Shown: positions 1 through 64,000 of the stretch, one piece after another
How the letters are laid out: every line of letters starts with the position of its first letter
Numbering within the stretch: position 1 is the stretch's first letter
Notes under the pieces: generated by a model
What the model saw: only the letters and a program-made list of their open reading frames with translations
Told to the model about the DNA's origin: nothing
The model's database searches: none
Program-made: the position numbers and the translations under genes
Origin: Dimorphilus gyrociliatus
Lineage: Eukaryota; Animalia; Annelida
DNA length: 64,000 bases
Assembly (NCBI GenBank): GCA_904063045.1
Contig: CAJFCJ010000023.1
Location: 434,001-498,000 of the forward strand
Reading direction: 5' to 3'

Positions 1-3000
1 TACGAAATTCGACCGGCGTCACTCCGTTTCGCAATCAACTTGTTCGATTGATGAGTTGTCAGGCGTTAGAACAATAACGTGAATTTTATTAATCGCTTTT
101 TTTTCAACTTCCGAGAGGAGTGACAATGTCCTCGTTGATCGTTGATAAAGCGCTAATCCGATTAATGGATTATCTAAATTCGCTAATTCGTTTTGTCGAG
201 CATTATGTATAATTATTAATATACTTCGACGTCGACAGTTTTTCTCACCTTATTCTAGAATTTTAAAAGGAACTTTTTCCTCCGATTGCGCTGGTCGAAC
301 TGACGGCGTCTGAGAATGTGACGCCGTTCCTGATTGGTCTGCATACGAGACATCGACCAATCGTACGTTTCGATGCTTTTAGACGCCTTCGAAGCTCGTC
401 GGAATGCGGCCGCCGTAGAAGTTTCTAACAAGCGGTATGTAGTCAAAGTTTTAATATAAGGGGTAAAATATCAAAATATAGTTTGCCAAGCATCTGGGGA
501 AAAGTCCGTAGAATGTAAATGTAAAGTTTGATTGAGTAGCTTAATTAACCTGGCTTTTCTTCATTGCTTGCCATCTTTGGTTCCCTTGACAAACTTTTTT
601 TAATAAACAAAAACGGAAAGGTTTGCCATCATATTTGAAAGGTAACCCTATATCAACACAATTCTCAATTACCGTTTCGTTAAAAGTATTGTAGCTGTTT
701 GTTTTCTATACAAATTTTATTGTTTTCCTTCTGGTCTACTTGAATGTTTTGGTTAGGAAAAAAGCAAAAAGAGAGGGTAATGCTTTTTTTAAAAATGTAT
801 CTTTTATATCTCTTTCCTCGCGTCTCTCCTCTCCCTTTTCTGTCCGCTTCTCTTTTTCTCTTTTTCCCTCTTTCTTTTTCGATCTATCTCTGTCTCGCTC
901 ATTGTCGTGCTCCATCTTTGATGAGGGAGAAAAGACTAATTGTCGGATTATAACTTTAATATAGAATGGTATTTAATGCATTTTTTATATATCCTTTCCT
1001 TAATGATGAAGGACTTGCTTAAGATTAACTAAGTAGCTGAGGAATTTTCGTGTAGAGCAACGCGGGAATATCACAACCTGTCAGGTATACGTTCCCCAGA
1101 TTTACATCCATATCAAATCAGGGATAACGGTCTTCTTTTCAATCACGATTCTCATCAGACCTCTTCAAAGCTCCAGCGTAAATGAATATTCATTAGACCG
1201 ACAGAGAACGTGTAAATTCTCAACGTTTTCTTAATACGTTTTTATTTAGAAAGAAAATTATATAAATTCTTTGTTTTATTTTTACTAATCATTCATCAAA
1301 GCTCCTATTTCACTTGCACTTTCATTCACTCTATACTCTTTCGCTCTCTTGCTCTTTCACTCTTTTCTTCTTAGTCGGTTTCTTTGATTTATTGAACGGA
1401 GAAGTTTTATCTATATCTTTTTATCCAGCGTCTATTAAAAGATGAAATGATAAATAAACCAAATGGTCTGGCCCGTCTAAATCCTATTTCAACTTTTTTA
1501 GATATTTTCGTAAAGCAAAAGGAAAAAAAACATTACCAAACTAAAAATAGAAAGAGATATGCATTATTTTTCATACGTGGAATATATTAATTACATCCTT
1601 ACCGATCAGTCCTTTTGTATCCATTGTTCTTTTTCTCTCTCTAAAACAGTGGTTTCAGCGAAAAAACTACTACATAGCATACTTTTCCTCGCTGCCACTA
1701 TTCATATAGCTTCTGAGCGGAATATATCAATATTTTTACTTGTTTCAATACAAATAGAGATATACTTAGTTGTATATTAGACGACGTCGGCGTCTCTTTC
1801 TATCGCTCCACTTCCCTCCCTTTCTGGCTCTCTCTCTCATTAAAATTATTTTGAAAAGTCTCAGCTGTTAATTTTAAATTAAAGAAATAACGAGAAAAAA
1901 AACCAGTAAAATATTCTAACAAGCGTTTTTTCACTCTTTCTTTTTATTATATAGAAATAAAAAGTAAAGTAAAAAATAGAAAAGAAATAAACAGAATAAA
2001 CTATACGCAATTTTTAAAAGGGAGAAGGCAAGGTAAAAGTTTGCCATTTGACATTTTTAGAGAGACAGAAAGAGAGACAGACAGAAAAAAAGAGAAATGT
2101 AACGATTCCTTTAAAAAGGAAGAGAAAGGGAGAAAATTATGAGAAATATGAATTTATGTAAATAATTTATACGATAGAGATAAAAAAGAAAAGAAAAACA
2201 AAAGAGACGGTTTTTTTTTATAAAAAAAAAGTAAATAAAAAAAAAGATAATTACATAAAATATTTGTAGTAAAAAAATATGTCTTTCTTTTATTTTTTTT
2301 CAACTTAGATTTTCCATATGAAAATATAATAAAAGAGAACAAATTAGCGAGACTGCTAATTGTTAATTTAAAAGGGTGTTGTTGATCAGTTACTTCAATA
2401 ATGACATTAGTGAATACAATCAATGGTATTATATTTCAACAACACATGACTCGTTTCAAAACAACTTCAACTGGCTATTCTTATTTATCATATACTAAAA
2501 GAAATATAACGGTATTATTACCTTTCAAATGAGCGATTGAGTAATAAGGTGACTCTTCAACGAGGAAGGATCGAGACAAATAGATAGATGGACAGATAGA
2601 CAGATAGAGAGATAGATACAGATATATAGATAGACATGTAATGTACCATATAGTTGTATGTATATAAAAAGCGCTTATTGTATAAATAGTTGCGCAAAAA
2701 ATATATACTATTTCTAGACCGGCAACTGACGAGAGGAGTAGAGAGATATAGAAAGGAGAGAAGAAAAGAAGAAGAAAGAGACGAAGAAGGAGGCGGAGGA
2801 GTAGGAGGGGGAGGAGGAGGAGATCGAGAGCAAAAAATAAGAAGTACAATACTAATGAGAGGCATAGAATACGACGGGTTCAATAACATTTTAATTATGA
2901 TTTCTCTAGTAAATAATCCTCAAGTAAAAAAAAAGAGGAGAGAAAAGAGAGAATGTAAGCATTTTACGTTCTTGTAATTGACGAAAGAAACTAACGAAAC

Positions 3001-4642
3001 AACGCATATGCTTTCATGCGTAAAAATTCGCTTCATCATTCATCCGTTTCAAAGCAACCTAAAACTGCTTTCGACGCTGGTTCTGTCGAATCATTTAACG
3101 ACCTTGTAACTACTTATTGAACAAAGAATTTCTATTAATCTCTTTTTTTTTCTTTATTAATTTCAATTTTCAATAGAGAACCTTATAAAGAAATTTAGCT
3201 CGTATCACTTACTTAATACAATATATGCTATATACAGTTTATATTTAAATAAATACTCACAGAAATCAATTAATCCAGTAATAAACAAATGAGAAAAATG
3301 TAAAACTTAAGAGATTCATTATCTTAATAAAACTTTTTGGGAAATTCACGGTCACGTTTCGTGGTCCGACCAATCCTTCTTACCGCTTTGATGATCTCTC
3401 ATTTCCGACGTAAGTTCGGTGAGGCGCATTCAAGTCCAAGTGATAAAGAAAGAGAATGACAAGACTACTAAATAGCGCAAGTATACGAGTAGACGTTACT
3501 GGAGTAAGTAAGCAGATTTATATTTCATCATTTTCCGAGCCAAGTGTCTTTACATTGATTATCTTTTCAAATAATGACGTTATTTAAGGGGTATATAACA
3601 TTGATGGAATCGTATGATTAAATGCAGGAGATATTTTACATAATTCCTGTCGTGTTTGTCAATAGAATAAGTAAATTGATTGATGATTTTTGCTATTCTA
3701 TTTCAAACTCCATCGAAATTTAAAACCACTGTAAACTCATTTATTTTTCATAAATCTCTACTTTATCGCCTTATTCCATTCCTTATTTTACTTGAAATTA
3801 TAAGAATATACAATATGCATTTCAACTGCTTTGTAACAGTATTAAAAAGTTTTTATGCCAACTTTTGCGCTACTTCCCATTAACAAATTAAGTTAACTTT
3901 TAAAAAAAAGAAACGGAAACTAAAGTTGAGCAGTTAATGACAGGCCACAATCGATTTCGCGCTCTTTTTTTCAACTATAGACAAAGATAAATGACAATGA
4001 AGGTAATTTTACATTGATTTTACGTTCCGTTCCTTTGAAATTTGCCTGTTGAACTGTATTCCTATCACGATTAGTCACCTGACTATAAAGCTCTTTTTTT
4101 ATCATCTACTGTCAAATGTAAAGAAAAAGTTGAAGGAAGAAAGTGAGTTACAGTGAGAACGGAACATAATAAAGAAAAACACATTTGACAATGGTGAGAA
4201 GGCGATAAAAGAAAGAGAGCGAAAAAGAGACAGATTAAGGGAGCAGAAGAGTGAATAGGAAAAAGTATAGGAAGGAAGTAAGGCAGGCAAAAAAAAAACA
4301 CCTGTTATATTGATATCATCTTACGGTTGAAAACTAACAAAAAAAAGGAAAAGTAGATAGAAAGAAGGAGAGGAAGAAAGGAAGGAAGGAAGAAAAAAGA
4401 AATTTAAAAAGGGGGAAAGGTATAAAAACTATTTCTCCTCGTAGTAATACTGTAAAGGGGAAACTAGATATGAAATAAATATATCATATTCTTTCTCTTT
4501 TTCTCTTACACCTCCTTATTCTTCTTTTTTTTCTTTTTCTGTTTCTTCTCCTTCTTCTTCTTTTTCTTCTTTTTCTTCTTCTTTGCCTTCTTCATCATTC
4601 TTTCTTCTTTCTAAGTTTTTGAATCAAATTCTCATCACGACT

Positions 4643-4911
4643 GTCACGTGATCTAGAGATCGTCTTTTTGGTTGGTAAGCGCATGCGTCTTCCGAAACGA
4701 AGCGGTCATCCGAAAAAGCGTATTTCGCGCTGTTTTAGAGATTTACTAAAGAATTGCTGAAACTATCGGGACGAGTAGATTCAGCAGAACCCAACTAGGC
4801 GTTTCTATAGTGACGCCTCGTAGACGCATTTTCGAGAGCCGCCACCGACTAGGCGTCGAGCACGTTTCCTCGTAATCCGTCCGAGGTTTTTTTGAAAAAA
4901 GCTTTGTTTGC
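4643..4911 (+). promoter_or_regulatory. CpG-rich promoter / 5'UTR exon region of the SLC16 gene
   Basis: CpG-rich patch in AT-rich DNA with GTCACGTGAT E-box (4643-4652) and NRF1-like GCGCATGCGT (4679-4688). Donor-like GTAAGC at 4675 and GTAAGG at 4912. Acceptor tgtatttcag ends at 5010, 2 nt before the ATG. Further NRF1-like sites at 5325 and 7450. Confidence 0.5.
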
Positions 4912-5012
4912 GTAAGGGTTAAAACGGTTTCTATAAAATACACTATTCATAAAGTAGCGTTCTGGATAAAGGGGATAGTTGTGTTTAATCATATCACGAA
5001 TGTATTTCAGAA

Positions 5013-5238
5013 ATGGACTTTGCAAAACAACTCTTTCAAACTTATGGTCAGCCCCTAATTGATCGCTTTAATATATGGTATGAGACCCTTCGAGTTCGAC
5101 TAAGAGAAGATAGAAAAGGATGGGGAATAAGTCTTGCTGTTCTCGTTGTCAACATCATAAGAAGCTCCATAACCTACAGTTTCGGGGTCTTTGTTGTCCA
5201 ATTGAAAAAGATCTATCAACGTCCTATGGCAGAACTCG
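5013..5238 (+). CDS. SLC16 (monocarboxylate/aromatic amino acid transporter family, MFS) coding exon 1 of 6
   Basis: MDFAKQ...EDRKGWGISLAVLVVNIIRSSITYSFGVFVVQL is TM1 of an MCT-type MFS transporter. Ends CTC G|GTAAGT (phase 1). The six joined exons total 1587 nt = 528 aa + stop. Confidence 0.9.
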
Positions 5239-7524
5239 GTAAGTCAATGTTTCCCTTATCAAAAGCGCTTTTGCTGGTTTTTTTTTGCTGTATTTAAGTT
5301 TTACTTACGAGAACCGCATTATAGTGCGCAGGCGCGCATATCGTCTTTCCTTAATCTATTAAATATTAAAACTAAAAATAGAATTTCAAGTAAAACTATA
5401 AACTAAATAAAGTAAAGAATAAAAAAAGATAATCTATTATCGACCGAGTTTTGCTTAACTATTTTATCTTAATCATTATAAAAGAAATAGCAGACAATAC
5501 TCTCAAAGTGAGAGCTGTTTTCTTATATAGTAGTTTCATTAGTTTTATTTCTCTTCTCTTCTTCTCTCCCCCTTTCCTTTTTTCTCTTGCCTACTTTTTA
5601 CGAAAAGGAAAAGTCGACCTAAAACACGTCAGACGCTCGTTAGACGCCTTTAATAGGCCTATTCTCTTCCGCTATCCAATTAATCATCGCCGTCCGAACG
5701 GCGAACGGAACGGGCTTGTCAGATATTTAACGTCGCGGAAAAACCGATCGACGTTATTGATGCGTGTGCTTTTAGCTTATATATATATTTATATATATAT
5801 TTATAGTATATTCTTTCTTTTCTTGTTTTTATAGTTTGTACATAGATTGTATACTTTCTATACAGAAATCCGATTAAAGTAGTTATTGTATAAGATATTT
5901 ATGATACTTGTATATTGAATAGTTAAATTACTGATAATGACAGGGAGACTTGACGAAAAAAGGTGAAAAGATGAAGGGAGAATGAGAAAGACAGACGTAT
6001 ACGAGCAGTAAATAGTTTTATAGTTTAGTGTAACAATAAGTAAAGGCACGCAATGATTTGCGGAGCGTATAAATAACAATAGAAAGCAATTTATCGACGA
6101 TTGAATTATTAATAGTACTCAAATCTTATATCGATATGTACAGTGATAATTTGAATAGACGAGTAGTAGGATAACAATCGGGATTTTCTTTGTATCCCTT
6201 ATTAAATATAGAGAATGATTAATTTTGTTGATTGTTATTAATCGAATAGATTAACTTTCCACAAGGTTGACTAGTCTTATGCATTTTCGCTTCGATTCTT
6301 TTCTCTTTTCGGAACATATCCTTATCTTAGTCCTTCCTCTCTTTTTTTTTTTGACTTTCCATTCACGCTATTCGCCATATTTTTCTATGAAACAACGCAA
6401 TTAAGATACATAAATAAACTAAACTAATTCTCGGAAAAAGTTGTAAATGAACCTATGAAGAAACCGATACTTTCTTTGGGGAAATATACCTTATTAGGCA
6501 ATTGTGGTTAAAACTTTAGGATAGGGTTAGCCTTAAGGTGATAATCAAAATAAGATTAAGAATAGAAATGAGAGAAAGATGAAGAAGATGAAGTGGGATA
6601 AGAAGAAGAAGAAGAAGAAAGAAAAAAAGAAGGATGTATAGAAAAGTAGAAATGTAGGAATATTAAGTAGATGATAAAGGAGAAAATAAGGGTTTTGATA
6701 GTAACTGTGACATCGACGATGACGATGCTAATGATAATGACGTGAAGACGTAAATGAAAGAAAAGAAGAAGACAGAGACACAGAAGGAAAGGGGAAAAAA
6801 AGCAACTGCACAGTCTAACAAAGTAAACAGACACATGGTAATTCATTCATTCATTCTCGTTGTCTAGCGCTTAATCAACTGCAAATGACTTTGCAGTAGC
6901 GCTTTAATCCCAAACTCAATTTGTAATCGTTGTTGTTTCGTCTCTCTCACAATAGGAAACCTCAATAGAACTGTGTGAAATCACCAAACAGAGCTTCTTA
7001 AGCACAAAGCTTTAAAGAATGCGAAATGATTAAAAGAGAGAATATACCTATAAACTAGAACATTGTTTCATTGTAAATGAAATTTAAGTAAATTAATAAC
7101 GTAGCGATCAATTACTACGTCATTTTCTCCCTCCTTAAATAAGTTTTCTTTAAGTCAATAAGCCTCCCTCTACTCCCATTTCCCTCCACCCCCTTTGCTC
7201 CTTTTTTATTGTCAAAGAATTGAAGGCAACTAGTTCTACGAGACAAGCGTTTAAACGATTTCCATTCTTATCGGTACAGTGCAGTTGCGCCCGCCCAACC
7301 GCAACATCCTTAATGCAAAATTTCCGTTTACAGATTGGATTGGAACGCTATCTCTCTGCATATTTTTGTAGAATCTAGTTAAGTGCCATTAAGAGAATGT
7401 TAATTAGTCAAGAGAAGACTGTAAAAGAGAAAGAAACAACGCTCAATTAGCGCATGCGTTAATAACTATGTAATTGATTTAGCACAAAAATTATGATTAT
7501 TAATCAGATTTTTTTTTCTCACAG

Positions 7525-7836
7525 ATTGGATTGGAACCCTCTCATTTTGCATATCTCTATCTTGCGCTCCTATATCAGTTGCTGTAGTTAGGGCGTTTAA
7601 ATATAGGGGCTATAGGATAGTTGGATTTGTAGGGACAATTGTACTATCTCTATCCTGTATGTGCTCGTCGCTCATTCAAGAATTGGAATGGATGTTTTTA
7701 ACGCACAGTCTCCTATATGGCGTAGGAAGCAGCTTTATTTACATGGCGTCTTCGCTCATTATTGGGGAGTACTTTGACAAAGACCACAAGTATCATGTCC
7801 TGGCTACAAGCATCTTACTATGCGGATATCCCCTAG
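7525..7836 (+). CDS. SLC16 transporter coding exon 2
   Basis: tttttttctcacag| then DWIGTLSFCISLSCAP...LYGVGSSFIYMASSLIIGEYF...CGYPL, typical MCT TM2-TM5. Donor G|GTATTT, phase 1. Confidence 0.92.
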
Positions 7837-8313
7837 GTATTTATTATTCTGTATTTTCGAAACAAAGGTAGAAGAAATCTTTTATGAACTGATAAGACTA
7901 AATGCTGTATACTTATACTAATGTATAGATAGTATCTATACTGTATATTAGCTTTACAAATATTAGTATATATATAAATTTATATATACTGTATATATAA
8001 AACAGAAAGAGGAAAAAAAACAATTATAAAGAATTTTTTTAGTACCTCATTTTCCTATAACAATGCATCACTTGTAACTTAATTGCAACTTATATATTCC
8101 CTAAAACCATTTTAAAACCCTACAAACAGGTTTAAGATACTCTTTTCTTTTGTCTCTTTCTCTCCATCTCTCTCTTTCTCTCCCGCTCTCTCTCCTCTCT
8201 GTCTGTCCGTCTCTCTCTCTCTCTCTCTTTCTTTCTCGTTTACTCATTCTCCATCCTTATTTTTCTACCTTACTTATTTTTTTCTTTATGTTTTTTTTTC
8301 TGCTGGTTTACAG

Positions 8314-8666
8314 GTAGCCTTCTCTTCAATCCAATAAACGCTTGGTTGGTCACCAGCTATGGCTGGAGAATTGCTTTTAGAATTGCTGCCGGTCTTATTA
8401 TTGTTACTGGATTACCGTGCTGTTGGGTATTTTCCAGTAAGGATACAATCAACCCAGAAATCTTAAGAGATGAGGAAGAAATAACTCCTAGAACCCCAGA
8501 ACCTCCAGAGCCCGTTGTGGAAGAGGTTGAGGTTGAACAGGAGGCAAAGGTAAAACGGAGGCGTTGCTGCACGCTAGCGGAACTGAAAGAACGGCCGGAA
8601 ATCGCTCTATGGTACATGGGGAATTTGCTAAATTACTTGGGATTCTATATGCCATTCGTAAATTTG
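8314..8666 (+). CDS. SLC16 transporter coding exon 3
   Basis: ggtttacag| then GSLLFNPINAWLVTSYGWRIAFRIAAG (MCT YGWR motif), an acidic central loop, and LNYLGFYMPFVNL|GTAAGT, phase 0. Confidence 0.93.
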
Positions 8667-9008
8667 GTAAGTAAAATATGAATGAAATAAAGAGAAAATT
8701 ATGATTTGGGGATATTCTATAATCTGATGGAACAAATTTTCCAATAAAAAGAAAAGGCAAAACGGAATCTACTGACTATTAATTTTTTTTGAAATATCTC
8801 TGTTACACAGTCGTTTATTTATAGGCTTAAGAATGACAAAGTGTTATCGTTACGACGTTTGTCAGTAGAACTTAATAGGAAACTGGCAAACGAAGAGGAT
8901 AAAAAAAAACTATAAAATAGAAAAAGAGAGAAATAATAGCCTTTTTCTCTACATTGATTTCATTAATTAATCTATTTAGTCGTTTATTCGTTCATTTTTG
9001 TTTTTCAG

Positions 9009-9237
9009 GCGTATTACATGAAGCTTAAAGGAATTGAGGAGACGAGAAGTTCTTGGGCTCTTACTCTGCTCAGTTTATCGGAATGTGTATCTTATATTCT
9101 TGCTTCCTTCTTTGGTGACTATTTAAAAGGCAAACTTGTCTATGCTAATGTCATATCGGCAGCAGCTTTAAGTCTCATTTGTATACTTTGGCCTATGCTA
9201 GACTTTTCTTATTCGATGATACTCTTCACATCACTCA
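9009..9237 (+). CDS. SLC16 transporter coding exon 4
   Basis: tttttcag|GCG TAT TAC ATG...FTSL A|GTAAGT; hydrophobic TM8-10, phases 0 to 1. Confidence 0.9.
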
Positions 9238-9316
9238 GTAAGTACACTTATGTTCCACTTTGTAATTAGACAAAGAAAATAATTGATTTTTCTTCCACTT
9301 GTCTTTTTTCCTCCAG

Positions 9317-9457
9317 CTATGGGAGGCTTTTTAGGTTTGACTATTGTATACACTTACGCCGCTTCCGGTGAAGTTACTAAACTTCCTATCGATGTTGCAT
9401 GGTCGTTTACGAATTTGTGGTCTGGTGTTGGCATACTTTTGGGTCCATTTTTCTCTG
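9317..9457 (+). CDS. SLC16 transporter coding exon 5
   Basis: ttttttcctccag| then TMGGFLGLTIV...GVGILLGPFFS G|GTAAGT, phases 1 to 1. Confidence 0.9.
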
Positions 9458-9577
9458 GTAAGTACAGTAGCTTCGGCATTAAATAATTGAATAACTAGTG
9501 CTGCCTTCTGCTGTTCCAATATAAATATTATACTTTATTTATCTAACGGAAAAGTTAATTGAATTCGTTGAAAATAG

Positions 9578-9903
9578 GAGCTATTTACGACATCCGACGG
9601 AACTACGACGATGTCTTCTACGTAGTTGGAGCCCTATTTGTTCTAGATGCTCTATTATTTGGTGGAATTGTCGTTTTGCAAAAGTGGAGGGAAGCCCATC
9701 CTCCTCCGGAGGCTATACCGCTGGAAAAGAGAAAATTCAGTTCGGTCTCGGAAACTGAAATGGCAGCAACAACAACTACAGCCGAATACGGTAGTATAGA
9801 AAAGCCTGCCGGACCATTAGACGCTCCTAGAAGACCTCCAAGTACCTACAAGTTGAAAGAAGAAGAATCGAATAGAGAGGAAGATTACTTTAGAGTAAAT
9901 TAA
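9578..9903 (+). CDS. SLC16 transporter coding exon 6 (last)
   Basis: aaaatag| then GAIYDIRRNYDDVFYVVGALF (MCT GxLYDxxxxY motif before TM12), tail ends YFRVN-TAA. The acceptor has a weak pyrimidine tract but the phase fits. Confidence 0.88.
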
Positions 9904-11661
9904 TGGAAAGAATGATTTTAGAAGTGTTAAAATGTTAGATGGTTAAGGATTTTAAATTAATTAATTGTAATATATATAAATATATTAAGACTATTAATTA
10001 AAATATTGATATCTGTAAGAAGTAAGGAGATAAAAAGATACAAAAAAAATCATTAGGCTTTCGTTTTTGTTCATAATTGTAAATGTACGAGGAAAAAAAA
10101 AGGAAAAACATGGAATGCTTGTGTTTATTTAAATGAAGGGATGAACATATAAAAGAAAAACAAATAAAAAAGTTTCGTTTCTATCTTATCGACGGATACG
10201 ATTCAAAAAAAAAAACAGAGGAGATCTATAATGAATTTATCATAGTGGATGGGTAATAATCGATCGATTACTGTTTAATTTTATCCATTGTAAATCATGC
10301 GGCTTATCGATTGATTAAACAAATCTATAATGAATCATTTCCCTTTCTCTCCGAGTCTTCCTTTTCCGTTCAAGAAAACTAAGAGCTAGGAACAGAATAA
10401 CAGAGATCGAAATAGACCAACAATATTACATTTATTCTATTTTTCCAATTCGTATCCCATCCGTAAAATACTCCATTCCGATAGTCGTTTCAATGATAAA
10501 ACGTTTCGAGATGACCAACATCAATTTTGTTAATCCGACCATAATCCGCTCTCTTCCCAGCAGCTAAAGCTATTAAGATTATATAATTACGATTGACTGC
10601 ATTATACAATATGTTAAAAAGAGGGAAAAAATGTGTTTATCCCTTCGACTTTAATGCTCTCAACCGTTGAAAATATATTGTAAAAGTCTTATAGCAGTAT
10701 AGTAAAAAATTTAATAAAATATTTGTCAATTCTCCGTTAATTATTTTAATTAATTATCTAATTAGTTAAATATATGACAGGTAATCCTTTCATTCTGTAT
10801 TCATTTCAACCGTTTTTTCGATAACTATTCATCCGAAATTTCAACGATTTTACGCCATCTTGCGGGTTTTAAATAGTTTACCCTAGTGGGCAATAATTGA
10901 AAGTGAAGGAGAGAAAAGGCAACGGAAGAAAACGTTGGAGAGATTGAGCGACGTAGACAGAAAAAAGCGGAAGGGGCTTATTAAAAAATTAAGAAGGAAA
11001 GGAGTTTAATTATGTAAAAAGTTGAGTGATAAATTGAGAAATTTCAATGTGTTTAGATTGAAAAGTATTCGAAAGGCTTGGGGTGTGAACCGTTCCATTA
11101 TTAAATCAATCAATCTATTGATTGAGATCTTATTTAACGATAAGCATCAAGGTAAAGCATCCAGGACAATTTAATAAAATGATTAATAAACTTGTTTATA
11201 TTAGACGATTATTATGTCAATTTTCCAAATTAAACATTTCTCACTTTTCCTACGATAACAGAAGATTTATATATAGAAGGAAAACCAGCTAGTTTATGAC
11301 TAAATAAGAGAGAAAGAGAACAGAGAAAGATTTGAAACAATAAGATAAAAGTTTAGGGAAAACTATCTGCTTGTTTAATCAGTTAAAAAGAGGTCATAGT
11401 GGCAAATCTTAGAGATTGGGCCATGCTCTAGAGTATTAAAAGAATCTATGCACGGAGAAGAATTAATTTTTTAAGAAAAGAGTGACACCTGTAGGCGGAT
11501 AAGTAGGCCTAAATTACAAGCATAAAAGGCGTTGTCCCAAGCAGTAGTGGCGTTATTTTGCGTACGTTGACGGAAAAAGTTTGTTTCATATATTTCCTAA
11601 ACAAACTTAATCGTTGAAAAACGATTCTCTTTTTTTCTTTTTTCAACTGACAGACAAGATT

Positions 11662-11764
11662 ATGAAATCGAATTACGCTCTGTTCGTCACCTTAATCTGC
11701 TGTTGCGTAATTGTTGAACAATTCGCTCAAGAATATTCACCGGACGGTTATAAATTCGACGATG
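11662..11764 (+). CDS. Neuropeptide precursor exon 1: shared signal peptide MKSNYALFVTLICCCVIVEQFA-QEYSPDGYKFDD
   Basis: Basic N-terminus plus hydrophobic core. Preceded by acceptor ttttttcaactgacag (ends 11653). Donor GAT G|GTTTGA is phase 1 and matches both downstream exons. An alternative phase-1 donor at 11747 is possible. Confidence 0.85.
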
Positions 11765-12785
11765 GTTTGATATTTTCCAATTCTTTGTTGTATTGCTTTA
11801 TATTTTCCGGCTTTCACTTCTTTCAAATTACGCTTACGAAAGTACGCTTTTGCAGCTGTCGATTAGACTGTCGCTGACAACATTTGTCCGTTTATGAGCT
11901 TTAGCTTTTTAGCTTAATATCTATCCAATAGAAATATATATATATATATATATATACATATCTTTTTTTATACATAAGTATACGTATTCATAACGCCTAT
12001 GCTTATACATATATGTATACAAAAAAGGATTATATACTACCTATGAAGGGATAATAGTAAAAGAGTTTAATCTCTTTAATTAGCTTCTCAACGATGCTGA
12101 AAAGTATTTAAAAAACAGTCGATTAATCTTAAACAAATTTTCAATTATCAGTTAGATGTAAAAAGATATTCTAATAAGTTGTAATATTAAAATATCAAAT
12201 CATATTCAATCGAATGGAATGAATTAAAAGTCTGCTTGAATTTCAAAAATAATTAACTTTTGAGAAAATAATATACAAACACTGAAAGAAAACAGATAGA
12301 AAGAAAGAAAGAAAGAGAGGTGAAGTTTGTTATTGTTGGATTTAATATCTTTATAAATATAACATATTTAAGTTTTCCCTCTTAACCCTTAAAATATTTC
12401 ATATTTTTCATTCTTTCGTTCCCCTCCCTCTTTTCTATATCTTCCTCCTCTTCTTCCTTCTCCTGTTCAGTCTGTTCTTTGTTATTGCTCCTCCTCTCAC
12501 TTTATTAATGCTATTAAGGCAAGAAAACGTAATTAATCATATTAAGTTTATTCTACTTCGTATTCGACTTAAAAAAGTATACATTTAAGTTGATAGCAAT
12601 CTTTATATAGATCAAATGAGCGAATAAGTGTACATACATATTCATATATGTACTTGTATATATATATTATTCATGATCTACACAGTACATACGTAAGCAT
12701 CTTTCCATTTTCTTAGCAATCTATACTAGCTGGGGAGCAATTTATATTAAAAATGTATGTATAAGTATCTATATATGTATATTTA

Positions 12786-12787
<2 letters not shown>

Positions 12788-12857
<70 letters not shown>
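12788..12857. repeat. (AT)n microsatellite
   Basis: Uninterrupted AT dinucleotide run of about 70 nt in the neuropeptide intron. Similar runs near 27240-27287, 27917-27960 and 62749-62788. Confidence 0.95.
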
Positions 12858-12859
<2 letters not shown>

Positions 12860-13629
12860 TATAAATGTATATGATGTGCATGTATATATATATAGATATA
12901 TATAATTTTGCACACATACATTCATTAAGTACAATAAAGAAAATACACAGTATCTACAATATATGCTGTATATTAATCTATTGTACACAAGAATATATTC
13001 TATTTATGAAAACTGGTTTTTGTTTGGAATCACAACGAATGAAGTTGATCACTGACAAACTCTTTGATATTCATTTATATACATATATATTTATATACAT
13101 ATATATATATATCAACGATATATTTTGCTGTTTGGTTATTGAGATCGATTTCATTCTGCTCTATTTTATAATTTGTTTAACTTAATTTATCTTCAATTTT
13201 ATTTCCACCAGCTAAACCTATACATGTTTGCTTTTCCGCTATTTCTTTTTCATAGTTTTATCTCTTTTCACTTGGCTTTTATAAGAGATAAAATTGAGAT
13301 TGGAATCAGTGGAAAGACTTTATTGTTTTCAAAACCGCTTGCTCTCCTTCATTTTTCATTTTCTTTATTTCGCTGCTTGTATCTCTCTCTCTCTTTCTCT
13401 CTTTTTCTCTTGATCTATCTCTTTAGCTATCTGCTTCTGTAATCGTTCCATGATTAAATTAATAATTTAAAAAGAATAGCGCTAGATAAAATAATAATAA
13501 CAGGCGCGCAGCTTGAACGCCAGACGCGCAAAGTTATCTACCTAACGCCGCGACAGTTGCGTCAGCTGATTATCCGGCTTCAGAGTCGAGGCAAAATAGT
13601 TCGTACGATCGGCAAACGTTCTTTTGCAG

Positions 13630-13781
13630 TCGACAAACGCCGCTTGTTCGTCGGCAAGCGTCCTGATGATTATGCAGAAGATTGGCGAAAGGAAGAGAAG
13701 AGGGCTAGACAAAGGCTATTTGTCGGTCGTAGACGACAGTTATTTGTTGGCAGAAGGAGCGCTGCGGACGACATCCAGTAG
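13630..13781 (+). CDS. FVamide-type neuropeptide exon (RLFVa, ARQRLFVa, (R)QLFVa)
   Basis: cgttcttttgcag| phase 1 gives VDKR-RLFVG-KR-PDDYAEDWRKEEKR-ARQRLFVG-RR-RQLFVG-RR-SAADDIQ-TAG. Three LFV-Gly repeats with dibasic sites. Perfect donor GTGAGT at 13783. Confidence 0.9.
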
Positions 13782-14285
13782 AGTGAGTTTTAGCGAAAAT
13801 TTCTATGTCAAATCATCCTTCTTAACAATGGAAAGGGAAGCGGAGTTTGATACGAGTACTAAATCTTTTTAGCAAATTTGTTATTAGTAAAAAGAAGAGC
13901 AATCTGAAAAGTCTTTATATTAAAAGAGGAGGTTACTCTCACTCATAAATACCTTTTATTAAACATTCATCACACTAAATGGAGACTATTATTAGATTGG
14001 CTTTTCAATTGAATAATTTGTCCACAACTAAGAAGGATGGTTTGACGCGCATTACGGCAGCTTTTTATAATGCGCTGTTCCTTTCTTTCAAAAGCGCTTG
14101 GCATGCGCTTCTATAAATTTATTATATATGAATACACAACAGTATATACTGTATATAAATTAAAGTATATACGCAACTCTACAGATATTATTTTCACTCC
14201 TCTATGCTGTTTACGGCCTAGAGATCATATGTAATAGGTACAACTAATCATGTTCCTTTCGTACTAAACAATTTCATTTCGGCAG

Positions 14286-14440
14286 AAGAAAATCGCCTCT
14301 ACCGCCCAATCCTCAATAGATTCAACAAGCGATTCGATGAATTTCTAGGAAAACGCTTTTCAGAATTTATGGGAAAGAAGAAACGATTTGGTGACTTAAT
14401 GGGCGGTAAAAAACGCTTTTCGGAATTTATGGGTCGTTAA
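14286..14440 (+). CDS. TRH-type (EFLGamide/EFLamide family) neuropeptide exon, not in ORF track
   Basis: atttcatttcggcag| phase 1 gives EENRLYRPILNRFNKR-FDEFLG-KR-FSEFMG-KKKR-FGDLMGG-KKR-FSEFMG-R-TAA. Repeated F-x-E-F-(L/M)-G units with basic cleavage sites. AATAAA at 14512. Confidence 0.9.
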
Positions 14441-16422
14441 TTAACATTGTAAAAATTAACAAGTGTAAAAATAAGTAGAAAGGAAAAATATGAAAAAAAA
14501 ATGTTATGATAAATAAAAGAGAAAATTCTGTTTGTCTTAAACGTTTAGTTAAAAACAAAAGCAATTCAAAAAATTTCTTGTCTGCAAAGAATAAAACTTT
14601 TATTTGTGTGCAATAATTGAAAATAATAACATCAACAAAACAAAGAAATGATAAGGAATCATCTATGTAAAATATGTTTTTATCAATTCACTTTACTTAC
14701 TTATAATATTAATTTTTCGTGTCATGACTATTAAAGAAAATTGAATATTTCTTAGGTTCTTAGCTGCTATATATTCTAATATATAGATTTTTTTTTTTCA
14801 TTAACAAACATAATGCAAAACTTAATGGAAAGCAATTTGTTTTTCAACATGCTTTTCCTTCTTTCTTTTAGTGAAAGCATTTAAAAAAAGTCATCTTCTA
14901 GATATTAAATTTTCTTATAAAAATGACTTTCTTTCCGGTTTTTCGTAACTCTATAAGACAATTCGTAATTAATAATAGGATCATGTGGCAAATATCTTTA
15001 AAGTTATATTAATAGCTGGTTATTAAAACGAGAAAAGAAAACAGTAGACCATCTTGTTATGCATTCCTTAGTCTTGTAAGTTTCTTCTTCTTGTTTTTCT
15101 CTTTCCAGCATTCTTTCGTTTATAGGGAACAATGGATATCGCTCCTCTTTCCCTGCTTCGTAATTGTGGCATATTCATGTTTTAACGCTGTTTACATATA
15201 TTTATTGACCAATTTGAATAGCTATAGAGAGGGTGGGCAGTTATTTATCCTATTATGGCAGATTATACATTATCTACTAATGGTAGTAGCTAAGTGACTT
15301 GGAGAGGAGAAAGAGTGGGAGTAGGATAAAGGAGAAAGAACAAAGAACTTTTATAAAAGAAAAAAGAGAACGCGACGGTGAGAAGGAATTAATTAAGCGA
15401 TCCGCTTTTCCGCTATAGTAAATAAAAAAATAGATAAGAATTATCTTGATAATCGTTTGGCGGAAGCTCGTTACTAGTTCATCCCTAGTAAGCAGTTTTT
15501 CTTATGATAAACATCTATGAATCTGTGTTGTATAAAACTTGAGGATGAAAGAAAATAGAATGTAAATATTTACGTAAGCTGTATATCGCTTGCATTAATT
15601 ATGCATTGAACGGCTGTTAATTTGTGGTGTAAGTATCTGTTTAAGGAAAGGTACAGTGATATTCTTGTCATCTTTTGTCGTTCCCACAGACCTCTACATC
15701 CTATTAGCCATCCAACTTGTTTTCAGGAATTGTTATATTATAGTAGTCGTTAACAAGGACCTCCTTTCTAACTTATTACTCCCAATTGCATTAGGACATA
15801 ACCTATTCCCCCTTTTTGTATGTGATATTATATATTGCCTATATATATATATACTGTACATATATATATATACTGTATATATGTGTACAGTATATATATA
15901 TATATGTGTGTATATATATTTATGTGTACGCATAAATCACTTTGTGCTCTTTTACTCTCTCTCTTTCTCTCTCTCTTTCTCTTCTTGATTTATTCAACAA
16001 AACTGTAAAGAGAAAACGTATGGTACTAAACAGTGAATATATGGGAGATGATTACTTCAATAGAAGAAATAGAAATTATATTATTGCTTGAATGTTTAAG
16101 TATTGAAAAATGTATGAAATCAAAACTGATCGTAACGTAAAGTAGCACGAATGTAAGTATCTGATGAATTATTCCATTAAGCATGACGTTGTTATACAAG
16201 CTAATCGTAGCTTTTAAATTATTAAAAAACATCTAAATATTTATATAGAAAGTTCTCAGAAAGTCTGTTTTATAAAATACAATATCAAAATTATTTTAAA
16301 CACTCATCTAATCAAATATATTGAATTTATCTTGTTAACCAACCTATGTTTTTCTCTCTTTTATTTTTATTGCACTTATTATTTGCTAAGTAGTCGGGAA
16401 GAGGTTGGGAGTTAGAGGTAGG

Positions 16423-16426
<4 letters not shown>

Positions 16427-16460
<34 letters not shown>
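16427..16460. repeat. (GA)n microsatellite
   Basis: Pure GA run. Confidence 0.95.
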
Positions 16461-16464
<4 letters not shown>

Positions 16465-19400
16465 AAGGGATATTACGAAAAGAAAGTAAAAACGAAAGCG
16501 TCACACGTCCAGATTACTGGAAATAAAGAGAAAAAAAAACAACAACAATTAATTAGTGAAACGAAGGCAAAACCGGTAAAAGTTTTCGCTTCTATGACTA
16601 AATCTGGCTATGTTAAACAGCTTTCGTTGCCTATAAAAGAGAGTAATTTTTTTTATAAAAAAAAAAGCTATGGGACGTCTTAATTGAATAAATTAATATT
16701 TTCTGTCGTTTTCCTTCTGATATTTGTTTCTTTAAAAGAGGGAAATGAAAGGGAATTGAAAACTATCCTATATTCCTTTTGGAATCTCTCACCAAGTTAA
16801 AGTTGAACTGGTAATAAAGAATATAAGATGTCTGCCTGAAAGCTACTTGAATAAAGGTATGAGTGGGGGAGGGCAGGTAAAGAGACAGAGTGAGTGAGAG
16901 AGTGTAAGAAAGAAAGAGACAGATGTGTAAATAGCCATATTAAAAACAGTCTTAAGAAGCCAAATATCGGCCTATGTTTAATTAAAGAACAGTCAATTCC
17001 TATAAATGAAATGTAATCATGATGTTGATCATTATCACTTCTGAAAGATCGTGACCGCGTGTGTTGCAGATCACTGATAAAACTGTGTCAAATAGCAAAA
17101 CAATAAGCGCAAATGGATTGTTATCGAGGACAGAAAATTAATTATTAGAAAGAACAAAATTGGACGAACGTCGTGCCTGAAAGGAAACTCGTGAATAGAG
17201 GAATTAACGCCCGCTGTATACAATATAGTTTTTTATATGCATAAAAAGGTATACAAATTGACTTTTTAATAGCCGTAGCAAATGTCCAATGGCTTCGAAA
17301 ACTCAATCAAAATTTAATAGAAGGTTGTCTTGAAGAGGTAAAACTTGTTTACATTTAAGATACATATATAGATATATACAGTATAAATTTATAAACTGTA
17401 TATGTATGTTATCAATTGTATATATTTATATATACTGTTAAATACAGTACAGTATGTGCCTTTCAATGTTCGTTTCATAAAAACTCGATTAAATTAATAA
17501 AAAACTGATAATTATCACGGTATCCCTATCATGTAAACAATTATAATATATATCATCTATATCTAATAATCAAGAAGTAAATTTCTTTCTATAGCGTACC
17601 TTGTCCTTAAAACAAACTTTAGAACAATAAAGGCGAGAAAAAATTGACTAAAACAGCGTCTCTCAAAAGGATAATGTCCTAAGAGAATATATTTTAAAAA
17701 TTCATGATTGGCACTTTGTTCGAAAGCGCGCCGGCAATCAAATAATTCACCTTTTGTCAACAAACTACTAAAAAGCAGCTTTCAGGTCGAATTCAGTGCG
17801 CGATCGTGCAGAATAATTAAAGGAGTGCACAAATTGAAATAGTCAAACTTTTTCTTAAATATAACTTTCATTCTACAAATGGAATAAAGTTATTTATATA
17901 ACGATATGTAAAAGGAAAAAGGTGACTTTTTTTTCTGTTCTTTATCGCTTCATTCATTTGTAAGGAAGAATTAGAATTCTTCTTGTCACAGTCGTGTTGC
18001 GCAGACTATTACGTGGAAAAGAAAGTGAATGAAACAATAAAAGAACGAAAAGAAAAGGAGGGAAAAGAGGATTACAGTTTCTTTAAATAGCTTCTTTTAT
18101 ATTTTAAAACTGTAAGTCTATCCCAAATTATTGGAATTTTGTCTAGACGTAAAAGATACGCGAACCAGATGGCGTTCACAAACAGTCTAGTCAAAAAAAG
18201 ACTATTAATTTCCTTATAATTTTTTTTTTCAATGATAATCTCTCAAAAAAATTGGCTTACGTAATTAGTTTTTCAACCCTTTTAATTTAATTATTCAACA
18301 AATAAATAACTTTTTATTACTGTTGGCTGATTGGCAAAATACTTTGTATACAACTTTATACATTTAGGCTATTCCTCCTACCTTCCTTTTTCTTTTCGTA
18401 TGATATTTCTAATGTATTATTTGTTAAATTTTACCTTTTCATCAAGACGGAATGGACGTTGAAAAAACTCTCTCTTGAGCGCAACTTAATTAGTTTATAT
18501 GTCATAAAAGTGTTAAAAATCCTTCTCCCCACTCCTCTTCAAATTGATGGAGAAAGCGGATAGGGGCATGTAGCACGAGGAATAAAACTACCTAGAACGG
18601 GAGTGAAGGAAATAGACAAAGAGGAAGATGTGAAAGACTATGAGGAAATTAAAAATTGGAGTAAATGAGTTTCTGGTTTACTAATATTAGTTGGTAATAA
18701 TTTGAAATTGATATATACATTTGGCAATAGGTGTAATAATTATCACCTAATACATATATATATATATATGGTATTTATATATATGTATATATATATATAT
18801 ATATATAGATCGATATAATTAGATGTGTAAAGCATATTCGAAAATTATTAATTTATATTAATGACGTCAAAGCTCAAATTTATATGATTTTTATTTATTG
18901 ATTAATCAAATTGTCTATTATTAGTATCGTTGCAGCATCCTTTTACCAGTTCTTTAGAAAAATAACTTTTAATGCTAAATACAGAAGTAAAGCTGACAAT
19001 TTCTTCACTTAACAACTTCATTAAAACAACAGTCAGTTAATCCTAAATAAAACTAACTAGGTGTAATCTTGTAATCTTTAATTATCTTTTATAGGTTTTT
19101 TCTATTTCCATCTTTATCTGTCTCTTTCTTTCCATTTCTATATATACACTACACTGTATATACATATACTATATATATATATACATATATGTATTTATAT
19201 GTTGTATATCTATCTATCTATCTATCTCCGTCCTTTACCCCCTACTCTCTTTCCTCTTTTCTATCAAACTTCCTTCGTGCTTTCAGTGAAGGTTCCTCAA
19301 CAGAAAGCAATCTTTTTGAGAACTTTTAGGTTTAATTACTATGGCAGCTAAATGAGAGGGCGGAAGTTAAATATTTTAAGTTATTTAGATAAGTCCCCTT

Positions 19401-22400
19401 TTAGTGTAATGCTTTTTTGCTTTCGTAATGTAAAAGTTTTTTTTCTTATCTACCAGAAATGAATAGAAATGTATATTATACAAAGTATTCTATAAAGAAT
19501 TCTATTTCTTTTCTCCTTTCAACAAATTGAAACTAAAAAAAGTTGAAAAGTTTATCTATGTTTTAATTGTATTTTTAATACTTAAATAAAGGTTCTTAAT
19601 AGAAAAAAACGTGATGTAATTAACTATACATTGAATAACAATAAATATACGTTTAGTAATTTATGCGATCATGAAGAATATCACGAAAACAAAAATATGT
19701 TTAGCTGTCATAATATAAAAATATATATATATATATTCTATATTCGATATTTTCAATAAAAAAGTAATAACGAATAGCTTTGTTTAGTCTTAACTCTCTT
19801 TAAACTTGTTAAGATAATTAAGTAATTCAATATGACTTCTCCTTTTCTTCAAATGTTCTGTAATAAAAAAGAAAGGAAAAGAATAGTGTATGGATTCTTA
19901 TTAGTTACCTTAGCCATTCAAGCAGACAAAAGAGAGGTGTGTTAACAATGCAAGTGAACTTTCTGAAATGTTTTTGATGAGGAAAGAGAAAGAAACTTTT
20001 AATTTTCACAAATAAAAAGTCTTAAAAAGCCTATAAAAGACTAATTAACTAGGAAACGACTTGCAAATTTATCTTATCTATTAGTAATTTAATTAAAGGT
20101 TTAAAACTGGAGGCGGTAATTGAGAGGTATATATTGTTACTCATTAGTCTTGACTTTTCATAGGACTCCAAATACGTTCTTTGAATATATTGTATTTAAA
20201 ATTAATATATTCTATTATAAGAAACCCACACAGAAATGTAATAGAGATGTTCATTTTATAGTCCTCTTTACTTTAAACGTTCATGAGAACGTTTAATGAC
20301 TCTGTGTAGTGTATTCGTAAATAGAGATATTTCATTTTGTTGGCAATAGATAGCAGCACCTGAAACAAAAGTAACTCCATCTAGTTCGATAGGGAAGAGA
20401 AATATGTTCTTTCGTACTATACTATATAACACATTGAGAATGCGATGTACAAGATACTAACTATGCTTTTCTATTTATTCCATTCTCGTTCGCTAGTATG
20501 AGGCGACATCTTCCTTAACTATCATAATATTACTTCTAAGGATGTGACTTTAACTGCTTTTCAGCCAATTGCTTTCTCGTTAGAAGGTAATAGAAGCGAG
20601 GCGAATCGTTCAAACAATCAATGATTTCTGTGAAGCACTTTTTAATTTGATTATCAATTAGACATTACAGTTTTCGTTAGAGAGGAAGAAGATTAGAGGG
20701 ATATACAAAGTTGGTTTTCTATACTTATTATTGCTTCTATCAAGAAATTTATAAAAGCTGAACGACTGGTAATAGAGAATAAATGGGAGAGAGAGAGAGA
20801 GAGTGAGTGAGACTGAGAGACTGACAGCGAAGCGGTAGTGAAAAAGAAAAAGAGACAGGATCTTTATTTTAAACTTTTATCAAGTAGAAAATATTATTTC
20901 ATACTAATTTTGGGTAAAAGCATTAAACGTATGAATGTTTAATTAGAAAGTCTTTCTTTTTAAGCGCTTGACCACACAAATGTTCTCAAAAGCTTATCCT
21001 ATAATATTTATAGATTTAGGTTTACGCCATGGCATATCGTTTAAGTCGATAGATGATAACTTTTTATTTATTACGAATTCGTTTTAGCCTAGGTAATCCT
21101 TATCATTTTTCTCCAGCTTCCTAACTAACATCCGATAGGCAATGACCCAATAACTGCCTTGATGGTTGAAACTACGACATCAACGTTGACGACACTGACG
21201 ACTGCTACGGTTGGGGCGGCGATGGTTGCGGCGGCGACGACGACAACGATGACGCTGACTGTGAGGGAGATGGTAAAGATGAGAACGACGATAGTAACAA
21301 TATTGAAACAAAATCATTCTCCCTTTCCTTATAATGTTTCCTTCATTCAATCTTAAAATTCCTGGAAAACTAATCAAGGCAAGCCATTTCGAATGTTTCA
21401 CGTTTTTAAACCATTCCCAATCGTTGTTAACCTTTTATGAACGAATATGATTAAGAAAGACAGGGGAAAAAATTTTAATCTCATGCAAATTATAAGTAAT
21501 TATCATCAGAAAGATAAACGACAAGACAAGATAGCACATCTACAACAGGTTAGGCGCGACCCTAATTAGAGACGCCGTTGCATAGGCAATAAATGTCGTA
21601 AAAAGCCCAGAGGAACGCTGCGAAAGCATCTATTTTTAGATGGTGTTTGTCGATTGCAGCTGGCTGTCTCGTTTTTCTCTGCTTCGAGATATTCTCATAC
21701 AAAAAACATATTTATAACTCTACAAATGGACAATTTTAAGCAGAAAAGCGTGTCCGAAGTGTGCTATCTTCAATTTTTTTCCCTTTAGCGTCTCATTTTA
21801 CTTCAAACTTTCTCGTGCGGCCGTCACTTTGAATAGATATCTTTCCAAAAAGATTTGATAGGGTTAACTTTGATTTTTAAATCCATAAGAAGGAGCTTTT
21901 TTCTATCAACGAAAACAATAAAAGGCCAGTGAGTGGATAGTGATTTTTTCTTAATGAAGATCGTTAGTTTAAAAGTTCTATTTCACTGTAAAGTACATAT
22001 ACTATACTATAATATACTATATATTAATATATATATGGGTGAGTGTATGTTTGTACGTGTGCATGTGTATATTTTCTTTATTTCTCTCTCTCTCTCTTTC
22101 TCATGTCTCTTTTCCTTCCTTTCTTTTTATTTATGCCCCTCTCACTTTCAAGCTCTTTCTCTCTTGATCCAAGCTAAGGCCCTATCCATATCATACCTTG
22201 GAGAAAAGGAAGAAAGTGAATAATGCGAAAGAGGGGAAAGTAAAAACAAAAGACTGCTTGCTAAATTTTTTTTTATATAGAAAATAATACGTGGGTTCTG
22301 GCTTTTCTTTTCACACGTAAAATGTCTTTTTTTTTACACTTTTCAAGTCCACAAACAGGCTATTTTTTGCTTTTAGTCCTCTAAAATTACATTATTTACA

Positions 22401-25400
22401 GCTAGTATGATTTCCCAACAGAAGCTAACTGCTCTTTTTTTCGAATATTAAATTTTATCACTTATCTCCTTTAACTATTACTCTTTATAAAAAGAGAAGG
22501 GAAAAGAGTGTAGAGAAGGAAAAAGAAGAGAGTCTTTTACAAGTTCAAATTGTAAAAAATATATCATTGGGGGAATTTTTCATGGTCTGCGCATCTTCGA
22601 CTCAATCAATAAAGTTGAATAATTAAGTAAACCTTTACGTGAAACCTCGTAAAATCCTACTTAGATACGTCTGAAAGTCTAATTATTTTAATTAACTTGT
22701 TTTCAAGGTTTCCCTGAGGCGATTTTCGAAAGTCTGAAGATCGATTGTTCTTTATTGTCTTAAGCCTGAGGGAGCTGTTTTCCGTCATCTAACCTTTAAA
22801 AAAATAGACAATTTAGCATTCCTTAACTAATATCAATTAAAATAAAATAGCCCAAAAGAATCGATCACTAATTCTCTACATTAATTATTGCGGAATCGCT
22901 TATTTATTTATTCATGAGTATTAATAATTATTACGTAATAACGAGATAAACGTCAGAAACGAGTCGAGATTAAAATTAATTAAAAATTAGGATTTAGCTT
23001 TGCGGGCGAAGGTTAGTACTAAAGAAAGGGACGGGAGGGAATAAGAAATGTTCAGAATTAGTTGAAGAGGAGAGGGGAATATATCGTTAAGATGTTTACC
23101 AAGCTTTTGATTTTTTTTATAACTTTATAAGAATAGATACTTTTTATAGAAACATCTAAAGCCCGAAGGTGATGCACGGATTAACCATAAGCATAAAAAA
23201 AAGAAAGGAGGAAGGAGGAATGAAAGAATGAGCGAGTAGAAGAGTGAGTGAGTGAGTGAGTGAGTGAGTGAAGGAGAGAGAGATGGGGGGAAAGGGAAAA
23301 GGGAGAAATACGACGGTTTTACGCTCGTCAACTGGCTAATTGTTAGTGTAAAGCGCTTATTAGACGAAATTGTGCGCTGAAAGTTTTTTCTAGTTTAAGA
23401 AATATTTTCCATTTTCTTTCTTTCTTTTTAAAAAGAAAAGAAAAGAAATAAAAAATGCGATTATTTATTTTTTATATGATTTCTATAAAAACTTAAAAAA
23501 AGGAAAAAAAACCCCAGAAAACAAGGGAAAATTAATTAAATTGATTCTTCTTCTCTCTCTTCAATACAAATTTTGCAGTTTTTGTATTAAAAAAAGGATA
23601 AGAAATTTGATAAAAAAAGTGTCGTGATTGTAGAGGAAAATATACTATGAACGCCATATAGACCATTTCTGCTTCCTTTAATTAGCTTGAGTGATATTAG
23701 CCTCAGTCCTTCTCATTTATGTTTAAGAACTCTTGGGAATTCGCAACGTTACAGGATTGATAGAAGCTTTTACTCTATTCCTCCTACAACCTATCGAAAT
23801 TTGTTGCATTTGACGGTTTATTAACTGATTATTGACTATTCAGGCATAATAACCCATTTGTAATCAGTTTAAATGAATAATAGTAATGGTAAAGAAATAA
23901 TCTCCAAGAACAAAGTGTAATTCACCTTTTTGCATATTAATTATGAGATAGACGGTCTAGTTTTTATGCTATTTCATAACGTTAATACAAGTTTAGAACT
24001 TTCTGCTTCAATTAATAAAATCGCATAATGAATACGAAATTTGTATCGTTTTCATCCTTTTTCAGAGACGACGAGAGAGCAGAAGAGAGGCAGAGAGAGG
24101 AGCGGTAAGTAGGTAATACGGTGCATATAAAATGTTTGGTATGACTCCATTGTAAGTTAGAACGTTAATTATTGATTGTCAAAATGAAACTTTAACAATA
24201 TAGCTAATTAATTATTACTACCTTTCTGTAAATATCTTTGGGCGACCTTTATAAGAGTTGTATGTTTTATCAAAGACTGGAAAGCGGCTACTGTCTATTT
24301 AGAACAATTAGCTGTATAAGAAGCATCTAATTGTAGTAATACAGAATACCATCTTCTTAACTTGATAATACAGTATGTTTACCACATTCAGAATAATACT
24401 AATACAAGTCTACCGGCTCTTGTTCCTTATTGAGGGCTTCATTCGTTGTATATACTTAATATAATTGCGTTTATAAAAGGGAAGATCGACGAAGAGCAGA
24501 ATTCATTCATTACCGAAAGCGTCTGTTCTGGATTTTTCAGTAATTCTGAAATTGCAGAGAAATTTACTCAGGAAACAATCACTTATTGATCACTCTAAAT
24601 GCCTGAGCAATCTACTAGGCCTATTAATATTTCCAGGTTGAGTAATAGTAGGGCTATTGATTATTGGATCCTTTTCCGATACTCTTGTTTTCTGTGTATA
24701 TAAAAAGGACAGTATTTTGTTAGAAGGTAAAAGAGTTCATTCATTCATTCATTTATTTATTTATTCATTCATTCATTCATTCATTCATGTTACCCTCTTG
24801 TTTTAGTGGTAATTTTAGTCGTAAGCTAATTAAAATGAAAAAATTTGCTCTAATAACAATAATTAATAATGAATTAATAGAAAAAGAATAAAAAATTATC
24901 AGCTAATACTTGATAAATTAATTCTTATTACGATAGTTTTATTATTTACTCACTTTTCCCGCGTTTTTTTCAATTCATTCTTCAAATTTTGCATGTAATG
25001 TTTCAAGCCTATTTTTCAATTTATTATATATAATACATTATAATATGTCAATGCGTAAGTGTGTTTGCATTTGTATGTGTACGTGTATGCGTACATGTGT
25101 AAAATGAGGAGAGAAAAAAAAGAGATTGTCGATAAATGCAATATGGTTGAAAAATTGTTTTTACTTTGTTTTTATTTTTTAACAATATATGATGGATAGA
25201 GATAGATAGATAGATAGATAGAGAGAGAAAGAATAAGTTAGCGGGAGAGACAGAGAAAACCAGACAAAGCCAAATATTTGTTTCACTCCTACTTAGTTGT
25301 CATTCTTTGGACGGATAAATGTCCTTCAAATGCTCTAACTTATGGTAATTCTTCTCTTTTTAGAGAGCTCGTGCAAATAATTACTCTACAAAGACTGTAA

Positions 25401-27239
25401 ATTATATACACTAAATAATCAAGCATCCCGACAAAGAATTAAATTACCGATAATAGTTGTTAATTGATCTTATGCCAATAAGATTACGTAAATTAAGTGA
25501 TAAAGTCAAATTGCAGTGATATACTGCACGGTATTCTGTAAAGTTTCTTTCGCCAGTTAGGCAATCAGTCAATCCATAAAGAGGACAAAAAAGGAAATGA
25601 TGGGGAGGTTGATCAATCCAAACTCTCCTGATCTCCTTATGCTTGCCTTAACGCGCTTTCCCCGAGAATTTGTTCTTTAAATTAACTTTTGTCTTAGTTT
25701 TGTGTATAATATAGTCGTTTTTCTTTAGCTTCTCTTTCATATGTTTCGAATTGATTTTAACAATTTAATAATAGAATAAATTAAAGAAATATACGAATAA
25801 ACATATATTACACAGCAAATATATATATATACTGTATATACAGTATATACTATTATTAATATATCGAACTTATTTATATTCTATATTACTATATTATATG
25901 GTGTAGATAGTATATGTGAAAGAATTTATGTGTTTAATTGTTTGAAATGTTAGACGAGAAGCCTCTATATTTATATTATGCTGTTAGGAAAAAGGGAAAG
26001 GAATGATAATAATAATAAAAACAAGTGAGAAAATCGAAGTGATGGAAAAGCGAAAAGAAAAAATAACTTATATTATATAAACAATGCTATATATATATAT
26101 ATATATATAAACGTATATATAGCTTTTTTCTGGCTTATCTCTAGTTTTAACCATGAAATTGATTTAGAGAAAAATGGCTTATAAATTCTTACAAAAGAAT
26201 TTTTTATTTACCAATAGTGATAACGAAAGCATAGGGGGAGAGTTGGAGAACTGTCTATCTATGGACAAAAGTCCAGTCAGGGCGTTGTTTCCGGTCTGAT
26301 GCGCAAAGTCGTCGACCCAGTGAAGGATGAGGGGCCAGGTTCGCGTGAAGTCAATAAAAAAATTGCAGTTGATGCTAGAGGAGACGTTGACGAAGAATAT
26401 GCATTTGCAGAAGGTAATTTCCGTCGGGCGCGGGTCTGAGTCAATATAAGGGCGAAAATTTGTTTGTTCGGACAGGATCTGGAAACGCTGTCGAACGAAG
26501 TCGTCCGATTAAGCAGTGCAGAAGAGATTGACAGGGTAGTTCAAATTTCAACATTTCTAAATATAAATATCTTCCTATGAAAATTTTATGCAATCCAATT
26601 TTGATAATTAAATTAAGATAAAGTCTAGGAATATTTAATTATCAGTAAATAGAATGTCAGCGTTATGTACTTAACGTTATTTAAATAATTATTAATTTCA
26701 AATTTATTATAATTAATATTTACACAACAGTCACCTTTGTTCGTTAGAGTGTATTACTGTCACTCTTCAAATTTCTTCCTTAAATAACTTTTTATCCTTT
26801 TCTTCTATCAAGTTATTCCTTCGTTCTTATTATTTTACTACTATGTTGTTGAGAAAGGAAAACACAATATAGTATCTCTATCCTATTTTTAACGCTATTT
26901 CAACCTTACCAACCCTGCCAATAAATCCAATAATAGATTGTTGCATTTTTATTGAATTTTGATTGGCTCGTTCAATATTCACGAAAGCAAATATACAGTA
27001 TCTTGTACATTAAATACTTTATATACTTATATAGTAAATACCATATACTATTATTCGTATGTATAGTAGACAGCATACCGACCTATATCCTATATCCTAT
27101 ACACCCAATAGATGTAAAAGTTCGATTTAGAGTTGATAGTATTGCTAATAGTGATAGTAATAGTACTACTAGCTGTTTGTCAACAGAAGAGAGAAAGATA
27201 TATATATATACTTTATATACTAATATATATATATATACA

Positions 27240-27289
<50 letters not shown>

Positions 27290-27913
27290 TTGTAGTCATT
27301 TTATTGCTTGGCATAAAAAGTAATAATAGCAATCCTTGTATTGGTAGTTTTTAAGTGGTTATTAATGTAATAGTAGTAACTGTGATAGTTTTTATAGTGG
27401 TAAGGAAATACTGAAAGATGAAATTAGTACAAATGTGCGTCTAAAATAGCAAAACAATATATATCAAGTAGAGAAATTTTAATAAATCTAAAGTTACTTC
27501 AGCACTTATCGGCACACAACACATCTACACATAGACACTTTTTCTTTTCATAGCATAACATACAGTATATACCGTATATATATAATACTTATAACAATAA
27601 ATATTCATAAAACTGTATTTGTATCTACATTCAGTCTACACAGTATTTATAAATTGTATAACGTAAGCTATTTAATTATTTTTTACTGAATATATTTTAT
27701 ATATGAAAAAAGGTGCGTACTCAATTAAATTCGTTTAGTATAGTTTTATGAACTTTAATTTTATAAAAGTTGTTGTTTGGGAAGAGCATGTGTTATAACC
27801 CATCCTTATTTTTTTCAAAACTATATATACTACATAAATTAAATATATATGTATATAAATGTATATATAAATTTATATATCATTCTTTATATACACTATG
27901 TAACGTTCAATTG

Positions 27914-27961
<48 letters not shown>

Positions 27962-28680
27962 GTTATATAACATATTCTATATTAGAAAACATACAAAATT
28001 TAGCTGAAAGTGTATATATGCCGTATTTATATGTATATATATAAACGTTTTATATATAGTATATATATTTATACTTATATATATATATTTATATATAAAA
28101 ATTTATATATATATATATATATATCGAAGCGTTAGTAAGGTAAAACGTATTGTAAACAATATGTTAAACAAATATTAAGCATAAGAGGCATTTTTATGTA
28201 TTGGATGGGGTTTATTGGGAAAACTGGTGTGTTTTATAACAAGAATTACAAGATAAATATACTGTATATAACATATTTATTGCTAGTAAAGCGAATTGAA
28301 TTCAATGTCTAATCAAGATAAAAAACTATACTATTCATTCTCAATGCACATGTTATGAGTTTGAACGCTTCACTAACGCTCTTTAAACTACAAATCTGCA
28401 AGTCTGTACAGAAAATAGAACTATACAAAAACTATGAAAAGTAAATTAAGCCTATACAACAGCATTTTGCAGTATATATATCGTAGGCTGATCAATACAT
28501 CCACTGGACGGCGCCACTAACGCCCAATCGAAAACTGCATAATGCTAGTAGGCCCGCTTTCCTAGCATGGCGTTTTTTGCAGTATTGCAGTCAGTACTGC
28601 GCAAGATGTTGTTGCAGCATTGTTCTACATAGAAGGAAATCTCTCTTGCTTTTTAAAGGGAATTAAAATCAAGACACAGT

Positions 28681-28984
28681 ATGGCATCTGTGGCCGCCTG
28701 GCTTCCTTTTGCTAGGGCGGCTGCGATAGGATGGGTTCCCATCGCCCAGAACCCGATGCCTGCTCCTCCTGTTTCAGGTATGAAAGAAAAGGAGGCGGAT
28801 GAAAAATTAAGAATAAATGTAAGTGGAAGATGTTTTGAAACTTGGAGGCATACCCTTGAAAAATACCCGGATACTTTATTGGGATCTAATGAGAAGGAGT
28901 TCTTCTATAATGACGAGGCAAAGGAGTACTTTTTTGATAGGGATCCCGATATATTTAGACATGTACTTAATTATTACAGAACTG
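28681..28984 (+). CDS. Shal: Shal/Kv4 voltage-gated K+ channel exon 1 (N-terminus, T1 domain)
   Basis: [20 protein letters not shown] is the diagnostic Kv4 N-terminus (KChIP-binding), followed by T1 INVSG...[20 protein letters not shown]|GTAGGT. Confidence 0.98.
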
Positions 28985-29211
28985 GTAGGTGCTTTATCTT
29001 TATTATATTATATTAAAAGGAGTATAGAAGGAACAACAGTAAACACTATACTTTTCGAGCAAAACAGTAGATGAATCCTTTGACAAAAATACAAGCATAA
29101 AAACAACTAGTCTTTTATTCTTTATACAATTGATTGACTACACGGAAATGTTATAAATATAAAGTATTATAAAAGAACGAAATATCCTACACTTTCTTGT
29201 ATATTTGTTCT

Positions 29212-29247
<36 letters not shown>

Positions 29248-29681
29248 GTTCACTTTATCTGTCTATATCTATCTTTCTTTCACTATATCCCTCCCTTTTC
29301 CTTCTTTCTCTCCCTTCCAATCGCTCTCTATCGGTCTCTCTTCCCTCCTTTACTCCTTAGTCATTCAGTTTCTATTTCCCAAACCTATTTTGCCTTTTTT
29401 CCTCTTCCCCAAGCCTTTACACCTTTCTCATTGTGTATATGACTGTATCATCTTAATTTCTATCCTTTATTTTCTGGGAGTATTTATACAATTCATTTTT
29501 CTCCACGAATAGGCCTAAGCACTTGAATGTTTACGAAACAAGTGTTAGCATCTAAACAGAGGAGAGGGCAGACTTAATATATAAATTATATTTAGAATAT
29601 ATATATATGCAATTTATATATTTATATATATCATGCCCTCGTATAAATGTATTCAAAGAGATAGATAGATAGATAAGTATG

Positions 29682-29712
<31 letters not shown>

Positions 29713-32244
29713 TTAAATAGAAAGGTATAACAAATTAGTACAGATGCATAGAGAAAAAATATCTTTGTTTTATATAGAAAATAAATGATAACTCGTCTAA
29801 ATTAATTATAATCAATAGATATATATATACAGTATATTGTATATTACATTATATTCTGCTTTTACATAAACGTATTATCTGTATTAGTAGTGCATACACT
29901 GTCTATCGCATCATCTGCCTATGAGAAAAATGAAAATAATATATAAACTAGTATATGATGGATCATATGTGTATAAATACGTATATATTTACTAATTCAT
30001 GTAACATATATTCAAGTAAACTGTAGGCGTATTGATAAAAATGGAAATGCGGCTTATAGAGATATTTATGTACATAGACTCTATGTGCTATGCATATCTT
30101 TAAGATGATATATTCGAATGATGGTTAATCAACATTGCGATTTATCCTAATGACCCTATAAGAAAATTATTCAAATAGATTTATATGCTTAAAAAGAAAA
30201 CAAACGCGTGTTTGCTCATCATCAATACTACAGTATTTAGTGTGAAAAATAGATTATTTAAATGGTCGTAAGGTATCGAAAAACAATTTTTAATTGAATA
30301 GACAAACATATAAACAAGAAGAATTGAACAATATATTATTAATTGTATATACTACACACATATAACTTGGCAGTTGTGTGCATTATTTAACTTTCTATCT
30401 ACCTTTACTAATTTGTTACATACTTTTCATTTATGAGAGTAAAAGAACGAAAGAGAAAGACACGATTACTATGCATCAGTTCTCTCCGTGTGCAATATGG
30501 AAATGTACTACAGGCGTATACTTTAGTATACCTATACACAGTATTTATACGCTAATACGCAAAGAGCAGGCTTATAAGTAGACGTTACATAGTTTTACAA
30601 TTTAATTACACAGGTTTTGTATTTATTTTCTGTTATCTATACATTCATTAAACAATTACTTCAATTAACATTTTTTTTTTAATTTTCTTATCCAAATCCT
30701 TAAGGGTGATATTCGAGTAAACAAGAAAATGGATAAAACTGTATAATTCTCTTTTCTTAATCTTATTTCTTATGATTTTCTTTCTTTTTGCTTTTCTTTC
30801 TCTTTGCTTCGACTATCCACTGTTTTTATTTACTATTTTCCCCCTCTTATCCTCCTCCCAACAACTCCCTCCCCCACCTCTTTCTTCTTACATCTGTTTG
30901 AGAGGTGAGAGAATAGAGAGTATGTGTGTGTGTGTGTGTGTGTATGTGAGAGAGAGAGAGAGAGAGAGAATCACATTTGAGTAATAGTTCTAATGATCTG
31001 TAACATTAATACGGTAAAATATGTTAAAAGGATATCGCATTGGAAACTAATAACACTATTTAATAGATATATCTATGTAATACTAACTTGCTTAAAAGAG
31101 AAGAGGGCAGCATGAGAGAAAGTAGAAAAAGCAATAAATAACGAAATTTTGTAGATAAATTGTTTAAGTATATTTCGAGGTTAGTCTAATGGTAATTACG
31201 TATAATTTTAAAATAAGCTGTGACGTCTTATTCCTAAAATAAGGCTAAAGGTAAAATAGGTAAGGAAAGGGGATATATTAGATTATTTACAAGATTCTCT
31301 TTTTAGTTGTAGGTAAAAAGTCTTCAAATAGATTAATAAATAAATAGAACGTGAATATAATTAGAGAACGTTAAAAATTTGCTGGCCTAAATTCGTTAAA
31401 AGCAATAAGAGTAAAAAGTCTAAAAGAAGATTAAAATTTGCGTGTAGGCATAGATGACAAACTTAAATGCCAAACGAACGGGTTCGTTAATGAAACGATT
31501 AGGTTATCGAGGTTATTTATATGTCCAATTTATAAATGATTACGTAAGAGAGGGCATTGTTGAAGACAGTTTGTCAGTCGGTATTCGTATATAAGTCAGA
31601 GTGCATATGTGTAGAATGGCAAACGATTCGTGATTCATTCATATATTAATTGAATACAACCGAAGAGCGTCACCTGGCGGTAGCCATGGTAGTAGCCGAT
31701 AGTAATAGTAGTAATAGTAGGGAAGTGATTTTCACGGTTGTTTATTGGTTATGTCAGTGGAAGACAGAGAGTGTCAGGTAAAGGTGAAAAGGGGAAAAAA
31801 TAATATTAAACTTGAAAGATAGAAAGCGAAATAGACGCGCTAACAGATTAGTTGAAATACTGTTTAGGTGAATAAAAGACATGAATAATTGAACAGCGAA
31901 TCGAACAAGGTAGATAGCTGAGTTGAAAACTTATTTTAGAGAAAATACGTCGGAGTAAACTGGTAATATTTTTCTATCGTATTCTAATGTGACGCCCCCT
32001 GATGAAATAGGAAATTCCATTTCCGATTGATTCCAGGCAAAATGCCAAGCATTCATGTATAAACAAATCGCATTTGTGCTAAAGCTTTATTCCCTAAGCC
32101 AATATTTAAAACAAGAAAAAAAAAGTAAAAGTTACTTTCTTCAATAAACTTTAAAAGGAGAAAATAGACTATGTGCTTTACTGATTTATACAGTATACTG
32201 TTCCTTTGAAGTGGAATAGATATCGAAGATTCTTCTCCTAACAG

Positions 32245-33049
32245 GCAGACTCCATTATCCAAAACACGAGTGTATTAGCGCGTACGAAGACGAATTGGCC
32301 TTCTTTGGTGTTATTCCAGACATAATCGGCGATTGCTGCTACGAAGACTACCGTGACAGAAAACGAGAAAATTCCGAACGCCTTTTAGATGATAAAGCCT
32401 CCGAAAAGGGTGATATCGACCCAAGCACAAGTGTTCGGGAGAAAATGTGGAGGGCCTTCGAGAACCCGCATACATCCACCTCAGCGCTCGTCTTCTATTA
32501 CGTTACGGGTGTCTTCATTGCTGTATCAGTAATGGCTAACGTAGTCGAAACGATACCTTGTGGTATAATGACGGGAACTAGACGAAAATTACCTTGCGGA
32601 GAAAGATACGAAGTAATCTTCTTCTGTCTCGATACCGCCAGCGTTATGATCTTTACGGCGGAGTATCTTCTAAGACTGTTTGCGGCCCCAAACCGTTGCA
32701 GATTCATGAGAAGCGTTATGTCAATCATTGACGTTGTTGCTATTCTACCCTACTACATAGGCCTTGGCATAACCGATAATAAGGATTTGTCAGGTGCCTT
32801 TGTCACACTCAGGGTTTTCCGAGTGTTTCGCATCTTCAAGTTTTCAAGGCATTCACAAGGATTGAGAATTTTGGGATATACTCTTAAGTCTTGTGCCTCA
32901 GAGTTGGGCTTTTTGCTGTTTTCACTTACGATGGCCATCATCATTTTCGCCACAGTTATGTTCTACGCTGAGAAAAATGTACCTAAGACGAAGTTTACTT
33001 CGATCCCCGAAGCCTTTTGGTATACTATTGTCACTATGACAACCCTTGG
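32245..33049 (+). CDS. Shal: Shal/Kv4 exon 2 (T1 end, S1-S5, pore helix)
   Basis: ctaacag| [22 protein letters not shown]; S4 [25 protein letters not shown]; [13 protein letters not shown]|GTAAGT, phase 2. Confidence 0.98.
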
Positions 33050-34356
33050 GTAAGTCTTTCAGTCTGCTAGTATTCTTCAAAACGTTTTCTTTTCTATCTT
33101 AAACGATTATTAATCCGTCCATTTAGTAGTAAAGCGCCTCCATTTATTCAAATTTAATACAGCAAAGAACTTTCATTAATCTTTAAAGTCCTATTTGTAG
33201 TTTCTTCACGCTTTTGACGTCAGACTTTGAAATTGCCATTCTGACTTTGAGAAATGTTTTTCTTGGGTTTTTCCTCTTCTTTTTTTTATTTATCTTTAAA
33301 TAATTTAAATAGGAGAAAGAAGAGGAAAATTGTAATTTTCTTTTACAATCTTTTTCCCCTTAACGGGTCATGAGAGTAGGTTTGAAAAAATTGAAAAACG
33401 AGACTCAACAGACTAAGAGACACTTTTAAAATAATTTTAATATCGTTTGATCAATATTTTAGCGATTAAAAATTAATAAATTAAAATATTGAAATTGGAC
33501 ATAGTTCAGTAAATACAGTATTACGGCATAGATGTATACATATAGGTTTATAAGCCTTACTGTTATTAATAGTAATCATAGCTCATTTTGATAATAGTAT
33601 TAACTTTTTTTATATATTTTATTTTCATATGCTTCTGTATGCAAACATTCCATTAATATACAATATTATATATTTATTAGACAAGCTTATATAAATGTAG
33701 TGTTATAACACATAGTTTCGATACTGTTTACTGTTGAGAAGGTTATATTTGACTACATGCATGCACATGTTAATAAATATGTATATACACCACACTAATT
33801 CTTCCTGCCTCCATCCCTCCTCACTCTCATTCCTCGCCTTCTCATTCACGTACTAAGCATATACTATATAACTATTTATTTATTTATTGTTGACTAGATT
33901 TATATCGCATAGCTGGCCATAATTTTGTTTATTCATTCATCTATTTGTGTTTTGTACGTCATTTGTCATTTGTGAGATATTGGTTATTATTTATTAGTTT
34001 TTATATTTTATTATTGCTTTTTGTCTCTCTTGAAACAAAACAAAATACTGGACTGGATCTATTTTTAGAAATGAAAAGATAGTAAAACGTAGGAAGGAAG
34101 GGAAAAGTAATACAAGAGAAAGAAGATAAAGACGAGTTAGGTGTAGACGTTGATAATGATGAAAGAAAATATGGAAATGCACCAAAGATTTCAACAGAGT
34201 AGGCGACCAGAAAAGGAAAAAAATCTATTACCTTTTTTATTCATCAATTTTTTTAAATAGAGGAAATTGAAAATAGAAGAATATAATGAAATGCATATTC
34301 AGTCCTTCATTTGTTTTCGGAGACGGAATATCAACGTCATATTACATGTCATTTTC

Positions 34357-34430
34357 GTTGCTATGACAACTAGGCGTGACGTCAGCCCATAGATATCCAG
34401 GGTTTGTATGTGACGTCATCAAATTTGCAT
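34357..34430. promoter_or_regulatory. Candidate intronic enhancer: RFX X-box + two CRE + octamer
   Basis: GTTGCTATGACAAC 34357-34370, TGACGTCA 34377-34384 and 34411-34418, ATTTGCAT 34423-34430. Confidence 0.55.
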
Positions 34431-35639
34431 GACGGGTCGCGTCTTTTTTCAAGTTCTAATATGTGATTGCGTTTAATGAGATTATTTTTGGTCAAATCAA
34501 AGAGGGTGTAAGAAAATATTAGAGAGTGTAGGTTGATCTAGGAGACTAATAATCAGTCAAGGATTATTTGCTTTCATAGTGCCTTTAAGAGAAGATATGA
34601 GGGAAATCCAAAGGGATGAATGGAGATTGAATACAATATAAAATATTAAGAAATTGCTACGTAAAGTAGGCTAATTGTAGTCTTTGAAATGAATATAGTA
34701 CAGGGAAGGAATAAAAAAAATTCTACACGTTACTTGTATTGTAGACTATATATAATGAAATTCTGAGTCTCTATTTATGTATGTATTTGTTTCTTTTTTC
34801 CAGAGAAATTCCACTATATACAGTATATATATATATATATATTATACTTTACTTGTATTTATCATATCTATTAAATCAAAGATTCAATAAAGGGAATTTG
34901 TAGGAAGATTTTGATTATGCATAAGAATAAAACAATACAAACAAGAAAAAAAGCATAGAATACTATATTAAATAAATAATAGAGATAGTTATTAAAAAAA
35001 TTAATATTAGTTAACAGGAAATATATATAAATATATAATATATCAATATATAAATAAGTAAGTAAATAATTATAAAGATAAATGCTCATAAATTAACTAT
35101 ATATGCATAGGTTTGTGCTTTAATATATCAATATTAATTCATATTTCGCTTGCCCCCTCCCCCCTTCCCTCTATTCTCCTACACGACACCCCTTCTCCTT
35201 CCCCTCCTTTCACTCTCCCTCTCTCTCTCTCTCTCACTCACACACACACACACACACATACACACACACAAAGCTTCCTCTAACTCTAATTCTTTCTCTT
35301 TCTTTCTCTCATTCCTAGCCTCCCAATAATTCAAATATCTAAAGAAACTGCTTTTCGCCTAGATGATGATAAGAATTTTTATTCATCGGTGACATCTGTT
35401 TCATAATTAAATAGACCTGAGTCTCGTGCAAACAATTTCTTGTTAATTTTATTTTCGGAGAGCCTACAGGATGAGGGCTCTTAATCTATGATAAAGGTCC
35501 AATTATACGACTTTTAACTATCTCTTAACACTTGCTTTTTGAAAGTAAGAGATAAAAAATAAATGTTCAGACTAGCTAATTTCTTTTTATTATTTTGTCC
35601 AAGTTTTCTTATTTAGTCTTCTTTTTCTTCTTCTTACAG

Positions 35640-35802
35640 ATACGGTGATATGGTGCCGAGTACAATAACTGGCAAGATAGTGGGAGGAGTCTGCTCTTTG
35701 TCAGGCGTTCTCGTTATCGCGCTTCCGGTTCCGGTTATCGTCTCGAATTTCAGTCGAATCTACCACCAAAACCAGCGAGCAGATAAGCGTAAAGCTCAAA
35801 AG
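35640..35802 (+). CDS. Shal: Shal/Kv4 exon 3 (GYG filter, S6)
   Basis: ttcttacag|A TAC GGT GAT completes TTLGYGD; S6 [29 protein letters not shown]|GT. Confidence 0.98.
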
Positions 35803-36468
35803 GTCTCGTCAGTTTCCAAATTTTATCTCTCGTTTCCGATGACGATAGAACTTAGGCCTATTTCCAACTTAATTGTAGATGATTATCGTCTTTGTTAGCA
35901 ACCATTCGGAAGCTCGTGATCTATTTTTAGATGTCGGGTAAATTTAACAGGCTCAAAAAGAGGATAGGCTTACGTATTCTATTAGTGTTTATGCTGGATA
36001 TTGAGCAAAGGATTTACTTTTATTATTTATACTAGTACACGTGCGCATACATACATACATACATACGTATTTACCTATATGTATATAGATGAAGGCGGAC
36101 AGGAATCAGTCATTAATGCATCTTAGATGTTATATAGGGACGATTTAGATATTTCGCAATGATGAAAAGAATTTTCCTTCTTTTTTTCTTAGCTTAAATA
36201 AGAGAGAAAAATATTTGGGAATAAAGTTAAAAGTATACAAAGTTCAACAAATGTTGTTTGTTGAAATGTTTAGCCTGTTAAAGGTCATTTATAAGCGAAT
36301 TATTAGATATACAAAGAATAATCTAACCTTTGATTTAACAATCAAAATAATAAAAAAAACCTCTTCTCTTTCTTTAAGAAAAAGAGAAATAACTAAAAAA
36401 TGTTGGCAACACGAAATGAATGAATTTTTACCAATTCATCACTTCCTTTTCCCTTTTCTAAATAATAG

Positions 36469-36654
36469 AAAGCGCGTATGGCTCGCATAAGGATGGCCAA
36501 GAACGCTGCTAGTTCGGCCTTCTTGACGTCCAAAAAGAAGACGGAGGAGAAAATGGCGGCAAGGGAGAGAGGAGTTGACGTTGAATTCGATGGAAAAGAG
36601 GACGTTTTCGAAATGCAACACCATCATCTGTTAGCCTGTCTGGAAAAGGCTACA
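36469..36654 (+). CDS. Shal: Shal/Kv4 exon 4
   Basis: aataatag|KARMARIRMAK...FEMQHHHLLACLEKAT|GTGAGT, matching the Kv4 HHHLLxCLEKT motif. Confidence 0.95.
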
Positions 36655-39091
36655 GTGAGTTTTTCTTCCTTTTTCTCTCTATTTTTTTTTACAACCGAAA
36701 ATTTTTACATATGGATTTTTTTCCTATTAAACCTACACAACACACCAAGTATATATAATTTGCGCATGCGCTGTAAGTGCAACAGCGTTTTCATTTTTAA
36801 GGCACTGGCAAGGCTTATTTAAATGTACTCGCATAAAAAGATTATTTACCATATTATATGAGAAGAGAATTTCCGTAGATTATTATGAAATTTCCTCTTT
36901 TTATTTTGATTTTCTCAGACTATTTTTCCCTGGTTGAGAGTCTAATTAGACAAGAGGAGAATTTAATTAAATCAGTCGGTTCCTTTTTTCTTTTTCTTTT
37001 ATTATTTTTGTAACAAATTATATTCTACAGAATTTATAACTAATGTATAAATATTAATAATCATCATCATAATAAGTTAATACAACGTAAATAGATCTAC
37101 GTTATATAATTATGTGATGAACGGGCTGAAAAGAAAATCAAAAGAGAAAGGAAGGGCAGGATCTTTTACTCTTTCGTGCATTTCTAAGCCTTGTTTACAT
37201 ATCTCTTTTATTATTATTATTATTTTTATGTTTTTATTCAAAAGTATAGTTTCTGTTTATTTTAAATCAAAAATAGCTGAAAAGGAAACAGGTACCTATA
37301 CATAAAAACGCATATATTCAATAATATATGTATATAAATATCTATATACAGTGTATATATCTATATATAGATATATATATATATATATATATATATGAGG
37401 CTATTTAAATATTTCGTATATTTATATGTGTATTGTATATAATTGAGCATAAAAAAGAACCTTGTGGATAGAGATGCTTTTTATTAATTAAGAAAACTAA
37501 AAAAACAAAAGACGTATTTACTTGGCGAAAAACAAATTATATATACTATATATTATATTACAATATACTGTATATATAATACAAATAACGGTACGAAAAA
37601 TATGTAATATATAGAATAAATTAACTTATTTACATATTCATTAAATTTTTGAATGAAACGAAAATACACATTTAAATTTAACGAAATATATTCGTTCACG
37701 TCAATTGGTTAAAGATGAGTGAATATTAAATTGTATTTTGTCATATAAAATGAAAATATTGCGTTGTTTGACAATGTAGATATGTCTATTAATGTTTATC
37801 AAGGAGAATCTTTCATCAATAATTTGTTTATATAAAGTATTTGATTACAATTTAAAATTAATCAATTAAAGAAATGAATTTAAATGATGAAAGACTCTTT
37901 CTTAGGGGCTTTCGAACTGGTAAAAAATTTTCCTAGGAAGGGCTTTGATTAGATTGTTTATTCTTTTTAAGTGAGAAAATGCAATGAGATTAAACAACGG
38001 CTTCCAGAATCAAAAAAAAAACACTAAAGAATAGGAGACCTACAAGTAGAAGAGAGAGAGATAGGCAAAGAGACGTACAAAAAGTAACAACAAAAAATAT
38101 ACACACTATAAACTAGTACAATGATGAAAAGATGGAAAGAGCTAGATAGGAATGCAGAGAAAAATAAAATAAATTAACCTCTAATAACTAAGAAATATGA
38201 AAAGATTTAGGAATTCTCTCCGGCATAATTATACTCAAAGGAGTCATTCCTAATCAACCATTCTCTTTGTATGTAGCTTACCAGTCCTTATAACTTTCCT
38301 TGTAATCCATCTTACGTTAGGAAAAAATTAGGTCCACATTTGAATCTTTCTACTAGATAATCTAATCGATATTTACAATAACTTATTGCACCTGTACTGG
38401 AAATGAGTTTCTTTCACTGCAAACTTCTGGTTGGTAAATCGGATTTTGCAGAAGTAACTGTTTAATTCACAGCTGTTGAAATGTAAACTATTTATTTGAT
38501 GGAATTTCTTAGTTAGTGACTCTTGACTTTTTATTTTTCAAAATTATTGAGATTTTAGTAGAAAGATGCCAATATTAAAATTATTATAATAACGTATCAG
38601 AGACAAGATTCTATTATACTCTTTTGCTTCTTGTTCTTCTTGTTCTCATTATAATCATCATCATCATCTTCCTCTTCTTCCTCTTCTTTCTGATATTTCT
38701 AACACTCTTTACACACTCTACTCTTCCTCTTTATCGTTAGCCCCACCACTCTCCCGTCTACCCTTCTAACACTCTCTCTCCCTCTCTCCTTCTTCAAACC
38801 CCTATTCTTTTTTCTTACTCTTTTTCAAAGAGACAGACCGTCTGTTTAATCTCATTGCTGGCTCATCGTCGGAACTAAGTGTGGTTATTATTCTCGTGCA
38901 CGTATCTCTTCAAACCACGTGATCTATCAAGTGTGTGTATTTTTTTGGCATGCACCGAAATGTCGTACGCAATATGATTGAACAATACCATTTTATTCAT
39001 TTAGTTAAGCGTTTGTGGCGAATGGCAAAACTCTTATCAATAGTTGTTCGTGTTTTGTTTAAATTACTAATCCACTAAATTTTCTAATTAG

Positions 39092-39241
39092 GGTCGAGAA
39101 TTTGGTGATGCGGATTTTAATGACTTTTCAAGTCCTGTTCAAGAGCAGATGCCCGTTATAACTAGGCAATCTTCAACCTCATCAATTGAGCAACATTTAT
39201 TTTCCAGTTGTTGCCCTCGTTCTAGGAAAAGCAAATACGAA
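39092..39241 (+). CDS. Shal: Shal/Kv4 exon 5
   Basis: ttctaattag|GREFGDADF...LFSSCCPRSRKSKYE|GTAAGT. 150 nt, phase 0-0; REF and SSCC match the Kv4 C-tail. Confidence 0.88.
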
Positions 39242-40052
39242 GTAAGTACAAATAGTCAATGTTTGTACGAACACTTTAGTTGTGAAAAACAGGAGAATCT
39301 GCAGCAAAATTTGTTTTCTTATCAAAATCGTTTTTTTCGTAATGTTATTTGTTCTTGAAAAAGCATCAAAAACAAAAATTTTCTCATCAAAATCTGCTTG
39401 CCTTCTAACTCTAAAACTCTATCTTATTTTCTTTTCTGCCCGAAAAAAATACTCTTACCTGACTGATAATAGGAATAAAAAGCCCACCTCACCAGAAGAA
39501 TTCTGACAATAGAAAGAACAAATAAAATAAAAAAAAAAAAACGAAAGATTGAGAGATTGAGGGAAAGGAAAAGAAAATAGATAAATAGGCAGATATAGCG
39601 ATAGTGAGATAGTTAGGAAGAGAGACGGAGGGAGGGAAGGGAAATAGTCTGAGAGAGAGAGAGAGAGTGAAAGATCCATCTTGCACTAAAACACATACGA
39701 CCGAGAGCTGTTCTTAATGGAATATCAAATATACCATATGGTTATTCTACATCCCCTATGGTAATGAGTTCTACTCCCGATACTATTCTCTTTCGATATA
39801 GATTGACGGTTGGTTAAACATTCCTAAACTAAAGAATAATGTGAAAAGCCAGCGGCGTTCGTAGATCGTCTCCTAAGCGTATAAACTCGCCTTCTAAAGT
39901 CTAAAAATTTGCATTAAATAACTAATTTATTGATTTTCTGTACGAGAAACGAATTAAAGCGCCGCTCAATTATTTTTTTTCAGATATTTTTCGTCCATTT
40001 TTATGATAGACTAAAAAATGTGTACATCATCTCTTTCTATCTCTCCTTACAG

Positions 40053-40283
40053 AAAGGATCACCAATAGAGGCAGAAATCAACGATATCCGAACACTGCAA
40101 GAGGGAAACCGTTATTCTCGGACGTCATTGAATGCCGTTGTCGTGGCGACGCCCAGTTCTATAACTGCGCCATCTGGTGAACATCCTGTCGGAACAACTA
40201 CCGTAACCACTGCAATAGTTTCCAGGACTTCTGGAAATTCATCTCCAGCCTCTGCAACAAGTGCTAAAATTTCAGCACTATGA
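40053..40283 (+). CDS. Shal: Shal/Kv4 exon 6 (last)
   Basis: ctctccttacag|KGSPIE...SRTSLNA...AKISAL-TGA. SxSLNA and terminal ISAL resemble the Kv4 xSAL PDZ-type end. Total CDS 1839 nt = 612 aa. Confidence 0.88.
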   Translation, partial: KGSPIEAEINDIRTLQEGNRYSRTSLNAVVVATPSSITAPSGEHPVGTTTVTTAIVSRTSGNSSPASATSAKISAL

Positions 40284-42743
40284 TTGTTTTTTTTCACTAC
40301 GAAAATCTAGCTCAACAAAAAATTTACATTTTACGACTGTTGCCAAATATTTGTTTGTTTGTTTGTTTGTTTGTTTACCTTTTTCAGTTCCATCCGTCGC
40401 TCATGTTGGTGCTGACGAGTTGGTCAATCGTTCATTTATTCGTTCATTCATCTACTTTTATTTTCTCCCTTTTACTTTCATCTTTCCTTTCTCGGTTTCA
40501 GTTAACGCCTATCTCTATCTATTCTCTCGCGTCTTTTCATTCTACTTTTCCTCCTAGTTCTATCTATATCTTTCTCTGTCTGTCTATTTGTATGTCTCTC
40601 CCCCTTCCTCTCTCTCTCTCTCTCTCTCTTTCTCTTTATACATGGATGTCATATTCATGTACTTTGTATATATTTATCTCTGACCATTTCTCTATATCTA
40701 CTAAATTTATCTTTACTAAGAATTCCTTCACTCTTTCAATCCATAACATTCAACGAACAATATTTAAAAAATTTTTCTCATGTAAATGATCTCTTCTAAT
40801 TATCGGATCAAATTTATGTTTATCCTATCATCCCTTTTAATTCTACCTGAACTAATATCTGTTTTACATTCATTCTCTCTTGTTCATCAAGGCAAGCAAA
40901 TGGTATCATACTATAAATCTTCACTCCGTCAACCCTCTTTTCCTCACCTTACATCCTTTTCTTTATAATCTTTTTATGTCACCTTTTTCTTATCTACTAC
41001 TTATCCTTCTTGTATTATTTGATTTAAATCTGTTATTTCTTTGATCCCAAAAAAGAAGTGTATATATCTACATATTGTATCTCTTAAGACTTATACATAT
41101 TAGGAACATTGCAAAGAAAAAGTCATTCGAAACTCCTCACTCTAATTCATTTTACTTTTGATTATCAATATAAGCAAATTATAAATGTATAAATGTTGAA
41201 ATAGATTGAAAAACCAAATTAATACGAAATATTTAAGTAAAAATAAAACAAATGGAAAATAAAGTCGGCGTATACAATATACTGTATACATATACGGTAT
41301 ATATATATTAATATATACTATATATATATGTGTGCACGTTCATCTATCTTTAATGTGCTATTTCTCAACACTTTCTTCTTAGTTTTTCACAAAGAAAAGA
41401 GAAGGTTGTCTAGTTTTATTGAGACTTAAAAAAGTAGTTAAATTAGATTATGAACTATTTTTTTTTTACAGAGATTAAGTTCTATCACCAATTTCGTTTC
41501 CTATTCCATTACTTTTACTGACAAAAATAGATTTAGCTTTTATTTCATTTCCTTTTCGCTTACTTTTTTTTCTAACTTTGATTATATTATAGGCTTTCAA
41601 ATATGTTTTCCATAAATTTTCAATAATCAGTAAGAAGACAAACGTTCCTCCCTGCTCATTCAATAATAGTATACCAGAGAGACACGATATTTTCAACAGG
41701 ATTGCCAATACAAGAAATACAATGAACAAAAAATATTACTTGAAGATTTACTCCGCAATCTCCTATTTCTCTTTCTCAAACGGTGGTACGGGTCAACCTG
41801 AATGTAGTGTGGGAATTGGTTAAAGCAGAAGAATTGGATTAGTTCGATATCTAAAGAAAAGCGGAGAGAAGAATACAAATAAAGATTGTTAATAAGAAGT
41901 GTTGAAATGAAACATTGGGTGAGAATATATGATAAAGCTATCTGTTTGGTTTTTAATTGTTTGATATATTTGTTTTTATTAAAAAGAAGAGAAAGAAATA
42001 AAAAGAACGCAGGTTTTTTCATGTACAAGCACAAATTTTTTATAGTCTTTTTTTTTAATGCTTGCTCTATTTCTTTTTTATCTGCTGAAAGTTTAAGAAT
42101 AAATTGAAAAATATAAGCATTTTATAAGATTTTATGCAATTGTTTACTTTGCAATATATTATAAAATATAGACAGAGAAATTGCACTTGAAGTGGCGCGT
42201 TGTATAAATATATCTGTCTATTAAGGTGGAGAAAGCAGAGGCGTTTTCCCCTTCAAAAAAGAAAATAATGACCTTTTCAACGGGGAAATTAATAATTTGA
42301 AATAGTCAAATTATTCTTTTTCTCTCCAAAACAATAGCTAGTTGGTTAAACGCTGGGTTGAAGTTATCATGTAAATTGGCTTTCGATGAATGAGGAAATC
42401 CCTAGATTAGTAAATGACATTCATGTAAAACAAGGCCACCTACCGTAACAACGTGTTAAGTGATAGTATATCAAACTTAATCCTTTTATATATTAAAAGT
42501 AACTCTATAGCCGATATGAAAGATTACCACTCACTGTCGCCACTTAATTTTAGGCCTAAACGTTACTTAAACAAATAAGGTAGCCCTTACGAAAACAACG
42601 CCGACCCCCTTACGTCAATCTGTCATAAAGTAGAGAAAATATCGACAAACGCTCAATCGGTGGCAAACGCTGACGAAATCAATTCGAACAGAAGTGTCCA
42701 CCTATCGATTTTCAACAAATTTTTTGCTCAAACCAACATATTA

Positions 42744-42911
42744 ATGGCGGCCAAGAAACCGTTGAGAAAGTTAAATTTTGATTCCCAATCAAAGTTATTC
42801 TTCTTTGAGACTAATGAGGAATGCCTAAAAAGAAGTTGCGAAAGGAGGAGAGAGGCAGTCGAAGCTCTAAATCGAAGCGAAAAAGTTTATTTGGATAGGA
42901 GACAGAAACAG
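42744..42911 (+). CDS. Uncharacterised basic coiled-coil protein exon 1
   Basis: ATG GCG in good context; MAAKKPLRKLNFDSQ...RRQKQ|GTTAGG, phase 0. Confidence 0.8.
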
Positions 42912-43281
42912 GTTAGGAATCTCAACATTTACACGTCTATTAAAATGTATGTTAACATTTATAATGTTGCATTTAATGTCAATTATTTGACAGACTGTAT
43001 ATATAAAAAATATTATCTAAACAAAAAGCCATGTTTCTATATTTAATTATTTTAATATAAACAAGAAAATAATGGAGAAATGAAGCGTCGTTTAGAATGA
43101 GATATAATTTAGAAATTTTAACGGTAAAAATCGAATTTTAACGACATAATACAACGTTATTTTCAATAGAATCAAATCGATTAGGACGGAGAACCAGCAT
43201 AGATTCTATTTAAATAATATCTCTTTTTTTTCTCTCTCTCTCTCTCTCTCTCTCTATCATTTACTTCTCTTTTTGACTTAG

Positions 43282-43596
43282 GTTGATAGTGCGGAGAAAT
43301 TATTAGAAAACAAATTTAGTAAGGAAACTGGACAATTAAAAGAAGCTATGAGAGAAAGGGTCGCTTATAAAAGGGTTAGGGAAAGATTGAAGGAGGAGAA
43401 CTCCGTCATTACTAAACCAGAAAAATATTTAACAAGATTTCAATTAAGTGCTGATATTGAAGAAGAATTAAAGCAAATGACTCCAGTACAAGCTAGAAAG
43501 AGAAAAGCAGAATATCTTCTTAAGAAGAGAATACAAATGCCGGTTTTGGATAGAACCGTTTCGGCAAAGAAGATTTCTCAATTCTGGAAGAAATAA
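43282..43596 (+). CDS. Uncharacterised basic coiled-coil protein exon 2
   Basis: ttctctttttgacttag|VDSAEKLLENKF...KISQFWKK-TAA. In frame with exon 1; total 160 aa. Confidence 0.82.
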   Translation, partial: VDSAEKLLENKFSKETGQLKEAMRERVAYKRVRERLKEENSVITKPEKYLTRFQLSADIEEELKQMTPVQARKRKAEYLLKKRIQMPVLDRTVSAKKISQFWKK

Positions 43597-46248
43597 AGGG
43601 AAAATGAGAGAAAAATTAGAGTTTATTATTTCAAATTTGTTTTTATTACACAGGCTGTTCTTGATAAACCAAAATCATTTATGTCCTTGTCAAAAACATC
43701 TTAATACCTTTTTGTACAACTGTTTAGATGTACATTATATCTTTGGACATTTGGACAAAAAAACTACAATATATGTATATGTACCAAAGGCAGCAATAGA
43801 TGAGCGTTGTATTTAATGTCAGCGAATATTAATATACTAATATATATGCATATATATATGCTGTCTGTCTGAAAATATTGTCACCATTTTCTATTTATTC
43901 TTATTTCATTCAACAAAGAAAGTGGATATATACACTAATTACAAAATAATCTTACGGCTGTAGTATACACATGAAATGGCAGATCCCTGATTGGTAGTGA
44001 TTTTCAACATATACAAATTTCGAATGAGCGTTCAAAGAGAAAAAAAAATCAAATAAAAAATTATGGATATATTTACTCTTAGAAGATGTTGTAATGACAG
44101 TTAATTCCCTTTAAACTGTAGAAATATATTAGGAAAAATCTTAATCAAATGTCAATTCATTGTATTTTCTCTTCTCTTGTAGTTAAAAGCAGAAAATAAT
44201 TTTTCAACAGGATTGACGGATATTGATTCGGAGAGTTTCTTTTCTATCTTGTTTTAAATGAAAAAAGCTAAAAGTTTTTTCTTTATTTAATAATTAAACA
44301 GTGAACGTTTAGATTATAATAACAATTATTTAAAAAGGCAAGATATAGTTCTCTGTTTAAAACAGCATCTCAAACGTTTTATACATTATTTGATGGGCTT
44401 TTTAAGAGAAAAGAGGCTCATTGACTCTGTATGGCATAGCACTTGGTAATCAGGCCACCGCAAGTTCGTTTGTTGTTAACAAGTCGTTGTAGTTTGAAAT
44501 TATTGTTAAAAGAAAATGGAGTATCATATACTACATTGAATATATTTAATTAATATTGTACGTAACACAACTGAACTAAAACAGGAGCAGCGTAGAGTGC
44601 ATTCATTTAATGATATTAAATGATACTATGTATTTATAAAGGATTCAACTGTCGGTTCTTGCCTGATTGTGGAAACAGATTGTTAATTACATGATGTTAG
44701 AAATGAGAATACTGCATTTAGTTTGCAAGTGAAACAGGAGCATATTCATACAATATGGGCTAAAAATTAAGATACATAGAAAAGCTGAATTTATGTTTCA
44801 TAGTGAAGGAATTCAAGATGAAAAAAGGCACTTGATAAAATGTAAGTTCAGACATGCGTAAAAGAGTTATTATCATTTAGACAGTGCTAGTTGGTTAGAA
44901 TAAGCATAGCCTTTTACTCAAAAGCTATTGTCAATAGATTTTTATGATATAGAAAGAACAAAAACATGAGTAAAGTATTAAAAGATGAGGTAGCTTGTCA
45001 TAGATTTACAAACTTTACAAACCCAATTTTACTTGCTTTAACTTTCTTCTTTTATATAAAATGTTCTGTATAGAGATACATAAGTAGCGGAATATAAACT
45101 ACTTATGTATTAAATATTGAGAAGATGCAATTTGTTGCGGTAAAGACAAGATGCAGGATATTAGTTATGCACCGTGAATTACATTCTTCCACCGCAATAG
45201 AACAAATGACAGGAAAAGAAACATTTATTTTTAAAGATTATAATCAAGACAACTCCATTCTCTGAGAAGGCTTAGTATTGTTAATATCATAATAAATTAA
45301 CATATAATTACAAAAAAAAAGACTTAGCAGATCGTTATGCTAGAATAATTCTCTGATATAGTTGTTTTTAAAATGACAGTATACTAGGGTATAGACGTAC
45401 TGTAGATACACCACAGAGTATGCAGTACTAGTACAGAGGTCTGTCACCTTGTTTTTTTTCTGAATCTTTCTTTTGATGGTATACTTTATTCTTTTTCTCT
45501 GTGTAAAGCACTTGAACAAGAATTATAGTGAGATTGTTATTACTTTATGAAATTACTTAGAATTTAAATAGATAAAAATTAGATAATTAAAGTTAATAAA
45601 GCTTTAATGTATTTTAATTATTTGTACGTAAGTAGTTTTAAAAAGTCAATTAATTGTCAAAATAGAAAATTGTAATGACCTCTAGCTGTTGAGAGATAGA
45701 AATGACAACTAGACATGTTAGATGGATAGAGAGAATGGGAAAGAGAAAGAAACAATAGCAAGAAAAGAATTGTGTTTCCGAGACAAAAGGCTAAAACTTA
45801 AAGTAGAGAAATAAAAGTCTTATATCTTGTTGAATGAATAGAAAACTTTTAAGCTTTTGCTCGCAGAAATTCGTGATATGAGCAAAAGGAATTAATATTG
45901 GTTTATTAAAAGTTTATCTTTTAATTTTTTCTCCAGCCGACTTTAAAAAAGAAAAATGAAAGGTTGAAAGCTTTTTCGGAGACAATTGAACAAAGTTTCT
46001 CTTCTATAATTAAATTTCTGTCAAGTTGTTCTCGACTTAGCATTGAAAGCAGTATCCCTCTAGTGGCAAATAAATACTTCTATATATATATATATATATA
46101 CACATAAATATAGTTGCAGACGTACATACTAAAGGTTAAAAGGAATAGCGAAAAGACAAGCAGGAAAAGTTAACAGAAAATATATTTATCAAAGTAAACT
46201 TGGCTTATCAACTTAAATAAGTTGTTAATATTATTGCAAGTACTGAAG

Positions 46249-46428
46249 ATGATGGGTGAACACATTGGGCTTACTCCAAGCGTTCTAGTCTACGCCATAC
46301 TCTTGATTATATCAACACTTGTTGGTAATTTGGGAAATTGTTGCGTTCTTGGAGCAGTTTTTTGTGATAAACGGCTCAGAACGGAAAGTAATGTATTCAT
46401 CGTTAATTTGGCAATAGCCGACTTATGT
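46249..46428 (+). CDS. Melatonin-receptor-like class A GPCR exon 1 (TM1-TM2)
   Basis: GNLGN (TM1 GN), FIVNLAIADLC (TM2 LAxAD), donor |GTAAGT phase 0. The true start may lie in an upstream exon. Confidence 0.88.
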
Positions 46429-46711
46429 GTAAGTTTTTTTTGTATATCATATAAGTAAATTATCCTTTTTTTATGTGGCATCCTTGTTTATGTCGGCGTA
46501 CTAGTTTACTTACTGATAATTTACAATTAGAGCTTTGGTCATTAACATTGTTAAAGCGCAATAACTGCGTCTTCTTTTGAGTAAATCATTAAAATTAAAG
46601 GAAAAAACAAAATTAAGATGGTAAGAGAAATTATTAATAATACTCAATTATAGAAAGTAATTATCATTTTGTATGCTGCAAAAAAGGATTTTATTGTTTT
46701 TCTCTTTTTAG

Positions 46712-47238
46712 GTCACTTGCTTTGTCGATCCAATGAGCGTAGCGGGAGTTTTTCTTAAAGACAGCTACTTTTTAGAAAGGCCAATACTTTGTCACGCTAT
46801 TGGTAGTATATGTCTAATAAGTTGCGTCTGTTCACTTTGGAGTATTGGAGCGATAAGCTTAAACAGATACGTTAGAATCTGTAAATCAAATAACTACAAC
46901 AAACTTTTCAGCTGGCGTCTTACTTACTTTTACACATTTTGTATATGGTTCTTTGCTCTGATGCTTGATGTACCAAACTTTGCAGATTGGGGAGATCACA
47001 CTTACGATATGAAGACTCTGGCTTGCTCTTACGATAGATTGGCTTCGTACTCTTATACCGTATTTTTTATTATGATGTTTGTTTCACTTCCTCTATTGAC
47101 AGTCTTATTTTGCAACATAAATATATTTTTAATCGTATTGAAGAGTAAAAGAAGAGTAAGGCTAAGAGATCCTAATATTAAGGAAGGGAAAACAATGACC
47201 AGTTATTTTACAGACAACAGTCAAACCCAAACATCAAA
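46712..47238 (+). CDS. Melatonin-receptor-like GPCR exon 2 (TM3-TM5)
   Basis: tctctttttag|VTCFVDPM...LCHAIG...AISLNRYVRICK (NRY in place of DRY), ECL2 WGDHTYDMKTLACSYDR; ends AA|GTAAGT, phase 2. Confidence 0.92.
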
Positions 47239-47720
47239 GTAAGTTCTCTATCAGTAAAGATAATTTGCTCTTTAGATATGTTAATTTCAAGCAAAAACCA
47301 GCTAAGAAAAGTAGATCTAGTGTTTATAGTAGTCTATACTTTTGTCAAGAATATTAGTTGAATAAATAAAGCTATAACTAATAGGAAAGACTTTTACAAA
47401 AAGAGAGTAAGAGAATGAAATATATCTTATATAAATACATATAAAACGAAATAAATTCTATTTATACTACGGTACATATAGTATTTTAAGAATACAAGTT
47501 AAGGGTAACTGTAAATGAGTATAAAACAAAGTATTATAGACAATATTTAACTATATATAGGATTTATATATATATATATATATAGATGAAACACATATAT
47601 TATTTACCTTCTAATAAATAAAAGTATACTTATACTTTAATACAATTAGCTAGGTTTTTCTATATTGTATAACTTATTGCTTCTGTTTAAATGAAACGTT
47701 TTCATTTTTGTACTGAACAG

Positions 47721-48078
47721 TTCTGAACTGGAAAAACTACAAAGGAAAAAAGCTCAAAGGGCATTTAAAAACGACATTAAACTGGCAAGAACTCTACTTA
47801 TCGTTTTCATTGTATTCTGTTTTAGTTGGGCTCCCTACGCCCTAATTTGTCTTATAGACCGTTACGATAAGGCCCCTCATGCCGCTTACTACTATTCGGT
47901 CTTGTTTGCTCATGCGTCAAGCTCCACAAACTCCATATTATACGCTGTAACGAATAAGTTATTCCGAAACGGTTACATGCTCTTCCTGCAAAACCTTCGG
48001 CAGATGCTAAAACTGTCAAAGAATCGTGTAGCGATTGTAAATAATATTTCGGAGTCGGTTACACAAAAGGGTAGCTGA
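47721..48078 (+). CDS. Melatonin-receptor-like GPCR exon 3 (TM6-TM7, helix 8), not in ORF track
   Basis: tactgaacag|T TCT GAA...KLARTLLIVFIVFCFSWAPY (CWxP), FAHASSSTNSILY, NKLFRNGY, ends QKGS-TGA. Total 1065 nt = 354 aa. Confidence 0.92.
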
Positions 48079-51000
48079 TTGAAGGAGGAAACGTGGGAAA
48101 GAGAAGACATCAATTGAATTAAACGCCGGTATTAATTTTGTGTTTTTTACTTAAAAAAAACAAAAAAATAAAAATGTATCAATCTTATTCCCTCTTTTAT
48201 ATTATCTTATCCTATTTATTTCTTTTATACGTTTCTCAAATACGAATTAGTTTAAGCTCTTTACTATATCGATATAGATTAAGAAACCTCTTATTTCAAA
48301 CTCTTAAAGCATCCTTTCAATTTGGGTTTTTTTAAACTTTTTCTATTCGGAAAGCGAAATATTTTAAAGTAAACGATTAGCCAAATAGAGGATTCATTTG
48401 TTTAATTTACAAAATATAATAACTAACGAATGAATGAGCCTTGAGCGAAAAGCAAATTTACCCTATAATAATATATACACTACCTTAAAACTTGATATTA
48501 ATAATATCGATAATGCCAGCAGAAATTTAATTTATAAATTAGTCTTTACATGATTACAGAATTAAATAAATAGATTAATTGATAAATATGTAAAAACAGA
48601 TAGGTTTCTCAGCATCAAGCTTAGATTGAGCGAGAGAATCGGATGGAATCAAAGGAAATAGAGAAGCATAAACAGTAAATTGAATAGAGACAAAAGAAGA
48701 GAGCTATATCATCACTAATATCCAAGTTAAAAAAAAAGAAAAGCTTCCTATAATTGAAATATCATCTCACCACCTATCCTTTGAAATTAATAACAATCTA
48801 AAAATAATATTAACAAGAATGAAGATTAAGCGACGATGTTAGACATACTGTATATAGTATATACACAGTGTACATTTATATATAAAATACTAATAATATA
48901 TATACATATATAGTATATTTATTTATTTTTCAATATGCTTAAAGCTGTTAAGCTTATAAGTAGAAGAAAATTCAATAAAATGATTCTTGAAATCAATATC
49001 AATAAAAATTATTCTCTCTTTTCTTCTAAAAAAGTAGACGATAAAGTTTAATTAAATTAATTACAAGTATTATTTTTATATTCACTTTAACTATCTTATT
49101 ATATAATTAAAGATTCTGGATGTAGAGGGATACAAGATTTATATGTACTGTATACAGTATATCGGTTATACGACAGATGGCGTATTAGAAAATGATATGA
49201 GAAGGAAAGACAGGTAAAACGACATGTGAAAAAAAACCTCATGGTAACGAATAAATCAGTCAAGTAGAAATTGTTGAAAAGAAACCCATTTAAAAATTTA
49301 TTATTAAGAACCAACTGTAATAGAACGAGATTTACCTATCCGAAAGTATAATCTAACATAGGAGAATACTTGAATTAATAAATAGCATTACATACACATA
49401 TATTCTGTATATACTGTGTCTAGAAGAAAGAGAGAGAGAGAGAGAGAGAGAGGAAGAGAGAGTAATTACATAATTTATTTTAATACGTATGTACGGTAAC
49501 AAAGTTTTTTTTGTAAATGAATAAATTGTTTTCATATACAAACACTGTTAATTGGCAATTTACGAGATATTACAAACTTAGCTTATGTAGGATTTACTCA
49601 TACGACTTTTTCCTTTCAATAATTTGTAAAAGGATATGAAATAATTAGACAAGATAAATAGAATTGCGTTGATTGGAAGATGATGAATATTATTTATTAA
49701 ATGTGTCGATGAATATTCAATTAGGAAAGAATATATGCAAATTAATAAATGAGTTTGAAAGATTAGCAAATAGGAATTGGTAAGTCTATCAGCTTCAAGA
49801 TGAAGAGTCAATTAGATGTAGAAATGCCAATTACTTATTTCAAGAGTTAAAATAAATATGGAAGACAGATACGACTGTTAAATTGACCGAGTGAGTTTAT
49901 TCTTATCAATTACATTTCTCTTAATAAACCCAAATGCTAATTTCTTTGGCGAATTGCTTTAGGATATTTTCTCCTTTCTTAAAATTCAATGTAAGCAAAA
50001 TAAATAAAGACAAAGAATAATCCTTTTCTTTCCTTTTCTTTCTTTTCCACATCCTTTCCCCCTTAGTTTCTCTGCGTGTTTTTCTTTCTTTCTTACTCTC
50101 TTTCTTTCCGTCTTCTCTCTGTTCTCCTCCATGTTTTATTTATGCACTTATCTAACCAACCAACTTATCAGCTGTCTCGATCTTTCTTTAAACTTTACTT
50201 TTATTCTTCATTACTTGTATCTACAGAGACAATAAGGAAGTCTAGCATTGTAGAATTCTTTTTAAAAGCTATTTCACTCTTTAAACTGTCTCAGTTGTTT
50301 TTACCGCCATCCTATTTCTTTTCTCTTGCGATTATACCACTTTTTAATTAGTAACGTAAGGGTTTAGAAGGCAATTCGGCTTAGTTTTCTTTTTCAATTA
50401 TTCTCGTTAAAGGATTTTTCCTTTTAAAATTAATACTCTATTTGTTTCTTTTTCTTCCAATGAAAAAGAACAGATTTCTCTTAATGAGATAGATTCAAAA
50501 TCGAAGACTAGAAAGAAGAAAATTGTGAAGGAAGGGCGAAATACGAAAGATAATAAGCATAACCGAAATTCTTACATATTGCTATAGAATTTCTGTTCTC
50601 TAAATAAATTTTATTTTTCTTTTCAAGATCAAAAACTAGTTGTTTTTCTTTTAAATGCTTTTTCTTTCTATCCAAGGCTCTTTCATTCATTTTTCTCTCT
50701 GAATATAAATTCTACTCTTCTCTCAAAACCAGCTGCAAAAACAGTTTAATTAAATAAAAACCTGATCAACGTCTTCTTCAACTTTTGTGTTTTTATCCGT
50801 CTCCTACCTCTATCCGAAAATCCCTTATTCCCCTTTCCCCTTTCTCTTTCTTAGTTTTATTCGGCAAACTATCTACTCTTGTTTTTCAGAAGAATCATCG
50901 GAAAACACGAAAGTAACTATCAAAGAAGATTTAATAGGAAAGTACGAAGCAAAGGAATTAAAATTAAAACAAAAGAAATAAAAAAGTATAATCTTCCAAC

Positions 51001-51361
51001 AAAAAATTCATCAAGATTAATTGGTTCTTTTCCAGTTGGAAGATTACTACTAGCTTTCCTCTATCTCGATCATGATCCTGATTTTATTTGACAGTCTTTC
51101 TATTCGAAAGGTAATTAGAATAAGTGATTTATAAAATTCAAGGTATTTTCTTTCAATGAACGTTGTAATAAATATTTTTTTCTTTTCTTTTTCAGATTAT
51201 TTTTATCTTAAATTAAAGAAAATCTAAGTTACTTTAGTCAACTTTTTTACCAAAAAAAATTATTACATTTCGGTTACAACAATGATTATCTTGAGATTCA
51301 CGTGAGCACATTTATTGGGGAATTAATAAGCCAAAAAGGGTACATTATTCTATAGTTGATA

Positions 51362-51481
51362 TTATCCTCCGTAACGAGGTCTACCAATTGCTTTCATGTA
51401 TGCTCTAACCTTGGTCAGAAAATCTTCAATGTCATTGGGACTCGAAAAACTTGATGGCCTCTGCGGTGCTCTCTGTTCAAC
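51362..51481 (-). CDS. NPY: NPY/NPF precursor exon 2 (mature peptide), not in ORF track
   Basis: tttcttaaag|VEQRAPQRPSSFSSPNDIEDFLTKVRAYMKAIGRPRYGG-TAA. P-x-R-P-x-x-F-x-S-P N-terminus, aromatic residues at -17 and -10, GRPRY end. AATAAA at 51316-51311. Confidence 0.93.
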   Translation of the reverse strand, partial: VEQRAPQRPSSFSSPNDIEDFLTKVRAYMKAIGRPRYGG

Positions 51482-51846
51482 CTTTAAGAAATATTAATAT
51501 TTAAATTTCTTTAAGAGTTATACGCTGTTCAATAGTTCTTTAATAATTAGTTTACGCTTTCCTACTCCTCCTCCCTATTCCCTACGAAACTGAGATATCC
51601 TTAATTTTCCCCTTCCGCCCCTTTAAAGGGCACTGTCAAGCTAAAACAGATTGCCCATCTTAGGAGATTTCAGGTAATTTTTAAATATCAACAGGTAAAA
51701 AGTTATTGAGGGTAGAAACAAAAATGTAAGAGAGAGGGAAAGAAAGAAAGAAGAAGAAGAAAAAAAGAGAAAATTGTCTACTTATACATAAAAGATTAAA
51801 AAAGAAAGTAATTAAAGCTGATTTTATAATAAAATTAATATTTTAC

Positions 51847-51915
51847 CTGTTGAATCGCTAACACGGCAGAGTAACCAATGGCAAAAAGTAAAAAGACTAT
51901 GCCGAAACGCAACAT
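51847..51915 (-). CDS. NPY: NPY/NPF precursor exon 1 (signal peptide), not in ORF track
   Basis: Minus strand MLRFGIVFLLFAIGYSAVLA-IQQ|GTAAAA, phase 0. Acceptor ctgctctttttag lies 8 nt upstream of the ATG. Confidence 0.9.
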
Positions 51916-54900
51916 TACGACGACTAAAAAGAGCAGCAGACCAATGATTCATTTATATTCATGAGCTAATAAACATAAACAACACCTTTGTTTACAAAGA
52001 GTATTCTGGGGAAATTTTTAGCAAACTCTATAATGTTTTTTATTAAAAAAAAAGATAGAAAGGGAAAACTATAAAAAAAAATATATAAATATAGAAAATA
52101 AAGGTTATGCAGGTAAAAAAAATGTAACCATACATTTTACTTGTCTATTATTCATTCTTAAAAGTTCGCTAATAGCACTGAAACAATAAAATTTTTTCTG
52201 ACGAAATATAGGCCTAAATGTAAAATTGTAATTTCTTTATTGGATATTTTTCAAGAGATTCTCCCCCTTGGTTAAAAAATAAAAGTAAATTAGATCATCA
52301 TAACTCTGTTTCATCAGAGTTATTGTCTAGGCGTAGTCTATATGTCTGGTAAAAGAAGAATAAGAAGATTCTAGATATTAAGCTTTTCGAATGAGCTCAT
52401 TTATATTTTCATTTGGAAGAAAAGAGACATAAAAATTTTCTTCGTTATTTTCTATTTTGTTGCAGATTTTGCCTTGTTTTTTTCAATGCCAAAGTTCTGT
52501 CAAATTAGGCAACGACGTTACGTCTAGTTGCTTTTTTCTTTTGCAATTAAATTAGAACAAAACTCGGATTTAACTTGTTTTTTCTTTTGAAATTGATAGG
52601 AATGGATTATTAACATCATTTACCTAGAATCACCCGATAAAGTCGTTTAAATAGGCATTAAGCAGATTGCATATTATTGACTAAATAAGCACCGAGTTAA
52701 TCTGTCTTATCTTCACATGAGCTGAAGTGAGACGAAAAAATTGGATCCATTAAAATGGATAGTAATAATATTCTCTTTGATTTTTGTACGATTAATTGTT
52801 GGGTTTACGGTAAAACACTAAGCAGGAGATTAAATGACGCTATTTCCTTTTAAATTTTTTACCTCTTTAACTGAAAAACTAGTTACTTTGAATGAGATAA
52901 AGGCAAAAAGAGAAAATGATAGAGAGGATGTTTATGAGAGAGAGTGAGAGAGTGAGGGAGAGGGTGATAGAAGGTTATGCATGTATCTATATATATATAT
53001 ATGTGTCAGAATGACTGAGTCCGTTTGAGAGCGAGAGACAAAAGAGAGAGAGAGAGAGAGAGTAGGAGGATAAAATGAAAGAAAAAAGTAACAGCAATGA
53101 GAATTCAGCTTTTTTTCATTTCTCTTAAATCATTCTTAACGATCTAAAGTCTCCCATTACTTAAATGTTATAAATATGTATAAATAATAAATCCTTTAGG
53201 ATTTTTTCTCTACTTTTACTTTTCTTACCCTTCTTTTTTGTTTCTCTCATTTCTTTTCTTCCACTCCTCTTTTTCTTCATTTAGTATCATTATCATCATT
53301 GCCATCATTACTACTATTATTTTAATAATTATTGACTTTTTTTTGCTTTTCATTTTAGGCAGGAAAAGAAAATTAAGAAAAGATAAGGATAGCAATTTTT
53401 ACTTGTTGAGACCCAATTAAAAAAAAGAGAAGGATTCTTGACGAATTGTTAACAATAGTTTGTTTTTTGGATGACTGATTTAAAGCTTCTTTGATTCTCT
53501 TACATCTTTATTGAATTGAATTTGTTAAGTCCATATACATTATAACTACATTCTGCATTATGCTTTACACAAGTACAGGATATATGCTGTACACAATACA
53601 TTTATAGATGTATTGGTATCTTAAGTGGATGAGATAAAGGTAAAAGTATAGACAGTCTTTTGACGTTTATGTATCACTATATATGAACAATATAAAGTAA
53701 AGAGTATCTTCCCCCAAAGCATAGTTATACCTTATTTATTCCAATACTTAAAGAGAGAAAGAAAGGGAGACAGTAACATATCAGATCCCATCATATTATG
53801 GACAGCGAATAGTTCTAATCTATTGATAAACCGGTAGAGTATTAGGTTATCTTTAAGAAAAAGTCACGAAAAAACCTGCACTTTTAATCTGAATATAAGA
53901 GGAGTATAATGAAATCAGAATCTTACCAAGCTGTTACAGAAATTTTCAAGGTCGAACCATTCAATTTAGAGAGTAAAATATTTTCTATAAATAATAATTT
54001 CTAGAAAAAAATGCGTGCAAGTGGCAGGAAGGCAATTTCATTTCTGCCTTTTACATATAATGAACTTTTTCCGTACCAACCTCCTTTATTGCTTGATTGA
54101 AAACTGATAAAGTTATTGTTCACAAAGGGAAAGAGATACTCGCATAAGATGGGAAGAAATTATTTGACAGTATCTTATTTAAATCAATTAATTAGTACTA
54201 GAATTGAGTTGAGAGTTGAAAATAAAGAGAAAAAGGAGATTTTTATATTAGCTATCCCTCTACAGTATAATGTATATACCGTATATATATCAGGACTTAG
54301 TTTCTAAAATTCAATCTCGACTTAAAGAATAATGAGGATAATGCAAAAAATTTTAAGTACCTTTTGTTATTTATGCGATTATCTTACATTCTGTATAATG
54401 AGTATACTACAACGTCTAGTAAGACGTTATAAAATGCAACGAGAGGTTATCTCCTATAACTTTTAGGGCTACGTTATGGCTTTAAATAAGTTTTATATTA
54501 GTCATTATTACCTAATGCAAGAAATTAAGCTCTCAAGGGTACTGTACTTAAAGTGAAATGTAATGGTTTATTAGGTGTAAAGTTTATGTAGAGATAAATA
54601 CAAAGAATTAGTTTTATTTATATTTAGGTCAAAGATAAATAGAAATAATAAAAAAACGACAAAATTTTTTCGGTTTGTCAGAATCACTGTAAGCAAAAAT
54701 TTGGAATGGAGAAGAATGAAGGAAAAAGGTATAAAGTAGTTTAGAAAGAGATTTGAGCCACTGTTTAAGATGAAAATCAGCTACTCTTTAGAAAAAGTAG
54801 AATTTATGACAGCAGTGGCATTGAAGAAAGAGACTTTTTCATCTCTCTCTCTTTTTTTTATATCTTCTTTCTTTATTTCCTTTTCTTCTCTTTTTCATAT

Positions 54901-57900
54901 TTCTTTCTTTTAATAGCTCTACTTTAAATATTAAATAAGTGCTATTCTTTAAACTCTTTATGAAATGCAAAGAAAGAAAACATGCATTGCCGATAGGATG
55001 TTTAAAGGAAGAAACCTAAAAAGAAACTCCCTCAGCAAGAGCTAAATTAGAAATGAGACAGTAAATTATGGCAACAGATTTATGCAAGATCTATAAAATC
55101 ATCCGTCCCCTAGGTGTAAAAAGAGAAGATTCTTATATTTAATCAAAAAGTCTCGTTTAATTAATTTTCAAGGCAAATTAGGATGAAATTAGAAAGTGGT
55201 AATTTTTATCCATTAGCATTTTCATAACATACAGTACTATGAATGTAAGAAATTTTTTCCTTTTTCTTCTGTTTCCAAAAGGTTTACTGACCTCCCTTCC
55301 TCTTTTTCTTAACTTATTGTTCTCCTTCTCCAAACTCTTCTTTATCTTCAGTTCCTCATGGTTTCCCTGTGTTTTGTTCTTTTAGATTTTTAGTTCTACT
55401 GAAAGCTTGTTTCTTTCACTTTTTTAGAGCAATATTCTCTTGTATGTTGTGCAAAATTCAACGTAATACAGTATATACTGTATGTGCTTTTCTATAGTGT
55501 ACTACTGCTCTTTGTACGATTACAGAAGTCAATTTATTCAAGCTGAAATTTAGCGGTGAATTATTCTTGCTGCCGAATATTACTATTTGACGCCTGTATA
55601 AGAGGATAGAGAGGAAAGAGATTATCAGCTGCCTAAAGAGATAAACTGATCAAGTAACGTAATCTTTACTTGTTGATTGGAAAAATTTTAATTTTATCAT
55701 ATTTAGTTTGGTGTTCGGATCAGGTTTCCATAAAAAAGGAAAACTAGTTTCGGCCCCTGTCCTATACATCGGGGATCAGATTAAGGTTTTGCAGGGGAGA
55801 CAATGTTGAGGTTAATCCGATTTGTTGGTCGGCTTTTAGATGAAATTCGCGAGTGAATGCTCAAAGTCAGATTAAATAAGTAATCGTAAACTCGAAAAGA
55901 AATTCTTTAGATGTATTTAATTTGGAAAGTTGGGTAATTTTTCGTGGAAAATCAACCTAAAAACGTATCGTAAAGGAAAAAATAAAATAGATATCGGAAA
56001 TACGAACCTCGAAAGTATATATTTAACAAGCTATTTGCGACACGTCTTTCCCTAATTCCCTATTCCATCCATCGTATTGTGGCAGTGGAGACTAAAATAA
56101 AACCTACATCTCCTTATATTTACATACCGAATGTTTATCAACTGATATATTAATAACAGAGTTTATCTAATGCTTTATATATTGTATCCTGAACAGTTCT
56201 CGGATGAAGAGAGAGAGAGAGAGAGACAAAACGACAGAGCAATAAGAGAATAAGAAAGGGTGTGAAAAAAAGATGAATGAATGAACAAATGTTGAAAAGA
56301 AGAAGGCGAAGTAAGCATAGAAGCACATACAGAAACAGAGAGAAAGTAAAAGAGGAAAAGTAGAAGAAAGAAAAGAATATAGATGTAAAGATGTCTCTAA
56401 GACGATTCTCTCTCAATATCAATATAACGACATGCTATTTTTACATCGAATAGAAAAAACGGAAATGTGCTCATGTCGAAAAATTTCTCAGCAAAATTCT
56501 TTTAGTGTAAAACTTTGTAATTATTTTGTTTTCGTAACGTAATATCTTTTCGACATTAAATTTTTTATAGTCTTTTACTTAGGCCTTTATTATTCTTTTA
56601 AGGCTTGTATTTTAGATATAATTAATAAAAGAGGAAATATGTCAAAGAGCGTGATTGAGTACGCCTCAGTAGAGTGCTCACGTTCATCTTTTGAACACTA
56701 ACCCGGTCATCTTATAAATAGTAGATCGAGAAAAAGATGGAGGTAGGCGAGGCGGGGAGGAGAATATATTACGTGAGAGAGAGAGAAGAGGAAAACAAAG
56801 CGGAATAAGCATATATACATAAGTTTTAGTATAAATAAAAAGAGACATTAATAATAGGAAAAAGTGGGAAAAGAGAACTGAAAGAGCTATAACGAATGGC
56901 TCCATCTCCTTTCCTTAGTTTGTTCCACTCAAGTTTTTCTTTGTTTATTATTTACTCTATATACTCTTTATAAATTAATACACTTAATATATTATTCATA
57001 CGAATGTTAAGTCTTCTTTAAAGAGATTATACATGTTCTTGTTTTGGAATGGTTGCCAGAGAAAGTAATAAGCTGTATTGTGTCATTTAGTTTACGAATT
57101 GAATTATATGGCGATGCTTTTCAATAAATCCACTTCTACGTAAAGAGTTGTATTGTTAACTGCAATAAAGTTGGCGAAAAAGACGGTTTTGTTTCTTAAA
57201 TTTTATTTTCTCCTCACTTTTTATGATTTAATAAAAAAATTGTCTTATGACTGAATCAAGTATTAAAAAGAGATAGAATTCATAAATTCAATTAACCTAT
57301 CTTGCATATAAATGCATATGAAGGCATATCGGAAAAGTGTCTGATAGAATGAATAAAAGGTAGAGGGAGGAATACTGTTTTTTTAAGTAGTTGGTACAAG
57401 CCGTTGATACAGAATTATGAATCAATTTTATTTGGACGCAACATAGCCAATGTGTAAAAATAGAAAAACAAGAACAAACAAATAAAAAAGCAAATTATAA
57501 TAAAGCTGACGATAAAAGGGTGATGGGTTGTTGTTGTTAAAGGGGAAAAGGAGGGAAACGATACAAATTATACCAGTTACCACAGATAATTAATAAAGTT
57601 AATTTTGCATTTTTTCATATTAGTAGATAACAACCTATTATATGAGAAGTGAATTACAATATTGAAATTGTAAATACTTGTGATATACTTTCATACTTTA
57701 AACAGTTTAATGATGAGTGTACTTGAAAGATTGCTTTAGTTCAATTATATACTAATATTTGTTTGTTTCAAATTGACATAGAAAACAAGCTACTCCCTTT
57801 ACTTTAATAACAGTAGTAAGAACAATAATGACAATAATAATAGTAATCATATTGTTTGCTTGTATATATAAGAATAAATAGAACACAGAATATATATATA

Positions 57901-58268
57901 TATATATATATATTGTATATACAGTATATGCCGCATTTATACTGTATATACGTATAGGTGGAAAAGATGTTGTGTATTATATTCTTATACATACGTATGT
58001 ATAACCTATTTTTCTATAGATCGACATTTATCAACTGAACTGTATAACCAAGACACGTTTCATAAAGGCTGCAGACAAACGGTATTCCAATTAGCTCTCT
58101 CCAACACTTTTTACAGATCGAAAGAACGATTTATTATTGTAAAGAGTGCGAAACAACTAAGCAAATACTCTTGTAAAATTTTTCTTTTTTCTAGATTTCT
58201 CCTTGAATCTTTCTAGGAAGTAGGAAAAAATCTAAATACAACGCTCAGAACTTTTTGAATAACAAAAG

Positions 58269-58303
<35 letters not shown>

Positions 58304-58551
58304 TTATATATATACTGTATATACTGTATATCAGTGAATGTGTCGTCGTAACTTTCGTACATAATTACACCTGAATCCGAAAGATAAATAATTATACACG
58401 TGCATCCGACGCTTCAAAGAACAAAATAGAAATCGATATATTTTACAGTCGAGGTGTACGTATACGAAAGTTGTTGTTAGCTGATGTGCAAAGTCTTCCT
58501 AATTGTTTATGCAGTGCACTGCTATCGCCTGTCAAGATTCTCGTTTGCACC

Positions 58552-58576
58552 TTATTCCTCTTTCGTATCCTTTTTC
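58552..58576 (-). CDS. STK32: Probable STK32 last micro-exon (R-KKDTKEE-stop)
   Basis: aaaaaacag|G AAA AAG GAT ACG AAA GAG GAA TAA matches the phase-2 donor of the large exon. The acceptor is A-rich, so this is tentative. Confidence 0.5.
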
Positions 58577-59329
58577 CTGTTTTTTTATAATCGAAAATAA
58601 ACAAGCGTTTAGTTCTTGTTGCTTGGTGACAAGCCATTAGAGAGTATTTACCAGAAATATAGGCCTTAAAATCAACTTACGTCATTAGACTTAAATGCTT
58701 GCCTACTAATAGTTTGTCTTGTTTCACTAGTTTTAATATACTTAAATATTTCTTTTAAACAAATGTGGAATTTTTTATTTTTTTTAGAAGGCGCACGCTT
58801 TTACGCTTTCAATTAGCCAGATAACGGAAGTTAATATTGTAAGTGCTTCATTCCGTAATAGTTTATGGTTTTCTCTTCCTTAACCCTCCTACCGAACTCA
58901 TCGTACATTACTAATGAGTAATTAGGTAATTAACAAAATATTTCCTTTGAATTCCAGATATACTGTTTTTATATAATCCTCATAGTGTTGTATTGATATG
59001 TTGTACAAATTAAAAATCTCTGCTCTCCAAAGAGGCTATATGCAGCAGATATTATAATATTAATCTATAGTTTATATTATGTTTTGCCTGCTGTGGACTA
59101 TAGGTTCACAGCCATATAATGATATGGGATATAACCTAGATATATAGATTACAACTAGTGATAAAAATTACACAATCTCCATCTGCAATCTCTAGTAAAA
59201 GTGAATTAATGACATAATCTTTTCTCCTTACTAGCTTTTCTCTTATTTATAAATGTATAGTATTACTTTAATTAACTATTAACATTTATATTTGAACTTT
59301 TCCAAGTTCGTTCATATTTAATATTTCCT

Positions 59330-59333
<4 letters not shown>

Positions 59334-59389
<56 letters not shown>
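59334..59389. repeat. (CT)n microsatellite
   Basis: Pure CT run in the STK32 last intron. Confidence 0.95.
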
Positions 59390-59391
<2 letters not shown>

Positions 59392-59511
59392 CCCACCCTA
59401 TCTATTCTTCCATTAATTCATCTACTTAATTACGTTTGGATATATAATACCTTAATCTGATTGTTGAGTAAAAACTGACGGATATTAATTAGTATATCGT
59501 AAGTGTATTAC

Positions 59512-60286
59512 CTTTCTCTGTCGTATGGTTCGAAAACTTTACCATTACTCTCCAAATAGTCCCTAATTGGATCAGAGATAGGTTTTGAGTTTTGCTTTGC
59601 CAATCTTTTCTTTTTTTTATGCAACGGTTTCGACTCAACAATCATCTCTTCCAATTCAAAAGTTGGATCGCAGTTCAGATGATCTTTCGACGGAATAAAC
59701 GGCGGTTGAACTTTCCTATTCAGAACATCGTCAAAGTTCATACCGGTAAAAAATTCATGTTGTTGTATATCCTTAAGAGAAGATAACCTTTTCTCCGGGT
59801 CAGTTTCTAGTAATCGTTTAACTAAGTCATTTAAGGATTCCGGGTAAGAGGATATTGCATGGCACATGGACTTATGAGAATCAGTTATAATGCGCCTAAA
59901 TTCACTAACCGTCGTGTTAGAGTGAATATCATAGGGACGTCGATTTTTCAAAATTTCAAAAGTACAAATTCCAAGCGACCACCAATCAGCGGAATAGGAG
60001 TAACCTTGACCCTTTTTTGCTTCGAAAACTTCTGGAGCCATATAAGGTCTTGTTCCACAAACCGAAGTTGGAGAGTGGCCCTCTTCTATGCTAGTTGCAA
60101 CGTTGAAATCCGTTATATGATAATGTCCATCTTCATCCATTAAAATATTATCGGGTTTAAGATCTCTATGTAAAACCTTTTTGGACCGAAGATAGTCTAA
60201 GGCCAGACAAATTTCGGCTAAGAACAATCTGACCGATTGAATGGTAAATTTAACTTCCTTTTGAAGATGATACCGCAAATCTCCGC
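59512..60286 (-). CDS. STK32: STK32/YANK Ser/Thr kinase, large internal exon
   Basis: ttag|GGDLRYHL...HRDLKPDNIL...ITDFNVA (DFN, typical of STK32)...GTRPYMAPE...DWWSLG...HLNCDPTFELEEMIVESKPLHKKKKRL; ends AG|GTAATA. The N-lobe exons were not found in the window. Confidence 0.93.
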
Positions 60287-61260
60287 CTAATAGACAAAAC
60301 GAAAGAAAAATGAGTTAATAAAGAAGTTTACTTACAGTTAACAAACATTATATATTTGCTGTATGCAGAATATAAACAATAGCTAAGCAATACTACTACT
60401 GCTAGTAGTGATAATAAAAATATTAATAATAATAATAATAATACTAGTAATAAGGGTAATAGTAAAAATATAATAGAATCATTCTACTATGGCAAATTAA
60501 ATACAAGACTTTCTTTTCGTGTGTTGTCAAATTTGATTATGTCAACTATTCAGTATTTACAATAAGAATTATATTGAACATGTATAGTCAAATATACTCA
60601 TCTTATTTTATAATGAACACTTTGAGTCAGTACTTTGGCATTTGTCATTAAGAAAGCAAGGTTAGACTAAATGAAAAGAAGACTACTTTGTACTAATCTA
60701 AAAAGGCTATTACATAATTGTACTTATTCTCATTTATATTTTTGAAGTGATATTTTTTAAATACAAGCAAAACATTAAAAACTACAAACATTTTTCGTTG
60801 TATAGAATTGTATCAATAAGCAGGAAGCTAGAAAATTCTCTGACCATAAGACGAAGATGCACCTGTTACCCTTTTCTTAATGAGATATAGGAAAGTCTAA
60901 TGAAATATTACGCCTATATATACTTTATATATACTGTATAACAGCATATGTATTTAACCTTAACTACTTGTTTGCGTTACTATGGTTATAAAAATATCTG
61001 AAAAATAAATTTACAAGATATCTCTTTTATCGGAAGTACAAAAAAAAAAATTCTCTCATGATAGTTTGGTTATTGGATACAAGAGCTAGTCCTCGCATAT
61101 AAGATTAAAAGAGGAAAAAAACAGATCTTGGTCTCAAGATGAGGACATTTACATACAGACATCAAAAGACGTTTTGCATCAGCCTGAAATATTTTTGTAA
61201 GGTTTTTTTTTCTTCCCATTATTTGTTGTTGCCTTTTATAATTTAAATGCAAAAAGAGTG

Positions 61261-61277
61261 TGTCTGTGTGTGTGTGT

Positions 61278-61339
<62 letters not shown>
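61261..61339. repeat. Compound (TG)n(AG)n microsatellite
   Basis: TG run directly followed by an AG run. The same compound occurs at about 30921-30968 and, reversed, at about 35221-35270. Confidence 0.9.
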
Positions 61340-61342
<3 letters not shown>

Positions 61343-61621
61343 AAACTCTGGAATATATCGAAAGAGAAAAAACTTCTGTATGAAGGAAAATAAAGAGGAA
61401 GTATCAAAAGGCTTTTAAAACTTTTAATACTTTGGCAATTGTTTCAATTCTTTCAAATTCGGATAAACGATATTTTTGATAAGAAACTGGGAAATGCAGC
61501 CTTTTAGATAAGGGGGAAAGTTATTCGATAACAGCCAGTGTATATTTAAAACGGTCTAGACAAAGTAAGAAACCTATGAAATATCTAGTTATATCTATTT
61601 TTATACAATCCTCATAAAACA

Positions 61622-61661
<40 letters not shown>

Positions 61662-62741
61662 GAATAGATAGATATAGTCATATAAAAGCTAAAAAAAATC
61701 TTTTGAGACTGTAAATCAAATGCTGATGGAGGGAATAAAGCCGAAAATCGTACAGGAAAGATATCAAGGATAGCATTGCCTTTAAGCAAGGCTGGCACAG
61801 CCTGTAAAGAGCAACAATTTACAAATCCCGTTACAAATTTTAATTCGTCTTATCTGTCGAGGTTAATGATAAATCAAACAACGCAACTAAGACGAAATTT
61901 TTTTTACTACTGTAGTCATTAACCTCTTCTTATATTATTCTTTCTTTCTATATAAATTATACATAAGAGAATGAAAAAATTGCAAAGAGAAAGAGTACGA
62001 TGAAAAGTGAAGGAAACCGCGCTTTTCTTGTCTTTATTCTTAATCAATTGGGAAATTTGTATGGAATAAGAATAGGAATAGGGAAGGTATGGATATAACA
62101 AATTTTTTCCCCAGTCAAAGACGAATAGCTGGCTGTAAACCACTGCTAAACGATCAGAACGACTGTTAGAGTGGCGCTTGGCAAATTAACGCGATGTTAG
62201 TAATTGGCATTTGTCACAGAAGTATCAATTATTTTCGTTTTTGGACGAAATTTATCGTCGAGTTGACAATAACAAGAATAAGAAAATTTTTTGGTTCTCT
62301 TACTCCTTCCATCTTTCTTTCATATAGTCTCTCTCCATTTCTCTTTATACTTCCTCATTATAAATAAAGAATAATGTAGAACGAATTTTGTATGAAATTG
62401 GACAGTCTGCTATTAACTTTAAGTCGTCTAATCAATTATTCAACTAGATAATACGGCAAAATAATACGAAGAGTTACGCCTGCCAAATTTCAATTAGACA
62501 ACTAAAGTTATTAGAAAAGTTGTATTTTTATTCTTTAATTAGTTTACTTGATTTTTTTTAATTTAATTTTACGTTTGTAGCCAACCAGATATATTAAATC
62601 TTGGTTCTAGGCCTACTATACTATGTCGCTTCAACTCGGTTTTGAGCTTCCATATTGTCGTGTCATACAACGAATCATTCCAATTTGAGTTTTGTCGATG
62701 GATATTTTACTTTGTATCTCTCTCATGTATCAACAGTATAT

Positions 62742-62792
<51 letters not shown>

Positions 62793-64000
62793 TATATATA
62801 TGAGGACACGGGTAGGATACGTTTTAGTCTAGTATTTGCTAGAACATAGATTTACTCTTAATCTAAGCCAATGTCATTTGCTGGGAATCTTAGTGTCAAA
62901 AATATTAACTGAACCATAGTTTACCAGGATATTCTCTGTTCTTATTTCTATTTCTAGTCGCCTGTTTTTAAAGAGTGGCCTTTGTTTGCCTTTAATAAAG
63001 TCTTCAATTTCTGTAATAAAACTGCTCGTTCACCTTATAAACTGTAGAACTGATATGCTGATATTTTTATAGAAAATCTTCAATCTATTCGCAAAACAGA
63101 CTGCTCTTCTCTTGAGGGAATTAAGGTGGCGTTCACATAATAGCCCTATTTCTTGCCTCTGCTAAATTTGTCCTTGAGTAATTTGTGCACTTTCCGCACA
63201 CCTTTATCATTTTGTTTTTCAAGTGTTGTACTGCCATGAAAGAAATCGCAAATGAAATAAATATCGAACAGCCAGAATTTTGGCAAAAGTTTCACTGGCC
63301 AATCTCTTTAACTTAACCCAGAAGGAAATTTTATCTCATCTGCAATACTTGACGAATCCAAACAAGTCGCTTCTGTAGGAGACTTCTCCTTCCTTGCTCC
63401 TTTAATAATATTCTTTAATGTTATGTTTAATAGCATGCTTTACCTTACATCATCTTTAAATCTAGTCATTTTATCTTGTACTGCGGCTGTTCTCAGTTAT
63501 CTTATGGAATCTTTTCAAAATTTCTCACCAGAAACTTTTTTTAAAAAGCGTTCTCTATTTGAATTTTAGTAAACCTACAGGCATATCCTGTTTTACTACA
63601 TTAACGGAAGCAATTCAACTTATAATTCTATAGTTAAAATCATCTTCTTCAATCAGGATGCCGTATTACAAGACCAAAAATTGTATTTTATGGAAGAGGT
63701 ATTATATTACATATAATTCGTTTTCTTTAGAAAATTCATCTTACAACAGAGATATTCTAGCAAAAACTTAGTATAGAATAACGCACCCTACCGATATGTA
63801 TATATATATCTGTGGTTCTCTTTAGTCAAGACTCCACAGAGCGTTTTCAATTAGCTTTTCATATGGCTTAAATTTGAGGAGATATTTTACGTTTTCCCAC
63901 TCTCCATCATACAAAAACTGAGGGGGAAAAGTGGAGAATTGAGTTGAATAGGAAAAATTAAACAGTAGATGTTGGGAGTTGTTACAATTATAATATATGC

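Follow-up and report, generated by a model that had tools for sequence, protein, structure and literature searches.

The locus analysed here lies in a 64-kb stretch of Dimorphilus gyrociliatus DNA (the whole of which we call the window) and consists of three exons on the forward strand, with a single signal peptide and two sets of putative amidated neuropeptides. Its features are the following:

11522..11527, + strand: TATA-like ATAAAA, a candidate promoter element read from the sequence, about 25 nt upstream of the observed 5' end of the transcript
11550..11764, + strand: exon 1, 5'UTR and coding part (11662-11764); RNA contigs cover 11550-11764
11765..13629, + strand: intron 1, 1865 nt (1739 nt with the acceptor at 13504), from junctions 11764>13630 and 11764>13504
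13504..13629, + strand: 126 nt (42 in-frame codons) optionally added at the 5' side of exon 2, from junction 11764>13504
13630..13782, + strand: exon 2 core, a cassette exon of 153 nt (51 codons) running from phase 1 to phase 1, from sequence and RNA junctions
13779..13781, + strand: TAG stop of the FVamide frame, with 1 nt between it and the junction of exons 2 and 3, and sharing the frame of exon 3
13783..14285, + strand: intron 2, 503 nt, from junction 13782>14286
14286..14616, + strand: exon 3, coding over 14286-14440, the remainder 3'UTR, from the sequence and from the X1 contig, which ends at 14616
14590..14595, + strand: AATAAA, a polyadenylation signal; the X1 transcript contig ends about 21 nt further on

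The coding part of exon 1 runs for 103 nt from the ATG at 11662 to 11764 and ends in phase 1. It encodes a signal peptide with the hydrophobic core ALFVTLICCCVIV (Kyte-Doolittle hydropathy maximum over 10 residues, 3.22), followed by a short spacer. A contig of run X2 begins at 11550, immediately after sequencing-adapter letters. The donor of exon 1 is weak (ATG/GTTTGA), and the acceptor at 13504 is also weak, being A-rich with a pyrimidine fraction of 0.35. Exon 2 has the acceptor ttttgcag and a strong donor (AGA/GTGAGT, the GTGAGT standing at 13783). It carries three LFVG motifs with basic residues on either side, from which (R)LFV-amide, ARQRLFV-amide and QLFV-amide are predicted; the 13504 extension would add a possible IVRTI-amide, read in translation as IVRTIG followed by KR. 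As the length of exon 2 is a multiple of three, its TAG and exon 3 share one frame. That last exon, entered through the acceptor cggcag, starts in phase 1 and ends with a TAA at 14438-14440. Its motifs FDEFLG, FSEFMG (twice) and FGDLMGG are flanked by KR, KKKR or R, and the fourth copy, FGDLMGG, is degenerate; the predicted products are FDEFL-amide, two copies of FSEFM-amide, and FGDLMG-amide. A longer 3'UTR form may exist, as the contig of organism A extends further. Across the six frames of the 64-kb window, FVG[KR][KR] has three matches, all in exon 2, and EF[LM]G[KR] has three, all in exon 3; with each motif confined to its own exon, the pattern is therefore not due to chance.

An earlier note, made from this sequence, had placed exon 1, the LFV exon (13630) and the EFL/EFM exon (14286) in compatible phases, with a TAG and a GTGAGT donor at 13783 closing the LFV exon, and had deduced precursors of 84 and 85 aa. 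We rechecked these statements on open reading frames and phases in the sequence of the 64-kb window and found them correct to the base. The note went on to propose that one signal peptide serves two peptide families, the choice being made by including or skipping exon 2. The RNA data bear this out, since the junctions 11764>13630, 13782>14286 and 11764>14286 are all seen in public RNA contigs, together with a fourth, 11764>13504.

This evidence consists of de Bruijn contigs and unitigs (k=31) assembled from public RNA runs, in which junction unitigs have 29-31 letters on each side by construction and k-mer depth does not equal isoform quantification. Read within that limit, the depth of junction 11764>13630 is 8.1 in run X1, 143 in X2 and X3 and 40.1 in X12, and that of 13782>14286 is 8.1 (X1), 105.8 (X2/X3), 40.1 (X12) and 5.4 (X11). 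Junction 11764>13504 reaches 68 in X2 and X3, and the short inclusion junction at 13630 is deeper than the one at 13504 in every RNA run that shows an inclusion junction. Two independent data sets contain the skip junction 11764>14286, with k-mer depths of 17.1 vs 8.1 for inclusion in X1 and 22.3 vs 40.1 in X12; the rows shown for X2 and X3, a part of the full listing, do not include it. All junctions have GT..AG boundaries except one X12 alignment offset, which is due to a 3-nt shift of the acceptor in that relative. Exon 1 is common to all forms, joined to 13630, 13504 or 14286, and the spliced translations are 84 aa for the inclusion product, 126 aa for the 13504 product and 85 aa for the skip product. 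The splice switch therefore has three forms, not two, and the word 'binary', used in the earlier note, has to be given up in view of the third isoform, which uses the 13504 acceptor to make a long FVamide precursor.

Could the skip junction be an artefact, produced by reverse-transcriptase template switching or by assembly chimerism, with exon 3 being no more than a conserved piece of 3'UTR or a leftover coding exon? The short length of the 60-nt unitigs that support it (29-31 letters per side) and its absence from the rows shown for X2 and X3 would fit such an origin. However, 60 nt is exactly the unitig length expected at k=31 for a real junction between two shared exons, and the boundaries fall precisely at the exon ends with canonical GT..AG dinucleotides. 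Moreover, the junction occurs in two lineages about 5% apart that were sequenced in separate studies, as well as in a published Trinity assembly, in which isoform i7 has the same exon 1-exon 3 join. The notion of exon 3 as a non-coding remnant also meets a coding-type constraint on this exon (intact frame, invariant peptide copies, diverged flanks), which requires translation. We regard an artefact as highly improbable.

In organism A, all five coding differences are synonymous, and the four that fall in exon 2 are all at synonymous third positions; the 3'UTR has about 20 substitutions as well as indels. A more distant relative has an alignable exon 3, with 148 of 155 nt identical (95.5%), but no alignable intron or UTR. 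Selection thus acts on both peptide exons.

A second way of accounting for exon 3 is to treat it as part of an independent gene further downstream, equipped with a promoter and a signal peptide of its own and linked to the FVamide mRNA by read-through transcription. Some lineages may indeed have EFLG genes that lack an FV exon: no FVamide exon was found within 10 kb upstream of L005 and of several five-copy EFLGG loci in other annelid-like contigs (5-10 kb scanned), and therefore either the linked layout is not universal or the introns are longer there. In D. gyrociliatus, however, none of the ORFs that start with an ATG in intron 2 has an N-terminus resembling a signal peptide, and a separate promoter and signal peptide within it was rejected on this ground. 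Exon 3 begins in phase 1 and cannot initiate translation alone, and every RNA contig that reaches its 5' edge continues into exon 1 or exon 2. We hold a separate gene to be extremely improbable, and the two observations that the earlier note had named as fatal to its own proposal, a missing 11764-14286 junction and an independent exon 3 gene, were not made: the junction is present in X1, X12 and Trinity isoform i7, and exon 3 is connected upstream.

Homology searches support the assignment of exon 3 to the EFLG/fulicin type. With phmmer, its translation gave 46 matches at E<=1e-3, 14 of them at E<=1e-10 (best E = 1e-23), all of which are EFLG/fulicin-type repeat precursors, either multi-copy KRFSEF[LIV]GG or KRFSEFVGKR; the clusters of these matches bore no curated or informative names. 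A word-indexed search with the skip-form protein found a single relative, an exon 3 ORF. The copies FDEFLG and FSEFMG (twice) fit the pattern [FY]-x-[ED]-F-[LVIM] followed by Gly and basic sites. The extra Gly of the annelid type (-EFLG-amide) is a different matter: whereas the typical annelid peptide is FSEFLG-amide, with a GG motif, three of the four copies here have a single Gly, giving EFL/EFM-amide as in molluscs and arthropods, and only FGDLMGG has two. The single-Gly copies are a subtype difference, compatible with the wider EFLGa/fulicin/EFLamide family.

For exon 2, a word-indexed search with the long protein returned no homologue at E<=0.01, and its copies RLFV and QLFV have no Pro at position -4 (the mollusc motif being P-x-F-V). 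In other annelid-like contigs, R-M-F-V copies occupy the corresponding place with respect to the EFL exon. The putative family membership of exon 2 is thus based on the motif at the C-terminus, on the name used in the publication and on its conserved placement beside the EFL exon. The same gene layout is found in contigs of other species: in three of them (L006, L010 and L030) an F[VI]amide exon carries a stop of its own and is followed by a phase-1 EFLGG exon, five are inclusion-type transcripts (L011, L013, L014, L016 and L018), and three are transcripts in which the signal peptide is joined directly to EFLGG repeats (L007-L009).

The most serious competitor is stop-codon read-through. The 153 nt of exon 2, with or without the 126 nt of the long form, keep exon 3 in frame behind a single TAG, so that EFL-amides could come mainly from a fused FVamide+EFL precursor translated from the inclusion mRNA, the skip junction being minor noise. 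This is the model proposed for the FVa/EFLGa proneuropeptide of Platynereis dumerilii, where read-through would be neuron-specific (Conzelmann et al. 2013, PMC3890597); no alternative transcripts were found in that species, and EFLGa staining was seen in a subset of FVa neurons (PMC3890597). The link between the two peptide types in Platynereis, which the earlier note had mentioned, is hence correct.

Several observations stand against read-through as the main source. In D. gyrociliatus, the k-mer depth of the skip junction is comparable to or above that of inclusion in two independent data sets. Stop codons are known to be leaky in the contexts CUAG and CARYYA; the bases found here, UAG AAA GAA, match neither. 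Furthermore, L010, L013, L014 and L016 as well as the oyster have the EFL region out of frame, and L006, L011 and L018 have it behind two stops. Read-through is therefore not the conserved route, and skipping is the more general route to EFL peptides. The authors of the genome, moreover, recovered the skip form as a complete isoform in their assembly (PMC7854359). We consider it quite unlikely that read-through is the main source in D. gyrociliatus, where it is formally possible as an additional route.

Such an addition would take the following shape: skipping would serve EFL-only neurons, while low-level read-through would yield a fused FV+EFL precursor from which both ligands are co-released. 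The position of the stop may reflect selection to keep a bifunctional inclusion mRNA out of nonsense-mediated decay (NMD). In all three genomic loci examined, the FV stop lies less than 50 nt from the last junction (1, 46 and 42 nt). The earlier note had argued from the same distance that the inclusion form escapes NMD; its arithmetic holds, with the stop 1 nt before the last junction, but the rule itself comes from vertebrates and may not apply in annelids. On balance, the combination of both routes seems to us unlikely.

We are thus left with exon skipping, and the locus is very probably the FVamide/EFLG-like neuropeptide gene of D. gyrociliatus, orthologous to the annelid FVa/EFLGa gene and to the mollusc MIP/fulicin gene, and producing three mRNAs. 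One promoter and one phase-1 signal-peptide exon would supply all of them. Joining exon 1 to exon 2 at 13630 and then to exon 3 would give the 84-aa FVamide precursor, with the whole of exon 3 as 3'UTR; entering exon 2 at 13504 instead would give the 126-aa long FVamide precursor; and joining exon 1 directly to exon 3 would give the 85-aa precursor, containing only EFL/EFM-amide (fulicin/EFLGa, TRH-type) peptides. Convertase cleavage and amidation would release the peptides predicted above, and signalling would proceed through the TRH-receptor orthologue. Regulated splicing is suggested by the weakness of the exon 1 donor, by the competition between acceptors and by isoform ratios that vary between samples; the choice may be set by cell type, stage or sex. 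As for the means of skipping, an RNA structure that loops out exon 2 was considered and dropped: no inverted repeats able to do so were found in the flanking introns, only (TA)n microsatellites, some of them inside intron 1.

Both precursors have already been published for this species. Supplement 4 of Martin-Duran et al. (PMC7854359) lists an 85-aa 'EFLG-like' and a 126-aa 'FVamide' precursor that are letter-for-letter identical to the translations given here, have identical N-termini and are attributed to isoforms i7 and i1, respectively, of one Trinity gene; the entries are annotated as 'similar to P. dumerilii FV/EFGL'. The earlier note's view that the TRH exon is invisible to annotation is thus too strong, as both precursors figure in this list. 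Exon structure is absent from the list, which uses the words 'on the same transcript' without naming exon skipping, and the 84-aa short FVamide form is likewise missing. Since neither entry carries a DgyrP gene-model id, and protein searches returned no protein encoded in the window, there seems to be no gene model for this locus. Literature searches on the peptide strings yielded nothing useful. The exon map presented here explains the origin of the two published precursors and adds the short form. Its worth lies in annotation and in a tidy example; no new kind of mechanism is involved, the architecture and the mechanism being already known from the oyster and from Capitella.

A common signal-peptide exon with alternative peptide exons, which provide different ligands to different neurons, is familiar from the FMRFamide gene of Lymnaea stagnalis and from vertebrate calcitonin/CGRP. 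In the hemipteran Proh-4/EFLa gene, and in Locusta, a TRH-type EFLa exon lies within the gene of another prohormone and is used through alternative splicing (PMC7294237). The partner peptides of these systems are unrelated and their origins independent; cell-specific splicing has been demonstrated in them, whereas in D. gyrociliatus we infer cell-type control.

[quoted passage not shown] 2021, PMC8398477). The two genes have in common a shared 5' part, the same three isoform classes and a fulicin region placed in the 3'UTR of the inclusion mRNA. They differ in their peptides, since oyster MIPs are PxF[VI]-amides and the fulicins are (F/Y)S(E/D)FL(M)-amides plus a QGEWV-amide, and in frame, the fulicin region being out of frame in the oyster inclusion mRNA and in frame behind one TAG in D. 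gyrociliatus. The oyster peptides were also detected by mass spectrometry (PMC8398477), whereas those of D. gyrociliatus are predicted from the sequence.

Within the annelids, Platynereis and Capitella teleta (FVa/EFLGa gene: Veenstra 2011, as cited in PMC3890597 and PMC8398477) share with D. gyrociliatus an FVamide region with a stop, followed by an EFLG-type region that has neither Met nor signal peptide. Platynereis EFLGa is cited as an activator of the TRH-receptor orthologue (Bauknecht and Jekely 2015, as cited). The skip junction, together with the comparison of frames across species, weakens the read-through model still quoted for Platynereis. Whereas the alternative transcript was not found in that species, in D. 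gyrociliatus the skip transcript is seen directly, so that the junction itself gives direct evidence of exon skipping as the route to TRH-type EFL peptides in an annelid.

The gene comprises three exons on the forward strand, and the coordinates and reading frames that an earlier, sequence-only note had given for it proved exact when exon ends, phases and precursor lengths (84 aa with exon 2 included, 85 aa with exon 2 skipped, by in silico splicing) were re-derived.

Exons of the neuropeptide gene
ATG 11662 to 11764 (+): exon 1, coding part, 103 nt, ending in phase 1; encodes a hydrophobic signal sequence; donor G/GTTTGA
13630-13782 (+): exon 2, 153 nt, acceptor ttttgcag; three LFVG copies with basic residues on either side
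13779-13781 (+): TAG of exon 2, 1 nt ahead of the GTGAGT donor
14286 to TAA 14438-14440 (+): exon 3, acceptor cggcag; FDEFLG, FSEFMG, FGDLMGG and FSEFMG between dibasic sites

The peptide motifs are not due to chance, since across the six reading frames of the 64-kb window FVG[KR][KR] occurs three times, in exon 2 only, and EF[LM]G[KR] three times, in exon 3 only.

Logan contigs from eight public RNA runs were aligned on 11500-14700, where RNA depth was restricted to exons 1, 2 and 3. All three predicted junctions were seen, together with one that had not been foreseen.

Junctions and their k-mer depths (contig-derived, rough only)
11764>13630: 8.1 in X1; 143 in X2 and X3; 40.1 in X12
13782>14286: 8.1 in X1; 105.8 in X2 and X3; 40.1 in X12; 5.4 in X11
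11764>14286 (skip): 17.1 in X1; 22.3 in X12
11764>13504: 68 in X2 and X3

X1, a marine metatranscriptome, has about 99% identity to the window, and X12, labelled organism F, about 95%. The skip junction is a 60-nt unitig, the size that a genuine join of two shared exons should produce at k=31; that it is not among the rows listed for X2 and X3 carries no weight as absence. Use of the acceptor at 13504 adds 42 in-frame codons, among them IVRTIG followed by KR, and because this junction is present in RNA the system has at least three isoforms, and is not the binary switch initially proposed. In X12, exon 3 begins 3 nt earlier (window 14283-14285) with an extra CAG, in inclusion and skip transcripts alike, which is a NAGNAG-type 3-nt acceptor shift that adds one codon and keeps the frame. 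On these rough contig depths the skip:inclusion ratio varies from about 2:1 in X1 to about 1:2 in X12, which is compatible with regulation and also with sampling. Runs X2, X3, X9, X11 and X12, under four organism names (A, D, E and F), share one haplotype (for example 14404 C>T, 13751 C>G), which suggests that RNA-seq libraries of other species contain one dinophilid lineage, as a contaminant or as a co-inhabitant.

The four junctions seen in RNA correspond to one 5' exon, two competing exon 2 acceptors and one exon 3 acceptor. The exon 1 donor (GTTTGA) is weak and the exon 2 donor consensus; the acceptor at 13504 is A-rich (pyrimidine fraction 0.35), and those at 13630 and 14286 have fractions of 0.60 each. 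With this layout the outcome depends on which acceptor joins the weak donor, and this choice could plausibly be set by trans-acting splicing factors. A search for intronic complementarity able to loop out exon 2 found none, and no alternative start encoding a signal peptide is present in intron 2.

With the 50 residues of exon 3 as query, exhaustive phmmer searching matched 46 proteins at E<=1e-3 (best 1e-23), all of them multi-copy KRFSEF[LIV]GG(K/R) precursors or fulicin-type KRFSEFVGKR precursors, many being exon-only ORFs with spurious N-termini. In some of the matches (P0004, P0007; transcripts L007-L009), a true signal peptide is fused straight to the EFLGG repeats. The exon 2 protein had no homologue at E<=0.01 in a protein homologue search, and its putative assignment to FVamide follows from the FV-Gly-basic motif and its position.

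Compared with the organism A lineage, all differences (5/5) within exon 2 and exon 3 coding sequence are at synonymous third positions, while 226 nt of 3'UTR past the TAA have about 20 substitutions and several indels. A more distant relative (loci L001-L004) was reached through the sole word-search match, P0001. There, 148 of the 155 bases of the exon 3 coding part are identical and the acceptor position is unchanged, while the flanking intron and 3'UTR give alignments no better than those of unrelated control DNA; three codons are non-synonymous, all in the degenerate third peptide (FGDLMGG to LGGLLGG), and every FDEFL and FSEFM copy is unchanged. Because coding differences are synonymous or peptides invariant while flanks have diverged, exon 3 is maintained as coding sequence. 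Its first 76 nt (14286-14361, against L001 249-324) show zero differences, synonymous sites included, between saturated flanks; this identity may reflect exonic splicing signals or just the small sample.

Three conserved blocks sit downstream of the gene, L001 being otherwise unalignable in its introns and UTR.

Non-coding blocks conserved in L001
14929-15059 against L001 1092-1225: 75% identical
15430-15690 against L001 1885-2146: 87% identical
16087-16262 against L001 2745-2921: 91% identical

No ORFs were found in these blocks. Within the 15430-15690 block, a core of about 115 nt differs at 1 position and includes the palindrome GCATTAATTATGCAT, which resembles a POU/homeodomain site; this block may act as an enhancer or belong to a long 3'UTR. 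Upstream, the exons of a multi-pass transporter-like gene (8346-9903 (+), MFS/monocarboxylate-transporter-like by eye) stop about 1.6 kb before the neuropeptide gene's transcription start. At 35634-35748 (+), the Rfam model K_chan_RES (potassium-channel RNA editing signal) is matched over its full length (69.6 bits, E = 4e-12). A voltage-gated K+ channel exon (Ion_trans-like; ORF 32295-33053 (+)) is located about 2.6 kb upstream of this match, a candidate hairpin for A-to-I editing of an annelid Kv gene.

Translation of exon 3 from the inclusion mRNA would require read-through of the stop. In Platynereis, the FVa mRNA carries a downstream EFLGa region without Met and without signal peptide; no alternative transcripts were found, and neuron-specific stop-codon read-through was proposed (Conzelmann et al. 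2013, PMC3890597). We compared fetched contigs encoding EFLG-type repeats. In three genomic contigs of other species the EFLGG exon is preceded, in the same orientation, by an F[VI]-amide exon that carries its own stop, and five metatranscriptome contigs (L011, L013, L014, L016, L018) are inclusion-type mRNAs.

F[VI]-amide exons of the genomic contigs
L006: ORF 6198-7127, five x-F-I-G-KR copies, about 2.9 kb upstream of the EFLGG exon
L010: 17 R-M-F-V-G copies, about 1.1 kb upstream of the EFLGG exon
L030: 32 copies

As with D. gyrociliatus exon 3, the acceptor of the EFLGG exon is in phase 1 in both L006 and L010. The EFL region is in frame behind one stop in D. gyrociliatus, the EFLGG region in frame behind two stops in L006 and L011/L018, and the EFL region out of frame with the FV region in L010, L013/L014 and L016; in the oyster, the fulicin region is out of frame with the upstream coding region (PMC8398477). 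Judged from these sequences, the frame relation between FV and EFL coding regions is not conserved, and because it varies between species read-through cannot serve as the general mechanism; exon skipping works in every case compared. On the predicted donors, the FV stop precedes the last junction by 1 nt in D. gyrociliatus, 46 nt in L006 and 42 nt in L010, distances that fit the earlier argument for NMD escape of the inclusion form, by a vertebrate-derived rule that may not hold in annelids. The 5-10 kb upstream of a group of five-copy EFLGG loci, and of L005, contain no FV exon; these lineages may have lost the linkage or may have a longer intron. L006 is a metagenome contig from another species (GC 42%), with its EFLGG exon at 10056-10450 (FSEFLGG and YSEFLGG copies); its FI-amide exon encodes ALKFIG, ARSFIG (twice), SRQFIG and AQLYIG, plus an N-terminal IANGIVRRRPQYIG, and its first peptide is similar to IVRTIG from the long form of D. 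gyrociliatus.

In Martin-Duran et al. (PMC7854359), supplementary file 4 lists TRINITY_GG_9906_c2_g1_i7 as 'EFLG-like' and ..._i1 as 'FVamide', which match, letter for letter, our in silico 85-aa skip form and 126-aa long inclusion form. The identity establishes the organism and means that both products were already published for D. gyrociliatus. Neither entry has a DgyrP gene-model id and no window-encoded protein was returned in protein database searches, so the locus is probably missing from the D. gyrociliatus gene set. The proposal of a splice switch between LFVamide and TRH-type peptides is essentially right but was overstated: the switch is neither binary nor new, and the EFL exon is not invisible. 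Our additions are modest: a map of the exons, a short isoform of 84 aa, evidence at junction level from two lineages, and a comparison of frames across species that speaks against read-through as the general route. Fulicin/EFLGa peptides are taken as TRH orthologues by Realis-Doyelle et al. 2021 (PMC8398477), who described the oyster gene LOC105328755, in which an alternative 3' splice site or the skipping of an exon yields long MIP, short MIP and fulicin precursors, as in Capitella. The gene analyzed here belongs to this known, alternatively spliced type: it is the FVa/EFLGa (MIP/fulicin) gene of D. gyrociliatus.

What the first reader, a model, noticed from the sequence alone, without database searches (positions are those of the whole stretch)
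13776..13790. A single TAG blocks an in-frame fused FV+TRH precursor: readthrough, editing or recent nonsense change
Seen: the LFV exon (13630-13782) is 153 nt, a symmetric phase 1-1 exon. After splicing, the message reads ATC CAG TAG A|AA GAA AAT, exactly in frame with the TRH exon, so decoding the TAG gives one 136-aa precursor with both peptide sets. Inference: either an ancestral joint precursor split by a stop, or a third regulated output through stop readthrough or A-to-I editing (UAG to UIG, Trp). Frame match by chance has a 1-in-3 probability, so this is suggestive only.
Basis: partly seen in the sequence, partly recalled or inferred. Interest (0 to 1): 0.75.

Follow-up and report, generated by a model that had tools for sequence, protein, structure and literature searches.

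The report
Known two-peptide gene; ordinary stop codon
The TAG ends the FVamide version of a worm neuropeptide gene that makes its second (TRH-like) peptide set by skipping that exon, an arrangement already published for this species and its relatives, so the finding is real but not new.

Summary
The TAG (13779-13781), the A|GTGAGT donor one base later, and the frame match with the EFL-peptide exon (14286-14440) are all in the sequence. The window is the Dimorphilus gyrociliatus FVamide/EFLGamide gene: its exons match two published transcript isoforms 100%. One isoform is signal-peptide exon + FVamide exon, ending at this TAG. The other is signal-peptide exon + EFLG exon, made by exon skipping. 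The published FVamide isoform starts exon 2 at 13504, not 13630, so the exon is 279 nt (still a multiple of 3) and a read-through product would be 178 codons, not 136.

The same "FVa ORF, stop, EFLGa region" layout was described in Capitella (2011) and Platynereis (2013). Stop-codon read-through was proposed for Platynereis, although its cDNA has two in-frame stops. In the oyster the downstream region is out of frame and alternative splicing is documented.

Here I found no leaky stop context (UAG-A), no downstream RNA structure and no editing duplex. The stop is ancient, not recent.

Best reading: an ordinary terminator in a cassette exon, with the frame match a legacy or chance (1 in 3). Regulated read-through is not excluded (about 7%). 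The scan had also noted the cassette-exon layout on this same window (s1-080235).

The parts
11662..11764 (+). Exon 1 coding part: start ATG, signal peptide and short N-terminal piece (MKSNYALFVTLICCCVIVEQFAQEYSPDGYKFDD plus the first base of the next codon). Phase-1 donor G|GTTTGA.
   Evidence: Identical to the N-terminus of both published isoforms.
13504..13782 (+). Exon 2, the FVamide cassette exon (279 nt, phase 1-1). It encodes a degenerate copy (..IVRTIGKR) and three xLFVG(K/R)R copies, then SAADDIQ, then TAG.
   Evidence: The exact match to the published FVamide isoform i1 fixes the acceptor at 13503|13504. phmmer hits to FVamide/PRQFVamide precursors reach E=1e-29.
13630..13630 (+). 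It is in the same frame, would give a 153-nt exon, and is not documented by any transcript.
   Evidence: The published isoform reads straight through it as ..SFAVDKR...
13779..13781 (+). The TAG stop that ends the FVamide precursor. It is the last full codon of exon 2, one base before the donor.
   Evidence: The published FVamide protein ends ...SAADDIQ*.
13783..13788 (+). Donor site GTGAGT of intron 2.
   Evidence: [quoted passage not shown]
14286..14440 (+). Exon 3 coding part (phase-1 acceptor cag|AA). It encodes the spacer ENRLYRPILNRFNKR, then FDEFLGKR, FSEFMGKKKR, FGDLMGGKKR and FSEFMGR, then TAA. These are EFL(G)amide/fulicin/TRH-type peptides.
   Evidence: Identical to the published EFLG-like isoform i7. 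74% identical to the EFLGG exon of L012. 148 of 155 nt identical to a relative whose introns do not align.
14512..14517 (+). First AATAAA after the TAA, a candidate polyadenylation signal.
   Evidence: It is a consensus match only, in AT-rich sequence.

Best explanation
This is the Dimorphilus gyrociliatus FVamide/EFLGamide gene, known in molluscs as MIP/fulicin. It is a three-exon proneuropeptide gene in which one signal-peptide exon is spliced to either of two peptide exons.

Including exon 2 (13504-13782) gives a 127-residue FVamide precursor. It terminates at TAG 13779-13781, and exon 3 then serves as 3' UTR. Skipping exon 2 joins exon 1 directly to exon 3, both phase 1, and gives an 86-residue EFL(G)amide (TRH-type) precursor. 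The TAG is an ordinary terminator.

Inference, not shown: the stop's position one base before the donor keeps it within the distance from the last exon junction that escapes nonsense-mediated decay. With only one base between stop and donor, there is almost no room for frame-shifting indels. The frame continuity into exon 3 is therefore best read as a legacy of an all-phase-1, once-continuous or tandemly built precursor, or simply as the 1-in-3 chance outcome.

Shown: the sequence features and the identity to both published isoforms. Inferred: use of the 13782 donor, the decay-avoidance rationale and the legacy of frame.
For: 1. Gene identity. Exon translations are identical to the two isoforms listed for D. 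gyrociliatus in the supplement of PMC7854359. TRINITY_GG_9906_c2_g1_i7 'EFLG-like' equals exon 1 + exon 3. Isoform _i1 'FVamide' equals exon 1 + exon 2 ending DDIQ*. The authors remark that they are 'on the same transcript ... similar to P. dumerilii FV/EFLG'. Assembly size and contig number also fit.
2. Copy number. Both peptide exons are single copy in the genome.
3. Oyster. [quoted passage not shown] 4. Unnamed annelid-like genome (L012/L017). An FV exon (360-1937, 1578 nt) and an EFLGG exon both have phase-1 acceptors, so skipping would work there too.
5. Platynereis. Mass spectrometry found the C-terminal peptide ending at the first stop (SAEVRQPADASVSSQ), so termination there is real.
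6. No read-through or editing signals here. The context is UAG-A. Exon 3 folds no better than shuffles (z -1.14; first 80 nt z +1.06). The fold around the TAG has z +0.22. The best duplex partner for the TAG segment is -26.5 kcal/mol, against a background of -27.2 +/- 3.9.
Against: - Conzelmann et al. 2013 found no signal-peptide+EFLGa transcript in Platynereis Illumina reads. They saw EFLGa immunoreactivity in a subset of FVa neurons and proposed neuron-specific read-through.
- Frame continuity across the stop or stops is seen in Platynereis (cDNA), predicted in L012 and present here: three annelid lineages.
- I could not inspect RNA reads, so use of the 13782 donor, the ratio of isoforms and the absence of A-to-G changes at 13780 rest on published assemblies and on sequence consensus.
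Confidence: 0.85

Rival explanations
1. Regulated, possibly neuron-specific, translational read-through of the TAG adds the EFL(G)amide peptides to the FVamide precursor. This would give a third output: a 178-codon fused precursor and co-release of both peptide sets, alongside exon skipping.
For: - The frame is continuous with a single stop.
- The same mechanism was proposed in print for the Platynereis orthologue, from antibody staining and the lack of alternative transcripts, and is cited by read-through specialists.
- The frame is also continuous in Platynereis cDNA and in the predicted L012 mRNA.
- Exon 3 is strongly conserved from its first codon.
Against: - An exon-skipped transcript already explains EFLG peptide production here, and it also explains the conservation of exon 3.
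- A purine after UAG is a strong-termination context rather than a leaky one such as UGA-C or UGA-CUAG (established knowledge; context dependence noted).
- There is no stable structure downstream.
- Platynereis and L012 each carry two in-frame stops, which would multiply the penalty.
- The oyster region is out of frame.
- Three of four lineages in frame is not significant (p about 0.11 at 1/3 each), and the lineages are not independent.
Confidence: 0.07
2. A-to-I editing of the middle A of UAG (13780) recodes the stop to Trp (UIG) in some cells and fuses the two precursors.
For: U-A-G is a favourable nearest-neighbour context for ADAR enzymes (established knowledge). The frame is continuous.
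Against: - No double-stranded partner was found. The local fold is no better than shuffles (z +0.22).
- The best duplex within the pre-mRNA is average for exon segments.
- The only inverted repeats nearby are TA microsatellites.
- The published assembled transcript keeps the stop.
- In Platynereis and L012 two stops (in L012, TAG and TAA) would all need editing.
Confidence: 0.02
3. Exon 2 is mainly an alternative terminal exon. FVamide mRNAs run past 13782 into intron 2 and are polyadenylated there, for example after ATTAAA at about 13919 or 13958. The GTGAGT donor is then little used, and the frame relation to exon 3 is irrelevant.
For: ATTAAA motifs lie 140-180 nt after the TAG. The unspliced reading meets another in-frame TAG after three codons.
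Against: - Such hexamers are no more frequent than chance in this AT-rich DNA.
- The donor A|GTGAGT is close to consensus.
- The genome paper places FVamide and EFLG-like 'on the same transcript'.
- The Platynereis cDNA and the oyster contig carry both regions on one mRNA.
Confidence: 0.06

Closest known systems
Platynereis dumerilii FVamide/EFLGamide proneuropeptide (GenBank JF811327; Conzelmann et al. 2013, PMC3890597)
   Same: One mRNA carries a signal peptide and an FVamide ORF, then a stop, then an in-frame EFLG-peptide region with no Met or signal peptide of its own. The peptide families are the same (xxFVamide; FSEFLG-type). The authors already proposed stop-codon read-through.
   Different: Platynereis has many more copies (338-residue FVa ORF) and two in-frame stops separated by 8 codons. 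No exon-skipped transcript was found there. Dimorphilus has a miniature gene (3-4 FV copies, 4 EFL copies), a single TAG one base from the junction, and a documented exon-skipped isoform. Most of its EFL copies end in one Gly (EFL/EFM-amide) rather than GG (EFLG-amide).
Crassostrea gigas MIP (PxFV/Iamide)/fulicin gene LOC105328755 (PMC8398477), and the Capitella teleta EFLGamide gene as cited there and in PMC3890597
   Same: One gene and one signal-peptide exon. A cassette FV-type exon has its own stop, with a downstream fulicin/EFL exon. Exon skipping gives the fulicin/EFL precursor. An alternative 3' splice site gives long and short FV forms, which parallels the 13504 and 13630 acceptors here.
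   Different: In the oyster the fulicin region is out of frame behind the MIP ORF. Here it is in frame.
Hemipteran and locust Prohormone-4/EFLamide gene (PMC7294237)
   Same: The TRH-type EFLamide exon is reached by alternative splicing from the 5' exons of a gene that otherwise makes a different prohormone.
   Different: The partner is Proh-4, not an FVamide precursor. That arrangement is described as an insect novelty, and no stop or frame issue is reported.
Programmed stop-codon read-through genes of Drosophila, Anopheles and human (Jungreis et al. 2016, PMC5100048)
   Same: A conserved coding-like region lies in frame after a stop.
   Different: Those genes typically show leaky contexts (UGA-C) or downstream RNA structures, and no alternative route to translate the downstream region. 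Here the context is UAG-A, there is no structure, and splicing provides an alternative route.

Membership tests
Lophotrochozoan bipartite FVamide(MIP)/EFLGamide(fulicin) proneuropeptide gene | N-terminal signal-peptide exon followed by multiple xxFVG(K/R)(K/R) copies | tested here: met
   phmmer hits to FV-amide/PRQFV-amide precursors, including Spirobranchus FV-amide and Elysia PRQFV-amide.
Lophotrochozoan bipartite FVamide(MIP)/EFLGamide(fulicin) proneuropeptide gene | Downstream region on the same gene encoding (F/Y)S(E/D)F(L/M)G-type peptides, with no start codon or signal peptide of its own | tested here: met
   BLASTP gives 74% identity to the EFLGG exon that follows an FV exon in L012.
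Lophotrochozoan bipartite FVamide(MIP)/EFLGamide(fulicin) proneuropeptide gene | Stop codon closing the FV ORF just before the junction with the EFL region | tested here: met
   TAG 13779-13781, one base before the donor. Same layout in Platynereis and L012.
Lophotrochozoan bipartite FVamide(MIP)/EFLGamide(fulicin) proneuropeptide gene | Two mRNA isoforms sharing the signal-peptide exon (cassette exon included or skipped) | not testable with these tools
   No RNA reads are available here. The published Trinity isoforms i1 and i7 match the window's exons exactly. Phase-1 compatibility was checked in the sequence.
Programmed stop-codon read-through | Leaky stop context (such as UGA-C, UGA-CUAG or UAG-CARYYA) | tested here: not met
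   The spliced context is UAG-AAA-GAA and the unspliced one is UAG-AGU. The list of leaky contexts comes from established knowledge.
Programmed stop-codon read-through | Stable RNA structure shortly downstream of the stop | tested here: not met
   Exon 3 fold z -1.14; first 80 nt z +1.06.
Programmed stop-codon read-through | In-frame, protein-like conservation downstream that no other transcript explains | tested here: not met
   Exon 3 is conserved, but it is ordinary coding sequence in the exon-skipped isoform.
Programmed stop-codon read-through | Direct evidence of translation past the stop (ribosome footprints, junction peptide) | not testable with these tools
   No such data are reachable. 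In Platynereis, mass spectrometry found only the peptide ending at the first stop.
A-to-I recoding site (UAG to UIG) | Edited adenosine lies in a double-stranded region formed with a complementary sequence | tested here: not met
A-to-I recoding site (UAG to UIG) | RNA-DNA difference (A to G) at the site | not testable with these tools
   Only the published assembled protein is available, and it ends at the stop. Low-level editing cannot be excluded.

The most novel reading that the evidence does not exclude
Annelid FVa/EFLGa genes keep the EFLG exon in frame behind the FVamide stop or stops (Dimorphilus, Platynereis, the L012 species) because a low-level, cell-specific read-through is selected in addition to exon skipping. 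Some FVamide neurons would then co-release TRH-type peptides from one fused precursor. With a single TAG one base from the junction, Dimorphilus would be the simplest system in which to demonstrate the mechanism proposed in 2013.
Probability: 0.07. Interest if true: 0.55.

Novelty: already known. Interest (0 to 1): 0.2.

Why it matters
The gene is a clear example of one signal peptide serving two neuropeptide families. One of them is the protostome counterpart of TRH. The layout is conserved from molluscs to annelids.

The useful point for specialists is modest. In Dimorphilus the exon-skipped transcript exists, and the intron phases show that the same skipping would work in other annelids. 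The unverified 2013 read-through proposal for Platynereis may therefore simply reflect a rare isoform missed by short reads.

If read-through were real, it would be a rare case of translational recoding that selects a neuron's transmitter content. Nothing in this sequence argues for that.

Tried and rejected
**Searches for the orthologous codon in the nearest relative**
- Genomic contigs L003-L006 (Logan runs SRR23372216, SRR23372228, SRR23372229, SRR31984831) carry exon 3 at 94% protein identity. They start only about 250 nt upstream of it, so exon 2 is missing.
- Word searches with the exon 2 frame and the exon 1 frame found nothing. The relative's stop codon could not be read.

**Searches for window-encoded proteins or transcripts**
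- None was found in the protein collections.
- This fits the published list, where this gene has no DgyrP gene-model number.

**Contigs for other FVamide homologues**
- L007-L010, L011 and L013 have no EFL-type exon within the DNA available.
- L014 is a gastropod-type single ORF. P0003's contig returned no DNA.
- These are uninformative, not negative.

**Other checks**
- Pfam has no family for either exon.
- The bacterial promoter/terminator scan is irrelevant to a eukaryotic gene.
- Recent nonsense mutation is rejected, because the stop-separated layout is shared with Platynereis, Capitella, the oyster and L012.
- A reassigned TAG codon or selenocysteine/pyrrolysine-type recoding was considered. 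It was not pursued: TAG is not a Sec codon, and animals are not known to use pyrrolysine (own knowledge).

Exons were searched and folded one by one by reference, and lengths of joined products were obtained by arithmetic only.
- Nothing in the window or the fetched loci looked human.

Full report
**1. What is in the sequence**

The region is AT-rich animal DNA, about 30% G+C. Reading 11400-15700 gives a three-exon gene on the + strand.

- **Exon 1.** It starts at ATG 11662 and encodes MKSNYALFVTLICCCVIVEQFAQEYSPDGYKFDD. It ends after 11764 with one base of the next codon, at the donor G|GTTTGA.
- **Exon 2.** The frame that ends at 13781 encodes ...DKRRLFVGKR...QRLFVGRR RQLFVGRR SAADDIQ, then TAG (13779-13781), then A|GTGAGT.
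- **Exon 3.** It starts after tttcggcag| at 14286. After two bases it reads ENRLYRPILNRFNKR FDEFLGKR FSEFMGKKKR FGDLMGGKKR FSEFMGR, then TAA at 14438-14440.

The spliced reading ATC CAG TAG A|AA GAA AAT is in frame, with one stop in between.

**2. Identity of the gene and the genome**

The window is contig 23 of a 77.9-Mb assembly in 349 contigs. This fits the roughly 350 scaffolds of the Dimorphilus gyrociliatus genome paper (PMC7854359).

That paper's list of neuropeptide precursors (supplementary file) holds two isoforms of one Trinity gene.

- **TRINITY_GG_9906_c2_g1_i7, 'EFLG-like'.** It is letter for letter exon 1 + exon 3.
- **TRINITY_GG_9906_c2_g1_i1, 'FVamide'.** It is exon 1 + a longer exon 2 ending ...SAADDIQ*.

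Translation of 13506-13781 reproduces the exon 2 part of i1 exactly. This places the acceptor at aataacag|GC, 13503|13504. Both lengths are multiples of 3, so the phase argument survives. A fused product would be 103 + 279 + 152 nt = 178 codons, not 136.

The authors annotated both entries 'on the same transcript ... similar to P. dumerilii FV/EFLG'. Both peptide exons are single copy in the genome.

**3. Family relations tested here**

- **Exon 2.** phmmer against 1.84 billion representative proteins gave 22 hits. Nearly all are long multi-copy xxFVG(K/R)(K/R) precursors, with a best E of 1e-29.
- **Named members.** They include the Spirobranchus 'FV-amide precursor' and the Elysia and Plakobranchus 'PRQFV-amide' precursors.
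- **Exon 3.** It is 74% identical to an EFLGG-peptide exon that lies 1.3 kb behind the FV exon of the best hit, on contig L012.
- **Pfam.** It has no model for either exon.

**4. What is already published about this layout**

- **Platynereis (Conzelmann et al. [quoted passage not shown] The authors say a similar structure had been described in Capitella. They found no alternative transcript. [quoted passage not shown]
- **Platynereis sequence detail.** Their sequence file shows two in-frame stops (...SVSSQ*SDASLRAQ*AIPV...). Their mass spectrometry found the peptide that ends at the first stop.
- **Read-through literature.** Jungreis et al. 2016 cite this proposal.
- **Pacific oyster (PMC8398477).** One gene makes long and short MIP (PxFV/Iamide) precursors and a fulicin (EFL-type) precursor. 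[quoted passage not shown] In the MIP transcript the fulicin region lies out of frame in the 3' UTR.
- **Insects (PMC7294237).** EFLamide is likewise reached by alternative splicing, there from the Proh-4 gene.

**5. Independent comparative check**

L012 and L017 come from Logan runs ERR14368248 and ERR14368249. They are the same species and differ by 1 nt across the 1.8-kb region compared.

| Feature in L012 | Position | Note |
|---|---|---|
| FV exon acceptor | tag\|AT, exon starts at 360 | phase 1 |
| First stop | TAG 1895-1897 | ends the FV ORF |
| Second in-frame stop | TAA 1913-1915 | 5 codons after the first |
| Donor | AG\|GCAAGT after 1937 | the only strong donor in the next 200 nt; phase 1; exon length 1578 nt, a multiple of 3 |
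| EFLGG exon acceptor | cag\|AT at 3217\|3218 | phase 1 |

Two things follow.

- Skipping the FV exon would join a phase-1 signal-peptide exon to the EFLG exon in frame, as in Dimorphilus.
- The predicted full mRNA is in frame through two stops, as in the Platynereis cDNA.

Frame continuity is thus seen in three annelid lineages and not in the oyster. At 1 in 3 per lineage, three of four gives p of about 0.11, and the lineages share ancestry. This is not evidence of selection.

Some sacoglossan gastropod precursors carry RLFVGKR copies and SREFVGKR/PREFLGKR copies in one ORF (P0012). That is compatible with a once-continuous precursor.

**6. Tests of read-through and editing at this TAG**

- **Stop context.** It is UAG-A (spliced UAG AAA GAA; unspliced UAG AGU GAG UUU UAG). 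From established knowledge this is not one of the leaky contexts.
- **Downstream structure.** Exon 3 folds no better than shuffles (z -1.14). Its first 80 nt give z +1.06.
- **Local fold for editing.** The 201 nt around the TAG fold at z +0.22.
- **Editing partner.** Inverted repeats nearby are only TA microsatellites. The best duplex the TAG segment can form anywhere in the pre-mRNA is -26.5 kcal/mol, against -27.2 +/- 3.9 for other exon segments.
- **Transcript evidence.** The published transcript-derived protein keeps the stop.

**7. Conservation of exon 3**

A related genome (contigs L003-L006) has exon 3 with 7 differences in 155 nt. The flanking intron and 3' UTR do not align. Three of the four peptide copies and the spacer are identical. 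Only the third copy differs (FGDLMGG against LGGLLGG). This conservation is expected, because exon 3 is ordinary coding sequence in the skipped isoform.

I could not reach that relative's exon 1 or exon 2.

**8. Conclusion**

The TAG is the normal terminator of the FVamide isoform of a known bipartite gene. The TRH-type peptides are made from the exon-skipped isoform.

The stop sits one base from the junction here, and 40 nt from it in L012. This fits avoidance of nonsense-mediated decay (inference). It also leaves little room for frame drift, so the frame match is best seen as legacy or chance.

| Reading | Probability |
|---|---|
| Ordinary terminator in a cassette exon | about 0.85 |
| Regulated read-through | about 0.07 |
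| Exon 2 used mainly as a terminal exon | about 0.06 |
| A-to-I editing | about 0.02 |

A recent nonsense mutation is rejected.

**9. Procedural note**

The spliced model was searched and folded exon by exon, by reference. The joined sequence was never built or submitted, and product lengths were computed by arithmetic. No contig looked human. No step needed referral.

Noticed in passing
window 13504-13629: The transcript-supported 5' part of exon 2 encodes ...RLQSRGKIVRTIGKRSFAV. The stretch IVRTIG-KR aligns with xRFVGKR units of the Spirobranchus FV-amide precursor. It looks like a degenerate extra copy that could give an ..RTI-amide peptide. An internal acceptor at 13630 would remove it, which parallels the long and short MIP forms reported in the oyster.
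   Followed up: partly
window 14286-14440 versus L003:249-403: Exon 3 is 95% identical at the nucleotide level to a relative whose intron and 3' UTR do not align at all. Only about 3 changes are synonymous. Synonymous sites look more conserved than expected, perhaps because of splicing-enhancer constraint on an alternatively used exon.
   Followed up: no
window 11662-14440: In the published precursor list this gene has no DgyrP gene-model number. No window-encoded product appears in the protein collections. It seems to be missing from the genome's gene annotation.
   Followed up: partly
L012:360-3563 (Logan ERR14368248; L017 is the same species): An unnamed annelid-like genome carries a full FVa/EFLGa gene. 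Its predicted intron is GC-AG (AG|GCAAGT), and two in-frame stops (TAG, TAA) lie between the FV ORF and the junction.
   Followed up: partly
P0012 (Plakobranchus ocellatus 'prqfv-amide'), P0004, P0010, P0014: Sacoglossan gastropod PRQFV-amide precursors hold RLFVGKR copies and, further along the same ORF, runs of SREFVGKR and one PREFLGKR. FV-type and EFV/EFL-type units thus sit in one reading frame.
   Followed up: no
window 12780-12860 and 13080-13112: Long (TA)n and TA-rich microsatellites lie in intron 1. They dominate every inverted-repeat search of the locus.
   Followed up: no
window 9018-9903: Open frames upstream on the + strand look like exons of a multi-pass membrane transporter, with hydrophobic stretches and a C-terminal tail ending ...EEDYFRVN. 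This is the 5' neighbour of the neuropeptide gene. It was not analysed.
   Followed up: no
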